In this document: positions 1-64,000 of the stretch, one piece after another
Layout: each line of letters begins with the position of its first letter
Position numbering within the stretch: the stretch's first letter is position 1
Assembly: GCA_030390025.1 (NCBI GenBank)
Contig: CM059432.1
Coordinates: 22,632,001 to 22,696,000, forward strand
Direction of reading: 5' to 3'
DNA length: 64,000 nt
Source of the DNA: Squalus acanthias
Lineage: Eukaryota
Notes under the pieces: model-generated
Told to the model about the DNA's origin: nothing
Database searches by the model: none
What the model saw: the letters and a program-made list of their open reading frames with translations, nothing else
Made by a program: the position numbers and the translations under genes

Positions 1-440
1 CCTTGAATATACTCAACGATTCAGCATGCACAGCCCTTTGGGGTAGAGAATTCCAAAGATTCACAACCCTCTGAGTGAAGAAATTCCTCCTCATCTCAGT
101 CTTAAATGGCTGACCCCTTATCCTGAGACTATGCCCCCTAGTTCTAGACACTCCAGACAGGGGAAACAACCTCTCAACATCTACCCTGTCAATCACCTTC
201 AGTATCTTATATGTTTCAATGAGATCACATCTCATTCTTCTAAACTCCAGAGAGTATAGGCCCAATCTACTCAATCTCTCCTCATAGGACAACCCTCTCA
301 TCCCAGGGATCAATCTCGTGAACCTTCATTGCATGCCTCTAAAGCAAGTATGTCCTTTCTCAGATAAGGAGACCAAAACTGTGCACAGTACTCCAGGTGT
401 GGTCTCACCAAAGCCCTGTACAATTGTATTAAGACTTCCT
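1..440 (-). mobile_element. CR1-clade LINE, fragment of ORF2 3' region
   Basis: Colinear with the ORF2 C-terminal region of the other CR1 copies (e.g. CAAAACTGTGCACAGTACTCCAGGTGTGGTCTCACC); degenerate; runs off the window start. Confidence 0.9.
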
Positions 441-763
441 CCAGTCCTAGCATCCATATTCATCTTAATTAACTTATCCATATGGACTGAATCCAAGCCC
501 TTCATTTTATTGAAAACAACAACAACAACTTACATTTATATAGCACCTTTAATGTAGTAAAATATCCCAAGGCGCAAACCTCAGTCATATACCCTCTGAC
601 CTTATATTCCTCTGAAGTAAATACTCCAACTCTTAAAATATGCCCTAATAATAAGCCCTTAATACATAGATACTTAGATACATAGAAGATAGGAGCAGGA
701 GTAGGCCATCCGGCCCTTCGAGCCTGCTCCGCCATTTAATGAGATCATGGCTGATCCTCCAAT

Positions 764-3714
764 TCAGTATCCCGTCCCCGCCTTCTCTCCGTAACCCTTA
801 ACCCCTTTTGCCTGTAGAAATATATCTAATTCCCTCTTAAATATATTTAATGAGCTGGCGTACACTGCCCTCTGCGGCAATGAGTTCCACAGGTTCACCA
901 CCCTCTGAGTGAAGAATTTCCCCCTCATTTCTGTCCTAAATGGTTTAGCCCTTATCCTTAAATTATGTCCTCTAGTTCTGTTCTCACCCGCCAAGGGAAA
1001 CATTCCTTCTGCATCTAGTCTGTCTAGACCTGTCAGAATTTTATACACTTCTATGAGGTCCCCTCTCAATCTTCTAAACTCCAGTGTGTACATCCCTAAA
1101 CTACACAGTCTCTCCTCATAGGTCAATCCCGCCATTCCTGGTATCAGCCTGGTGAATCGCCGCTGCACCCCCTCCATGGCAAGAACATCTTTCCTCAGAT
1201 GAGGCGACCAAAACTGTACACAGTACTCGAGGTGTGGTCTCACCAGTGCCCTGTACAGCTGCAGCAAGGTATCCCTGTTCCTGTATTCCAACCCTTTTGC
1301 TATGAAGGCCAGCATACTGTTTGCCTTCTTGACCGCCTGTTGCACCTGCATGCTCGCCTTCAGTGACTGGTGTACAAGAACACCCAGGTCTCTCTGTACT
1401 TCCCCCTCTCCCAATTTATTGCCATTTAAATAATAATTTGCCCTCCTGTTCCTGCACCCAAGGTGGATAACTTCGCACTTGTCCACATTATAGTGCATCT
1501 GCCATTTATCCGCCCAATCACCCAGTCTGTCCAAATCGCTCTGGAGCTTCCTGGTCTCCTCCTCTGAGCCCACCCCCCCTCCTAGTTTAGTGTCGTCTGC
1601 AAATTTGGAAATGCTGCATCCGACTCCCTGATCCAGGTCATTAATGTAAATTGTGAACAGCTGGGGACCCAGGACAGATCCCTGTGGTACCCCACTTGTT
1701 ACTGCCTGCCATTCAGAAAATGAGCCGTTTATTCCAACTCTCTGTTTTCTATCTGACAGCCAGTTCTCTATCCACGTCAATACTTTCCCCTTTATCCCAT
1801 GAGCTTCAATTTTCCATGCTAATCTTTTATGCGGGACCTTATCGAAGGCCTTTTGGAAGTCCAGGTACACCACATCTACTGGCTCTCCCCCATCTATTTT
1901 ACCAGTTACTCCCTCAAAAAATTCCAATAGATTAGTCAAGCACGATTTACCCTTTGTAAATCCATGTTGACTCTGTCCTATCCTGTCCCCATTTGCTAAG
2001 TGCTCCGCTATTTCATCCTTAATGATGGACTCCAGCATTTTGCCCACAACTGATGTAAGGCTTACAGGTCTGTAATTACCTGCTTTTTCCCTACCCCCCT
2101 TTTTGAATAGTGGGTAACGTTAGCTACCCTCCAATCCATGGGCACTTTTCCCGAGTCTAATGAATTCTGAAAAATCATACTTAGTGCATCCGCTATCTCT
2201 AGGGCCACCTCCTTCAGTACCGTAGGATGCATGTTATCAGGCCCTGGGGATTTGTCCGCCTTCAATCCCTTTAGCTTCCTTAACACCATATCCTTAGAGA
2301 TATTGATTTGCGTCAGTTCCTCCTTTGCCAATGTCCCTATTTTTCCCGATATCCCAGGGAGGTTTTTTGTGTCTTCCTTCGTAAAGACTGACCCAAAGTA
2401 TGCATTTAGTTGGTCTGCCATTTCCTTATTTCCCGTTATATATTCCCCCGTATCTGACTGCAATGGACCAACTTTGGTTTTCACCAGTCTTTTCCTCTTG
2501 ATATACTTATAAAAGCTTTTGGAGTTAGTTTTTATATTTTCCGCCAGCTTGCTTTCGTAAGCTATTTTGCCCCTCTTGATTAAGCCCTTTGTCCTCCTTT
2601 GCTCCATCTTAAACTGTTCTCAATCTTCCGCTCTGGCGCTTTTTTTGGCTATTTTATACGCCCTATCTTTGGATTTTATGCTGTCTCTAATTTCCCCTGT
2701 TATCCACGGTTGAGTCACCTTTTTAGATTTCCTTTTATGCCAGATTGGTATAAACAATTTTTGCAATTTTGTCATTCTATCTTTAAATGCTTGCCATTGT
2801 TTATCTACCTCCAGTCCTCCCAGGAACGTTGTCCAATCAGACCTACTCAGTTCCCGTCTAATGGCATCATAATTCCCCTTGTTTAAATTCAGGACCTTAG
2901 TCTCTGAGTCAATTTCTTCGCTCTCCATTTCGAGTGAGAAATCGATCATGTTATGATCGCTCTGACCCAAGGGTCCCCGTACAACAAGATTACTAATTAG
3001 TCCCTTCTCATTGCACAGTACCCAGTCCAATATAGCCTGTTCCCGAGTTGGTTCCTCGACATATTGATCCAGATAACCATCCCTTAAACACTCAAGGAAT
3101 TCCTCCTCCTCATTATTTTTACTGATTAGGCTAGTCCAATCTATATGTAAGTTAAAGTCACCTATGATGACAGCTGTGCTCTTATTGCACGCTTCTCTAA
3201 TTTCCCTCGTGATGCCCTCCCCAACCTCTATTTTACTATTTGGAGGCCTATATACCACTCCTATTAATGTTTTTCGCCCCTCGCTATTTCTTAGCTCCAC
3301 CCATGCAGATTCTGTATTAACTGAGTTAATATCCTTCCTTTCAATTGCATTTATCCCCTCTTTTACCAGCAATGCTACCCCTCCTCCCTTTCTTTTTTGT
3401 CGATCCTTCCTAAATACTGAATACCCCTGTATGTTAAGCTCCCAGCCCTGCTCACCCTGCAACCATGTTTCCGTAATCCCAATTAGATCATAATTATTAA
3501 CCTCTATTTCCACAGCTAATTCATCTACCTTGTTCCTGATGCTTCTCGCATTAAGGTATAAAACCCTCAGGCTTTTTTTATGCTCATATTTTTTATGAAT
3601 TAGTTTGGCCCTTTGTTTTTTGTTCCTCACCCTTTTACCATTTATTTCTGTCTGCCTTTCACTTTCCTCTATTTCACTACATAGGTTTCTAGCCCGCTGC
3701 CATACTAGTTTAAA
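764..3714 (-). pseudogene. CR1 ORF2 (AP endonuclease + reverse transcriptase), disrupted
   Basis: Compared with copy B: TGG>TGA nonsense at 2620-2622 and a 1-bp deletion near 2112 (TGGGTAAC vs TGGGGTAAC); motifs LNARS, ETW, GDFN, SDH, QGSVLGP, FADD. Confidence 0.93.
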
Positions 3715-4652
3715 TGCTCCCGAACTGCTTTATCAAAAATTACCCCGAGAACATCAGTTCCATCTTTGCACAGGTGTAGACCGTCCCTTTTGTATAGGTC
3801 ACACCTACCACAAAACTGGTTCCAATGCCTCAAAAATTTAAAACCCTCCCTCTTACACCACTGCTCAAGCCACGTATTTAGCCTAACTATCCTGTTCTCT
3901 GTACTCTTACTAGCACGTGGCACTGGTAGTAATCCAGAGATTACTACCTTCGAGGTCCTACTTTTTAGCTTGGCTCCTAACTCCCTAAATTCTACTTGTA
4001 GGACCTCTTCCCTTTTTTTAGCTACGTCGTTGGTACCAACATGTATCACGACAACTGGCTGTTCCCCCTCCCCCTCCAGAATGTTCTGCACCCGCGCCGA
4101 GACATCCTTGACCCTTGCACCAGGGAGGCAACATACCATCCTGGAGTCTCGGTCGCGACCACAGAAACCCCTATCTATTCCCCTTACAATCGAATCCCCT
4201 ATTACTATAGCCCTGCCACTCTTTTTCCCTCCCTTCTTTGCAACAGAGCCAGTCATGGTGCCATGAGCCTGGCTGCTGGTGCCTTCCCCCGATGAGTCAT
4301 CCCCCCCGACAACAGCACCTAAGGCGGTGAACCTGTTGCTAAGGGAGACAACCCCAGGGGATTTCTGCACTACCTTCCTGCCCTTGCTCTGCCTTTTGGT
4401 CACCCATGTACTATCTACGCTGGCCTTAACCTGCGGTGTGACCAACTCACTAAATGTGCTATCCACAACCCTCTCAGAATCGTGGATGCTCCAAAGTGAG
4501 TCCATCCGCAGCTCAAGGGCCGTCATGCGGTCCCACATGAGCTGCAGCTGGACACACTTCCCGCACACATGGTTGTCAGGGACACAGGAAGCGTCCCTGA
4601 TTTCCCACATATTACAGGAGGAGCATGACACAGGTCCGAGCTCTACTGCCAT
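3705..4652 (-). CDS. CR1 ORF1 protein: N-terminal CxxC/CxxC zinc finger, coiled coil, SGNH esterase domain
   Basis: 315-aa open ATG ORF; CSSC...CGKC, LSNRF, GDS, GTND and DGLH motifs. Confidence 0.92.
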   Translation of the reverse strand: MAVELGPVSCSSCNMWEIRDASCVPDNHVCGKCVQLQLMWDRMTALELRMDSLWSIHDSERVVDSTFSELVTPQVKASVDSTWVTKRQSKGRKVVQKSPGVVSLSNRFTALGAVVGGDDSSGEGTSSQAHGTMTGSVAKKGGKKSGRAIVIGDSIVRGIDRGFCGRDRDSRMVCCLPGARVKDVSARVQNILEGEGEQPVVVIHVGTNDVAKKREEVLQVEFRELGAKLKSRTSKVVISGLLPVPRASKSTENRIVRLNTWLEQWCKREGFKFLRHWNQFCGRCDLYKRDGLHLCKDGTDVLGVIFDKAVREHLN

Positions 4653-5093
4653 GACTTAACCCTTATATTACTTTTTAATTTTCTAGTTTTAGTTTATTTA
4701 TTGACTTTTGTTTTCCCGAAGCTTACTTAGACCAATGTATACTGTACTCCTCTTATTCCTTTTTAAACTAACCAAATCCCACTAGTTTTAGTTTTACTTT
4801 CTAGGAAGGTTTGAGGAAAGTACTTACCAGTTAGTTTTACCTCCCTGGTCTTTCGCTGACTTCCCGGTCTTGTGTCCCCTTGGTCCTATGCCGACTTCCC
4901 GCTCCTCCCGGTTCCTGCCCTGCTGAAAAGAAACTGAGACCAAAAAATTTGTGACCTCTGTTTTTAGACTGCTAAAAGACTAGTAGGTTAGAGGAGGAGG
5001 GCGGGTGGGGGTTCCTACTCTGTAGGAACTCAGGTTTAAGCCACCACCCTCCTTAAATGCCATTCACCTGGGTGCTTCCCACCTGGTCCGCTT

Positions 5094-5639
5094 CCGGTCT
5101 TGTCTCTCCCGACAACAGCCTGTGAAAGAAAAGCCCGCGAAAGTTAGTTCAAATACTCACAGGACCTCCGGTCTCGTCTCTCCCGACAACAGCCTGTGAA
5201 AGAAAAGCCCGCGAAAGTGAGTTCAAATACTCACAGGACCTCCGGTCTCGTCTCTCCCGACAACAGCCTGTGAAAGAAAAGCCCGCGAAAGTGAGTTCAA
5301 ATACTCACAGGACCTCCGGTCTCGTCTCTCCCGACAACAGCCTGTGAAAGAAAAGCCCGCGAAAGTGAGTTCAAATACTCACAGGACCTCCGGTCTCGTC
5401 TCTCCCGACAACAGCCTGTGAAAGAAAAGCCCGCGAAAGTGAGTTCAAATACTCACAGGACCTCCGGTCTCATCTCTCCCGACAACAGCCTGTGAAAGAA
5501 AAGCCCGCGAAAGTGAGTTCAAATACTCACAGGACCTCCGGTCTCGTCTCTCCCGACAACAGCCTGTGAAAGAAAAGCCAGCGAAAGTGAGTTCAAATAC
5601 TCACAGGACCTCCGGTCTCGTCTCTCCCGACAACAGCCT
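5094..5639 (-). repeat. 74-bp tandem monomer array at the 5' end of CR1 copy A (~7.4 copies)
   Basis: Unit CCGGTCTCGTCTCTCCCGACAACAGCCTGTGAAAGAAAAGCCCGCGAAAGTGAGTTCAAATACTCACAGGACCT starts at 5094, 5168, 5242, 5316 and onward. Confidence 0.97.
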
Positions 5640-6126
5640 ATCATATTGGTCAGCCTCCCTTGCACCTCATCTGGAGTCGAAGGGGGGATAATTCAGTTGG
5701 TTGCACCTCCCGTTAGTGCCTTAAGAGGGCGCTAATGGGACGCAAAGCAACTAGCGCCCGGGCACAGCGATGTTTGCGCCGCTCGTAAAATTAACTAGAC
5801 ATTTTGCGGTGGCGCTAAACTTTACCACCGCGATCTCCTGCGCACGCAGATCTTGACATCATACGAGGGTGCAACGCCCTTGTGGCGCCCCGGAGCGGAA
5901 ATTGAGTGGCGCCCCCATCCTTTCCGCTTGGTGCAACCAACGACCGGAAGACTGGAACGCTCCCCAGTCGCTGTGGGGCTGGGGGGGGCGCTATTTAAAG
6001 AGGGCCTCTTCCTGTCTTTCTCTGTGGTTGACATTTTTGCACCACTCGTTCTGAGAGAGAGAGAGAGAGATTCGGAGAGAGAGAAAGAGAGACTTCTGCA
6101 TTGAGTCAACGCTGTGTGAGGTAGTT

Positions 6127-7335
6127 TTGGCTACTGATCATAACTTTGCAGGTACTTTGGTTTTTGACCTTCATAACTTTGATTGCCAAGAGACTCTGGG
6201 GGCTGCACTGATTGGGGGCGTCGTCCTGCACCACCAGAATCGGAGGACACAGAGACACAGAGAGAGAGTGGCAATCAACAGGTCTCTGTACAGGGGACCT
6301 TATCCTCCCAGGGTATATCGCCAACAATTCACATATATTAATATGTCTGAGGAGCAGTGTTTGCGAAGGCTGCGCTTCAGCAAGGAGGTAATCACTGAGC
6401 TCTGCCATCTGCTGCAGCCAGATCTGCAGCCTCAACTGAGGTCCAGGACGTCTCTGTCGGTGGCAGTGAAGATCACAGTGGCTCTGAACTTTTATGCCAC
6501 TGGCTCATTTCAATCAGCTACTGGGGACATCGCCAATATCTCCCAGTTCGCGGTGCATTGCTGCATCCATCAGGTCACAAGTGCCCTCTTTAAAAGGAGA
6601 CGAGAGTACATCTCTTTCCCCAATACCCCAGACAAGCAGCAAGAACTCGCAATGGGCTTTGCTAGGATAGCAGGCTTCCCCATGGTGCAGGGCGCCATTG
6701 ACTGCACGCATGTGGCTTTTCGTGCTCCGCATGAGAATGTCGAGGATTTCCGCAACAGAAAGGGGTTCCATTCCTTAAACGTTCAGTTGGTCTGTGACCA
6801 CAGACAGCTGATACTAGCTGTCAATGCCCACTATCCAGGCAGCTGCCACGATACATTCATCCTGCGCCAGACTACTGTGGCAGAACTTTTCCAGGCTCCG
6901 CATCAGCCAGTTGGTTGGCTTCTCGGGGACAAGGGATATCCACTGAGCACCTGGCTGATGACACTGCTCCGTACGCCCAACACCCCTGCTGAGCTGCGGT
7001 ACAACGAGAGCCATCAAGCTACCAGGAACATCGTTGAGCACACAATCGGCGTGCTCAAGCAACGGTTCCGCTGTCTGGACCATTCTGGAGGAGCCCTGCA
7101 GTACTCGCCTGAGCGAGTTTCCCACTTCGTAGTTGTGTGCTGCATGCTGCATAACATGGCAATCCTCAGGACCCAGCCAATGCCACCAGGCCTTGGAGCA
7201 CCACCAGAGGAGGAGGAGGAAGAGGAGGAGGAAGAGGAGGAGGATGATCATCAGCAGCACCAAGGCGGGAGGGAGGCCCACAATGTAGAAACTGGAAGGG
7301 CCGTCCGTCAACGGCTGATAGCAAGCCGCTTCTAG
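6127..7335 (+). CDS. Harbinger (HARBI1-like) DDE transposase
   Basis: Open frame with GAIDCTHV, NRKGFHSLNVQLVCD, PGSCHD, LLGDKGY, RNIVEHTIGVLKQRFRCL and an acidic tail; start uncertain (track start is TTG; CTG at 6196; first ATG at 6343). Confidence 0.92.
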   Translation: MATDHNFAGTLVFDLHNFDCQETLGAALIGGVVLHHQNRRTQRHRERVAINRSLYRGPYPPRVYRQQFTYINMSEEQCLRRLRFSKEVITELCHLLQPDLQPQLRSRTSLSVAVKITVALNFYATGSFQSATGDIANISQFAVHCCIHQVTSALFKRRREYISFPNTPDKQQELAMGFARIAGFPMVQGAIDCTHVAFRAPHENVEDFRNRKGFHSLNVQLVCDHRQLILAVNAHYPGSCHDTFILRQTTVAELFQAPHQPVGWLLGDKGYPLSTWLMTLLRTPNTPAELRYNESHQATRNIVEHTIGVLKQRFRCLDHSGGALQYSPERVSHFVVVCCMLHNMAILRTQPMPPGLGAPPEEEEEEEEEEEEDDHQQHQGGREAHNVETGRAVRQRLIASRF

Positions 7336-7634
7336 GCCCCTGCTGAGGAAATGGCTTCTGCCATTGAGAACAACATGAATGAAACCAACCCGCAACCCCT
7401 AAGCCGGCCAAGGCAGCAATGATTCCAAAGACCAAACATGTACATTTTGAATACAAAAACTTATTTATTTCACAAACTCTGTGTGTGTCATTTCCTCATG
7501 ACAAACTAATAGAAAGAAACACAAAAACACAGTCATTAACATAACTGGTTCTCATAACCTGGAGATAATGTTCAAAAGTTTGACCACGAACCTTAGCCTT
7601 TAATAAAAAAATGACCAACATTTTGTCACACCTC

Positions 7635-9453
7635 CTACTTTTTGCCCTTCGAGTGTGATCTCCTTCCCTTGCGCACTTTCCCCTTTCCCACCCTACTGCT
7701 CCTCCGTAATGGGACCTCAGTGGCTGCAGCAAGGCTGGTGGAAGGCTGCTGATTGTCAGAACCTGAGACTACAGATGCCCTTGAAGGACGGCCTCGACCA
7801 GCTCTGGGCCTGGAGGGCCCGGCTGCAGACTGCACCAACTCTGCATGGGCGGCAGCAGTCTGTCCTACAGGCGGTGGCAAGTGCAGTGGAGAAGTGACAG
7901 TGGTGGCAGCAGGAATGCTGTCATCTTGAGAGAGGACAGCAACTCCCTGCTCGACCAACACACTGGCACTCCCACAGGGCAGCACTTCAGCATCCAGAGC
8001 AATCTGCTGGAGCACAGATTACTGGCCTGCTGCGCCGCGGTGAGAGCCCCGGGGAAATGTGTACGAACCATCCAGGATGGCAGCAGTCAGTGCTCGCGTG
8101 GCCTCAATATGAGTTTGCAGGAGAGCAGTCAGAGATGGGATCACGGCAGCCAGTGACTGAATTGCAGCACTAAGCTTTAGTGTGGCATCCGCCTGTGCTA
8201 CAGCGAAGTGCTCCACACTCCTTGCCAGTGATTCAATGCATTCGGGCACCCTTCCCACTGCACCCATGAGCTCAGTGTGCATGTCTACCGCCTGGGTGTT
8301 CATTTCAGCGATGAGCCGCTCCTCCTCTGCGTCCAGTGCAGTAGGACTCGCTGGCATACTCTCCCTCCGGGGAGAAGGCCCCCGAGCTTCCCTACCCCCA
8401 TGGCATTCCTGCAGCCCACTAGGTCCTGGAGCTTCACCCTCATCAGACCCTTCCCCCCTGCTCCCCTCCAGGGAAGGCGTGTTCCCAGTGTGGGCATGGG
8501 CTTCCTTGGGAGAGGGTGGCGCTGATGCTCCGGCTTCCTCTTCCTCCTCGGCTGCAGCTTCACTCCCACTGGCAGCTTGAGGGCCCGTCTCCTCAGCTGG
8601 TGAATCACCATCTGAAAGCAGGGAGGTACAAGAGTGGCTTTAGCGTGAGGACAGGGGGGCAGTAAGGGAGGAATGAGTGCAGCGATTTAGTAAGTTGGAT
8701 TGTAAGTGTCAAATGTTGGTGTTGTGAGGGACAAGTGGAAGGACAGAGGTCAAAAAGGTGATGACCTTACCATTGCTGTCCAGAACGGGGTCGGTGTCTC
8801 CAGTGGCGACGGGACCGATCACCCGGCTTGCCACAATCCTGTGGACGCGCGCCTCAAGATCGCTGAGGGGTTGCAGCTGAGGCCGCCCTCCATCCGTCGG
8901 TGCTGCTGTCTCCTATTATGAGATAGCTTGGCCTGCAAGAAAAAGGACGGCATCTGAGTAAATATACAGCCATGGTCTTGCCTGATGTGCCTCCCATAGG
9001 TGAATAGCCCTTACTGTATGCAGCCATGGTCTTGCCTGATGTGCCTCCCATAGGTGAATAGCCCTTACTGTATGCAAAGTGTGGAATGTGCATGTGTGTT
9101 TCATGAGAGGGCCATAGGTGTTGGATGAGTGTTGTGCATTGGGGTTTTAAGACCCTCTGGCCATAGAGTGAGGTTGAGATGGAGGGATGGAGAGGTATTG
9201 AAAAAAAGCCACTCACCCTGACGATCCGAGTGAGGTCGTTGAACTTTTTTCGACATTGTATATGGGTCCTGGGCACCATGCTCCTGGAGGAGACGCTCTG
9301 AGCCACCTCCCTCCACACTCTTCTGTACTCGCGCGGCAAAGGCCTCCTGCCACTCTCAGGGAAGAGTATAGATCTTCTGCGCTCCACCGCGCCAACCAGA
9401 GCATCCAAGGCCTGCTCGCTGAAGCGCTGAGCTCGTTCTCTCACCCTCTCCAT
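7635..9453 (-). pseudogene. Harbinger Myb/SANT (MSANTD-like) DNA-binding partner gene, 3 exons, disrupted
   Basis: Exon 1 9453-9217 (RFSEQALDAL...WREVA...QCRKKFNDL, donor GTGAGT); exon 2 8932-8771 (acceptor TTGCAG, donor GTAAGG, 1-nt frameshift near 8899); exon 3 8611-7635 (acceptor TTTCAG, in-frame TAA at 8019-8021). Confidence 0.85.
8967..9076. repeat. 54-bp tandem duplication in intron 1 of the Myb/SANT gene
   Basis: CAGCCATGGTCTTGCCTGATGTGCCTCCCATAGGTGAATAGCCCTTACTGTATG at 8967 and 9021. Confidence 0.95.
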
Positions 9454-10274
9454 AGTCCTTGGCTGGAAGATTTAGGCACAGGTCTATCCAGGCTGAGATT
9501 CAAGGCTCCAATGAGCAGGGTGTGGCTGCAGTGCAAGATCGACCCTTCCCTTTAAGAACTGTCCGGCGCCAGTGTGTCTGTGTTCCATCGCTAACTGACA
9601 TCACCAGCGCTGCGCCCGCGCTCTGAGTTAGCGCCTCGCTCCTCGGCCTTTGTGCCTTAAGACAGGTGTGTAGCACCTGATTTAGCGCTCCAATCACCTC
9701 CAGGGGCGATAAAAGTCAAGTTTGCAGTCGGAGGCGATAATTAGCGACAGGCGCCAATCTTTGCGCCCGGCCGATAATTGCGCCCCAAATGGGGCGATAC
9801 TGAATTTCTCCCCCTAATTTTCTCTGCTACCTGTCGGACCAGAATCTGGATGGAATACTCTGAGAGCAGATGTATGAAAGCCTTTTATATCTGAGTTATA
9901 CTACTCTTTACTTTATACTCACTGGTCCTAGCAATACAACCTGAAATCTTATTTATAGTTAATATTGCTAGCACTCAACCTGATGTGGACCTCACTGGGT
10001 AATTTTCCATCTGTATAAAATAGCCGTTGATGGCACATTTTGAGGGGCATCAGGTGAAGAGCATTTTTGTAAACAAAATGGTGCTTGTGTAATCCTCTGC
10101 AGTTGAATAATCTCTCTGTGGGACACTCCTTCAAATAATTAAATACTTTTGAAGGCTCCCCACAAATATTGACACACTCCTCGGGACCCCCTGAAAACTG
10201 ACAACTTCTTAACTTTATAAGACATTGTCAACCAAACAAAGAAAGATAGTGCTATAAGTAAAGACTGTTCTCCT

Positions 10275-10772
10275 TAGAACATAAGAAATAGGAGCAGGAG
10301 CAGGCCATTTGGCCCCTTGAATAAGATCACGGCTGATCCAATTTCGGCCTCAACTCCAATTTCCTGCCCGTTCCCCATAACCCTTGACTCCCCCGTTATT
10401 TAAAAAATCTGTCTATCTCAGCCTTGAATATATTCAATGACTCAGCCTCCACAGCTCTCTGGAGTAAAGAATTCAAAAAATTCACGACCCTCTGAGAGAA
10501 GAAATTCCTCCCCATCATCATCGTCTTAAATTCTTATTCTGAGCCTTTGCCCCCTCGTTCTAGATTCCCCCACGAGGGGAAACATCCTCACAGCATCTAC
10601 CCTGTCCAATCCCCTCAGAATCTTATATGTTTCAATAAGATCACCTCTCATTCTTCTAAACTCCAATGAGTATAGGCCCAACCTGCTCAACCTTTCCTCA
10701 TAAGACAAGCCTTCCATCCCAGGAATCAACCTAGTGAACCTTCTCTGAACTGCCTCCAATGCAAGTATATCC
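10275..10772 (-). mobile_element. 5'-truncated CR1 (3' end)
   Basis: ORF 10526-10759 [14 protein letters not shown]...; CR1 3' hairpin and tail. Confidence 0.9.
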
Positions 10773-10774
10773 CT

Positions 10775-11190
10775 ATATATTGGAGCTGAGAAGGCTAAGA
10801 GGAGATTTGATAGAGGTGTTTAAAATCATAAAGGGTCTAGATAGAGTAAATAAAGAGAAACTGTTTCCAGCGGCTGAAGGATCGATAACCAGAGGGCACA
10901 GATTTAAGGTGATTGACAAAAGAACCAGAGGCGGCATGAGGAAATGCTTTTCTACGCAACGAGTGGTTAGGATTTGGAATGCACTGCCTGATAGGGTGGT
11001 GGATACAGATTCAATAATAGCCTTCAAAAGGGAATTGGATAAATATTTGCAGAAGAAAATATTGCAGGGATATGGGGAAAGAGCAGGGGAGTGGGACTAA
11101 TTGGATTGCTCTTCGAAAGAGCTGCCACAGACTCGATGGGCCGAATGACCTCCTTCTGTGCTGGACTATTCTATGGTTCTATGATTCTAT
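10775..11190 (+). mobile_element. 5'-truncated CR1 of a different subfamily (3' end)
   Basis: LELRRLRGDLIEVFK...GYGERAGEWD; tail (TTCTATGA)n. Confidence 0.9.
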
Positions 11191-12974
11191 AAAAATACAG
11201 AAACAAATAAAGAATACACAATGGTTGAGACACTATAGTATTCTTTGTCCCAGACAGACAAAGATTTGCTGGCCTCAGGACCACTAGCATCCTCTCACAG
11301 ATTCCTTATGAAGCCCAATTTGAAAACTTGTTGGTGTGAACTCACATTTAAAGAATGGCTACTCGGACAGGCTGGTAGCACATACCTGAGTCAGGGTGAG
11401 GGAAAGTAGAAAAAGACCAAAGTTTGGAGTGCCCACACTCTTGGAAGTCTATATAAATCTGTACAGATTACTGTGTTAGATGTCTGTAAGAATTAGATCT
11501 GTGATGTGAATACATTACCATATAAATTTGTCTTAAAAATAATTCAGCCAATTTAGATGCACAGCAAACATTCTGCATGTTGAATTATTTATTACCATTA
11601 TCATTCATAATGTTTACAGGATACTTATCGTGATTCTAGTTTCAGAGATGTGAGTGCTTGAAAATAAATGTTTTTTCGACAGAAACTAGCAAAACCTGCT
11701 ACTCAAAGGTTTGGATATTTTGTCCTTCTGAGCCAGTGAACCTCACACAGCAATAAAATAACTTGAGCCACACATTCTGGCACATTGAATGAAATCATTC
11801 CTTGGCATAACTTATAGTCAACAAGTCAGCTTCTAGAGAGTCAGAAGTCACAGAAGGAATGGGAATTAACCTTATCAATGATTGATTGCGGCTACCTTCC
11901 TTAAGCTTTATCTGTCCCCAAGACTGACAAGGTGAGCACAGGAAGGTAAGGGATGATGCAAGATGAAAAGGGCAGCTGCCAGACTATTCCCATCTGCCTT
12001 CATGTCAGGGAGATACTGCGCTAGACATTTGGGCCCCACCGCTCCCCCTTCCCCCCCAACCCACCCGGGCAGATTAATTACCCTACACACAAATGGTGAG
12101 GTCTGAGGAGCCCTGAACATTGGGCCTCAGACCTCTTTGACATAGAGATGAGCTGGTTGCCTCAGAGCAAACCAGTGTTGCAGTGGGGACCTGAAGCAGG
12201 CGTTAGGTCCCTTATTTGCATATGCAAATAGCCTACTGCTTGCTTCAAGGAAGGGCGAAGGATTCCTCTTTTATTTTCTTACCCAATCTGGTGGACGGCG
12301 CACTTTCAAGTCAGAAGTGTGTGCGCACTTCCTGCCCACCATTTTGGGGCCTTAGGAGGCCATGTAGACCCCATTACTAGGCCACTGAGTCTCCGAGCAC
12401 CAGTGATATTAATCAGAGCGTACAGATTCTGACTTGGTATCACCCACTTGAACCTTTCTGTGCTTGATATGCTAAATCATTTTTCCTTGTTAAAAAAACA
12501 CGGTTAATCTTGGAGAAGATGCAACGTATAAAATATGCCTCAGAAAGAAGAGTGCTAGCCAAGCTCAGCTTTCTATAGTAATCTTGCTACAAAATTACTG
12601 AAATGATTAAATAAAAGAACTGGAACTGGATAAACACTTAAGGAGAGACTTTGATTCCCTCAGCCTGACGGAAGCTGGGCGGTAGGGGAGTTAAAATTAA
12701 AGTGGTCCACTTACCGCTCTTTTTCCATCCCACAGATATTTTCAAGCTGAGCAGCCAACTCGCCCACCTGACTCAGGTGGGTGCCTCATGAATTTATGCT
12801 TGTTGGGGTCCTATTATGTAACTAGAAACCCAAAGCCATTTTAACGGCATACTAGGTGAGCATCCGTTGTGGGAGCACTGCTCTGTAGAAGTGATCTTCC
12901 GGACCCCACAAAAATAATTTGGGCTGCTGCTGCCCTGGGCTTCCCCCCATCCGTGTTCCCCCAAAGTCCTCCTA

Positions 12975-15777
12975 TAAGAACATAAGAACATAAGAAATAG
13001 GAGCAGGAGTAGGCCATTTGGCCCCTCGAGCCTGCACCGCCATTCAATAAGATCACGGCTGATCTTTTACCTCAACTCCACTTTCCTGCACTTTCCGCAT
13101 ATACCTTGATTCCCTTAATATCCAAAAATCTATTGATCTCTGTCTTGAATATACTCAATGAGTGAATCTCCACAGCCCTCTAGGGCAGAGAATTCCAAAG
13201 ATTCACCACCCTCTGGTGAAGAAATTTCTCCTCAACTCAGTCCTAAATGGCCGACCCCTTATTCTGAGACTGTGACCCCTGGTTCTAGACTCCCCAGCCA
13301 GGGGAAACATCCTCCCTGCATCTATCCTGTCAAGCCCTGTAAGAATTGTGTATGTTTCAATGAGATCAGCTCTCATTCTTCTAAACTCTAGAGAATATAG
13401 GCCTAGTCTACTCAATCTCTCCTCACAGGACAATCCCCCCATCCCAGGAATCAGTCTGGTGAACCTTTGTTGCACTCCCTCTATGGCAAGTATATCCTTC
13501 CTTAGGTAAGGAGACCAAAACTGTACACAGTACTCCAGGTGTGGTCTCACCAAGGCCCTATATAATTGTAGTAAGATGTCTTTACTCTTATACTCAAATC
13601 CACTTGTCATAAAATCCAACATACATTTGCTTTCCTAATTGCTTGCTGTACCTGCATATTAACTTTCAGTGATTCATGTACAAGGACACCCAGGTCCTTC
13701 TGAACACCAACATTTCCCAATCTCTCACCATTTAAAAAACACTCTGCTTTTCTACTTTTCCTACCAAAATGGATAACATCACATTTCCCCACATTATATT
13801 CCATTTGCCATGTTTTTGCCCACTCACTTAGCTTGTCTATATCCCCTTGAAGCCTCTTTGCATCCTCCTCACAATTACATTCCCACCCAGCTTTGTATCA
13901 TCAGCAAACTTGGATATATTACATTTGGTCCCCTCATCCAAATCATTGATATGGATTGTGAATAGCTGAGGCCCAAGCACTGATCCTTGTGGTACCCCAC
14001 TAGTTAAAGCCTGCCAACCCGAAAATGACCCGTTTAATCCTATTCTCTGTTTTCTGTCTGTTAACCAATCCTCAATCTATGCTAGTATATTACCCCCAAT
14101 CCCATGAGCCCTAATTTTGTTTAATAACCTCTTGTGTGGCACCTTATCGAATGCCTTCTGAAAATCTAAATAAACCACATCCACTGGTTCCCCCTTATCT
14201 GTTCAGCTAGTTACAACCTCAAAAAACTCTAACAGATTCGTCAAACACGATTTCCCTTTCATAAATCTGTGTTGACTCTGCCCAATCCTATTATTATTTT
14301 CAAAGTGCCCTGTTACCACATCCTTAATAATAGATTATAGCATTTTCCCTACTACTGAAGTCAGGCTAACTGGTCTGTAGTTCCCCATTTTCTCTCTCCC
14401 TTCTTTCTTAAATAGTGGGGTTACATTTGCTACCTTTCAATCGCGGGAACCCTTCTGGAATCTATGGAATTTTGGAAAATGACAACCAATGCATCCACTA
14501 TCTCTATAGCCACCTCTTTCAAAACCCTAGGATGTAGGCCATCAGATTCAGGGGATTTATCGGCTTTCAGTCTCATTAATTTCTCCAGTACTTTTTTTTA
14601 CTAATACTAATTTCTTTCAGTTCCTCGTTCTTGCTAGACCCTTGGTTCTCCACTATTTCCGAGAAGTTTTTTTACCTTCTTCCATGAAGACAGATACTAT
14701 GGCCGCAATTTTGCAAATGGATGCGACTTGGGAGTGGGTCAGCTGGTTTTCGGGTTCCAGTTCCGCCCCCAACTGCATCCGGCCAACGAACGTGATTTTC
14801 CCTTGATTGACCTTGTTAAGCCCGCATTGCGGGCTTGCCGGCCAATTAAGAGGAAGCCGGTCAGATGACGGCATTTAATGACGCATCATCTGCCGGTTTT
14901 CTTAAAGGGACCACGCACAATTTTTTTTTGACAGCTCATTTCTCAGTGTTTGACAGCATTGAGGTGCTGCAAACACTGACAATCACAGTACAAAGGTGAG
15001 CTCTTGCACCCAGACTCTCCAATGACTCCCTCCTTAGACTAGAACATATGGCAGCTGCAGGTGAGGTTACAGAAGCGGTCTGTTACTCATGAGAGAGGTT
15101 CTCTCAATGAGGTGGGACTAGATATCCAATTCAAAACTTGTTACCTACAGAAAAGTGTGACTGCTTTAAAAATGATTTTCCCAACATTTTCTTACCTCTG
15201 AAGCTCACCAGTGCACCATTGAATCCTTCACACCACTTCTGCAGCTGTCATCAATGCAGAAACATTACAGCAGACTCACAACATGCTACACTTACCTGGC
15301 GTGGTGTCCGGAACCCCGAGGCAGAAGCGACAAAATTGAAATAGAGCCTGTTAACAAGTATTAAGTACCTGTTAACAGGCAGGTAAGTGGCTATAATCCT
15401 CTTCCCACTGCTAGGTGTCGGGTCCATGCACAAATCGAGGACCTGACACTTGGGAAGATTGATTGGAGGCGGGTTGACAGCGGGTTTCCTACCCGCTGTC
15501 AATCTTTGCTATTTTGACAGCGGTCCCGCCTCCAATCCCGCACTCTGAGGACCGACAAAATTCCAGCCAAAGTATTTATTTAATTTCTCTGCCATTTCCT
15601 TATTCCCCATTATAATTTCTCCTGTCTCGCCCTGTAAGGGACCTACATTTTCTTTCGCTAATCTTTTCCTTTTTACATACCTATAGAAGCTTTTACAATC
15701 TGTTTTTATGTCTCTCACTAGTTTACTCTCATATTCTATTTTCCCTTTCTTTATCAATTTCTTGGTCCTCCTTTGCA
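12975..15777 (-). mobile_element. Degenerate CR1 (RT region to 3' tail), split by a MITE at 14701-15568
   Basis: RT fragments in ORFs 13203-13622, 13607-13804 and 15509-15778; tail (TTCTTATG)n; sequence resumes colinearly after 15568. Confidence 0.9.
14701..15568. mobile_element. Non-autonomous Harbinger-type element (MITE)
   Basis: TIRs GGCCGCAATTTTG / CAAAATTCCAGCC; interrupts a CR1; ends resemble 59032-60710 (inverted) and 38500-38690; no clean TSD. Confidence 0.75.
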
Positions 15778-17543
15778 CCCCCTATCTGTGTTCCCCAAAA
15801 TCCTCCCATAACCCACCACGCCCAGATGACTTAACCTGCTGCTGGGCAGGCAGCCTCAGGACGCCTGTTTGGGGCAGGCAGCTCCCCAGATCCATTTAAA
15901 TGAGGCCTGGTTGTCAAAACAGACCCGGCCGCCACAGCAAGAGTGTTCCCTCTTGTTCTGCCGGCTGTCTCCCTGGGAGTTAACATTCCCTCTTAAAAGC
16001 TAGACCTCCTGGTTAAATTGCTAAGAGAATTTTTGGAGGGTAAGTTTGCCTTAGTAAGCAGTGCAAAGTACGATTGTTTAAAACTAATGTGTAGGAAGAT
16101 GAAAAAGCAGTGTGCCAAAAGGCAAAAAGCAGAGGAATGATAAGGCTCTTTGAACTGACGGGGAAAGGTAAATGAAGGATTACCGCTCGAAGCTAACACA
16201 GGAATGGGATTGCCTAAAATGTATATAACTTCAAGTTAATTAACTATATAATTTACAATGGGGCACAACATCTACTGTCCCAGGCAAGAAACCTTCAAAA
16301 CTGAATCCAACTGTGACAGGGGGGTTTGAGTGACAGAGAGAGCCCTACAGCCCAATCCTACATTGACTGCGTGGGGAGCCAACTCTGTAATTGCTAGGCT
16401 ACCAGGAAACCTTCAAAGCCTGCTCTGTAATAATCAGCGTTGAAACATTTATTATTTTCACAGCTATGCATGATAGGAAAGAAATGTCTGTTTTGAAACC
16501 TTATACACAATCAATTTTAAAGGTTTCACGAGTAATCCCATTGCCACAACAGTGGTTGCTGCTGCCTTTTTTGTTTTAAAGTGAAAAAGACAGTGAATGG
16601 CTTTCTCTCAATCTTTCTGCAGTATCACAGACCGATTCTGCACTGCATTGCGAGTGTCACACTCAGTTTCACCTTGTTCTCTCTCGGACCTTTTCTATAA
16701 TTGCCTTCAAATTATTCTTGGCATCCTATAAGTCCATCCTAATGATGCTTCAAACCTGCTTACTTTTAGATTACCTAATTCAACATTTACCTGTTGGATC
16801 CACAGTCATATGGGAATTTAACAATTTGGTAAAAGCCTACAGATAAGGTGACCCACCCCATTACGTTTATTGGCAATCAATAACCATTTTCTCTCCTCTA
16901 ACCTTTCTCTCACACAGTCTCATTATTCAACTGCCTGTGCCAAATGGCTTCTTCATGTTAGAAGCTACCTCAATAAATTGAAAGTGATACACGTTCTGCC
17001 TCAGTAACATGATTATTCAAATTCAATCTGCTCTTAATTGTTTGGAACTTTGGCAGGTAAACAAACAGCCTTGATAATGAAAGGTGAACTGCATTTCATT
17101 GTGCAGTTCTCGCTCAAGAACGTTGCAAGAGACAACAGAACTGATTTCCTCTCTAGACGTAGAGAATGTTCAGTTCCGAGAAGAAAAAAATAGTGGAGAC
17201 TTGTGACACATTAGTCTCTGCTCCCTTTTACAGGGATTTTCAACGTTACTTACTGGATGAACTTACTGAACCATTAGGGAAAGCTTTTAGCCTTTTCTAT
17301 ATGCATAAATGCATTGCTGGGATACCTACACATCATAAAAGTCAGTCAAGAAACAGAGGAGTGATTTCTGAGCCCCAGTTATATAACAGCTGATTTAAAT
17401 AGAAAGAGTGAATGAAGGTACAAGAAACACCCACCTTACTGGATACGGCAAAGGGTGCAGGAACCATCTGAAAGGACTCTTACTTTTTGGTCAAAAAATA
17501 ACCCACAACTTGAAAGTAAACAAACAGCCTTGATACTGAAAGG

Positions 17544-19467
17544 ATTCAGCAAAGGAGGACAAAGGGATTAATTAAGAGGGGGAAATAAAGTATGAGAGTA
17601 AGCTTGCAGGGAACATAAAAACTGACTGTAAAAGCTTCTATAGATATGTGAAGAGAAAAAGATTGGTGAAGTCAAGCGTAGGGCCCTTGCAGTCAGAATC
17701 AGGGGAATTTATAATGGGGAACAAAGAAATGGCAGACCAATTAAATACATACTTTGGTTCTGTCTTCACAAAGGAGGACACAAATAACCTCCCAGAGATG
17801 TCGGGGAACATAGGGTCTAATGAGAGGGAGGAACTGAATGAAATCAGTATTTGTAGGGAAATGGTGTTAGGGAAATTGATGGGATTGAAGGCCGATAAAT
17901 CCCCAGGGCCTGATAATCTACATCCTAAGGTACTTAAGGAAGTGGCCCTAGAAATAATAGATACCTTGCTGGTCATCTTCCAAAATTCTATAGACTCTGG
18001 AACAGTTCCCATGGATTGGAGGGTAGCTAATGTAACCCCACTATTTAAAAAAGGTGGTAGAGAAAAAATGGGGAGTTATAGACCGGTAAGCCTGACATTG
18101 GTAGTGGGGAAAATGCTAGAGTCCATTATAAAAGATGTAATAGCACAGCACTTGGAAAACAGTGACAGGATCGGACAAAGTCAACATAGATTTGCAAAAG
18201 GTAAATCGTGCTTGACTAGTCTACTGGAATTTTTTGAGGATGTAACTGGTAGAATAGATAAGGGAGAACCAGTTGATGTGGTGTATTTTGACTTTCAAAA
18301 GGCTTTCGATAAGAGATTAGCGTGCAAAGTTAAAGCACATGGGATTGGGGGTAAGGTTCTGACTTGGATAGAGAACTGGTTGGCAGACGGGAAGCAAAGA
18401 GTTGGAATAAACGGATCTTTTTTCCGAGTGGCAGGCAGTGACTAGTGGGGTACCACAGGGATCGGTGCTAGGACCCCAGTTATTCACAATATATATTAAT
18501 GATCTAGACGAGTGAACTAGATGTAATATCTCCAAATTTGCAGACGACACAAAGCTGGGTGGGCGTGTGTGCTGTGAGGAGGATTCAGAGAAACTCCAGT
18601 ATGATTTGGACAGGTTGGGTGATTGGGCAGATGCATGGCAGATGCAGTATAATGTGGATAAATGCGAGGTTATCCACTTTGGTGGCAAAAACAGGAAGGC
18701 AGATTATTATCTGAACGGCAATAGATTGGGAAAAGGGGAAGTGCAATGAGACCTGGGTGTCCTTGTGCACCAGTCGCTGAAGGTAAGCATGCAGGTGCAG
18801 CAGGCGGTTAAGAAGGCAAATGGTATGTTGGCCTTCATAGCGAGAGGATTCGAGTACAGGAGCAAGGATGTCTTGCTGCAGTTGTACAGGGCCTTGGTGA
18901 GACCACACCTTGAGTATTGTGTGCAGTTTTGGTCGCCTTATCTGAGGAAGGATGTTCTTGCCATGGAGGGAGTGCAGCGAAGATTCACCAGACTGATACC
19001 TGGGATGACAGGAATGACATATGAAGAGAGATTGGGGCGATTGGGCTTGTATTCGCTAGAGTTTAGAAGAATGAGAGGGGATCTCATTGAAACTTATAAA
19101 ATTCTAACAGGACTGGACAGACTAGATGCAGGAAGGATGTTCCCGATGGCGGGGGAGTCCAGAACCAGGGGTCACAGTCTAAGGATAAGGGGTAAGCCAT
19201 TTAGGACTGAGATAAGGAGGAATTTCTTCACCCAGAGAGTGGTGAACCTGTGGAATTCTCTACCACAGAAGGCAGTTGAGGCCAATTCATTAAATATATT
19301 CAAGAAGGAGTTAGATATATTTCTTAAGGCTAAAGGGATCAAGGGATATGGGGAGAAAGCAGGGACAGGGTACTTAATTTGGATGATCAGCCATGATCTC
19401 ATTAAATGGCGGAACAGGCTTGAGGGGCCGAATGGCCTACTCCTGCTCCTATTTTCTATTTTTTTAT
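17544..19467 (+). mobile_element. 5'-truncated CR1 (RT region), frameshifted
   Basis: ORFs 17648-18445, 18567-18749 and 18765-19514 carry consecutive RT motifs; CR1 3' hairpin. Confidence 0.93.
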
Positions 19468-19985
19468 ATGAACAGCATTTCATTGTGCAGTTCTCGCTCT
19501 TACATCTAGGCTGACACTCCAATGCAGGAATGAGAGTATCCCGCACTTGCCTACATTTGCCTACAACCCTCTAAATTGCACTGATATGACTCTCTGAACA
19601 TGACGAGCAATACAGAAATGTACATTCTTGTTTGGTTTATTGTAAATTACGAACCCATCTGCCTCAACAAGTGAATGTCAAAGGTGACACTGCTCAAAGA
19701 AGAGTAGAAAATTCTCCCAGTGTCTTGGGTTTTGAGGGTTTTGAAAGAGTTGGCTATAGAGATAGTGGATGCATTGGTTGGCATTTTCCAAAATTCCATA
19801 GATTCTAGAATGGTTCCCGCAGATTGGAAGGTAGCAAATGTAACCCCACTATTTAAGAAAGGAAGGAGAGAGAAAACGGGGAACTACAGACCAATTAACC
19901 TGACATCAGTAGTAGGGAAAATGCTAGAATCTATTATTAAGGACGTGGTAACAGGGCACTTGGAAAATAATAATAGGATTGGGCA

Positions 19986-22417
19986 TAGAAAACATAGAAA
20001 CATAGAAGATAGGAGCAGGAGTAGGCCATTCGGCCCCTCAAGCCTGCTCCGCCATTCGATGAGATCATGGCTGATCATCTAAACTCAGTACCCTGTACCT
20101 GCCTTCTCCCCATATCCCTTGATACCTTTAGTTTTAAGAAATATATCGAACTCATCCTTGAATATATTTAATGACTTCGCCTCAACTACCTTCTGTGGTA
20201 GAGAATTCCACAGGTTCACCACTCTCTGGGTGAAGAAATTCTTCCTCATTTCTGTCCTAAATGGTTTACTCGTTATCCGTAGATTATGACCCCTGGTTCT
20301 GGACTCTCCGACCATCGGGAACATTCTTCCTGCATCTAGTTTGCCCAGACCTGTCAGAATTTTATATGTTTCGATGAGATCCCCTCTCATTCTTCTATAC
20401 TCCAGTGAGTATAAGCCGAATCGACCCAATCTCTCCTCATATGTCATTCCTGCCATCCCAGGTATCAGCCTTGTGAATCTTTGCTGAACTCCTTCCATGG
20501 CAAGAACATCCTTCCTCAGATAAGGCGACCAAAACTGCACACAATACTCAAGGTGTGGTCTCACCAAGGCCCTGTACAACTGCAGCAGGACATCCCTGTT
20601 CCTATACTCAAACCCTTTCGCTATGAAGGCCAACATACCATTTGCCTTCTTCACCGCCTGCTGCACCTGCATGCTTACTTTCAGCGACTGGTGCACAAGG
20701 ACACCCAGGTCTCGTTGCACTTCCCCTTCTTCCAATCTATTGCCATTCAGATAATAGTCTGCCTTTCTGTTTTTGACACCAAAGTGGATAACCTCGCATT
20801 TATCCACGTTATATTGCATCTGCCACGCTTCTGCCCACTCACCCAACCTGTCCAGATCATCCTGGAGTTTCTCGCTATTCTCCTCGCTGCACACACTCCC
20901 ACCCAGCTTTGTGTCATCTGCAAACTTGGAGATATTACATTTAATTCCCTTATCTAGATCATTAATGTATATTGTGAATAGCTGGGGTCCAAGGACCGAT
21001 CCCTGCGGTACCCCACTAGTCACTGCTTGCCACTCGGAAAAAGACCCATTAATTCCTATTCTCTGCTTTCTGTCCGCCAACCAGTTCTCTATCCAAGCCA
21101 ATACCATGCCCCCAATCCCATGTGCCTTAACTTTACCCGCTAATCTCTTATGCGGGACCTTATCGAAAGCCAATTGAAAGTCCAAATACACCACATCTAC
21201 TGGTTCTCCCTTATCTATTTTCCCAGTTACATCCTCAAAAAATTCCAGTAGATTAGTCAAGCACGATTTACCTTTTGTATATCCATGTTGACTTTGTCCG
21301 ATCATGTCACTGTTTTTCAAATGCTCAGCTATTACATCCTTTATAATGGACTCTAGCATTTTCCCCACTACCGATGTCAGGCTTACCGGTCTGTAATTCC
21401 CCACTTTCTCTCTACCACCCTTTTTGAATAGTGGGGTAACATTAGCTACCCTCCAATCCATGGGTACAGTTCCAGATTCCATCGAATGTTGGAAGATGAT
21501 CAGCAATGCATCTACTATTTCTAGGGCCACTTCCTTAAGTACCCTAGGATGTAGATTATCAGGCCCTGGGGATTTATCGGCCTTCAATACCGTCAATTTC
21601 CCTAACACCATTTCCCTGCAAATACTGATTTCTTTCAGTTCCTCCCTTTCATCAGACCGTATGTTCTCCAACATCTCTGGGAGGTTATTTGTGTCCTCCT
21701 TTGTGAAGACAGAACCAAAATATGCATTTAATTGGGCTGCCATTTCTTTGTTCCCCATTATAACTTCCCCCGCTTCTGACTGCAAGAGACCTACACTTGA
21801 TTTCACTAATCTTTTTCTCTTCACATATCTATAAAAGCTCTTACAGTCAGTTTTTATGTTCCCAGAAAGCTTACTTTCATATTCTATTTTCCCCTTCTTA
21901 ATTAATCCCTTTGTCCTCCTTTGTTGAATCCTAAACTGTTCTCAATCCTCAGGGCTACCGCTTTTTCTGGCCAATTTATATGCCCTCTCCTTGGATCTTA
22001 TGCTATCCCTAATTTCCCTTGTTAGCCACGGTTGAGTCACCCTTTTTGTTTTATTCTTATGCCACACTGGGATGTACAAATTCTGTAGTTCATCCATGCA
22101 GTCTTTGAATGTTTGCCATTGCCTATCCACCGTCAACCCCTTGAGTGACATTCCCCAATCAATCCTACCCAATTCGCGCCTCATACCATCGTAGTTTCCT
22201 TTATTTAAATTCAGGACCCTAGTCTCTGATTCAACTACTTCACTCTCCATCCTAATGAAGAATTCTATCATATTATGATCACTCTGACCCAAGGGGCCTC
22301 GTACAACAAGATTGCTAATTAATCCTTTCTCGTTGCATAATACCCAGTCTAAGATGGCCTGATCTCTGGTTGGTTCCTCGACATATTGTTCCAGAAAACC
22401 ATCTCGTAAACATTCTA
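19986..22417 (-). mobile_element. 5'-truncated CR1 nested antisense in the host CR1
   Basis: 579-aa RT ORF 20085-21824 plus partial APE 21942-22430, separated by a stop; tail (TTTCTATG)n; GCA present at both junctions. Confidence 0.93.
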
Positions 22418-23710
22418 GCAAAGTCAACACGGATTTATGAAAGGGAAATCGTGTTTGATAAATCTGTGACTAGCAGAATAGACAAGGGGGAGCCAGTGGA
22501 TGTGGTGTATTTGGATTTTCAGAAGGCATTCGATAAGGTGCCACACAAGAGGTTATTAAACAAAATTAGGGCTCATGGGACTGGGGGTAATATATTAGCA
22601 TTGATTGAGGATTGGTTAACGGACAAAAAACAGAGAGTAGGAATAAATGGGTCATTTTCGGGTTGGCAGGCTGTAACTAGTGGGGTACCGCAAGGATCAG
22701 TGCTTGGGCCTCAGCTATTGACAATCTACATCAATGATTTGTATGAGGGGACCAAATGTAATATATCCAAGTTTGCTGATGATACAAAGTTGGGTGGGAA
22801 TGTAAGTTGTGAGGAGGATGCAAGGAGGCTTCAAGGGGATATAGACAGGCTAAGTGATAGGGCAAGAACATATCAAATGGAATATAATGTGGAGAAATGT
22901 GAAGTTATCCACTTTGGTAGGAAAAATAGAAAAATAGAAAAGCTGAGTATTTTTAAATGATGAGAGATTGGGAAATGTTGGTGTTCAGAGGGACCTGGGT
23001 GTCCTTGTACACAAATCACTGAAAGTTAACATGCAGGTACAGCAAGCAATTAGGAAAGCAAATGGTATGTTGACCTTTATTACAAGAGGATTTGAGTATA
23101 AGAGTAAAGACGTTTTACTGCAATTATATAGCGCCCTGGTGAGACCACACCTGGAGTATTGTGTACAGTTTTGGTCTCCTTACCTAAGGAAGGATATACT
23201 TGCCATAGAGGGAGTGCAACGAAGGTTCACCAGACAGGTTCCTAGGATGGGGAAATTGTCCGATGAGGAGAGATTGAGTAGACTCGGCCTATATTCTCTA
23301 GAGTTTAGAAGAATGAGAGGTGATCTCATTGAAACATACAAAATTCTTACAGGGTTTGACAGGATAGATGCAGGGATAGGATGTTTTCCCTGGCTGGGGA
23401 GTCTAGAACCAGGGGTCACAGTCTCAGAATAAGGGATCTGCCATTTAGGACTGAGATGAGGAGAAATTCCTTCACTCAGAGGGCGGTGAATCTTTGGAAT
23501 TCTCTGCCCCAGAGGGCTGTGGAGGCTCAGTCATTAAGTATACTCAAGACAGAGATCGATAGATTTTTGAATATCAAGGGAATCAAGGGATATGGGAATA
23601 GTTCAGGAAAGTGGAGATACATAGATACATAGAAGATAGGAGCAGGAGTAGGCCATCCGGCCCTTCGAGCCTGCTCCGCCATTTAATGAGATCATGGCTG
23701 ATCCTCCAAT

Positions 23711-26662
23711 TCAGTATCCCGTCCCCGCCTTCTCTCCGTAACCCTTAACCCCTTTTGCCTGTAGAAATATATCTAATTCCCTCTTAAATATATTTAATGA
23801 GCTGGCGTACACTGCCCTCTGTGGCAATGAGTTCCACAGGTTCACCACCCTCTGAGTGAAGAAATTCCCCCTCATTTCTGTCCTAAATGGTTTAGCTCTT
23901 ATCCTTAAATTATGTCCTCTAGTTCTGTTCTCACCCGCCAAGGGAAACATTCCTTCTGCATCTAGTCTGTCTAGACCTGTCAGAATTTTATACACTTCTA
24001 TGAGGTCCCCTCTCAATCTTCTAAACTCCAGTGTGTACATCCCTAAACTACATAGTCTCTCCTCATAGGTCAATCCCGCCATTCCTGGTATCAGCCTGGT
24101 GAATCGCCGCTGCACCCCCTCCATGGCAAGAACATCTTTCCTCAGATGAGGCGACCAAAACTGTACACAGTACTCGAGGTGTGGTCTCACCAGTGCCCTG
24201 TACAGCTGCAGCAAGGTATCCCTGTTCCTGTATTCCAACCCTTTTGCTATGAAGGCCAGCATACCGTTTGCCTTCTTGATCGCCTGTTGCACCTGCATGC
24301 TCGCCTTCAGTGACTGGTGTACAAGAACACCCAGGTCTCTCTGTACTTCCCCCTCTCCCAATTTATTGCCATTTAAATAATAATTTGCCCTCCCGTTCCT
24401 GCACCCAAGGTGGATAACTTCGCACTTGTCCACATTATAGTGCATCTGCCATTTATCCGCCCAATCACCCAGTCTGTCCAAATCGCTCTGGAGCTTCCTG
24501 GTCTCCTCCTCTGAGCCCACCCCCCCTCCTAGTTTAGTGTCGTCTGCAAATTTGGAAATGCTGCATCCGACTCCCTGATCCAGGTCATTAATGTAAATTG
24601 TGAACAGCTGGGGACCCAGGACAGATCCCTGTGGTACCCCACTTGTTACTGCCTGCCATTCAGAAAATGAGCCGTTTATTCCAACTCTCTGTTTTCTATC
24701 TGACAGCCAGTTCTCTATCCACGTCAATACTTTCCCCTTTATCCCATGAGCTTCAATTTTCCCTGCTAATCTTTTATGTGGGACCTTATCGAAGGCCTTT
24801 TGGAAGTCCAGGTACACCACATCTACTGGCTCTCCCCCATCTATTTTACCAGTTACTCCCTCAAAAAATTCCAATAGATTAGTCAAGCACGATTTACCCT
24901 TTGTAAATCCATGTTGACTCTGTCCTATCCTGTCCCCATTTGCTAAGTGCTCCGCTATTTCATCCTTAATGATGGACTCCAGCATTTTGCCCACAACTGA
25001 TGTAAGGCTTACAGGTCTGTAATTACCTGCTTTTTCCCTACCCCCCTTTTTGAATAGTGGGGTAACGTTAGCTACCCTCCAATCCATGGGCACTGTTCCC
25101 GAGTCTAATGAATTCTGAAAAATCATACTTAGTGCATCCGCTATCTCTAGGGCCACCTCCTTCAGCACCCTAGGATGCATGTTATCAGGCCCTGGGGATT
25201 TGTCCGCCTTCAATCCCTTTAGCTTCCTTAACACCATATCCTTAGAGATATTGACTTGCGTCAGTTCCTCCTTTGCAAATGTCCCTATTTTTCCCGATAT
25301 CCCAGGGAGGTTTTTTGTGTCTTCCTTCGTAAAGACTGACCCAAAGTATGCATTTAGTTGGTCTGCCATTTCCTTATTTCCCGTTATATATTCCCCCGTA
25401 TCTGACTGCAATGGGCCAACTTTGGTTTTCACCAGTCTTTTCCTCTTGATATACTTATAAAAGCTTTTGGAGTTAGTTTTTATATTTTCCGCCAGCTTGC
25501 TTTCGTAAGCTATTTTGCCCCTCTTGATTAAGCCCTTTGTCCTCCTTTGCTCTATCTTAAACTGTTCCCAATCTTCCGCTCTGGCGCTTTTTTTGGCTAT
25601 TTTATACGCCCTATCTTTGGATTTTATGCTGTCTCTAATTTCCCCTGTTATCCACGGTTGAGTCACCTTTTTAGATTTCCTTTTATGCCAGATTGGTATA
25701 AACAATTTTTGCAATTTTGTCATTCTATCTTTAAATGCTTGCCATTGTTTATCTACCTCCAGTCCTCCCAGGAACGTTGTCCAATCAGACCTACTCAGTT
25801 CCCGTCTAATGGCATCATAATTCCCCTTGTTTAAATTCAGGACCTTAGTATCTGAGTCAATTTCTTCGCTCTCCATTTCGAGTGAGAAATCGATCATGTT
25901 ATGATCGCTCTGACCCAAGGGTCCCCGTACAACAAGATTACTAATTAGTCCCTTCTCATTGCACAGTACCCAGTCCAATATAACCTGTTCCCGAGTTGGT
26001 TCCTCGACATATTGATCCAGATAACCACCCCTTAAACACTCAAGGAATTCCTCCTCCTCATTATTTTTACTGATTAGGCTATTCCAATCTATATGTAAGT
26101 TAAAGTCACCTATGATGACAGCTGTGCTCTTATTGCACGCTTCTCTAATTTCCCTCGTGATGCCCTCCCCAACCTCTATTTTACTATTTGGAGGCCTATA
26201 TACCACTCCTATTAATGTTTTTCGCCCCTCGCTATTTCTTAGCTCCACCCATATAGATTCTGTATTAACTGAGTTAATATCCTTCCTTTCAATTGCATTT
26301 ATCCCTTCTTTTACCAGCAATGCTACCCCTCCTCCCTTTCTTTTTTGTCGATCCTTCCTAAATACTGAATACCCCTGTATGTTAAGCTCCCAGCCCTGCT
26401 CACCCTGCAACCATGTTTCCGTAATCCCAATTAGATCATAATTATTAACCTCTATTTCCACAGCTAATTCATCTACCTTGTTCCTGATGCTTCTCGCATT
26501 AAGGTATAAAACCCTCAGGCTTTTTTTATGCTCACATTTTTTATGAATTAGTTTGGCCCTTTGTTTTTTGTTCCTCACCCTTTTACCATTTATTTCTGTC
26601 TGCCTTTCACTTTCCTCTATTTCACTACATAGGTTTCTAGCCCGCTGCCATACTAGTTTAAA
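23711..26662 (-). CDS. CR1 ORF2: AP endonuclease + reverse transcriptase (no initiator ATG; probably entered by -1 frameshift)
   Basis: Frame open from the TTTAAAC at 26662-26656 to the stop at 23711; LNARS, ETW, GDFN, SDH, QGSVLGP, FADD; track start at 26578 is GTG. Confidence 0.93.
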   Translation of the reverse strand, partial: FKLVWQRARNLCSEIEESERQTEINGKRVRNKKQRAKLIHKKCEHKKSLRVLYLNARSIRNKVDELAVEIEVNNYDLIGITETWLQGEQGWELNIQGYSVFRKDRQKRKGGGVALLVKEGINAIERKDINSVNTESIWVELRNSEGRKTLIGVVYRPPNSKIEVGEGITREIREACNKSTAVIIGDFNLHIDWNSLISKNNEEEEFLECLRGGYLDQYVEEPTREQVILDWVLCNEKGLISNLVVRGPLGQSDHNMIDFSLEMESEEIDSDTKVLNLNKGNYDAIRRELSRSDWTTFLGGLEVDKQWQAFKDRMTKLQKLFIPIWHKRKSKKVTQPWITGEIRDSIKSKDRAYKIAKKSARAEDWEQFKIEQRRTKGLIKRGKIAYESKLAENIKTNSKSFYKYIKRKRLVKTKVGPLQSDTGEYITGNKEMADQLNAYFGSVFTKEDTKNLPGISGKIGTFAKEELTQVNISKDMVLRKLKGLKADKSPGPDNMHPRVLKEVALEIADALSMIFQNSLDSGTVPMDWRVANVTPLFKKGGREKAGNYRPVSLTSVVGKMLESIIKDEIAEHLANGDRIGQSQHGFTKGKSCLTNLLEFFEGVTGKIDGGEPVDVVYLDFQKAFDKVPHKRLAGKIEAHGIKGKVLTWIENWLSDRKQRVGINGSFSEWQAVTSGVPQGSVLGPQLFTIYINDLDQGVGCSISKFADDTKLGGGVGSEEETRKLQSDLDRLGDWADKWQMHYNVDKCEVIHLGCRNGRANYYLNGNKLGEGEVQRDLGVLVHQSLKASMQVQQAIKKANGMLAFIAKGLEYRNRDTLLQLYRALVRPHLEYCVQFWSPHLRKDVLAMEGVQRRFTRLIPGMAGLTYEERLCSLGMYTLEFRRLRGDLIEVYKILTGLDRLDAEGMFPLAGENRTRGHNLRIRAKPFRTEMRGNFFTQRVVNLWNSLPQRAVYASSLNIFKRELDIFLQAKGVKGYGEKAGTGY

Positions 26663-27600
26663 TGCTCCCGAACTGCTTTATCAAAAATTACCCCGAGAAC
26701 ATCAGTTCCATCTTTGCACAGGTGTAGACCGTCCCTTTTGTATAGGTCACACCTACCACAAAACTGGTTCCAATGCCTCAAAAATTTAAAACCCTCCCTC
26801 TTACACCACTGCTCAAGCCACGTATTTAGCCTAACTATCCTGTTCTCTGTACTCTTACTAGCACGTGGCACTGGTAGTAATCCAGAGATTACTACCTTCG
26901 AGGTCCTACTTTTTAGCTTGGCTCCTAACTCCCTAAATTCTACTTGTAGGACCTCTTCCCTTTTTTTAGCTACGTCGTTGGTACCAACATGTATCACGAC
27001 AACTGGCTGTTCCCCCTCCCCCTCCAGAATGTTCTGCACCCGCGCCGAGACATCCTTGACCCTTGCACCAGGGAGGCAACATACCATCCTGGAGTCTCGG
27101 TCGCGACCACAGAAACTCCTATCTATTCCCCTTACAATCGAATCCCCTATTACTATAGCCCTGCCACTCTTTTTCCCTCCCTTCTTTGCAACAGAGCCAG
27201 TCATGGTGCCATGAGCCTGGCTGCTGGTGCCTTCCCCCGATGAGTCATCCCCCCCGACAACAGCACCTAAGGCGGTGAACCTGTTGCTAAGGGAGACAAC
27301 CCCAGGGGATTTCTGCACTACCTTCCTGCCCTTGCTCTGCCTTTTGGTCACCCATGTACTATCTACGCTGGCCTTAACCTGCGGTGTGACCAACTCACTA
27401 AATGTGTTATCCACAACCCTCTCAGAATCGTGGTTGCTCCAAAGTGAGTCCATCCGCAGCTCAAGGGCCGTCATGCGGTCCCACATGAGCTGCAGCTGGA
27501 CACACTTCCCGCACACATGGTTGTCAGGGACACAGGAAGCGTCCCTGATTTCCCACATGTTACAGGAGGAGCATGACACAGGTCCGAGCTCTACTGCCAT
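26653..27600 (-). CDS. CR1 ORF1 protein (zinc finger, coiled coil, SGNH esterase)
   Basis: 315-aa ATG ORF with GDS, GTND, DGLH. Confidence 0.93.
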   Translation of the reverse strand: MAVELGPVSCSSCNMWEIRDASCVPDNHVCGKCVQLQLMWDRMTALELRMDSLWSNHDSERVVDNTFSELVTPQVKASVDSTWVTKRQSKGRKVVQKSPGVVSLSNRFTALGAVVGGDDSSGEGTSSQAHGTMTGSVAKKGGKKSGRAIVIGDSIVRGIDRSFCGRDRDSRMVCCLPGARVKDVSARVQNILEGEGEQPVVVIHVGTNDVAKKREEVLQVEFRELGAKLKSRTSKVVISGLLPVPRASKSTENRIVRLNTWLEQWCKREGFKFLRHWNQFCGRCDLYKRDGLHLCKDGTDVLGVIFDKAVREHLN

Positions 27601-28046
27601 GACTTAACCCTTATATTACTTTTTAATTTTCTAGTTTTAGTTTATTTATTGACTTTTGTTTTCCCGAAGCTTACTTAGACCAATGTATACTGTACTCCTC
27701 TTATTCCTTTTTAAACTAACCAAATCCCACTAGTTTTAGTTTTACTTTCTAGGAAGGTTTGAGGAAAGTACTTACCAGTTAGTCTTACCTCCCTGGTCTT
27801 TCGCTGACTTCCCGGTCTTGTGTCCCCTTGGTCCTACGCCGACTTCCCGCTCCTCCCGGTTCCTGCCCTGCTGAAAAGAAACTGAGACCAAAAAATTTGT
27901 GACCTCTGTTTTTAGACTGCTAAAAGACTAGTAGGTTAGAGGAGGAGGGCGGGTGGGGGTTCCTACTCTGTAGGAACTCGGGTTTAAGCCACCACCCTCC
28001 TTAAATGCTGTTCACCTGGGTGCTTCCCACCTGGTCCGCTTCCGGT

Positions 28047-28597
28047 CTCTCCGCTCCCGACACTGGCCTCTGCAAAAAAAGCCCGCGAAAGTGAGTTTAA
28101 ATACTCACTGTGCTGCTGCTCTCTCCGCTCCCGACACTGGCCTCTGCAAAAAAAGCCCGCGAAAGTGAGTTTAAATACTCACTGTGCTGCTGCTCTCTCC
28201 GCTCCCGACACTGGCCTCTGCAAAAAAAGCCCGCGAAAGTGAGTTTAAATACTCACTGTGCTGCTGCTCTCTCCGCTCCCGACACTGGCCTCTGCAAAAA
28301 AAGCCCGCGAAAGTGAGTTTAAATACTCACTGTGCTGCTGCTCTCTCCGCTCCCGACACTGGCCTCTGCAAAAAAAGCCCGCGAAAGTGAGTTTAAATAC
28401 TCACTGTGCTGCTGCTCTCTCCGCTCCCGACACTGGCCTCTGCAAAAAAAGCCCGCGAAAGTGAGTTTAAATACTCACTGTGCTGCTGCTCTCTCCGCTC
28501 CCGACACTGGCCTCTGCAAAAAAAGCCCGCGAAAGTGAGTTTAAATACTCACTGTGCTGCTGCTCTCTCCGCTCCCGACACTGGCCTCTGCAAAAAA
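28047..28597 (-). repeat. 74-bp tandem monomer array at the 5' end of CR1 copy B (~7.4 copies)
   Basis: Unit CTCTCCGCTCCCGACACTGGCCTCTGCAAAAAAAGCCCGCGAAAGTGAGTTTAAATACTCACTGTGCTGCTGCT, period 74. Confidence 0.97.
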
Positions 28598-28825
28598 GAG
28601 GTAGGAGATCAGCCATGATCTTATTGAATGGCGGCACAGACACGAAGGGCCAAATGATCTACTCCTGCTCCTATTTCTTATGTTCTTATGGATAATATTC
28701 TTCCCTCGACCAATACTCCTGGAAACAGATTAACTAGTCATCGCTATTTATGGAATGTTCCTGTAACAGAATGATTGCTTACATAACAACAGTGACTGTA
28801 CTTCAAATATAATTTTGTTTTAATA

Positions 28826-29185
28826 ATCATTCATGGGTGTGGCTGTCACTGGCAAGGCCAGCATTTTTATTGCCATCCCTAATTGCCCTTAACTGAATGC
28901 TGTTAAGAGTCAACCACATTGCTGTGGGCCTGGCATCACATATAGGCCAGACCAGGTAAGGACCGCAGATTTCCTTCCCTAAAGGACTTTAGTGAACCAC
29001 GTGGGCTTTTTACAAGAATCCGGTAGTTACATGGCCATCATTACTAGCTTTTTATTCCAGATTTATTTTTTAAGTGAATTTAAATTCCCCAGCTCCCAGG
29101 GCAGGATTTAAACTCAAGTCTCTGGATCATTATTCCAGGCGACTGGATTACTAGTCCAGTAACATAACCACTATGCTACCGTTCC
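28826..29185 (-). mobile_element. tRNA-headed SINE (family 2)
   Basis: Minus-strand head GGTAGCATAGTGGTTATGTTACTGGACTAGTAATCCAG (A-box-like); related to 29865-30310 and 58958-61078. Confidence 0.75.
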
Positions 29186-29864
29186 CTCTATCTGTTGTTA
29201 TGAAGCACTTCAAAATATTTTGAAAATGTGCTGAGGCTCTATATGAATGCTGCTATTGGCTCTGAGCCTCTGTGAGGGCCTAAATTCATCAGGCCTTGGC
29301 AGGTGAGCTGCATCGGGGCACCTCATTGGCACCCGCGGCTCGCCTGATTTATTCTGATGAAGTCCGAGAACGAACCTACTCTCGTCTTTGGGCCTGTCCA
29401 TTCTGGCACGGCATCATGGCCGGAATTGCGAATGATTTGGGGCGCCATGGAATTTAGGCCCCATAGTGTTTGATTCAAATGAAAGCAAATTAGAAGCAGA
29501 TTGTGTGGCGACAGTATGAAGGATTGTGGTTGTTTGATTTTAGTATTACGAGCAAAATAGTGTTTGTTAGTCTTTTGATGTTGCTGAGGCAATAATTATT
29601 ATGGGATAACAGATGGCTGGCAGTAAGATGCAGGGTAATTCAATTAAATGAATCAGATGATGTAATAAACTGTGACAACCAAACTTGCTTTGGTTAAAAA
29701 TTTCAGTGAAACCCTGAATTGGAACTGAAGACTTAAACTCACTGCCAGTCATTACTAAGTATCGATACCGTATAGCAATGGATGTCCTGTGTCATTGCTC
29801 TTGGTGAGTCTCAGGATGCGCTGCTTCCTTTATCTAGGTAATCAATTTTTATCGCTTAGGATTT

Positions 29865-30310
29865 AAAAAAAATGTTTTTATTCGTTCACAGGATGTGGAC
29901 GTCGCTGGCAAGGCCAGCATTTATTGCCCGTTCCTAATTGTCCTTGAGAAGGTGGTGGTGAGCCGCCTTCTTGAACTGCTGTATCCTTCTTTGTAGCGGC
30001 TTGTTACAACTGAGTGTCTTGCTAGGCCATTTCAGAGGGCAGTTAAGAGTCAACCACATTGCTGTGGGTCTGGAGTCACATATAGGCCAGATCAAGTAAG
30101 GATGGCAGATCTCCTTCCCTAAAGGACATTAGTGAACCAGATGGGTTTTTATGACAGTCTGGAAGTTTCATGGTCACCCTTACTAATACTAGCTTTATAG
30201 TTCAGATTTATTTAATTAGCAGAATTTAAGTTCCCCAGCTGCTGTGGTGAGATCGAGAACTCATGTCTCTGGATCATTAGTCCAGTAACATAACCACTAT
30301 GCCACCTTTC
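29865..30310 (-). mobile_element. tRNA-headed SINE (family 2)
   Basis: Same head and body as 28826-29185; 3' end GGCAATAAATGCTGGCCTTGCCAGCGACG followed by an A-rich tail. Confidence 0.78.
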
Positions 30311-31261
30311 CCATAACTTAAAATGTAGGATACACAACAAGATGGTGCCAAGTTGGAGGTAGGTACCTGGCACAGGAAGGGTATGTGGTTTAGCAGCAAT
30401 GTAGCGGGGGTGGGGGTGCACTTTGGCAGCACTAGAAGATTGGTCCAGGAATTTGGCATAACTGAGGAATGGGCAGATTATGGTGGAGGTGCTGAAGTTT
30501 TGCAACACAGGGGACATGCTAGAGCTTAGCATGATGTGGGTGAAGGATGCTGCAGTGTAAGTAGCACTAAGGAAGCATCCATTGCCCCACAATTACTTCC
30601 CCCCCCCGCCCCCACACCCCGCAACAATGCAGTGTAGGGCTTGGAGCTTTGCAGCACTGAGGGCTTCCAGAGGTATAGCAGTAAAGGGGTGAGACTCTTG
30701 GAGTTTGGTCGCCCTGGAGAGGGGCGTTGGGTTTTTGAACATCTTGTGCGGTTTCTGGATTTCAGTAACAATGCACACTCTCTCTGCTTTGCTGGGTTCA
30801 TAGAAAACAAACCTACCTGAACAGAGAATCTGGTGCACGTCAGACTGACTTATGGGGATGTGATGACAGGCATTCTGGATAAGTGAGTGTAAAAGCACAC
30901 TTATCTTAATTCTGATAGTCCTGGAAACAGTCTGGAAATACTCGGGGCATAAACATGTAAACCAATGGTAACTTTTACAACCAACAGCTGTGATTTTCTT
31001 CCTGGAGGCGGGTTTGCGTGGGGAACGGTAGTGGGCGGGTTCCAGTCCCGCTGCCGGCCCCTGCCAGCCTGCTGACACAATTTTGCGTTAATTGGGCTAG
31101 TTAAGCCCGCCGTGTGGGTTACCCACCCTGATCACAAGGTGTGGGTCTGTTCAGCTGATACGCTGACACGTTTGCAGCCAGTGCATTTCACCATTAGATC
31201 TCAAGTGGTTTCTGGTGCTTCTGATTGCTGCTTCTCACCACGATGTCTGCAGAGAAACAAA

Positions 31262-31660
31262 TCTAGAGCACATAAATCTAGGCTGACACTCCAGTGCAGT
31301 GCTGTGGGAGTGCTGCGCTGTCGGAGGAGCTGTCTTTCGGATGAAATGTTAAACCGAGGCCCCGTCTGCTCTCTCAGGTGGACGTAAAAGATTAAAGATT
31401 CCATGGCACTATTTTGAAGAAGAGCAGGGGAGTTATCCCCGGTGTCCTGGCCAATATTTATCCCTCAATCAACATAATAAAAACAGAATATCTAGTCATT
31501 ATCACATTGCTGTTTGTGGGAGCTTGCTGTGCGCAAATTAGCTGCCGCATATCCCACATTACAACAGTGACTACACTCCAAAAGTACTTCATTGGCTGTA
31601 AAGTACTTTGAGACATCCGGTGGTCATGAAAGGCGCTATATAAATGCAAGTCTTTCTTTC
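31262..31660 (+). mobile_element. Deu-domain SINE (DeuSINE-like), 5'-truncated
   Basis: TCTTTCGGATGA...TTAAACCGAGGCCCCGTCTG...CCATGGCACT core, recalled from the AmnSINE1/SacSINE1 Deu domain; tail GGCGCTATATAAATGCAAGT(CTTT)n. Confidence 0.82.
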
Positions 31661-33226
31661 TTTTGGTAGTCGTCCTCTGGGTTTTGGAGCCTTTGAAGGC
31701 CCTGCCAAAGGCTGCTCCTCCTGCGGCTGCACAGGGGCAGACTCAGCCATCTCTGCTCCAGCAGTCATCTGGTGCTCTGACTGAGGGGTTGGCAAGGAGA
31801 TGGAAGTTGGAACACTTGGAGAGGAGCCCCCACTTGCATGTCACCTTCCACCATTATCCCTCTCATGGGCCACCCACACTTCTCAGCTAGCAAGTAGCTG
31901 GAGAGCACCTTGCTGCACATCAGTGGGGCCATGAGGACTCCTCTCTGTCCTGACAGTCCTCATAACGGGGACGTCCATGTACCTCTGGTTCCTCTCCACG
32001 CTAGATGCCCATCTATCCTCATAGCTGACCATCTATTTAGAAGAGTCACCATGTTCATTTGAGTCTGGCGATTTATGTCCTCCATGGAGGTTGCCATCCT
32101 TTCCATGGCGGCACCTACATTCGCCATTGCGTGCACCACGGCATTACTCATGCTTGAGATGGACTCCTCCATTCTCTGCACACTCGCAGTCACCGTGGTT
32201 GAAAACCCAGTCCTACACTTGGTCCTGAAACTCCAGCACCGCTCTCTTTCTGGATGTCCCCTGAGGCTCAGTGTCTACATGCAGCTGAGCAGAGCTAGGA
32301 GCGTCCTGCGGCCTCTGATGAGGACTCTCCACTGCTGTCCCTGTCTCCACCAGCTGCTCTTGCTCACTCGTGCATTGTGATACACCAGGTGACAACACTA
32401 CTCTATCTCGTGAACGACCCACCGTAGTGTGCGTCACTGCGCTGGTGCTGGGTGCAATCATTTCTGTTGACGCTGCTCCCTCAGAGGATGCAGCATCCTC
32501 TGAGGAGTCCTCCGGCTCTTCCTCCTGGACAGTAGGGAGGGGGGCTCCTGATGGTCCTGTGGGAGAGTAAAGTCTTGAGTTAGACATGTGATATGTAGAT
32601 TGCAGACGCATCTCATTGTGCACGTGATGAGCATTCAATTTCTAATGACATCAGATGCCATATGTATCACTCATGAAAGCCAAGTAAGATGGATGGGAAG
32701 CATTCTGTCACCAGGTTGTTCTACTGAGCCCGTCTCTCCGTCCCCCACTTCGAGCTGTTCCACTGATCCCACAATTTCCAAAGCGGCCTCCTCAGCGTTG
32801 GTCAGCTGTGATAAGGATGGTGGTCCTCCTCCTGTTCTCTCCCTCTCCCTCTTATTGTGGCCTCTCTTTTCCTGGAATGAGGGAAAGAAGTGGAGTTTTA
32901 CTGAGAGTGATGGAATGAATGGATAGGATAGATGTTTAGAGGGAGACTGTGAAGGAATGGGCTGCCATTAAGAAGTTCCCTCCTTTTGAATTGTTAGTTG
33001 TTATCAGTGCATAACCTTGAGGGTGGGTGTGAGGGATGCATAGTAAGATGGGGTAGTGATTCTGTTCATGGGGAGAGAGGGATGGGGGATGGTGCAAGGG
33101 ATGTTGGGTTGAGTCAGGATGTGCAGGAGTAGGGTCAGCAATGCAGAGTGATGGGGATGTGATGACAGGCACAGCAGTATTAAGGTAAGTGTGCTTTTAT
33201 ACTCACTTTTCCAGAATGCAGGAGAT

Positions 33227-33615
33227 CACAGAGGCGGCGGACCTGGGTGGAGCAGCTGCGGCGAGGCGGAGGACTCAAGAGGCGGCGGCGACCAGGTAGG
33301 CCCACAGAGGCGGCGGACCTGGGTGGAGCGGCTGCGGCGAGGCGGAGGACTCAAGAGGTGGCGGCGACCAGGTAGGCCCACAGAGGCGGCGGACCTGGGT
33401 GGAGCGGCTGCGGCGAGGCGGAGGACTCAAGAGGCGGCGGCGACCAGGTAGGCCCACAGAGGCGGCGGACCTGGGTGGAGCAGCTGCGGCGAGGCGGAGG
33501 ACTCAAGAGGCGGCGGCGACCAGGTAGGCCCACAGAGGCGGCGGACCTGGGTGGAGCGGCTGCGGCGAGGCGGAGGACTCAAGAGGCGGCGGCGACCAGG
33601 TAGGCCCACAGAGGC
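33227..33615 (+). repeat. 76-bp GC-rich tandem monomer array at the 5' end of CR1 copy C (~5.1 copies)
   Basis: Unit CACAGAGGCGGCGGACCTGGGTGGAGC(A/G)GCTGCGGCGAGGCGGAGGACTCAAGAGGCGGCGGCGACCAGGTAGGCC at 33227, 33303, 33379 and onward. Confidence 0.96.
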
Positions 33616-33811
33616 TTTTAAAGTGCGGGACGCAGTGGTTGCTGGGTAGGTGATTAATTTTTACCTGTATATAAGTTCGGCGGTTCCTAAACCCGAGACA
33701 CTACACTTGTAGTGTCCCCCACCCTTCCTCCTCCTCTAACCTAAAGGAGGTGAGTGACTATCAGGTAAGCTCTTTTTTGTTCTCGTTGAATCTGCAAGTT
33801 AGCTGGAGGGG

Positions 33812-34737
33812 ATGGCAGGGGAGGCAGTGAAATGTTCCTCCTGCAGAATGTTTGAGGTGAGGGACGCCGTAGGTGTCCCTGCTGATTACACCTGTGGGAA
33901 GTGCACCCATCTCCAGCTCCTCGAAAACCGTGTTAGGGAACTGGAGCTGGAGCTGGATGAACTTCGGATCATTCGGGAGGCAGAGGAGGTCATAGATAGA
34001 AGCTTCAGGGATGTAATTACTCCAAAGCATGAAGATAGATGGGTGACGGTGAGAGGGGCTAGGAGGAAGCAGTCAGTGCAGGGATCCTCTGTGGTCGTTC
34101 CCCTCAGTAACAGGTATACCGCTTTGAATACTGTTGAGTGGGACGACTTACCAGTGGTAAGCCATGGTGACCGGATCTCCGGCGCTGGGTCCGTCCCTGT
34201 GGCTCAGAAGGGAAGGGGGGAGAGCAGGAGAGCAATAGTTATTGGGGACTCAATAGTCAGAGGGACAGATAGGAGGTTCTGTGGCAGCAAAAGAGACTCA
34301 CGGATGGTATGTTGCCTCCCGGGTGCCAGGGTCCGTGACGTCTCGGACCGTGTTTTCAGAATCCTCAAAGGGGAGGGGAACAATCGCAAGTCGTGGTACT
34401 CCTCGGTACCAACGACATAGGTAGGAGAAGGGACGGGGATTTAAAACAGGAATTTAGGGAGCTAGGTTGGAAGCTGAGAGCCAGTACAAACCATGTTGTA
34501 ATTTCTGGTTTGTTGCCGGTGCCACGTGCTAGCGAGTTGAGGAACAGGGAGAGAGTGCAGATAAACACGTGGCTGCAGGGATGGTGCAGCGGGGAGGGTT
34601 TCAGTTATGTGGATAATTGGAGCACATTCTGGGGAAGGTGGGACCTGTACAAACAGGACGGTTTGCACCTGAACCAGAGGGGCACCAATATCCTGGGAGG
34701 GAAATTTGCTACGGCTCTTCGGGGGGGTTTAAACTAA
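33812..34737 (+). pseudogene. CR1 ORF1 (zinc finger + SGNH esterase), one frameshift near 34375
   Basis: ORFs 33812-34420 and 34393-34737 are consecutive halves (GDS; then GTND, DGLH). Confidence 0.9.
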
Positions 34738-37621
34738 TTTGTCAGGGGGATGGGAAAAAGGGCTGTAGTCCAGGAGCCAGTGGTGAGTGTAGGGAGGTAC
34801 TGAGGAGGGTATCAAGGTCGCAGGAATGTACCGGCAGACAGGAAGATGGCTTGAAGTGTGTCTACTTCAATGCAAGGAGCATCCGGAATAAGGTAGGAGA
34901 ACTTGGAGCGTGGATTGGTACTTGGGACTACGATGTGGTGGCCATTACGGAGACATGGTTAGAACAGGGACAGGAATGGTTGTTGGAAGTTCCGGGGTAT
35001 AGATGTTTCTGTAAGAGTAGGGAAGTTGGTAAGAAAGGTGGAGGAGTAGCATTGTTAATCAAGGATAGTTTAACAGCGGCAGAAAGGCAGTTCGAGGGGG
35101 ATCTGCCGTCTGAGGTAATATGGGCTGAAGTTAGAAATAGGAAAGGAGCGGTCACGTTGTTAGGAGTTTTCTACAGGCCCCCAAATAGTAATAGAGATGT
35201 GGAGGAAGAAATTGCAAAGCAGATTATGAATAGGTGTGGAGGTCACAGAGTAGTTGTCATGGGTGACTTCAACTTTCCAAATATTGATTGGAACCTTTAT
35301 AGGTCAAACAGTTCGGATGGGATAGTTTTTGCACAGTGTGTGCAGGACGGTTTCCTGACACAATATGTGGATAGGCCGACAAGAGCTGGGGCCACGTTGG
35401 ATTTGGTACTGGGTAATGAATCGGGCCAAGTGTTTGATTTGTATGTGGGAGAGCACTTTGGAGATAGTGACCACAATTCGGTAACTTTCACTATTGCAAT
35501 GGAGAGAGATAGGGCCATACGGCAGGGCAGGGTTTATAATTGGGGGAGGGGTAATTATGATGCGATTAGGCAAGAATTAGGGAGTATAAGATGGGAACAG
35601 AAACTATCAGGGAAAGGCACAAACGAAAAGTGGAGCTTTTTCATGGAGCAATTACTGCGTGTCCTTGATAGGTATGTCCCTGTCAGGCAGGGAGGAAATG
35701 GCTGAGTGAGAGAACCATGGTTCACAAAAGAGGTTGAATGTCTAGTCAAGAGGAAAAAGGAAGCGTATGTAAGGATGAGAAAACAAGGTTCAGTTGGGTC
35801 GATTGAGGGGTACAAGGTAGCAAGGAATGAGCTAAAAAAAGAGCTTAGGAGAGCTAGGAGGGGGCATGAGAAGTCCTTGGCGGGTCGGATCAAGAAAAAC
35901 CCCAAGGCCTTTTACTCTTATGTGAGAAATAAAAGAATGACCAGGGTGAGGGTAGGGCCGGTCAAGGACAGTAGTGGGAACTTGTGCATGGAGTCAGAAG
36001 AGATAGGAGAGGTGATGAATGAATACTTTTTGTCAGTGTTCACCGAGGAGAGGGGCCATGTTCTTGAGGATGAGAGTGTGATAAAGGTGGATAGGCTGGA
36101 GGTGGTAGATGTTCTGAGGGAAGATGTTTTAGCAATTTTGAAGAACCTGAGGGTCGATAAGTCCCCTGGGCCAGATGGGATATATCCTAGGATTCTTTGG
36201 GAGGCAAGGGAGGAGATTGCAGAGCCTCTGGCTTTGATCTTTGGGTCCTCACTGTCCACGGGAATGGTGCCAGAGGACTGGAGAGTGGTGAATGTTGTTC
36301 CTCTCTTCAAGAAAGGAAATAGGAATGACCCTGGTAATTATAGGCCGGTTAGTCTTACTTCGGTGGTTGGTAAGATAATGGAAAAGGTCCTGAGGGATAG
36401 GATTTATGACCATTTGGAAAGGGGCAACTTAATCAGGGATAGTCAACACGGATTCGTGAAGGGTAAGTCTTGCCTAACAAATTTGATTGAATTCTTTGAG
36501 GAGGTAACTAAGTGTGTAGATGAAGGTAGAGCAGTTGATGTCGTATACATGGATTTTAGTAAGGCGTTTGATAAGGTTCCCCATGGTCGGCTCATGAAGA
36601 AAGTAAGGAGTTGTGGGATAGAGGGAAATTTGGCCGATTGGATAAGTAACTGGCTATCTCATAGAAGGCAGAGGGTGGTGGTGGATGGAACATTTTCGGA
36701 CTGGAGACCAGTTACCAGCGGTGTGCCACAGGGGTCGGTGCTGGGTCCTCTGCTGTTTGTGATTTTTATCAATGACTTGGAGGAGGGGACTGAAGGGTGG
36801 ATCAGTAAATTTGCTGATGACACCAAGATTGGTGGAGCAGTGGATGAGGTGGAGGGCTGTTGTAGGCTGCAAAGAGACATTGATAGGATGCAGAGCTGGG
36901 CTGAAAAATGGCAGATGGAATTTAACCATTAAGTGCGAGGTGATTCATTTTGGTAGGGCAAATTTGAATAAGGATTACAGGGTCAACGGCAGGGTTCTGA
37001 GGAACGTGGAGGAGCAGAGGGATCTGGGGGTTCATATCCACAGATCTCCGAAGGTTGCCACTCAAGTGGATAGAGCAGTAAAGAAGGCCTATGGTGTGTT
37101 GGCGTTTATTAACAGAGGGTTTGAGTTTAAGAACCGTGAGGTTATGCTGCAACTGTACAGGACCTTGGTGAGACCACATTTGGAATATTGTGTGCAGTTC
37201 TGGTCACCTCACTATAGGAAGGACGTGGAAGCATTGGAAAGAGTGCAAAGGAGATTTACCAGGATGCTGCCTGGTTTGGGGGGGAGGTCTTATGAGGAAA
37301 GATTGAGGGAGTTGAGGCTTTTCTCTTTAGATGAGAGGCGACTTAATAGAGGTTTATAAGATGATGAGGGGGATAGATAGAGTGGATGTTCAGAGACTAT
37401 TTCCTCGGGTAGAGGCAGCTGTTACAAGGGGGCATAACTATAAGGTGCATGGGGGGAGATATAGAAGGGATGTCCGAGGTAGATTCTTTACTCAGAGAGT
37501 GGTTGGGGTGTGGAATGGACTGCCTGGTGTGATAGTGGAGTCGGACACTTTAGGAACTTTCAAGCGGTTATTGGATAAGCACATGGAGCACACCAGAGTG
37601 ATAGGGAGTGTGATAGCTTGA
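34728..37621 (+). pseudogene. CR1 ORF2 (APE-RT), disrupted
   Basis: Stop at 35703-35705; frame breaks near 36930 and 37335; FNARS, GDFN, SDH, FADD. Confidence 0.92.
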
Positions 37622-38499
37622 TCTTGGTCTCGGACAATGCTCGGCACAACATCGAGGGCCGAAGGGCCTGTACTGTGCTGTACTGTTGTATGTTCTATGT
37701 TCTATCACTGAACCTTTTCCTGCATTGGACCCAGGTGCGTCTATACTCAGACCTGGCACTGACCTCCTCAGCTATTCGCAGCCAGGCTGCCTTTGTCTGC
37801 TGAGGAGGTTTCCTTCTTCCATCAGACGGGTATAGGACCTCCCGACGTCCTCTGACTCCCTCCACAAGAAGGGAGGGAGTCAGAGGACGTCTAGATTTCC
37901 CTGGAGTGGAACTTGAACCCACAACCTTCTGACTCAGAGATGAGTGTGTCAAAGGCATCTAAACAGGTGCAGCAGGGAAGTGAGCAGGCTGTCTCCACAT
38001 CTGCTGAAGCCACAGGGGTAGCACAATGTAGAAGCATGCGTAAGAGAAAGCTGACACATAAATGATCACAAGGGTACTCACTTGGATGTTCTGATAGAAT
38101 TCAATGTTAAGTTTCTGTTCTTTTATTATGTTGGAATAAATTAATCTTGTATGAACATTTGCCATCATTGCCATTAGTGTGATCCAAATTTGAGGTGGCA
38201 CAGTGAAGGGTGAGGGCGCCTTTTATGTCCAGCAATGCAGGTGACAGTGGATATAGAGTTAACAACAGACACTTACAGCCTCAAGACTGTCCCAAATCGT
38301 GAAATCAGCAACCTCTGATATTTGAAATTGGGCAGATTTGAGAGTGCAGCTTTTAGACTGCAGCTGCAGTTGTGAAGTTTCCAGCTTGTTGGTCTTCCTA
38401 ACACACTTATCTGGCCTGATCTCCGAACGTCGTAAAACCTGAATCAAATGTTGGAAAATTGCAAAAGGCTCTCAAAATAGCAGTTAACAAGCACTTAAC

Positions 38500-38690
38500 A
38501 AGGAGTTAAGTGTCTGAGGTCCCTTACCCGCTGCTTGGTGTTGGGTCTTTTGTGAAATCACAGACCCGACACTCTTGAAACTCACACGGAGGCGGGTTCG
38601 CGGCAGGTTTCCGACCCGCTGTCAATCATTGCTACTTTAACACCTGACGCGCCTCTGAACCCGCCCTCTGAGCGCCGACAAAATTGCGGC
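38500..38690. mobile_element. Terminal fragment of the Harbinger MITE family seen at 14701-15568
   Basis: Ends CCGACAAAATTGCGGCC; colinear with 15370-15568. Confidence 0.65.
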
Positions 38691-38819
38691 CAACAGGGCA
38701 GTATCACTGGTTGAAATGGACTACAATTCAGAGGCCAGCAGCTTGCATAATTCAGATATTACCTTAGGTAGAAAGTGCAGCCTTCTCACACACTGCTTTC
38801 CAATCCAATAAAGACAACA

Positions 38820-39815
38820 AAAATGACAATAACTTGTATTTATATAGTGCCTTTCAGGGTGAAAAACATCTATATGTGCTTCAGAGGGACGACATTTTTT
38901 AAAAATGGAAACCTAGCAAAGGAAGTAGATATTAAGAGGAATCACTATCAGTCATTACTAAATCTCTGTAACGTATAGCAGTGGATGTCCCATGGCATTG
39001 CTCATGATGAGTCCAAGGATACGCTGCTTCCTTTATCTAGGTAATCAACATTTTGTTTGGTCAAAGATTGGATTTTTAGGAGGGTTGCAAGAGAAGAGAG
39101 GGAGGTGCAGAGCTCTTGGGTTAAGGGATTGAATTTCAGAGTGTGGGGCCTGGGCAGATGAAGACATGGCCACCAATGATGGAGCGAAGAGGTGGGGTGT
39201 GGGGGTGGGGGGGGGGGGGTGGGTGCACGAGCACAAAGTCAGAGGAATGGCGAGTTTGAGGGGGAAGAGCTGTAGGAGGTTACTGAGATAGAGTGGGGCA
39301 AGGCCATGAATGGATTTAAAGGTGAGGGTGAGAATTTTAAATTTGAGGAGTTGGGAGACCAGGAGCCCATGTAGGTTAGTGGGGACAGGGGTGATGGGTG
39401 AGCAGGATGAGATGTGGGATAGTATATGGGCAGCAGAGTTTGGAATGAGTTGAAAATTATGAAGGATGGAAGATGGAAGGCCTACCAAGAGAGCACTGGA
39501 ATAGTCAAGTCTGGAGGTGACAAAGACATGGATGAGGGTTTTAGCAATAGATGGGCTGAGGTAGAGGCCGTGCAATGTTATGGAGGTGCAATTAGGCTGT
39601 CTTTGTGATGGAGAGGATATGGGGTCAGAAGCTCAGATTGGGGTCAAATGGAATGCTCAGGTAGAGAATAGTCTGGTTCCATGGCCAGGGGGAGGGTGGA
39701 ATCAGTGGCAAGAGTACAAAGTTCATGGCAGAGGCCAAAGAAGATGGCTTCATTCTTCCCAATGTTTAGCAGGAGGAAATTGCGGATCATCCAAGACTGG
39801 ATGTTGGACAAGATG
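38820..39815 (-). mobile_element. L2-clade LINE 3' fragment, degenerate
   Basis: LSPSIAKTLIHVFVTSRLDYSSALLVGLP is a typical L2 RT C-terminal motif; tail TATATAAATACAAGTT. Confidence 0.82.
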
Positions 39816-41342
39816 CCTTGGTCCATACATTATCTTACGGAGTTATCTGTGCCCAGAAGGTAGACTCTATGATGCTAATTGCCCTGACTTCCAACCACTC
39901 CTCCTGATCTTCATCATCCTTTTCCTTGTAGCAGAGGAACAAGGGAATTCCAACTCAAAACTGTATAGTTCTTGACTATCTTCATTATTTTAAATCTGCC
40001 ACTACAGTATTCCTACTTTAATTTCCAGGAAACTTTTTCTAAAGTTCAATTGCCTAGAAAATACATACTTGCAGCTCTTCAAAATTCATAATCTCCTCCT
40101 GCCCCTGGTAAACAGTACTGAAATTTACAAGGGCACATTGATCATGGTGTTATTCCCTGAGAACAGGAAAGGGACGGTCCTGAATTAAAATAGAGCAATG
40201 ACGGAAGCCAACATTCACATGTGGTGGGGCAGAAAATAAATGGGCAACAACGGAGGGGGGCCTTTTCCTTTATCATAGACTGATAGAATTGTACAGAACA
40301 AAAGAAGGCCATTTGACTCATTGTATGTATGCTGGCTCTCTGGAAGAACTATCTTCTTGGTTCCATTCCCTTGCCCTTTCCCCATTCTCTTTTTAAGTTT
40401 TAGATTTCCAAGTATTTATCCATTCACACAAGGTGGAATGCAGGCTGGGCATGCAGGTGTCAGTCTCGTTGATCTAAATGCCGAAAGCATATTTTCTCTT
40501 CATAAAGGTGAATAGCTACACCCAAACAGAGGGAGAGGAAGTGGATTGCTAGTTGACCTGCCAACCTGCGATTCCTGAATTGCCATGAGGAGGTGGCTCT
40601 TTAAGCAATAAGAATCAAAGCAATAGAGAGCGTGGGAGAGCATGAAATTGGCTGGCGGTGGTAGCACAACATTGCAAATATCCTGTTACATTTCTTCTTG
40701 ATTCCCCCATCAAATTCAGTAGCAGCAGCATGGGACTCAATGTATTGCCATGGGCATTATGTGCTCAAACGTTTCATGCAGGTACCATGGTAACATAGGT
40801 TTCTTATTTCTTGATGTAAGACTTCCTGCGATGATGTACCTGCCAGCAGAGATGAGCAAGGAGCTGGGCCATCTTAAAGGTATTCGCCACACACACTCCT
40901 GAGCACTCTTGCATCAGCTTAGATAAGGGAATCAGATAGAGACAGTCAGGAGGGAGCACCTAGTGAAGTACACAGCATGTGAGGAGGAGCAGATGGAGCT
41001 GGCAGCAAACAACAGGAACAATCAGAATGGATGGCTTAGCCTAAACCTCCCTTTGCTGCAATGCTTACCTTATGGGATCTGCCTATAGAGTGATGCCCAT
41101 TAATAAGGAAAAGCATTTCATGCAGTCCTTTCATTGAGAGACTTCAGAGCTCCCTGCATGGTACGTTGGAGAGTCAGCAGCAGTACAGCTGCAACACAAT
41201 TTTCATTAATGTGAGAAGCTTGAAAGCCATCATGGAAACAGTAGCAACTTCATTGTTATATGAAGGTACGCCCTGAGGTTTGAGTAACACAGTTTCAAAG
41301 TAACGCAGTTTCCCTCATGAATACTATGATTGCAGATACAGA

Positions 41343-41878
41343 GACATAGAAACATAGAAACATGGAAGATAGGAGCAGGAGCAGGCCATTCAGCCCCTCG
41401 AGCCTGCTCCGCCATTCAATGAGATCATGGCTGATCATCCAAATTCAGTACCCTGTCCCTGCCTTCTCCCCATATCCCTTGATCCCTTTAGCTTTAAGAA
41501 ATATATCTAACTCCTTCTTGAATCTATTTAATGAATTGGCCTCTACTGCCTTCTGTGGTAGAGAATTCCACAGGTTCACCACTCTCTGGGTGAAGAAATT
41601 CCTACTCATCTCAGTCCTAAATGGCTTACCCCTTATCCTTAGACTGTGACCCCTGGTTCTGGATTCCCTGGCAATCGGGAACATCCTTCCTACATCTAAT
41701 CTGTCTAGTCCTGTTAGAATGTTATAAGTTTCAATGAGATCCCCTCTCATTCTTCTAAACTCCAGCGAGTATAAGCCCAATCGACCCAATCTCTCCTCAT
41801 ACGTCATTCCTGCCATCCCAGGTATCAGCCTGGTGAATCTTCGCTGCACTCCCTCCATGGCAAGAACATCCTTCCTCC
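41343..41878 (-). mobile_element. 5'-truncated CR1 (3' end)
   Basis: ORF 41445-41858 MEGVQRRFTRL...GEKAGTGY; tail. Confidence 0.93.
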
Positions 41879-43125
41879 AATTTATAGGAGACTCTCATTT
41901 CTGGCTTGAAGAGGCTAGGGAGGTCAGCTTGGGAGAACCTTGATGTTGAGCTTTGCCCTCCTAAGTAGTGGTCCAGGGTCTGTTCCCTCACAGATCCCTG
42001 GTCACTGTAAGGAATATTCATCATCCACAACATGCAAAGAGGAAGCATGGATGAGCTGCCTCTCAGGGTATTGTTGTGTGCCCAATCCAGCCGAAGCCTT
42101 GAAGAAGTGGCAGGTAGACAAGAGCTGTAGTGGGGATTCTTGATCCCCCAGGAGCCAACAGTCAAGCCTTTCTCTTTCAAATAATGGTGAGGTGGCAGTC
42201 TGTCAAAAAGTAAAAGTATCTTGATTGCTGCTAGGGCATCGTTCATTAATCTGCATTATTTTGTTCCTGCGGACCAACATCACCTGCACTTTTATGGAAA
42301 GCTTTTCTTATTTATATATGCCATTGGGTTGTTGATAGGACCCCTAATGCCATCAATAAGTGCTTTCACTTTGTAAAGTCTGCCTCCTGGTAAAAGTGCT
42401 AACCCTCTCAAGCTGGTGCCTCCTTTCTATGGAGAAGACTCAGCTTCTGGGATGAAGCCATGTGGAACTCAAACACCTCAGGAGGGTGAAAATTGTCTTC
42501 AGTGATATCGAATCGGCAGCCCGTGTTACACTTTTGCTTGGAAAATAAAATCTGGTGCAGTGTAAAGGGTGCTGCCGATTCGTTATCGTCCATTTCGCAC
42601 CTTCACTAAAGACCAATTTCACTCCCCTGAGGTGCAATTACATCTGACTTTGTTCCCTTGGTCTGAACTTCTTTTCCTCTACCAAATCCAGCACTCACAT
42701 TGAAGGTGCCAGAGGTGTTAAAGGGGCAGGTTGAGATGGGACCCGATGAGGAGGGCCACTCCGCTGCTGCTGTGGTTAAAGCAGGGGTTGTAAATGGGGA
42801 GAAGACTGTCACTGTCTGTGGGTCAAATTTTGGGGAGACCCCAAAAAGATGTCAATAAACTTACGCTAAGATGAAGAATGGATATAGTCAGCCTTATTCG
42901 CAAGGGGTCAGACAGTTTGAAGAGTGATCTGTAGTAAATGTGGAGCAGGTTCCTCTCACGCTGAAAATGGACCACTTCTCTGGTGAACACCTCCTGCAGT
43001 GAGACCGGGTGGTAAGTTGAAAATCTACCCCTTTGTCTATGCACATAATTCCATGCTGTCTCACTCAACATCCCAAATGTTGGTGACAAACGAAAGAGAT
43101 CATGTTCATTCATATATGACATATC

Positions 43126-43278
43126 TAGACACAAAAAGCATCAAGGGGTATGGGGAGAGAGCGGGAATATGGTATTGAGATAGAGGATCAGCCATGATCA
43201 TATTGAATGGCGGAGCAGGCTCGAAGGGCCGAACGGCCTACTCCTGCTCCTATTTTTCTATGTATCTATGTTTCTATG
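43126..43278 (+). mobile_element. Short CR1 3' end
   Basis: GATCAGCCATGATC...GGCCTACTCCTGCTCC followed by a (TCTATGT)n tail. Confidence 0.88.
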
Positions 43279-43289
43279 ACAGTGACTAT

Positions 43290-43766
43290 GGCCGTCAGCC
43301 AGTGGCTCAGTTGGTAGCACCCTCATCTCTGATTCAGAAGGTTTTGGGTTCAAGTGCCACTCCACAGACTTGAGCACAAAAATCTCAGCTGATACTCCAG
43401 TACAGTACTGAGGGGGTGCTGCACTGTCAGAGGTGCTGTCTTTTGGATGAGCCGTCAAACCGATGCCCCGTCTGCTCTCTCAGGTGGATGTAAAAGATCC
43501 CATGGCACTATTTCGAAGAAGAGCAGGGGAGTTATCCCCGGTGTCCTGGCCAATATTTATCCCTCAATCAACATCACTAAAACAGATTATCTGGTCATTA
43601 TCACATTGCTGTTTGTGGGAGCTTGCTGTGCACACTGGCTGCCATATTTCCCACATTACAATCCGTGACTACACTTCAAAAGTAACTCATTGGCTGTAGA
43701 GTGCTTTGGGACATCCTGAGGTCATGAAAGGTGCTATATAAATGCAAGTCTTTTTTTTTTCTTTCT
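43290..43766 (+). mobile_element. Full-length Deu-domain SINE
   Basis: tRNA-like head TGGCTCAGTTGGTAG / GGGTTCAAGT, Deu core, L2-like tail. Confidence 0.85.
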
Positions 43767-45737
43767 TCGAACATAGTTGCTATGTCTTTTAGTTAATCCA
43801 GAGAAAAATATGTAACTAAGGGTACTAATCCGCTCATAAGGAAATATATTTTATGCTTGCCGCCAATTAATAAGAGGATAGATGTCAGAAAGAGGTGCTT
43901 TTATGGAAACAGAATGCACTAACAGACTATCCACCTGTATTTAGCGCTGCTCTGAGGATTTCTATCCCTCCAAAAAGGGATTAACAAACCTTTTTGCGAA
44001 AAGTGTGAGAAGAGCTATTTTTTGCTTGTTAAGAGCTTGTGAATGGGAGATTCTGCAATGAGGAACCTGTCCAGCATTCTGCAGCTGCACAGTCAAATCA
44101 GATGGTATTATGCTGGTTAAATGGCTCATTAACTTCTCTAGAAATATTAAAGGATCATTATTGCAGGTATATTATGATCGGCTGCTATTCATCATAATCA
44201 TTAAAAGAATCACACTCTCAAATTGCCTGTTCCAAAATCACGTGCGCCTGTAATTTTGTTAGTGTGTCATAACGTATGAGGAAAAACTTGCATTTTGCCT
44301 GTTTTCTGATTAATAGGGAAAATGTAGCTCAGGTTTATTCAACATATTTTTGGCATGTTGAAGGTGTGCATCCAATATCTCAGTAGGTCTGACAAGCGTT
44401 CCAGAATGAGAACTCTATAAAATGCTTGCAGTACCATATATATTGCACAATATCCATGATGGATTTCTCTAGAGGATTGACTATATCCCTTAGCTTTAGA
44501 GGCTCAAGAAGCTCAAGGACCTGCAGTAGCCAGAGTTATTGCAACCTTCAAGGTAGTTTGAACGTCTGTCACACCAGATTAAACAACCTTATACTGCTCT
44601 ATTATAGCAGTTTGCATGATGCCATGTATGTCTGTCATGGCAGTGTACATGGCTGTGTGTAGACATTTCTTGCCTCCTGTTGTTTCAGGAGCTCTGAAGG
44701 GAATAACAGACTATTGATGTTCCAGGTAACTGATGTATCTTTGATTTTCTTTCAAGTTCCTGCAGGCAGTGATGCTTTGATGTTCTTGTAAAGACTCCTA
44801 GGGCTAATTCCTCCTCCTGCTGTGTGATTGGAACATCTGGTCGAGCAGAAGTTGCAACTTGTGAGGTTTTTCTCAAGTGGCAGCGCATCCTGTGCTTATC
44901 GCAAATGATGATCTCTCTGCTGCTGTTATTGTGGGTGTTTGTGGTGTGTTGGTTGAGTCGCTCGAAAGTTCAGGTTCATTTCTATGGATTAGAAAAAAAA
45001 GATATAATATTATAAACTTCAAAAGAATTGATAACGTTTGTGATATTAATGGAGTATTGTGAAGGGTCTATTAATCATTATCTTACACATACTAGCACAA
45101 CGCCTGTGACATCGCACAGGGTGAGTCAGAGGTTTTGCTGTTTGCACGGGGTGTGGAGTGGAAGAGGGGTTCACATCTACACAAATATTTGGGAAGAAGT
45201 TTGTAAGCGATGAGCTCAGAAACACTGGGATGGATTTTAATCTTCACCACCTGCGCAGTAATCTGGGAGAGAGGATCATCACCCCATTATAGAACCTATC
45301 TGATTTTCATTCCAGTTGTTTCAAAGAATGAAGGTTGAGGGGTTTTATGATGGGTGGGCAATCTGTGCAGGTGGTGAAGGTGAAAATCCACCCCAGGGTT
45401 TCTTGATGTGCTCTGGAAAATAACTAATTTACCTTACTCACTGCGGTTCAATAAATTTGTTGTCCTCACATAAATCACTAAATAATCTCTACATGCAACA
45501 TGGGGCTTGTTAAATACCTCTCTATGAAGCTAGCACCCTTTTAAATGAATAGAATTACACAATCAGTTAACATGCCAATGAACTCCACAACTCCCTCTCC
45601 TCCATGTGCTTCAATGAGAACAGTGATTTTCCTGAGATCAAATGGAACAGGCTTCACATCCTTACTTTCTTCCCCTTTTCCAAATTCTCCACACCACTGA
45701 AACCTTTATGGCAGTCATCACAGTCCATTTCTTTTTC

Positions 45738-45870
45738 CCTCCCTAAACCTCTCCGCCTCTCTGCCCCTCTTTCCTCCTTTAAGGCACTCCTTAAAACCTA
45801 CCTCTTTGACCAAGCTTTTAGTCATCTGCCCTAATAGCTCCTTATGTGGCTCGGTGTCAAATTTTGTTTT
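45738..45870 (+). mobile_element. L2 3' fragment
   Basis: SSFKALLKTYLFDQAF, an L2 ORF2 C-terminus. Confidence 0.75.
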
Positions 45871-46156
45871 ACACATAGGATGTCATTTGTGACTTTGGTT
45901 AAGAGCCATTTCGGCACTGTGGCAGGGCGGAAACCTGATTGGAGAGATTCAAACATGGAGCTCTGGGGAAGATGGGCACGGATTTGGGAGGCGACAGCAT
46001 GTTCAAGGATTTTGGAGAGGAAAGGGAGGTTGGAGATGGGGCAGTAGTTTGCAAGGACTGGGGGGGTCAAGGGTTGTTTTTTTGAGGAGAGGTGTGATGA
46101 CAGCAGATTTTAAGGAGAGGGGGGACAGAGAACCGTTAACAATATCACCTAACATA

Positions 46157-47284
46157 CGTAAGCAGTTTTGATCCTAGCCCAATTGTTAGGCGGACGGTTC
46201 GAATCGCCCCCACCTTACGAAAGTTCTATACCCGGGAATTATTACTCAGAGTGTAAATGAAATAAGTCACGGACAGGAATGCTTCGGTGAAAAATCGTAC
46301 TTATATTTATTTGGTCTAACATGCACTGGCTAAAACATGCACTACTAAACGAAATCACTGTATCTGTGGAGAATAAGATCCAGGTTACAAACAACATACA
46401 TACAGTACACAACTGGGGACTATAACATGCAGTAATTCCCTTGTTACTATGGTGGACTCTAACTCCACCCCTACCAATGAATTACCCAGTCGCATAAGCC
46501 CCTTCGCCTGGCTGAACCAAACGAAGCTTCCACCCCGGAATAGCCCAAAAACTTCACTTCTGCGAAAATATCCGGCTTGGGACACTCGAGACCATGCTTA
46601 CCACCACACACAGTCGGTCTCGATCGCTCCACTCAGCGGCTTCTTCCTCTGGCTGCTTCTTCTTGTTAGGTCGATCTTGGTGGAGCGAGAGTGAGAGAGA
46701 GAGAGAATGGTGGAAAAGGATCTATCTTTATAGGAGTCTTGCTACCCCTATCTTTCCCGCCAATCTTTAAAATCCTTTTCTTTCTAAGCATTCCGGTGCT
46801 TTAGTCAGTAATGGGCCATCATCAGACCCCTGAGTATTCCGTGATTGGACTAATGGCCCTAAGTCTGGGACATATTTCGGTCTTTGTGTTGGGAAAAACT
46901 GGCTCCTCTTCGGCTGGCTAGGCTAGTGGGTTCATTGTTCTGCTTCTCTTCTGAGATGGAGGTGAGAAGTGCTTTTGCATATTAGAGTGGCTTTCTAATA
47001 GGTTCAAGTTCAACGGGTGCCTCAGGGTCCTCAGCCCCTTCGTCAATGCACCCCCCTTCCTTTTTCCAGGACTGTCGGGCGAACCCATACATTCTGGATG
47101 ACTGACAGTTCTTTTGTCACAGCCAACTGCCATGCGTTCTCTGGAGTTTTAACAAACCAGTTTTTCATGTATCTGCACAGGGCGATCCCATCACAGAGAA
47201 AATACCCTCAGAAAAATCCCATAAAGTCCACAAAATATTCTCGACGGAGTCCATTCTTCAAACAGAGACTTTGCGATCTCTTCA
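46157..47284 (-). mobile_element. Solo LTR (1128 bp)
   Basis: 4-bp TSD CATA (46153-46156, 47285-47288); minus-strand ends TGAAG...CTTACG (CA>CG); TATAAA near 46730 and AATAAA near 46308 on minus. Confidence 0.82.
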
Positions 47285-48354
47285 CATAGGAGCCAGAAAG
47301 GGAAGATGGGTGGTCAGCAGTTTAGAGGGAATAGGGTCAAGGGAGCAGGAAGTGGGTCTCGTTGACAAGCTGACCTCGGAGAAGACATGAGGGAAGATAG
47401 GAGAGCAACTAGAGAAAGATGTGAGTTCAGGGCTAGGGCAGGAGGGAACCTTAGAGGAGGTGTGGCCCGGTGGGCTAGGGAAAGGGAGGGAAGTGGCAGA
47501 GGCAGATGATCGGGCGGTCTCAATCTTAGTGACAATGAGCTTCTTGCACTTGTTGTTGGATGTGAGGGTGAAGGATACGGGGAGAGGGATTTAAGAAGAT
47601 GGTTTGCAGTAGAGAAGAGAAACCAGGGTTATCTTTGCGTTCCAAGATGATCCTGGAATAGTGAGCAGTTTTGGCAGATGAGAGCAGGACCCGAACGTGC
47701 TTTAAGTGGTCCAGCCAGATCTGGCGGTGAATGGCTGAATCAGTTGTCCGCCATATTCATTCAAGTCTGCGGCCCTTGGACTTAATGGAGGGGAGATAAG
47801 GACCGTGCCAGGGGGAATGGCCAGGGTGAGAGAGAGTAATTGTTTTAATGGGGACTAGGGCATCAAAGGTGGAGGTGAGGGTGTGGTTGTGCAGAGCAGT
47901 AGCTGCTGTAATGTTGTGGTGAATGGAGGACCAAAGGCTAGACAATTGAGATTTTGAAAGTGCAGTTGTAAGTGAATTGATAGAGAGTTTTTCCCAATGG
48001 CGGACAAGAAGGAAGTAGGGTTGGGAGGGGGAAGGGGGATGTGGGTGGAGAGAGATACAAGGAAGTGACCAGAGATGGCTTAACTGTGATTGACCCGATA
48101 AGAGTAGTGAGGCCACGTGAGATGGCAAGGTCAAGGGAGCGGCCGTGAATATGGGTTGGGAAGTTTGCAAGGAGGAAGAGATTAAGGGAGGATAGGAGGA
48201 CAGTGAACTCAGAGGAGAGAGAGCATTAGGAATTGAGATGGAGGTTGAAGCCACCGAGGATGAGAAGTCACTCGATGCAGAGGCTGCGGGAGGTAAACAG
48301 TGAAGATAATCTCGGTGAGAAAAGTTTTATGGTACTGGGTTGGGCGATAGAGAA

Positions 48355-48510
48355 TGTAAACAATAGAGAAGTTAGTCAAACACAATTTGCCTTTAACAAA
48401 TCCATTCTTTATTAATCACACTGACAGGACTAAATAGTATAGAGAAATTTACTGGCACACAGCATAGTTGCAGGGTTCATAGCCGGAGATCTCTTCGTGC
48501 AGCAGTTACA
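48355..48510 (-). mobile_element. Possible miniature solo LTR (156 bp)
   Basis: Ends TGTAA...TTACA; flanks AGAA/AGAG; AATAAA on minus near 48410; interrupts L2. Confidence 0.5.
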
Positions 48511-50904
48511 AGAGGAGAGGGTGGCCTAAAAGTGCAGAGGATATAAGAGTGGATGTTCACTGAATAAACAATCCCACACAGTGGATCTATTGCAACTTTC
48601 TTTGCAAAGGGACTTGCAACTGGTCAATCTACGAATAAATTAGAGGAACCTAACTCTGGGAATAAAACGTGGGATATGCTGGTTAATATAAAAGAAATCA
48701 AAGCACAGTTGATATTTAATAGGCAATTGGGGATTTTGAATAAAAAGTACTCCCCTTAGACATTCCTTCTTCTTTTCTTTGCAACATTTCAAAACACTCC
48801 TCGAAGCAGCATTGTAAGGCAAGGTTGAACCACATTTTATTACTGCTAATAGACAAGGCAATATGTTGGATGTGTATTACTTTAATAGCTGACAGACTTT
48901 TCAGTAAAATTGAGCGTATGAATCCCACTGATACAAGAAGATACATTATGATGCAATCCTAATGCCACGCTTGTAAAAAGGGAAAAAAATGCAAATGAAC
49001 AGAAAATGCTGGAAATGCAATAAAACAAATCACTGTTTTCTTAGTCCAAACAAACCTATTTGCATTTCAATTATTCAGAATGAACATTTATGAAAAATTT
49101 CCAGTTGCAAAATTTTACAGGGAAAATTAATTGATATCTCTCAACTGACAAACCCAGCCAGCTGATTATATTAATGAAGGCAAGTCTTGAGGATAAATGA
49201 GCACACAGATGACAGAAGATTACCGAAAATGTAATAGATAATAACAAGGTTAAGAAGCCAAACATATAGTTGGTTTTTAACCTATATATGAAGCAGAAAT
49301 AGAGAACTGATATGGAGTACATTGAAGTGATTAAAAGGAGCATGTGATCTATAAAGTGTTATACTGAAGTTATGTATTTGAGGAAATACATGTCTATTAT
49401 TTTATAATCATGACAAACTATATTCAAGGGCCTAGCAATTCATTGGCTCCATGCCTGTTTTACAGGCATAAAATGGGCGCCTAATTGCCCAATATGGTTT
49501 TCCACGCCGGAAGTGCTCAGGTGGCCATATTGAAGCGGGGTCCTCTGTAGACATCTAGGGTGCACGCCAGAAGTATTAATAACCCTCATTAAAATATTTA
49601 CATATGGGTCCTATGCTCCTTATAGGATCCTTTTGTCAGTTTGGTCTGCCCCAGCGCCTGACTCGCCACATGATAAACTCATTCAGCATCTTGTGGCGCT
49701 AACAGGCAGGAACTACTCTTTAAGCAGTGCTACATCCAGCTACATCCAGGTTAGTTGCTATAGTATAGCCATAATAGGTATATTCCATGCTTTACTTAAC
49801 CTAAACACCAGCACCTCCTGCCAGGCCTGGGGACCACAGATGACAGATGTTTTAGAGAGCCTGGAACTTCCTGAAAAAGATGGGTACAAGCTGGTGCAAA
49901 GTGTACAAAAGTCATGGAATGCAATGAAGTTAGAAAGATATAGAAAGGGCGAGATTGTAACACGAGGTTAGAAGTTGAAAAAGAAGGAAGATATCTAGAA
50001 AGTTGAGCTCAACAACTGTAACGTGTGATCTTCTACAACAAAGCATCGCCATGAGTCCCGGAGTGTTGTCTGCGGGTAGTTCTTTAACCCTAATAAACTT
50101 GTGAGTGTTTGACTCCTTTGTCTAGAACTCTCATTTCTGTTACATCAACAAGGACTGCAGCCTCTCTCTGTCCTTACAGCGGGGGAGCAAGCATTCTGTC
50201 CTCTTGAGAGAGGACAGCAGGTACCTCTCCCATGTCACCTCAGCACTCTAATTTGGACAGCTCTTACAAAGGCCCAGCACAGGTGTGACAAGCCGAATGG
50301 CCTCCTTCTGTGCTGTAAGATTCTATGATTCTATGATTAATTTTTTGTGCTGGCCAGGGTCAGATCGAGTGATGGTGCACTTTCAAGAAGGCTGACCTAC
50401 TCTTCCTGAAGTGGCAGAGGGACATCAACATTTTCAGCATAAAGAAGTGGTTGGTGAAAGCAGCTGCAGTTTTGTCATGCAGAGTGACAAATGCCTCCAG
50501 CATCGCCAGTCATAATGGCCATGACTCTCCTCTTGCTTATTATGGCCAACATGTTTTCCTCCACAAGGTAAAGGATGTGTAGGCAGGCTTGGCCTGCTCC
50601 AGTGGCAGCATCGTGTCTCAAGTTGTGCGCAACCTGCTTCTGGAAGATAGAAGGGAGTGTGTTAGTGACAGTTTTGTGAGGTGTTTAGAGAGTGTGCCCG
50701 TCAGGATAAAATAGTTAATATTTGTGTGTAAGATGTGAGGTGTGGGGAAGTGAGGGTTGCAATAGTGGTGAGTGTGAGTCTGAGGAGAGGGAAGTGGAAT
50801 GAAGTATGGTGCAGCGACTGTAGGATAGTGAAGGAAAGCAGGGGAGGGGAGAAGTGAGCTTGGAGTTGGCTGAGGTGTGAGCAGAGAATAAGAGAGCAGT
50901 ATTT

Positions 50905-51130
50905 TAACCTTGAGAACTCTGGTGAGGTCATTGAACTTCTCTTGGCATTGTAGGTATGTCCTGGGAGCTAAGCTCTTGGCATTGTCCTCTTCAGTGACCT
51001 CTTCCCATGGGTGGAGGTGTTGCCTGGAGGGCTTTCTGCTTCCTGATGGAGCAGGATCTCCCTCCTCCTATCCACCACCTGGAGCATGGCCACCAACGTG
51101 GCATCAAAAAAACTGGTGCCCTTTCTGGAC
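50905..51130 (-). pseudogene. Relic Harbinger Myb/SANT exon 1
   Basis: LVAMLQVVDRRREILL ... KFNDLTRVLK, frameshifted. Confidence 0.65.
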
Positions 51131-51272
51131 CCCTTCCATCCATTTTTCAACTTTCCCTGTTGTCTGCAGCCAGAGTGCACATCCCCTTTAAGAATTTCTG
51201 GCTCCCTTTAAGTGGCATCGGAGATGCCCGATATCCAGCCCTCCAAACAGGTGTACAGCATACCCTTTTTTA

Positions 51273-51298
51273 CATATATATATATATATATATATATA
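51273..51298. repeat. (TA)n microsatellite
   Basis: Read directly. Confidence 0.95.
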
Positions 51299-51387
51299 GC
51301 TCCAAGTATTACATAGATTTATATATAATTACATAGAATCTACAGCACAGAAACAGGCCAGTCAGCTCAACTGGTCTATGCCGATAT

Positions 51388-53070
51388 TGTAAAATTCACA
51401 ATTATCGCGATTCGAAATAACGAGATAAAGCAGATTTGTTTCATCAGTTTTATTTCAACGAAATGCTGTCATGATTAAACAGGACACAGAAGCCTGTAAA
51501 ATGGCCACCGCGCCTCGTGGCAGAAGCTTCCAGAATTTTCAGTGGGCAGACAAAATGGCGTTCGAATAAACATTTATAAGTAATACGCAGCAAACACTGA
51601 TAAAGACAGGATGCAACCTGTCTGCATTCGACACAATAGCAAGAGATAAATGCTGGAATCGTTTTCCATGCACAAGTAAGGACCATTGTACTGGGCAATC
51701 GAAGGCCCATCCAGATACATCAATACGCAAATTCCCCCACGGCTCTACAATGAGAGAGCCATTCTCGGGTGATTAAGTCAGTATTCGAGGAGGCCCCAAA
51801 ACCAGTCAGGGAGACTCCTAGCCGGTTCGACAATGGGGAAAGCATTAACGGGTAGTTGGCCAGTTTAAGGTGCTACCGAAACCCATTACAAACAAGAATA
51901 CTGGGAATTTTGAGCGCCAAGATTTTACAAAGGATGAACATTAAGATTTGGGCGGGAGATAAGGGAACACAGCACTATAACTATAGTGAACAAATGTCCA
52001 TCGGTCTCTTGACTCTTATCTTGCTGCTGGCTGCTGAACTCTCTTATTCCTCTGATCCTCCCGGGGCTGATTCGTTTGAACTGACTCTTGACACGGGCTG
52101 AACTTTTATTCTCCTATGTTGGGTGGAGCTCAATTTGGAGCGAGCCGCCTCAACGAAGGCCAGTGACCGGGTGCACCATCCCGAGGGTCGGTAAATGGTG
52201 TTCTGGACCCGAAGGCCCGAAGAGATGAGACGAGACGAGATGAGAAGAGAAGAAGAAGAATCCACGTGCCGCCGCGGTCAGTAAACCCCGACCGCGCCCG
52301 TAAATATAAAGACCATTTTTGAACTCTATCAGGTTGCTGCCGAACCAGTGGAAGACTCTCTTTCGAATTCTATCGACAACCGGTGTCAATACAGGAAGAC
52401 TCTTCTTTGAATTTTACCGGCTAACTGGTGTCGCTCCAGAAAGACTTTTCTTTGAATTCTACAGCCGGGCCCGAGCACTGTCGAGTTCTTCATGACAACG
52501 GGGAGCCCAGCCTGCTAGCCGGAGCAGAGAAGATAAACAAGTGGGGTACAGAGACCCCTTCCAACACGTGACGGTCAGGTGTTGCAGCGAAACAAGCCGA
52601 GTGCCTTACTTTAAAATTCACCGAAGTATCACGAGTGGTGAGCATGTTTCCTCGATCCTACAAATCTAGATTAGTGTAGGTATTGATAGGGGAGGGTGAT
52701 TTTATTAAGGATAAATATAATGTGTTCCCCTTTTTACGATGTGCCGTGCGATCCTCATTACCCTAGACCAAGTTTTATGAATGTATGTATACTTGTACTG
52801 TCATTCATTTGTGCCTATGACATGTACTTCATGATTTTGGACGTTATGCAATAAAGATTTCCATTTCGTACTATTCAACCGGGTCTATTTGAGTTTTTCT
52901 CTGCATTACTGCTCTCGCACCTAAGTCCAGTGTTAGAACCGTAAGGGCGAGTGGGTCGAACCACTCACAGGTGCTTATTGCAACAAGGCTGGCCGGAGAC
53001 CAGAGCAAGCAATAGTATTAGGCAACAAAGGCCTAACCCCGCACCAGCACCTACGACCGAACCCCTTACA
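51388..53070 (+). mobile_element. Solo LTR (1683 bp) inserted in a CR1 3' fragment (51330-51387, 53071-53260)
   Basis: TGTAA...TTACA termini; exact TSD ATAT (51384-51387, 53071-53074); ATATAAA near 52305; AATAAA at 52850. Confidence 0.88.
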
Positions 53071-54096
53071 ATATTTATACTAAAATGAGCCTCTTTGCAC
53101 TCTAATTACTGCTTTCCACCCTACCCCTGTATCCCTCTATTCCCTTCTTCCTCATGTATGCTTCAAGCCTTCCTTTAAATACATCAAATGCTCCAACCAC
53201 TTGATGTGGCAGCATGTTCTGCATTCTCACCACACTCTGTGTAAAGAAATTCCAAATAATATGTCTGGCAAGAGAAAGACACTTTACTCCATCGGGAGTA
53301 CAAATCAAGACAGAACAAATCCTTCACTGTGACACATGTGGTAAGAAAGGACTGTTCTGGAGCCATTTCCTGAAAAAGAAACATACTGCCATGAAAGCTT
53401 TGCTGTCTTCTGCTTGCTTAAGTGCCCCATGTGGTATGGCCTGTTCCCGTCCAGATAGCAAGTTACCATTGAGGAATAGAGACAAAAATTTGCTTACATG
53501 CCTGCAGTTTTTAAGAGAACTATGAGGGTCGTTCGAATGCATCACCAAGATGTGGGTGATAGATCCAGTGCCTGATGTTTATCTTGCTTTATGAGGCTCA
53601 CACAATAACTGAGCAGATGGTGACTTGTAACTTCTAGGGATCTTCATCCTGAAATGACTGCATAAAATATCCCATGCTGCATAGCATTTTGTCTATAATT
53701 GAATGAGGAAAGGTCACCGAATCTGGTGGGAATAATAGAAGCACAGTTAAGCTGTTGTTTTACTGCAGTTTTAAGGATAATTATCTGCTATGGGTATTTA
53801 GATTTGATGTGACAGCATTTTTGTGCTCATCATGGTAAAGAATGCATCTGTACTGGTGAATGGAACAACTACTATTTTACATGTATCATGATAGAATTAA
53901 ACATCCCTAGGTCACATAATCAAGGACAATAACAAGCATGGAAAATCTACCAATGTCATCGTAACCCTGGAGCTGTTGAATTTCCATATGCTGGTGGTTG
54001 AATATAAGGCCCCGAATTAAGGTATTTTTTGTCTTCTTTTGATTAAAATGAAATGGATATATATAACTGGGCCTAGGTTGTTCAGCGTAAGAAATG

Positions 54097-54558
54097 AAAG
54101 AAAGACTTGCATTTATATAGCGCCTTTCATGACCACCAGATGTCCCAAAGCGCTTTACAGCCAATTAAGTACTTTTGGAGTATAGTCACTGTTGGATATG
54201 CGGCAGCCAATCTGCGTACAGCAAGCTCCCACAAACAGCAATGTGATAATGACCAGATAATCTGTTTTTGTTATGTTGATTGAGGGATAAATATTGGCCA
54301 GGACACCAGGGATAACTCCCCTGCTCTTCTTCGAAATAGTGCCATGGGATCTTTTACGTCCACCTGAGATAGCTGTCAGACGGGGCCTCGGTTTAACGTC
54401 TCATCCGAAAGACAGCACCTCCGACAGTGCAGCACTCCCTCAGCACTGCACTGGAGTGTCAGCCTAGATTCATGTGCTGAAGTTCCTGGAGTGGGACTAT
54501 GAACCCACAACCTTCTGACTCAGAGGCGAGTGTGCTACCCACTGAGCCACAGCTGACA
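54097..54558 (-). mobile_element. Full-length Deu-domain SINE
   Basis: Reverse-complement relative of 43290-43766, including the tRNA-like head. Confidence 0.88.
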
Positions 54559-54704
54559 TAAAACAAGCATTTTAAAATAACACTCTTTGAGGTAAAAAAG
54601 GAAATAATCGAATGCTGGAAATACAAAGAGAAAATGCCGGAAGTTCACAGCATGTCAGTCAATACCTGAAAGAGAAAGATAGGGTAAGGTTTTGGGTCTG
54701 GTCT

Positions 54705-55163
54705 TGCTGCTCACTTCCTCAGCCACCTCAATCCATGCCTTCTTCGTGGTGGCAGCAGGTTTCTTCTTTCCACTTGTAGGGAATAACACATCCCTCCTGA
54801 CACTCCTGGCCAACACCGCAGCAAGACCTCCAGGGTAGCATCAGAGAGCCAGCGGGCCATGTTCCTTCCCTTTCCAGACATATTACTGTTTTTTAATAAC
54901 ACTTTCCACCCAATGTACTCCTATCCCTCAGCCTCCCTTGCTGAGGTGTACTGAGGCTTTAAATAACAACCAGGCAATTGTGACATGCAGGTGGGCGGCA
55001 CACTTGCAGACGCGTGATTCTGACGAGAGATCTAGATGTATTAATTAAATGACACCTAGCCGTTAAAATCAGCCAGGCTTCCACACCATGCCATGTTTTG
55101 GGAGTTTTGCCCGCTACCGCCCTTGCACGCTCCATTCCTGTCTCAGAGTAAAAATCGGAGCCT
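54705..55163 (-). mobile_element. Harbinger end fragment with relic Myb/SANT exon 1
   Basis: RWLSDATLEVLL ... KKAWIEVAEEVS (frameshifted); TIR-like AAAAATCGGAGCC at the right end. Confidence 0.6.
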
Positions 55164-55317
55164 CTCTCTCTCATCTTTGATGAACAACAAAGCATCACAA
55201 CTTCAGACCCCATTTTAAGTTTACATTATTAAGTGGATTTATTTTACAAAGCAAATGAACAAACAAATATTTAACAGGGATAGATTTACTGTAAGGACAG
55301 CATTAATAGAAAGAAAA

Positions 55318-55645
55318 AAAAGAAAGACTTGCATTTATGTAGCACCTTTCACGACCACCGGACGTCTCACAGCGCTTTACAGCCAATGAAGTACTTTTAG
55401 AGTGTAGTTACTGTTGTAATGTGGGAAACGTGGCGGCCAATTTGCGCACAGCAATCTCCCACAAACAGCAATGTGATAATGACCAGATAATCTGTTTTTT
55501 TGTTATGTTGATTGAGGGATAAATATTGGCCAGGACACCGGGGATAACTCCCCTGCTCTTCTTCGAAATAGTGCTTTGGGATCTTTTACGTCCACCTGAG
55601 AGAGAGCAGACTGGGCCTCAGTTTAACATCTCATCCAAAAGACGG
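55318..55645 (-). mobile_element. 5'-truncated Deu-domain SINE
   Basis: Colinear with 54097-54420. Confidence 0.87.
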
Positions 55646-56722
55646 TGATGAGACTGACTTGAAATCTGCTAATGTAATACCACTATTAATTTATCTTTAT
55701 ATTGTAATAATGTTAGCTTTTAGCCTCTATTTCTTAACAAGAAAGTATGATTCTTAAATTGTAATATCTTAACATAGTTACAAGTGGACAGCAATTCTGA
55801 GGTAGTAACAACTGAACTTTTGCACTGACCCTTGCAGCTCCGGCAAGCTTTGATATGAAGTAACCTCCTGTTTAATGAGAGAAGTTATTTGGAGGTGCGC
55901 CATTGCATGCTGGTTCCTAAGTTTCAGGGGGCTGTAATTAATGTGATGGGTGCAAGGACACAGTTAGTCCTGCAAAAGGAAAGCATCTGGGTAAAATAAT
56001 ATCTTTGTACTGTAATTAAGGTTTCTATAGAATGAGGGAATCAGCCAATGCCGAATGGTACAGAATCAAAGACAAACATAACTAAAGGTTGACTTGGTGG
56101 AATAGCAGTTATAGAAAAGACAGAAAGGCTTGCATTTATATAGCGCCTGTCACAACCTCAGGACTTCCCAAAGCGCGTTACAGCCAATAAGTAGTTTTGA
56201 AGTGTGGACACTGTCGTAATGTAGTTACATAATTGTATGTAACAAGAGAGAATATTTTGAAAAGATAACGACATAAGGGAGTTATATTGATCCCGTTACC
56301 CCAACATAAAAAGAGATTATTATTAAGGAAATCAGCTTATTCACTGAAGTTATTGACAATTAAATTGTCTAATTAAATTCTCCTTATAACTTTTAGTATA
56401 ATCATTTAATGTAGAAGTGTGCAAATCTCACATAGTAGGGCTGAGCGATAAGAAGCCTGAAAAAGTGGAAAGCAAGATGTTAATATCTTCACCCATGTCA
56501 ATCATCAGCAGTATTGTAAAATTACCCACCAGTGACTACTCTGTAGTTTAAAGATGTAAAGCTATTCACATGAACAAGTTGTGATCAGGTCCTTATAGCT
56601 TGCCATATATGGACATTTTGATAAGGATCTTGTAGCTCAGATAGGTATAAAAAGTGGTAGACTGTAATGTGGATTTGGAGTTGGAGCTCAAACTATAAGG
56701 AGCCTCAGTCTCAATTCATCAA

Positions 56723-57475
56723 GGGGGAGAAATTCCCCGAGTGAGCCATTTGGGGCGCTAGGTCAAAAATGTTTGAAAAGTTAGCGCCAGACGCTAACCT
56801 TTTCAAACATTTGAGGAATTCCCATTTTTTTGCTCCAAGAGGGAAGTGGAGCGTTAAATCAAGCGCTCCACTTGTCTCTTGGAGCGCAAGAGGCGGGGAA
56901 TGTCCCGATCCAGGGCGATGTGCTCAGCAGCGCCACAGGTGGCCATGCATGGCACTGCCACGTTGCAGGGGCTCTTCCCTGCATTAAAGGGAAGGGCGCC
57001 CCACTGCGAGCTCTGCAATTGTTTTGGCTTCTGCTGGAGCACCGGGGTGCGGGGGGTGCCGCGCGGTCAAGCTGAGTGCTGGGAAGACTGATCGCGGCAC
57101 GTAGTCCCATGTCCGGTGCTCAGAAATCTTTTCAAAACAAATCAGTGACTTTTTTCATGTCGGCCCGCCACCGTGCCTTTAGTTGCGCCCCGCGAGCGGC
57201 CGGCCTCACTGTTCGCGACCCCTGCAGCAGTCGGTAACATCGTTCGGCGCTGCTGCGGGGCACGAGGGGGGAATTTTCTCCCGAGGCGCTACCGGGGCGC
57301 TGCACCCGGAGATGACATCATGGTCTCTGGGCACAGGGTGATACAAAGTAGTGCCGCTGCTCCCCTACCACAGAATTTTGCGGGAGGCCAGTTAGCGCCT
57401 CGGGGGGGGGGGAAAGCCATTTGCGCCCCATTTGCACCTCCCACCGGAGGCGCGTACGATGGGAATTTTGCCCCC
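56723..57475. mobile_element. Harbinger (Tourist-like) MITE, 753 bp
   Basis: TIRs GGGGGAGAAATTCCC / GGGAATTTTGCCCCC; exact 3-bp TSD CAA. Confidence 0.88.
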
Positions 57476-58112
57476 CAAGTATTATGCTTAATAAAACTAT
57501 AAACTTTTGACCTCAGCATTTCAAGATCCTTATTGATTTTGTGGAATAGAGAGAACATCTAATCATAAATAAAAATCATCCTCTAACAGTTGGCACTCTG
57601 GAGCCTGGCTTTGCATTACGTTGATATATATCATAGAAGGGAGAAGTAAAAGCCGCAGCCTGATTTCTCCGATATGTACGGCTAATGCTTTGAGCGTTAT
57701 GAGCCTTACTTTACGTACTTGCGTGTTACAGTAAACTACTGCAAAGTAATGGTAGATTTAAAATCTAGCCTCAATGAGAGTGGAGAGAAATCTATCCTTA
57801 AACAGCAAGGAACAGAATTTGTGTTGGTTACAGTCATACACACAGACCCATTTAAATGGCATACGGCTAACTTTGATGAGGAGTCTAAAAGTAAAAGGGC
57901 CTGAAGGTCCAAGGGTTATATATAATCTGTCAAGTCTATATCAAGCAGTTAGAACAGTGCTCACAACAGTGTAATAAATTAAAGGAAACTGTTCAGGAGG
58001 AGCATGTGGAGTTAAAGGCAGCCCTGAGACAGCAAACAGAGGCTGTGATTGAGTTCTGAAAAGAACACTTACACCAAGTGTAGCAGAAGAATTAGGGAAA
58101 GAGAGAGATATT

Positions 58113-58875
58113 GGCCCTGAAATTCACCTCTCCGGCTTGCCGCGGGGGTAAGGATCGCGCGCGCACTTACCTACCGCGCCTGCCGTTGACCTCTGGGCCC
58201 ACGGGGACTTCAGCTCCTGGGCCTGCTCCAAGTGCCGGCGCGCAGTGCTGTGCGTGTCCCATGGGCGCAGTTAGTGCGATGCGTCCCCTGGGATCACGTG
58301 GGCCATGGAGAGCCAATGGCAGCAGACCATCTTTCATTCATAGATTTGACAGGAAGACCTGTCAAATCTATGAATTGAAATCGGCCCCAAAAGAACAGCT
58401 AAACTTAAAATAAGTTTTAAAAAACCATCACATTTATAAAATAACTATAGTTAAATAAATTAACTACTTTAAACAAAAATTAAAATTTTTGAAAAAATTA
58501 AAAAACGTTTTAACAGTGCTAAAAATAAACTTACCTTTCTTTAAAGTATCTAAAAAAGATAAACCTGTTGAAATTTTTTTAAATTATAATTAATTAACCA
58601 CTTACCTTGTTGAAAACGGGTCCTGCGCCACCTTGTTATAAGCGCAGGTTCTTCAATACTTACCCTCCGGTAGAAACCTGAAAAAATCCCTAAGTTTGCT
58701 GCGTGCACGCAGCCTCTACCTCGCATGCGGTTCACCTATGAACCGCTCCCTTCACCAGGCCGGAAGTTCTGGTTTCCCGCGCATGCGCAGTGCATGCAGG
58801 AAACCGGCACTTCAGGACGCCTTACGGGTGAGTACACAGTGCGTACTCACCCGGCAAGGCCCGAATTTTAGGCCC
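58113..58875. mobile_element. Harbinger-type MITE, 763 bp
   Basis: TIRs GGCCCTGAAATTC / GAATTTTAGGCCC; exact 3-bp TSD ATT; GC-rich ends and AT-rich core. Confidence 0.85.
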
Positions 58876-58957
58876 ATTAAAAGCCTACAAGGGGGGTATC
58901 CGGACGTTTACCACGGCAGGCTTGATGAAGACCCAGACTCGGACCATTAGCTAACCA

Positions 58958-61078
58958 TGGGTACAGTAGTGTAGTGGTTATGTTACCGAACTTGTAATCC
59001 AGAAACCTGGACTAATAATCCAGAGATTTTTGGCCGGAATTTAGCCGGTGCTCAGCGGACGGGATCGGTGGCGGGTCAGCAGTGAAATTTGATTTGATTG
59101 ACAGCAGGTCGGGAACCTGCTGTCAAATCGTGCAAACTTGCCTTTCCCAATGTCGGGTCTGCCAGCACTGAGCAGACCCGACCAGCAGCGGCAGGGGACC
59201 TAATTTAAACAATTATTGGCTTGTTGACAAGCCCTTGAGAGTGAATTTAACCTTACCTTTTGACTTTAAGAGCTCGCCCACGGCTTCCACACTGCTCCTG
59301 GACCCCATCTGTTAATCTGAGGTGGAAGTTGAGTGGCCATTGAATCAGCTGATGAGTGACAGCTTGAAATGTAGTATAAAAGCTCCCACTTCACACCTGT
59401 TCATTATCAAGCGCAGAAGCTGTTGATTTCTCCCTTTGGAACACAAATTGAGGTTTATGCAGACTACAAGTGTTTGGAGCAAACTCTCCAGCCAGTGTCA
59501 CCTCATTGGAGCAACCTCTCTCACCATTGACAGATCGCTTCTGTCATCTCAAGTTCACCTGCCATCTATTACATCAGAATGGGTACGGTTTATACTGTCT
59601 CACCTTGGTCCTCAGAATCCCACCACGATCAGCCCCAACACCAGCACCCGACCACATTGCTGCTTGGGAGGCCAGGGATGGCCTTAGCATGGCCAGATTT
59701 ACTTCACTTGATGCTGTACACCCTGGCTGCCACATGATGTGCCAGGTTGGCACCACCCCACACCAACACCATAAAGCATTCCTACAATGCCCAAGCCATT
59801 CCTTTCACACTCATCACCATTGCGGGGGGTACCGTTATGTCTCACCATTCACTGCAACTCACTTCCAAAGGTGCACACAAATCTGTCCAAGAACGGAAAG
59901 TATTGAAAATAAGGATTTCAATGTTTGACACCACATTAACAGAAACTTTACATGAACATTGCATAAAAAACCCAAGTGCCTACCCTTGTGTGCTGTTAGT
60001 TGGAATGATTGCACGAGGACGAGGGTGAGTGTGAAAGGTGGCTAGTGAGATGGGGATGTGATAATATAGATAGAAAGGAATGGGTGGAGGTCCAAGATAA
60101 ATTGGTGTGAGTAAGGATGTGCAGGAGTTGGGTAGGGAAGGCAGAGTGATGAGGATGTGATGACAGGCACAGCAGGATGAGGTTGAGTGTGGCTTTGCAG
60201 TTAGATTTTGTGATCTACTGAGATCATTGAAACATTTGCAACACTGTATCCAGGTCCTCCTGACCACATCCCTGCTTGTGCCCTCCTGTGCAATGTGCAA
60301 CCAGGCTGTGTTGATCTCCTGGGGAGGTCTCTTCCGCCTATCGGAAGGGAAGAGGACCTCCCTGCGTGCTGTGACTCCCTCCATACGCATATGAAGGGAG
60401 TCATGAGAGAGCCTGGGTGCAGCCTTTGATTGTCAGTGTTTGCAGCACCTCAATGCTGTAGAACACTGACAGCACAAATGTCAAAATAAATTTGGACATG
60501 GTCTCTTTAAGGAAACCGACTGATGACGCGTCATCAAATTACGTCATCAGACCCGCTTCCTCTAATTGGCCGGGAAACGCACTGGGCGGGCTTAACAAAT
60601 CCTATCAAGGGAAATTCATTCTACACAGCGGGATGGAGCCAGCAGCAGGGTCGGGACCCACCACCATCGTTGCCAGCCACGGACCCGCCGAGGTTAGTAA
60701 AATCGCGGCCATTGAGTTCAAATCCCACCATGGTAGTTTCAAAATTTGAATTCAAATTCAAAAATCTAGAAATGTAAAGCTGGTACCAGTAAAAGTGAGC
60801 ATGATACTGTCAGATTGTAGTAAAAACCCATCTGGTAAAGGGGACCTGCTGTCCTTATCTGGTCTGGCCAATCTCACACCAGCTTGGTTGCGTCTGGAGT
60901 GGCTTAAGTTGTATCCAACTGCTAGAAAGGAACAAAAGAATCTTGGTCAAAATCCTGGAACTCCCTACCTAACAGCATTGTAGAGCACCTTCTGTAATGG
61001 TTCAAGAGAAAGGCTCACCACCCCCTTCTGAAGGGCAACTAGGGATAGGCAATAAATCCCAAGAATGAATTAAAAAAA
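58958..61078 (+). mobile_element. tRNA-headed SINE (family 2) split by a Harbinger derivative
   Basis: Head 58958-59031 continues at 60711 (GAGTTCAAATCCCACCA, B-box-like). Confidence 0.75.
59032..60710. mobile_element. Internally deleted Harbinger derivative retaining Myb/SANT exon 1 (minus, ~60200-60390)
   Basis: TIRs GGCCGGAATTTA / TAAAATCGCGGCC; flanks TTT/ATT; RREVLFPSDRRKRPPQEINTAWLHIAQE...CFNDL. Confidence 0.8.
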
Positions 61079-61299
61079 GAAAGTTTAGCAAATACAACCT
61101 GCATTCTCAAGACTATTATCTGATAATGTACAGCTTCTCTCTCCCATCTTAACTCTTTTCCCTTTTCTCTTGATTCTAGGGCCTTCTCAACACCAAGAAA
61201 CTACCGTAGAAGAGCACAACTCAAAGAAGGGCAATCCTTCTGACGATGCACTGTCAGGCGCGCCACTCTCCCAGTCACCAGCTCAGACATTAGCACTCT

Positions 61300-64000
61300 G
61301 AGCAGGGAGACAGAGGAAAGGGAAACAAGGATAAAAGCAAAAGATAGGAAGGAGAAAAACAAAAGTTGCAGTCAGAGAAAACAACAGTTTAAATCAAACA
61401 TGGCCACAGTAAATACTAATTCTAATAGGTCTAAGAGCATTAAAAAAACAAGCCTGAAGACTATGTCTTAATGCAAGGAGCATTCGGAACAAGGTGGACG
61501 AATTAGCTGCGCAAATAGAGGTAAACAAATATGATTTGATTGGGATTACCGAAACATGGCTCCAGGGTGGCCAAGGCTGGGAACTTAATATCCAGGGGTA
61601 CTCAATATTCAGGAAAGATAGGCAAAAAGGAAAGGGAGGTGGGGTAGCATTGCTGGTTAAAGAGGGGATTAACACAATTGAAAGGAAGGATATTAGCTCT
61701 GATGATGTGGAATCTGCATGGGTTGAATTGAGAAATAACAAGGGGCAGAAAAAGTTAGTGGGAGTGATATATAGACCTCCAAACAGTAATGTGGAGGTTG
61801 GGGATGGAATTAAAAGGGAAATTAGAGAAGCGTGCAATAAGGGCACAGCAGTCATCATGGGTGACTTTAATCTACATATAGATTGGGCTAACCAAATTAG
61901 TAACAATACTATGGAGGAGGAATTCCTGGAGTGTTTACGGGATGGTTTCCTGGACCAATATGTCGAGGAACCAACCAGACATCAGGCCATCTTAGACTGG
62001 GTATTATGCAATGAGAAAGGATTAATTAGCAATCTTGTTGTGCGAGGCCCCTTGGGTCGGAGCGATCATAATATGATAGAATTCTTCATTAGGATGGAGA
62101 GTGAAGTAGTTGAATCAGAGACTAGGGACCTGAATTTAAATAAAGGAAACTACGATGGCATGTGGTGCGAGTTGGGTAGGATTGATTGGGGATTGTCACT
62201 CAAAGGGTTGACTGTGGATAGGCAATGGCAAACATTCAAAGACCGCATGGACGAACTGCAGAATTTGTTCATCCCAGTTTGGCATAAGAATAAAACAAAA
62301 AGGGTGACTCAACCATGGCTAACAAGGGAAATTAGGGATAGCATAAGATCTAAGGAGAGGGCATATAAATTAGCCAGAAAAAGCAGTAACCCTGTGGATT
62401 GGGAGCAGTTTAAGATTCAACAAAGGAGGACAAAGGGATTAATTAAGAAGGGGTTAATAGAATACGAGAGTAAGCTTGCAGGGAACATAAAAACTGACTG
62501 TAAAAGCTTTTATAGATATGTGAAGAGAAAAAGATTAGTGAAATCAAGCATAGGTCCCTTGCAGTCAGAATCAGGGGAACTTATAATGGGGAACAAAGAA
62601 ATGTCAGACGAATTAAATACATATTTTGGTTCTGTCTTCACAAAGGAGGACACAAATAACCTCCCAGAGATGTTGGGGAACATAGGGTCTGATGAAAGGG
62701 AGGAACTGAAAGAAATCAGTATTTGTAGGGAAATGGGCAAAGTCAACATGGATTTACAAAAGGTAAATCATGCTTGACTAATCTACTGGAATTTTTTGAG
62801 GATGTAACTGGTAGAATAGATAAGGGAGAACCAGTAGATATGGTGTATTTGGACTTCCAAAAGGCTTTTGATAAGGTCCCGCATAAGAGATTAGCGTGTA
62901 AAGTTAAGGCACATGGGATTGGGGGCAAGGTATTGACTTGGATAGAGAACTGGTTGGCAGACAGAAAGCAAAGAGTTGGAATAAACGGGTCTTTTTCCGA
63001 GTGGCAGGCAGTGACTAGTGGGGTACCGCAGGGATCGGTCCTTGGACCCCAGCTATTCACAATATATATTAATGATCTAGACAAGGGAACTAGATGTAAT
63101 ATCTCCAAGTTTGCAGATGACACAAAACTGGGCTGCGAGGAGGATACCGAGAAACTCCAGGATGATTTGGACAGGTTGGGTGATTGGGCAGAAACATGGC
63201 AGATGCAATATAACGTGGATAAATGCGAGGTTATCCACTTTGGTGTCAAAAACAGAAAGGCAGATTATTATCTGAATGGCAATAGATTGGGAGAAGGGGA
63301 AGTGCAACGAGATCTGGGTGTCCTTGTGCACCAGTCGCTGAAGGTAAGCATGCAGGTGCAGCAGGCGGTTAAGAAGGCAAATGGTATGTTGGCCTTCATA
63401 GCGAGAGGGTTTGAGTACAGGAACAAGGATGTCTTGCTGCAGTTGTACAGGGCCTTGGTGAGACCACACCTTGAGTATTGTGTGCAGTTTTGGTCACCTT
63501 ATCTGAGGAAGGATGTTCTTGCCATGGAAGGAGTTCAGTGAAGATTCACAAGGCTGATACCTGGGATGGCAGGAATGAGGTATGAAGAGAGATTGGGTCG
63601 ATTGGGCTTATACTCGCTGGAGTTTAGAAGAATGAGAGGGGATCTCATTGAAACTAAGAAAATTCTGACAGGACAGGACAAACTAGATGCAGGAAGGATG
63701 TTCCCGATGGTCGGGGAGTCCAGAACCAGGGGTCACAGTCTAAGGATAAGGGGTAAGCCATTTAGGACAGAAATGAGGAGGAATTTCTTCACCCAGAGAG
63801 TGGTGAACCTGTGGAATTCTCTGCCACAGAAGGCAGTAGAGGCCAATTCATTAAATAGATTCAAGAAGGAGTTGGATATATTTCTTAAGGCTAAAGGGAT
63901 CAAGGGATATGGGGAGAAAGCAGGGACAGGGTACTGAATTTGGATGATCAGCCATGATCGCATTGAATGGCGGAGCAGGCTAGAGGGGCCGAATGGCCTA
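61300..64000 (+). mobile_element. CR1 lacking ORF1; ORF2 with an internal deletion near 62737 and stops
   Basis: APE ORF 61494-62777 jumps from ICREM directly to the QSQHGF region; RT ORFs 62774-63541 and 63566-63937. Confidence 0.93.

Follow-up and report, generated by a model that had tools for sequence, protein, structure and literature searches.

The 64-kb window analysed here (64,000 nucleotides of the Squalus acanthias genome) carries CR1-type LINEs of two families. Copy B, of family AB, is full-length and is laid out as tandem 5' monomers, an esterase ORF1, an endonuclease-reverse transcriptase (RT) ORF2 and a microsatellite tail. A second element of that family, copy A, has a broken ORF2; the window copy of family C has a broken ORF1 and stops within ORF2. 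RNA runs that hold the stretch exist. The features are as follows:

23615..28552, minus strand: copy B, full-length CR1-type LINE of family AB, limits set by self-BLAST, Pfam domains and ends
26653..27600, minus strand: copy B ORF1, 315 aa, N-terminal Cys motif and SGNH/GDSL esterase domain, C-terminus ...VREHLN*
26656..26662, minus strand: copy B slippery-type heptamer T_TTA_AAC, in phase with ORF1 (its final two codons and one wobble base)
26653..26655, minus strand: copy B ORF1 stop TAG, directly 3' of the heptamer (context CAT TTA AAC TAG)
26641..26645, minus strand: copy B G run, +18..+22 from the first T of the heptamer, after a 10-nt spacer; candidate stimulator
26507..26652, minus strand: copy B basic linker, variable, -1 frame, from the junction to the endonuclease
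23711..26656, minus strand: copy B ORF2, -1 frame, 981 aa from a CTA codon, APE endonuclease and RT
25895..25897, minus strand: first in-frame ATG of copy B ORF2 (SDHNM), end of the endonuclease domain, codon 254 from CTA
668-5604, minus strand: copy A element, family AB, ORF2 broken
3705..3714, minus strand: copy A junction, heptamer 3714-3708 and TAG
34728..34749, plus strand: family C junction, heptamer 34728-34734, TAA 34735-34737, GGGGG 34745-34749

Copy B has the parts of a canonical vertebrate CR1. ORF1 is of the esterase type (PF13472, E 4e-11) and matched the LINE esterase structure 4C1B (E 2e-29); ORF2 carries the APE endonuclease and RT domains (PF03372, PF14529 and PF00078 by Pfam); and both copies end in TATG/TATC-type short repeats, poly-A being unique to Zenon (PMC13343379). 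The domain layout and the abundance in sharks and rays are those of canonical vertebrate CR1 (subgroup 7, ORF1 type IVB; PMC4120745; PMC13343379), and in sharks and rays CR1-group elements account for 22-34% of the genome (PMC13343379). Our tree was built from ORF1 only, and the nearest named ORF1 homologs were shark and ray proteins.

An earlier note on this DNA described an in-phase heptamer with an abutting stop in three copies, and its positions proved exact for copy B, copy A and family C. The -1 frame of copy B is open from the heptamer into the endonuclease-RT ORF, as it had also said, and stays open through the endonuclease and RT to 23711, with 156 nt between the start of the heptamer and the YLNARS motif. 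All three junctions are real, but copies A and B differ by 34 mismatches over about 4.2 kb and belong to one family, so the window holds two independent lineages and not three. The string TTTAAACTRR was observed five times in the window against 0.71 expected; two of the five matches (4762 and 27710) lie antisense in 5' UTRs and are not junctions.

Conservation of the heptamer, stop and reading frame

The survey of CR1 junctions that the note had proposed was run, and the heptamer, its phase and the adjacent stop were found to be kept, at synonymous sites, across divergent CR1 lineages. In the S. acanthias genome, TTTAAAC followed by a stop ends ORF1 in 126 of 133 unique clustered junctions (10 lineages); T_TTA_AAC with a stop was also present in amniote-type CR1s, and G_TTA_AAC in the distant element L061. 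Among 20 lineage representatives, TTA and AAC were each found in 20/20, which does not amount to 20 independent trials, since the representatives were chosen among copies with a heptamer-like site and the lineages share ancestry. The wobble base before TTA was T in 19/20, despite seven amino acids at that codon (A, G, D, H, S, C, T). The sole variant heptamer was that of L061, and a GUU deviation of this kind is tolerated in equine arteritis virus (PMC3542737, excerpt). Elsewhere in ORF1, TTA makes up 29 of 213 Leu codons (14%) and AAC 37 of 73 Asn codons, and just one of 34 other conserved degenerate columns uses a single codon. The fixation of TTA, AAC and the wobble T at synonymous sites therefore points to a signal kept at the nucleotide level. 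The stop after the heptamer varies (TAG 10, TAA 8, TGA 2). At the protein level, ORF1 ended in LN in 41/57 proteins of one homolog set and 42/89 of a second, tails of other lengths included; LN-ending homologs came from sharks, rays, a frog, an eel and a lizard. After LN, the commonest ORF1 ends were GN (9) and KN (2, tied with four others). These ends, known here from proteins alone, are what G_GGA_AAC and A_AAA_AAC would encode, and both heptamers are among the most shifty sites (PMC5009743, excerpt).

Read in the -1 frame, the linker had no stop in 131 of 153 copies, compared with 2 and 4 in the other frames (some loci counted twice), and the distance from heptamer to endonuclease, 111 to 264 nt, came in multiples of three. 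Lineages E and F each had one copy in phase and one out of phase. At L067, the X_XXY_YYZ-like sequence G_GAT_TTT lies one codon before the stop, ORF2 is in the -1 frame and its first Met falls inside the endonuclease. The junctions thus show three properties of eukaryotic -1 signals: an in-phase X_XXY_YYZ (YYY = AAA/UUU, Z = A/C/U; PMC3542737, excerpt), a downstream ORF open in the -1 frame, and conservation at synonymous sites. Within family AB, which has 2004 exact junction copies in the genome, freeing the heptamer added 15 copies and freeing the next 7 nt added 44; the direction is the expected one but is confounded by base composition, and we do not count it as support. Searches of viral contigs, plasmids and prokaryote genomes gave no usable LINE junctions.

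A conserved G run without a shared RNA fold

The note saw no convincing shared downstream pseudoknot and none was confirmed, but it overlooked a conserved GGGGG that starts 11 nt 3' of the heptamer. G occupies positions +18 to +22 in 19, 20, 18, 20 and 17 of the 20 representatives, and the run spans two wobble positions, against a background of G at 182 of 664 linker wobble positions. This run, conserved without a shared RNA fold, is new here. At the junctions, a search for a stem-loop, a pseudoknot stem or a long-range partner common to the lineages found none, and the fold (stem-loop or pseudoknot) that a structure-stimulated signal would have 5-9 nt past the heptamer was likewise absent; -1 signals usually have a 3' structure as their second element. 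Single-sequence folds were no better than shuffles (z-scores -1.5 to +1.9), and consensus folds were empty for the own-genome lineages (consensus energy 0 for nine) and for all lineages jointly; one 6-bp consensus hairpin was found, only in a 3-member amniote-type group. An Rfam search of the junction returned no match, and a G-quadruplex was rejected as stimulator, being present in the MFE of only 6/20. Partners of the G run sought in 16 long elements were not consistent: a site about 425 nt upstream (the VCCLPGA codons) entered the top-four lists in 5/16, but conservation at its wobble bases does not exceed that elsewhere, which makes it a weak lead.

A motif is present at a spacing of about 11 nt, which resembles that of protein-stimulated signals; any binder is a candidate only. 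In PRRSV, the nsp2 frameshift is stimulated by nsp1-beta/PCBP on CCCANCUCC, a short motif that acts without a fold from a position 11 nt downstream of the shift site (PMC5009743, excerpt). The likeness is one of spacing only: the CR1 motif is G-rich, its heptamer is different and its binder is putative.

The run in copy B reads GCGGG, compared with GGGGG in the family. This G>C variant occurs genome-wide only in copies A and B, at different insertion sites, and if one is the daughter of the other the G run is not essential. It is also the source of the junction peptide WQRARN that the note had reported, which is private to these two copies, whereas 2004 copies read WQGARN.

Expression of ORF2

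Reviews still describe the way in which LINEs translate ORF2 as unresolved, and the model is drawn from L1 and SART1. The heptamer, the adjacent stop and the G run together suggest that the RT of the elements described here is likely made as a fusion, not by restart as in human L1. Judging from their sequences, these esterase-type CR1 LINEs probably express ORF2 by a programmed -1 frameshift at the heptamer that joins it to ORF1. The survey thus favours the gag-pol-like fusion proposed in the note; its argument from a missing AUG applies to some lineages only, and an in-frame Met stands ahead of the endonuclease in seven of the ten own-genome lineages (D, E, F, G, H, I, J) and in L061. The predicted order of events is as follows: most ribosomes would terminate at the adjacent stop and release ORF1p. 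In a minority, tRNA-Leu and tRNA-Asn would re-pair one base back and translation would continue as ...HLN-LVWQG.... The fusion would comprise all 315 ORF1 residues, the variable linker and the 981-residue endonuclease-RT, 1296 aa in all (about 147 kDa). The note raised the stop codon as a possible pause; the pause would come from that codon acting with the G run 11 nt downstream, which is likely a further element of the signal, lacks a shared fold and may be bound by a protein.

The main alternative process is termination followed by reinitiation: a ribosome that has finished ORF1 would start again close to the stop, on an ATG or another codon of the -1 frame, and TTTAAAC with the G run would provide a context for termination or tethering. 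Both LINEs studied, mammalian L1 and silkworm SART1, are reported to work in this way: ORF2 of a bicistronic RNA depends on ORF1 translation and a separate ORF2p is made after a 63-nt spacer or a UAAUG overlap (PMC2881922; PMC5972666), unlike the fusion predicted for CR1; the helper structure of SART1, moreover, lies downstream (PMC5972666). Some junctions would suit it: the stop and start overlap as TAATG in lineage H and L101, and an ATG lies 2 nt past the stop in six amniote-type loci (L062, L064, L065, L066, L073, L089). Lineages with an ATG adjoining the stop may additionally reinitiate. No start codon is conserved, however, and the codons after the stop differ freely; an AUG overlapping or near the stop is absent in AB, C and seven other own-genome lineages. 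In AB and C the earliest ATG past the stop lies in another frame, and the first in-frame Met comes only at codons 254 and 166, the latter inside the endonuclease. UGGGA (TURBS motif 1), sought 40-90 nt upstream, occurs within about 80 nt in only 9/20 and at scattered positions. Reinitiation would also leave the X_XXY_YYZ fixed at synonymous sites, and the L061 and L067 variants, unexplained, and we consider it improbable as the general route.

Far less probable is that ORF1p requires its C-terminal Leu-Asn, or retains it as a frozen relic, and that ORF2 is translated from its own downstream start by leaky scanning or internal entry. In the majority of vertebrate CR1 proteins LN does lie 26 residues past DGLH, and most lineages carry some Met in the linker. 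Selection on the protein, however, cannot fix TTA, AAC and the wobble T; LN also ends 32- and 39-residue tails and is missing from teleost L2-type esterases; and the linker Mets stand at unrelated codons, 3 to 57, with none in AB and C. Slimmer still is the chance of a spliced or shorter ORF2 RNA whose acceptor, CAG/G, would lie just 3' of the stop. An AG at +17/+18 in 13/20 representatives and donor-like GGTAAG/GGTGAGT 0.9-1.5 kb upstream in 11/16 long elements would fit, but the AG is missing in 7/20, there is no pyrimidine tract (7-10 of 20 nt) and the heptamer is again left unexplained. Stop readthrough was ruled out for CR1, as ORF2 lies outside frame 0 and the stop is not constant, and so was transcriptional slippage, no long homopolymer preceding the stop.

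The frameshift reading has close viral counterparts. U_UUA_AAC stands in the same phase at the end of coronavirus (IBV) ORF1a, opening the polymerase ORF (ORF1a/1b), and retroviral gag-pol and the GUU variant of equine arteritis virus are fellow -1 signals (PMC3542737; PMC5009743; excerpts of both). CR1 differs in being a non-LTR retrotransposon, in the stop directly after the heptamer, in the G run that takes the place of a detectable fold 5-9 nt downstream, and in the lack of any protease domain, by Pfam, to cut the fusion. Among APE-type non-LTR elements, a legend in one review states that Dictyostelium TRE5-A and TRE3-A need a -1 frameshift for ORF2 (PMC5911963, excerpt); clade, host and ORF1 differ from those of CR1. 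'Frameshift' and 'overlap' are absent from the main texts of PMC4120745 and PMC13343379, and no report of a CR1 frameshift was found in the literature searched, a coverage that excludes key older papers. Some canonical CR1 lineages have lost ORF1 (PMC13343379), so that ORF2 in this clade can function without a fusion.

If true, the fusion would alter the N-terminus that CR1 annotations predict for ORF2, set the ratio of ORF1p to RT, tether RT to the esterase ORF1p and blur the textbook line between LTR and non-LTR elements; it may also account for failures of CR1 constructs that begin at the first ATG. The proposed signal is compact (25 nt), and a fold-free stimulator would be a rare kind of -1 signal. 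More tentatively, a gag-pol-like -1 frameshift may have operated in this dominant retrotransposon clade of sharks, reptiles and birds since before the shark-amniote split, through a fold-free signal made up of the slippery heptamer, the stop beside it and, 11 nt downstream, a GGGGG bound by a protein (a host G-run binder or ORF1p itself), with related esterase LINEs reaching the same fusion by other slippery heptamers or UGA readthrough; we put this forward as possible, not as expected. After LN, the commonest ORF1 ends were GN (9) and KN (2, tied with four others). These ends, known here from proteins alone, are what G_GGA_AAC and A_AAA_AAC would encode, and both heptamers are among the most shifty sites (PMC5009743, excerpt).

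Conservation of the ORF1–ORF2 junction

In copies A and B (CR1-type LINEs of one family, AB) and in the divergent family C (junction at 34728, plus strand), ORF1 closes with the heptamer T_TTA_AAC and an adjoining stop; all three junctions were confirmed where the earlier note had placed them. One feature serves for reference:

23615-28552, minus strand: copy B, full-length LINE

Its ORF1 (315 aa) carries an SGNH esterase domain and has its nearest named homologs in sharks and rays. Its ORF2 (981 codons, endonuclease and RT) lies in the -1 frame, and the first in-frame ATG falls at 25897, the end of the endonuclease, as previously described. With 34 mismatches between them over about 4.2 kb, copies A and B were taken as one lineage.

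Own-genome loci, from sequence searches (one with an amniote-type query) and 39 fixed-coordinate stretches of 10 kb, sorted into 10 lineages and two rearranged single copies. The ORF1-end HMM (230 matches over the loci collected by that stage) finishes 13 codons short of the ORF1 end, and so is an anchor blind to the heptamer. The earlier note had proposed a -1 frameshift yielding an ORF1–ORF2 fusion and suggested a survey of CR1 junctions. That survey bore out its expectation: heptamer and stop, with ORF2 in the -1 frame, were kept in several metagenome loci and, identical sequences removed, in 126 of 133 own-genome junctions, a non-random sample since the searches return top-scoring copies. 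All seven misses belong to lineage D and carry a small change at or adjoining the site. The count covers loci other than L295-L322 and leaves out L169, L175, the second L042 match and L252, which either had no endonuclease match and no site where expected or an ORF1 end running off the stretch; the first three are each one base off.

Among 78 metagenome loci, 13 matched both ORF1 and endonuclease. TTTAAAC plus stop was present in seven (L062, L064, L065, L073, L074, L094, L101), and G_TTA_AAC plus stop in L061; the site had decayed in L066, and L107, L116 and L136 had another layout, with ORF2 in frame past a TGA. The remaining locus, L067, has G_GAT_TTT one codon before TAA (ORF1 end near 870-880), with ORF2 in the -1 frame and its first Met inside the endonuclease; L067 is a distant element, and its slippery site, unlike the one above, was seen in one copy only. 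The heptamer was also present in L070, L078, L079 and L089, but their sequence ends or breaks ahead of the endonuclease. L064, L065, L073 and L074, which we take to be avian, clustered with a lizard ORF1 protein (support 97/98 in the ORF1 tree), hence the label amniote-type.

At the protein level, LN was the C-terminal end in 41 of 57 ORF1 homologs with a short tail past DGxH (named sources include Mobula, Hypanus, Mustelus, Stegostoma, Narcine and Hyla). In a wider set of 89 (Zootoca and Synaphobranchus among those named) the ends were LN in 42, closing tails of 25 to 39 residues, GN in 9, KN in 2 and a final residue other than N in 32. The LN end was absent from the teleost L2-type esterases compared. 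A Hypanus sabinus gene model (P0032) crosses the junction as ...ASREGFKLNLQGAG..., with the -1 frame joined to ORF1, and is probably a copy with an indel. Mislabelled CR1 ORF1 sequences also turned up in a hydrolase labelled Pseudomonas aeruginosa (P0009, 57% identical to copy B ORF1), under ray 'transmembrane protein 204' isoform labels (P0056, P0057) and in a 506-nt Providencia contig (L165), likely through contamination or gene-model capture.

Constraint on the heptamer and the downstream G run

Between lineages, identity over the C-terminal half of ORF1 spans 24-87%. All 20 lineage representatives closed ORF1 with the codons TTA (20/20) and AAC (20/20), and the preceding base was T in 19, over seven amino acids; the stop was TAG, TAA or TGA. 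A heptamer-like site was a condition for choosing these representatives, which leaves 126/133 as the unbiased figure, and shared ancestry of the lineages inflates any probability of heptamer conservation. Across 14 representatives with a long open ORF1, TTA made up 29 of 213 other Leu codons and AAC 37 of 73 other Asn codons, and a single codon was used in 1 of 34 other conserved degenerate columns. Judged from this codon usage, the constraint on the heptamer is one acting on RNA.

A run of five Gs occupies +18 to +22, counted from the initial T of the heptamer (G in 19, 20, 18, 20 and 17 of the 20 representatives, position by position), past a variable stretch at +11 to +16. Two of its positions are -1-frame wobble sites, at which G has a background frequency of 27%, and GGG accounts for 20 of 65 Gly codons; selection for glycine alone leaves the run unexplained. 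It begins 11 nt past the heptamer, the spacing given for a protein-bound PRRSV motif in PMC5009743, and 7 nt past the stop, which would be the usual spacer length if ribosomes slip while the stop occupies the A site.

RNA folding does not account for the run. Single-sequence junction folds gave z-scores near zero, and consensus folds were empty for own-genome lineages and for all lineages together, in keeping with the earlier failure to see a convincing shared pseudoknot. No steady long-range partner of the G run was found among 16 long elements, and the junction had no Rfam match. Local hairpins were seen in L078, L094 and L101, one amniote-type subgroup (6 bp, +12 to +31 from the heptamer, G run in the loop), and, by eye or in single folds, about 30 nt downstream in L064, L073, L074 and L079.

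Production of ORF2

The heptamer junction is real, conserved and specific; from it we infer the mechanism. Viral -1 frameshifts are called from in-phase heptamers of this pattern (PMC3542737, section 13), and ORF2 of these CR1 elements is probably made by such a shift. Tandem slippage would give a ...HLN-LVWQG... junction and a predicted fusion of 315+981 = 1296 aa (1294 aa and 146.4 kDa as computed from a start two codons short). From stop to endonuclease, 131 of 153 copies kept the -1 frame open, against 2 for frame 0 and 4 for +1 (a few loci counted twice), and the distance, 111 to 264 nt, came in multiples of three, with one copy out of phase in each of lineages E and F; the linker is thus probably translated in the ORF2 frame. 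Its sequence is not conserved.

The main rival, termination-reinitiation, in which ORF2 starts anew after the ORF1 stop, we regard as unlikely. The earlier statement that no ATG precedes the endonuclease holds for the young families AB and C, which count against reinitiation, but not for 7 of 10 own-genome lineages, whose linker Met would suit it, as would TAATG in lineage H and L101 and an ATG 2 nt past the stop in six amniote-type loci. The linker Mets nevertheless lie at unrelated positions, the first ATG is out of frame in D, G, AB, C, I, L061 and L094, UGGGA is not conserved, and the heptamer is left without explanation. Frameshifting and reinitiation may possibly be mixed in lineages with a nearby ATG. 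All other readings together, splicing included, seem very improbable; the junction lacks a pyrimidine tract.

A review (PMC5911963) states that Dictyostelium TRE5-A and TRE3-A depend on a -1 frameshift, the sole LINE precedent found. No CR1 frameshift report appeared in the literature searched (mostly titles and abstract starts) or in passages of PMC3894237, PMC4120745, PMC3905857, PMC2881922, PMC5972666, PMC2734521 and PMC5006619. The first 300,000 characters of PMC5009743 contain 'CR1' 0 times, and 'frameshift', 'slip' and 'overlap' are absent from the portion of PMC13343379 covered. A prior remark in the first CR1 ORF papers or Repbase is a real, if lesser, possibility.

Related elements and other observations in the window

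A distant group of esterase-ORF1 LINEs carries ORF2 in the same frame as ORF1, past one TGA whose next two bases are CT, CA or AT (ORF1 ends L102, L103, L107, L108, L116, L117, L136; also L090, L091, L113). In 7 of 10 no further stop interrupts the frame before the endonuclease, making TGA readthrough a candidate second route to an ORF1–ORF2 fusion; in-frame Mets lie ahead of the endonuclease, so readthrough is not forced.

The copy B 5' UTR (about 27770-27870, minus strand) holds a strong splice-donor-like CTG|GTAAGT and an acceptor-like TTTCTTTTCAG; by raw count, 11 of 16 long elements (L295-L307 among them) have donor-like motifs 0.9-1.5 kb ahead of the heptamer. Tandem monomers of ~74 nt form the 5' ends of copy B (28046-28597) and copy A (5093-5639). 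A G>C change 12 nt past the heptamer (3696, 26644) occurs genome-wide only in these 2 copies, against the G form in 2004; their flanks and outer 5' monomers differ despite this private change, for which the candidate explanations are local retrotransposition, gene conversion and misassembly. A DDE_Tnp_4 transposase (6055-7335, plus) and a Myb/SANT protein (8854-9471, minus) mark a DNA transposon at 6055-9471, presumably Harbinger-type.

Follow-up and report, generated by a model that had tools for sequence, protein, structure and literature searches.

Three CR1 LINE copies with retained 5′ UTRs (A, B and C, Table 1) lie in the window analysed here, a stretch of 64,000 nucleotides from Squalus acanthias, and share a 56-nt module that combines a predicted hairpin with an adjacent C-rich tail. 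The question raised by this locus is whether the module is a selected structured element and, if so, whether it acts as RNA or as DNA.

Copies A and B belong to the same family and are 96.8% identical overall. Copy C represents a separate family, which is 66% (ORF1 DNA) and 64% (reverse transcriptase, RT, DNA) identical to B and almost identical to the published consensus SquAca_CR1-7 over the 400 bases compared. The nearest named relatives of ORF1 are shark and ray proteins carrying an SGNH esterase domain, and the combination of PF13472 in these relatives with a following endonuclease-RT ORF2 is the one that defines CR1 elements with an esterase ORF1. Copy B, with both frames open from stop to stop (316 codons in ORF1 and 988 in ORF2) and nearly identical monomers, is a young and possibly intact element; ORF2 of copy A is broken. 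The array ends were taken as the element ends, and no target-site duplications were found by eye around the three copies. Profile scans with ORF1 confirmed none of 110 metagenome candidates, none of 48 viral candidates and one of 56 from prokaryote genomes. The single confirmed candidate, on a 506-nt contig from a bacterial assembly (L001:182-426), matches the esterase part of CR1 ORF1 at 39%. This contig and P0009, an entry labelled Pseudomonas aeruginosa that is 57% identical to shark ORF1, may both be contamination.

The 5′ ends of the three elements are located 24, 29 and 34 nt past an AT-rich or TATA-like word of the monomer (5632-5639, 28580-28597 and 33227), a spacing which suggests that the monomers are promoters and that the TATA-like word in the array sets the start. 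With the monomers read as promoters, the module is within transcribed sequence, 461-611 nt inside the elements as measured from the array ends of A, B and C, in a slot at the start of the tether between monomer array and ORF1. Judged by their sequences, promoter arrays demonstrably swap between CR1 families: in the published part of SquAca_CR1-15b that was compared, monomers like those of copy C (33227-33615) precede a CRE/CCAAT tether and an ORF1 whose start differs. Within the monomers, hairpins are repeatedly predicted in which a 5′ splice-site word and its complementary arm enclose a loop that is AT-rich and often TATA-like. The arms differ between families with pairing kept, which makes these hairpins a second candidate covarying element. 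The monomers of A and B also contain what we take to be an E2F-like word, with a presumed ETS-like word just past the array (28035-28045).

Table 1. Features of the three CR1 copies, numbered from the first base of the window
Feature	Position	Strand	Remark
CR1 copy A	about 668-5639	-	5′ UTR retained
Conserved module, copy A	4984..5038	-	B family; CpG decayed
Monomer array of copy A	5093..5639	-	74-nt unit, 7.4 copies
CR1 copy B	about 23615-28597	-	5′ UTR retained
ORF2 of copy B	23711..26677	-	open, 988 aa; RT motifs visible in translation
ORF1 of copy B	26653..27600	-	open; relatives with SGNH esterase family PF13472
Double 5′ splice-site-like cassette, copy B	27765..27792	-	about 140 nt downstream of module
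Conserved module, copy B	27932..27986	-	stem 27977-27959, three adjacent two-sided changes
Monomer array of copy B	28046..28597	-	74-nt unit, 7.5 copies
CR1 copy C	from 33227	+	5′ UTR retained
Monomer array of copy C	33227..33615	+	76-nt unit, 5.1 copies, 5′ end
TATA-like box	33668..33675	+	29 nt before stem
Candidate small upstream helix	33676..33696	+	GGG with CCC around A-rich loop; C at 33678 in copy C, G in the family
Conserved module, copy C	33688..33743	+	family matching SquAca_CR1-7
Hairpin, 8 bp and 4-nt loop	33697..33716	+	predicted; loop variable, variant at 33708
C-rich tail	33717..33741	+	CCCACCC block, 2 free bases, CCTCC block, CTAACC; unpaired in copy C folds; opposite strand G4-prone
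Double 5′ splice-site-like cassette, copy C	33746..33775	+	with U-rich run, common to B
ORF1 of copy C	33812..34735	+	esterase-type family, frameshifted
ORF2 of copy C	34716..37606	+	endonuclease and reverse transcriptase, in pieces
Monomer splice-site hairpins	28046-28597 and 5093-5639 (-), 33645-33666 (+)		predicted; also in the published parts of RhiTyp, ScyCan and CarCar consensuses compared

Local alignment of the B and C 5′ UTRs picks out the module as the top-scoring segment (score 55), and none of 1000 dinucleotide shuffles scored above 33. The initial annotation had placed it correctly in copy C; in B and A the modules are present but start one base away from where they had been put, at 27986 and 5038, and copy A, described as almost the same as B, departs from it by a C>T change in a CpG of the 5′ flank. 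The near invariance noted for the flanks was confirmed, since 34 of the 36 bases outside stem and loop are identical between A/B and C, compared with 64-66% for coding DNA. The three compensatory swaps in the stem proved real as well, with pairing in all 24 cells (three copies by 8 bp) and three pairs changed on both sides, though these changes sit at adjacent pairs 2-4. In a shuffling control of the stem pairing, which has three rows only, 21 of 500 shuffles did equally well. One template switch within a hairpin can yield several adjacent compensatory changes, and the three swaps may be a single event of this kind; because they are adjacent, they are not independent evidence, and the window by itself argues only weakly for selection.

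A profile of the three modules detected no fourth copy in the 64-kb window (next match at E = 0.5). The remainder of the UTR had been described as not aligning between the families, which holds for the upstream part once the module is removed but not for the downstream part, where the 5′ splice-site cassette of ~30 nt aligns between B and C with a score of 24; among 300 mononucleotide shuffles, one scored as high. In copy C, only about 30 nt separate the cassette from the following tract that ends in AG, too short a distance for an ordinary vertebrate intron.

Homologues in published shark CR1 consensuses

The shark CR1 consensuses considered here carry the codes CarCar, RhiTyp, ScyCan and SquAca, which we take to denote white shark, whale shark, catshark and spiny dogfish, respectively. 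They were obtained from the supplement of PMC13343379, where the first 400 characters of each consensus were read by eye and with motif searches, giving 87 shark CR1 rows (24 CarCar, 16 RhiTyp, 23 ScyCan and 24 SquAca). The full module was found in at least 10 of these rows, distributed over all four species (CarCar-2 and -23; RhiTyp-2a, -7, -8 and -11; ScyCan-7a, -11a and -16; SquAca-7). Two partial rows, RhiTyp-2b and RhiTyp-6b, start inside it, making at least 12 in a set where many rows begin within ORFs and some UTRs extend beyond 400 characters. The module was absent among the CR1 rows listed for CalMil (0/6), LeuEri (0/6), HypSab (0/10) and PriPec (0/10), and exact-word searches over the whole supplement returned no ray CR1 row. 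Motif scans of viral and metagenome contigs gave 0 matches.

Within the same 400-character range, most CR1 families are without the module. Four rows that run from monomer to ORF1 without it (SquAca-9, SquAca-15b, ScyCan-19 and CarCar-14) presumably have CRE/CCAAT-like words in its slot, and the module is thus exchangeable with a tether of this type. The contexts surrounding the published modules are mostly unalignable between families; SquAca-7 and ScyCan-11a are similar along the whole tether, beyond the module. Contigs over 33560-33900 revealed a further family, from two coded organisms, which matches 33662-33742 between different flanks and carries GC-box and CCAAT words upstream of the module; it has 11 differing letters, 3 of them placed in run X17. 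Loop base 33708 and tail base 33729 vary among the contigs. Contig ends at 33697/33699 are accounted for by the neighbouring variants 33667 and 33729 and are uninformative on starts or cleavage. Contigs from two runs that are guessed to be RNA span the module, a weak indication, and no splice joint was present among the contigs over 33560-33900.

The stem pairs were tallied over 11 families, namely the 10 published ones and B, as plain counts made by eye on the consensus parts covered. All 11 families keep the stem, with 6-10 contiguous pairs and eight different loops of 3-5 nt. At 33697/33716, five families have a G-C pair, four have A-U (ScyCan-7a, ScyCan-16, CarCar-2 and CarCar-23) and two have A-C (RhiTyp-2a and RhiTyp-8). 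One position further out, eight families have A-U, while A-C is found in SquAca-7/C, B/A and ScyCan-11a, the last of which has lost two stem-base nucleotides. CarCar-2 and -23 have a U-G pair within the stem. An extra 4-bp helix is found upstream at a fixed position in ScyCan-7a, ScyCan-16, CarCar-2 and CarCar-23; its pairing is kept, with one pair that is U-G in CarCar versus C-G. Nine of the 11 families have a GGG that could form a small helix with the CCC preceding the stem; it is invariant and shows no covariation. Over the four species, the tail differs from that of copy C at 0-4 of 23 bases (two free positions excluded), and several of its variable positions lie between C runs. In three RhiTyp rows the palindrome is perfect and continues across the loop, and the CpG is retained in most families though it has decayed in the inserted copy A.

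These comparisons point to at least two independent two-sided events, and to more if the triple in the window is not a single event, in addition to the wobble pairs and free loops. The earlier proposal of a selected structured element is therefore supported at the level of sequence comparison, mainly through the homologues (a kept stem with variable loop and length, a further two-sided change and U-G pairs), with the swaps in the window counting for perhaps one event.

Folding, strand and comparison with known RNA classes

Folds of the isolated module had z-scores of -4.3 (C) and -2.7 (B) in the sense orientation and -4.0 (C) and -0.3 (B) in the antisense orientation, so that folding is significant in both orientations for C but only in sense for B. 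The tail, which carries three or more C patches, is unpaired in the sense 56-nt folds; in a 77-nt fold of copy B it pairs with G-rich sequence upstream, and in copy C its 3′ half is able to pair with downstream purines. Using 12 shuffles per element, the best duplex available to the tail within A and B was no better than for shuffled tails. One partner in copy C beat 12 of 12 shuffled tails, at a site that is not homologous to the A/B site, and with no homologous partner within the elements a long-range cis partner was rejected. Longer helices closing the module were judged by eye to be inconsistent between families on either strand. Wobble pairs inside the helices lean to the sense strand and those at the stem base to the antisense strand. 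Either strand may be the working one, since SquAca-7/C, B/A, RhiTyp-2a and RhiTyp-8 have stem-base A-C mismatches that would become G-U pairs in the complementary strand, and the antisense fold of copy C is about as good as the sense fold.

A search of the whole window against Rfam 15 (E ≤ 10) produced no match on the module, and local scans gave matches far below the gathering thresholds (best E 0.12), to different families for B and C; the module matches no family described there. The earlier judgement by eye that it does not fit hammerhead, HDV-like or twister cores also stands, as no known core uses the conserved bases. Hammerhead ribozymes have CUGANGA and GAAA around a three-way junction; these patterns are absent from both strands of three 281-nt regions, as are the core patterns of hairpin, hatchet and twister-sister ribozymes from the sequences scanned. 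Partial pistol-, twister- and HDV-like matches lie mostly on non-conserved flanks. HDV-like ribozymes form a nested double pseudoknot (P1/P1.1/P2/P3/P4) in which the catalytic C strand, with the consensus C-N-R-A, comes directly after P4; the similar word in the module is about 20 nt from the hairpin, and a loose HDV-like descriptor matches only non-conserved flanks that differ between families. Likeness to the 5S rRNA internal control region, the telomerase template and flavivirus 3′ motifs was partial and without Rfam support, and was set aside.

In R2, L1Tc and Perere-3, HDV-like and twister ribozymes are located where the element starts and fix its 5′ end (PMC6765202, PMC8501958), a location that differs from the internal one of the module. 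The twister core has an L4 word, GUCCCAAGC, closed by P4, and CUCC-GC and GGAG-GAGG strands in order (PMC8501958); copy B in sense has a partial L4-like word within its module, without a closing stem, and the opposite strand resembles the GGAG-GAGG half only. In the twister-sister-like LINE-1/OR4K15 ribozyme, a 5 x 6 internal loop and a CA cleavage site lie between two stems (PMC11620745). Loop-like words for this arrangement are present in the module by eye, and one flanking stem cannot form.

A U2 branch point has the form yUnAy and is followed by a pyrimidine tract and then an AG some 18-40 nt on. The word CTCTAAC in the tail, which had been matched to this consensus, fails as a branch point: only 7-8 nt lie between the putative branch A and the first AG, pyrimidines are clustered upstream instead of downstream, and CarCar-2 and -23 read CAAAC in the consensus parts covered, with the U at -2 lost.

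Possible roles of the module and related systems

As a best explanation, held tentatively and at somewhat less than even likelihood, we propose a sense RNA leader with a putative poly(C)-binding-protein site ahead of a putative U1 site. A predicted hairpin whose loop sequence is free would keep the adjacent 25-nt C-rich strand unpaired, and the exposed strand would bind host poly(C)-binding KH proteins (PCBP1/2 and hnRNP K), with U1 recognizing the 5′ splice-site cassette just downstream. Together, the KH proteins and U1 would shield the long CR1 transcript, which is left unspliced, or clear it for use, and the outcome could be RNA stability, avoidance of premature termination, export or translation of ORF1. 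The presence of the hairpin but not its loop appears to matter, and a tail conserved base by base with no partner suggests that a protein binds there. In the number of its C patches, the tail fits established PCBP sites, which have three or more (PMC4937337); it is unpaired in the 56-nt folds and paired in the longer fold of B. The sequences show where the module lies, its conservation across families and species, a stem kept under loop and length change, a tail with no conserved cis partner and the nearby splice-site words; every step beyond this is inferred, namely a sense RNA as the acting strand, binding by KH proteins, and protection or productive handling of the unspliced CR1 RNA. The strict 2-nt gap between the C blocks, however, would be explained by a DNA-binding footprint or by G4 loops no less well than by binding of KH proteins.

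The main rival to an RNA leader is a module acting in DNA near the promoter, which we regard as possible, if on the unlikely side. It would consist of a KLF/SP-type CCCACCC box and a CT-rich element behind the TATA-like box, or of a G4 and hairpin on the template or cDNA strand, and would tune transcription from the monomer promoters. The KLF/SP, CT-element and CRE/CCAAT factor motifs of this scheme are presumptive. The TATA-like motif initially noted ~30 nt before the stem is indeed found 29 nt upstream of it in both B and C, and an AT-rich box at 26-30 nt was seen by eye in seven of the 11 families, but it is missing from the other four. On the opposite strand the G4Hunter score of 1.76-1.92 is in the top 0.25% of the window and a two-tier G4 is predicted beside the hairpin of isolated 56-mers; once flanks are added, this G4 is no longer the predicted minimum. 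Consistent with a DNA module are also the variable tail positions between C runs, the GC box and CCAAT words in the further family seen in two runs, the CRE/CCAAT words in the same slot of module-free families, and the weak promoter activity, in both orientations, of mouse L1 tethers (PMC9022269). The stem-base mismatches, which become G-U or G-T on the opposite strand, are set against U-G pairs inside the helices that favour the sense strand. In addition, a dyad site for a protein would be expected to hold its sequence and spacing, whereas here stem sequence and loop length change.

It is quite improbable that the module has no selected function, with slow shark evolution and module exchange keeping the flanks alike and template switching repairing the stem as a quasi-palindrome. 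This would account for the adjacency of the three swaps in the window, the palindromic RhiTyp rows, the likeness of SquAca-7 and ScyCan-11a over the entire tether and the swapping of monomers between families (SquAca-15b). It accounts less readily for a tail with so few differences across four species and several unalignable contexts, for a CpG retained in most families and decayed in the inserted copy A, and for the pairing also retained in the extra helix.

Very unlikely, in our estimate, is an attenuator or 3′-end signal for short monomer-driven transcripts, whose A-rich end would be a template-switch point that grafts promoter cassettes onto other CR1 families. Although 5-9 A directly follow the module in five of the 10 full rows (RhiTyp-2a, -7 and -8, ScyCan-16 and CarCar-2, within the 400 characters), no long A run is present in B, C, ScyCan-11a, ScyCan-7a or RhiTyp-11, and full-length copies read through the module. 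In the same source, the A run of CarCar-23 begins two bases after the module, similarity between families usually stops at the A run, and that of ScyCan-16 is followed by a monomer-like unit and a second tether, all as expected for such a signal. A new class of small catalytic or switch RNA, internal and slowly self-cleaving or attenuating, which would separate promoter-bearing genomic RNA from a shorter translated RNA and be portable between CR1 lineages, is decidedly improbable.

Variable stems combined with single-stranded conservation at fixed spacing are the pattern of catalytic RNAs. The weakest reading, suggested in the initial annotation as an unrecognised ribozyme and here considered as a slow or regulated self-cleaving one of a new class that would release monomer-less RNA for translation, is highly improbable: the module shows that pattern, with a variable stem and an optional second stem at a fixed place, its tail ends (CUAA, CUGA and CAAA) fit the C-N-R-A strand and ribozymes are common in LINE 5′ UTRs (PMC6765202, PMC8501958, PMC11620745), but there is neither an Rfam match nor a known core on the conserved bases, matches with HDV topology use non-conserved flanks that differ per family, the conserved strand is nearly G-free with no conserved partner, and the upstream sequence kept in A, B and C implies that the retrotransposed RNA was uncut at this internal position.

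The literature search, which had most subscription journals and Repbase reports outside its coverage, found no description of the module, of a PCBP-type element in a CR1 5′ UTR or of how shark and ray CR1 5′ UTRs work, and a full-text search with the tail sequence returned one unrelated DNA-device paper. The module is real and apparently undescribed, a conserved LINE tether is a known kind of region, and the function proposed is putative. As a compact and portable unit with natural stem variants, the module is a ready test object for the role of LINE tethers. Should poly(C) proteins or U1 bind it, it would show how unspliced LINE RNA passes host RNA quality control; should it prove self-cleaving, a new ribozyme would be added to those of vertebrates.

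The spacer of the picornavirus 5′ cloverleaf and the 15-LOX DICE are poly(C)-binding-protein elements. PCBP/hnRNP K elements, with a single strand of three or more C patches beside a stem-loop (PMC4937337), resemble the module, in which the strand is predicted to be single in the 56-nt folds and the site is putative; the module differs from them in its unusually rigid C-block spacing. The 5′-UTR ribozymes of non-LTR elements (HDV-like in R2 and L1Tc, twister variants in Perere-3 and twister-sister-like in LINE-1) likewise are small RNA motifs upstream of the coding region with a sequence-free stem-loop (PMC6765202, PMC8501958, PMC11620745); unlike the HDV-like and twister forms, which set the element 5′ end, the shark module is internal, and the pattern scans found in it neither a catalytic core nor the topology of a pseudoknot.

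Among the chondrichthyan CR1 LINEs with an esterase ORF1, the host elements are ordinary members. CR1-group elements account for 22-34% of the genomes of sharks and rays (PMC13343379); that paper, in the sections covered, mentions repeating subunits near the 5′ UTR and not the module. Among the closest known systems, an analogue in architecture is the mouse L1 5′ UTR, where tandem monomers are followed by a non-repeated tether before ORF1 that is conserved across subfamilies with different monomers and whose mechanism is called unknown (PMC9022269). The shark CR1 5′ UTR has the same monomer-plus-tether architecture. Mouse L1 belongs to another LINE clade, and the sections of that paper covered here assign no RNA structure to its tether, whereas in shark CR1 a 56-nt structured core is shared and optional while the rest of the tether turns over.
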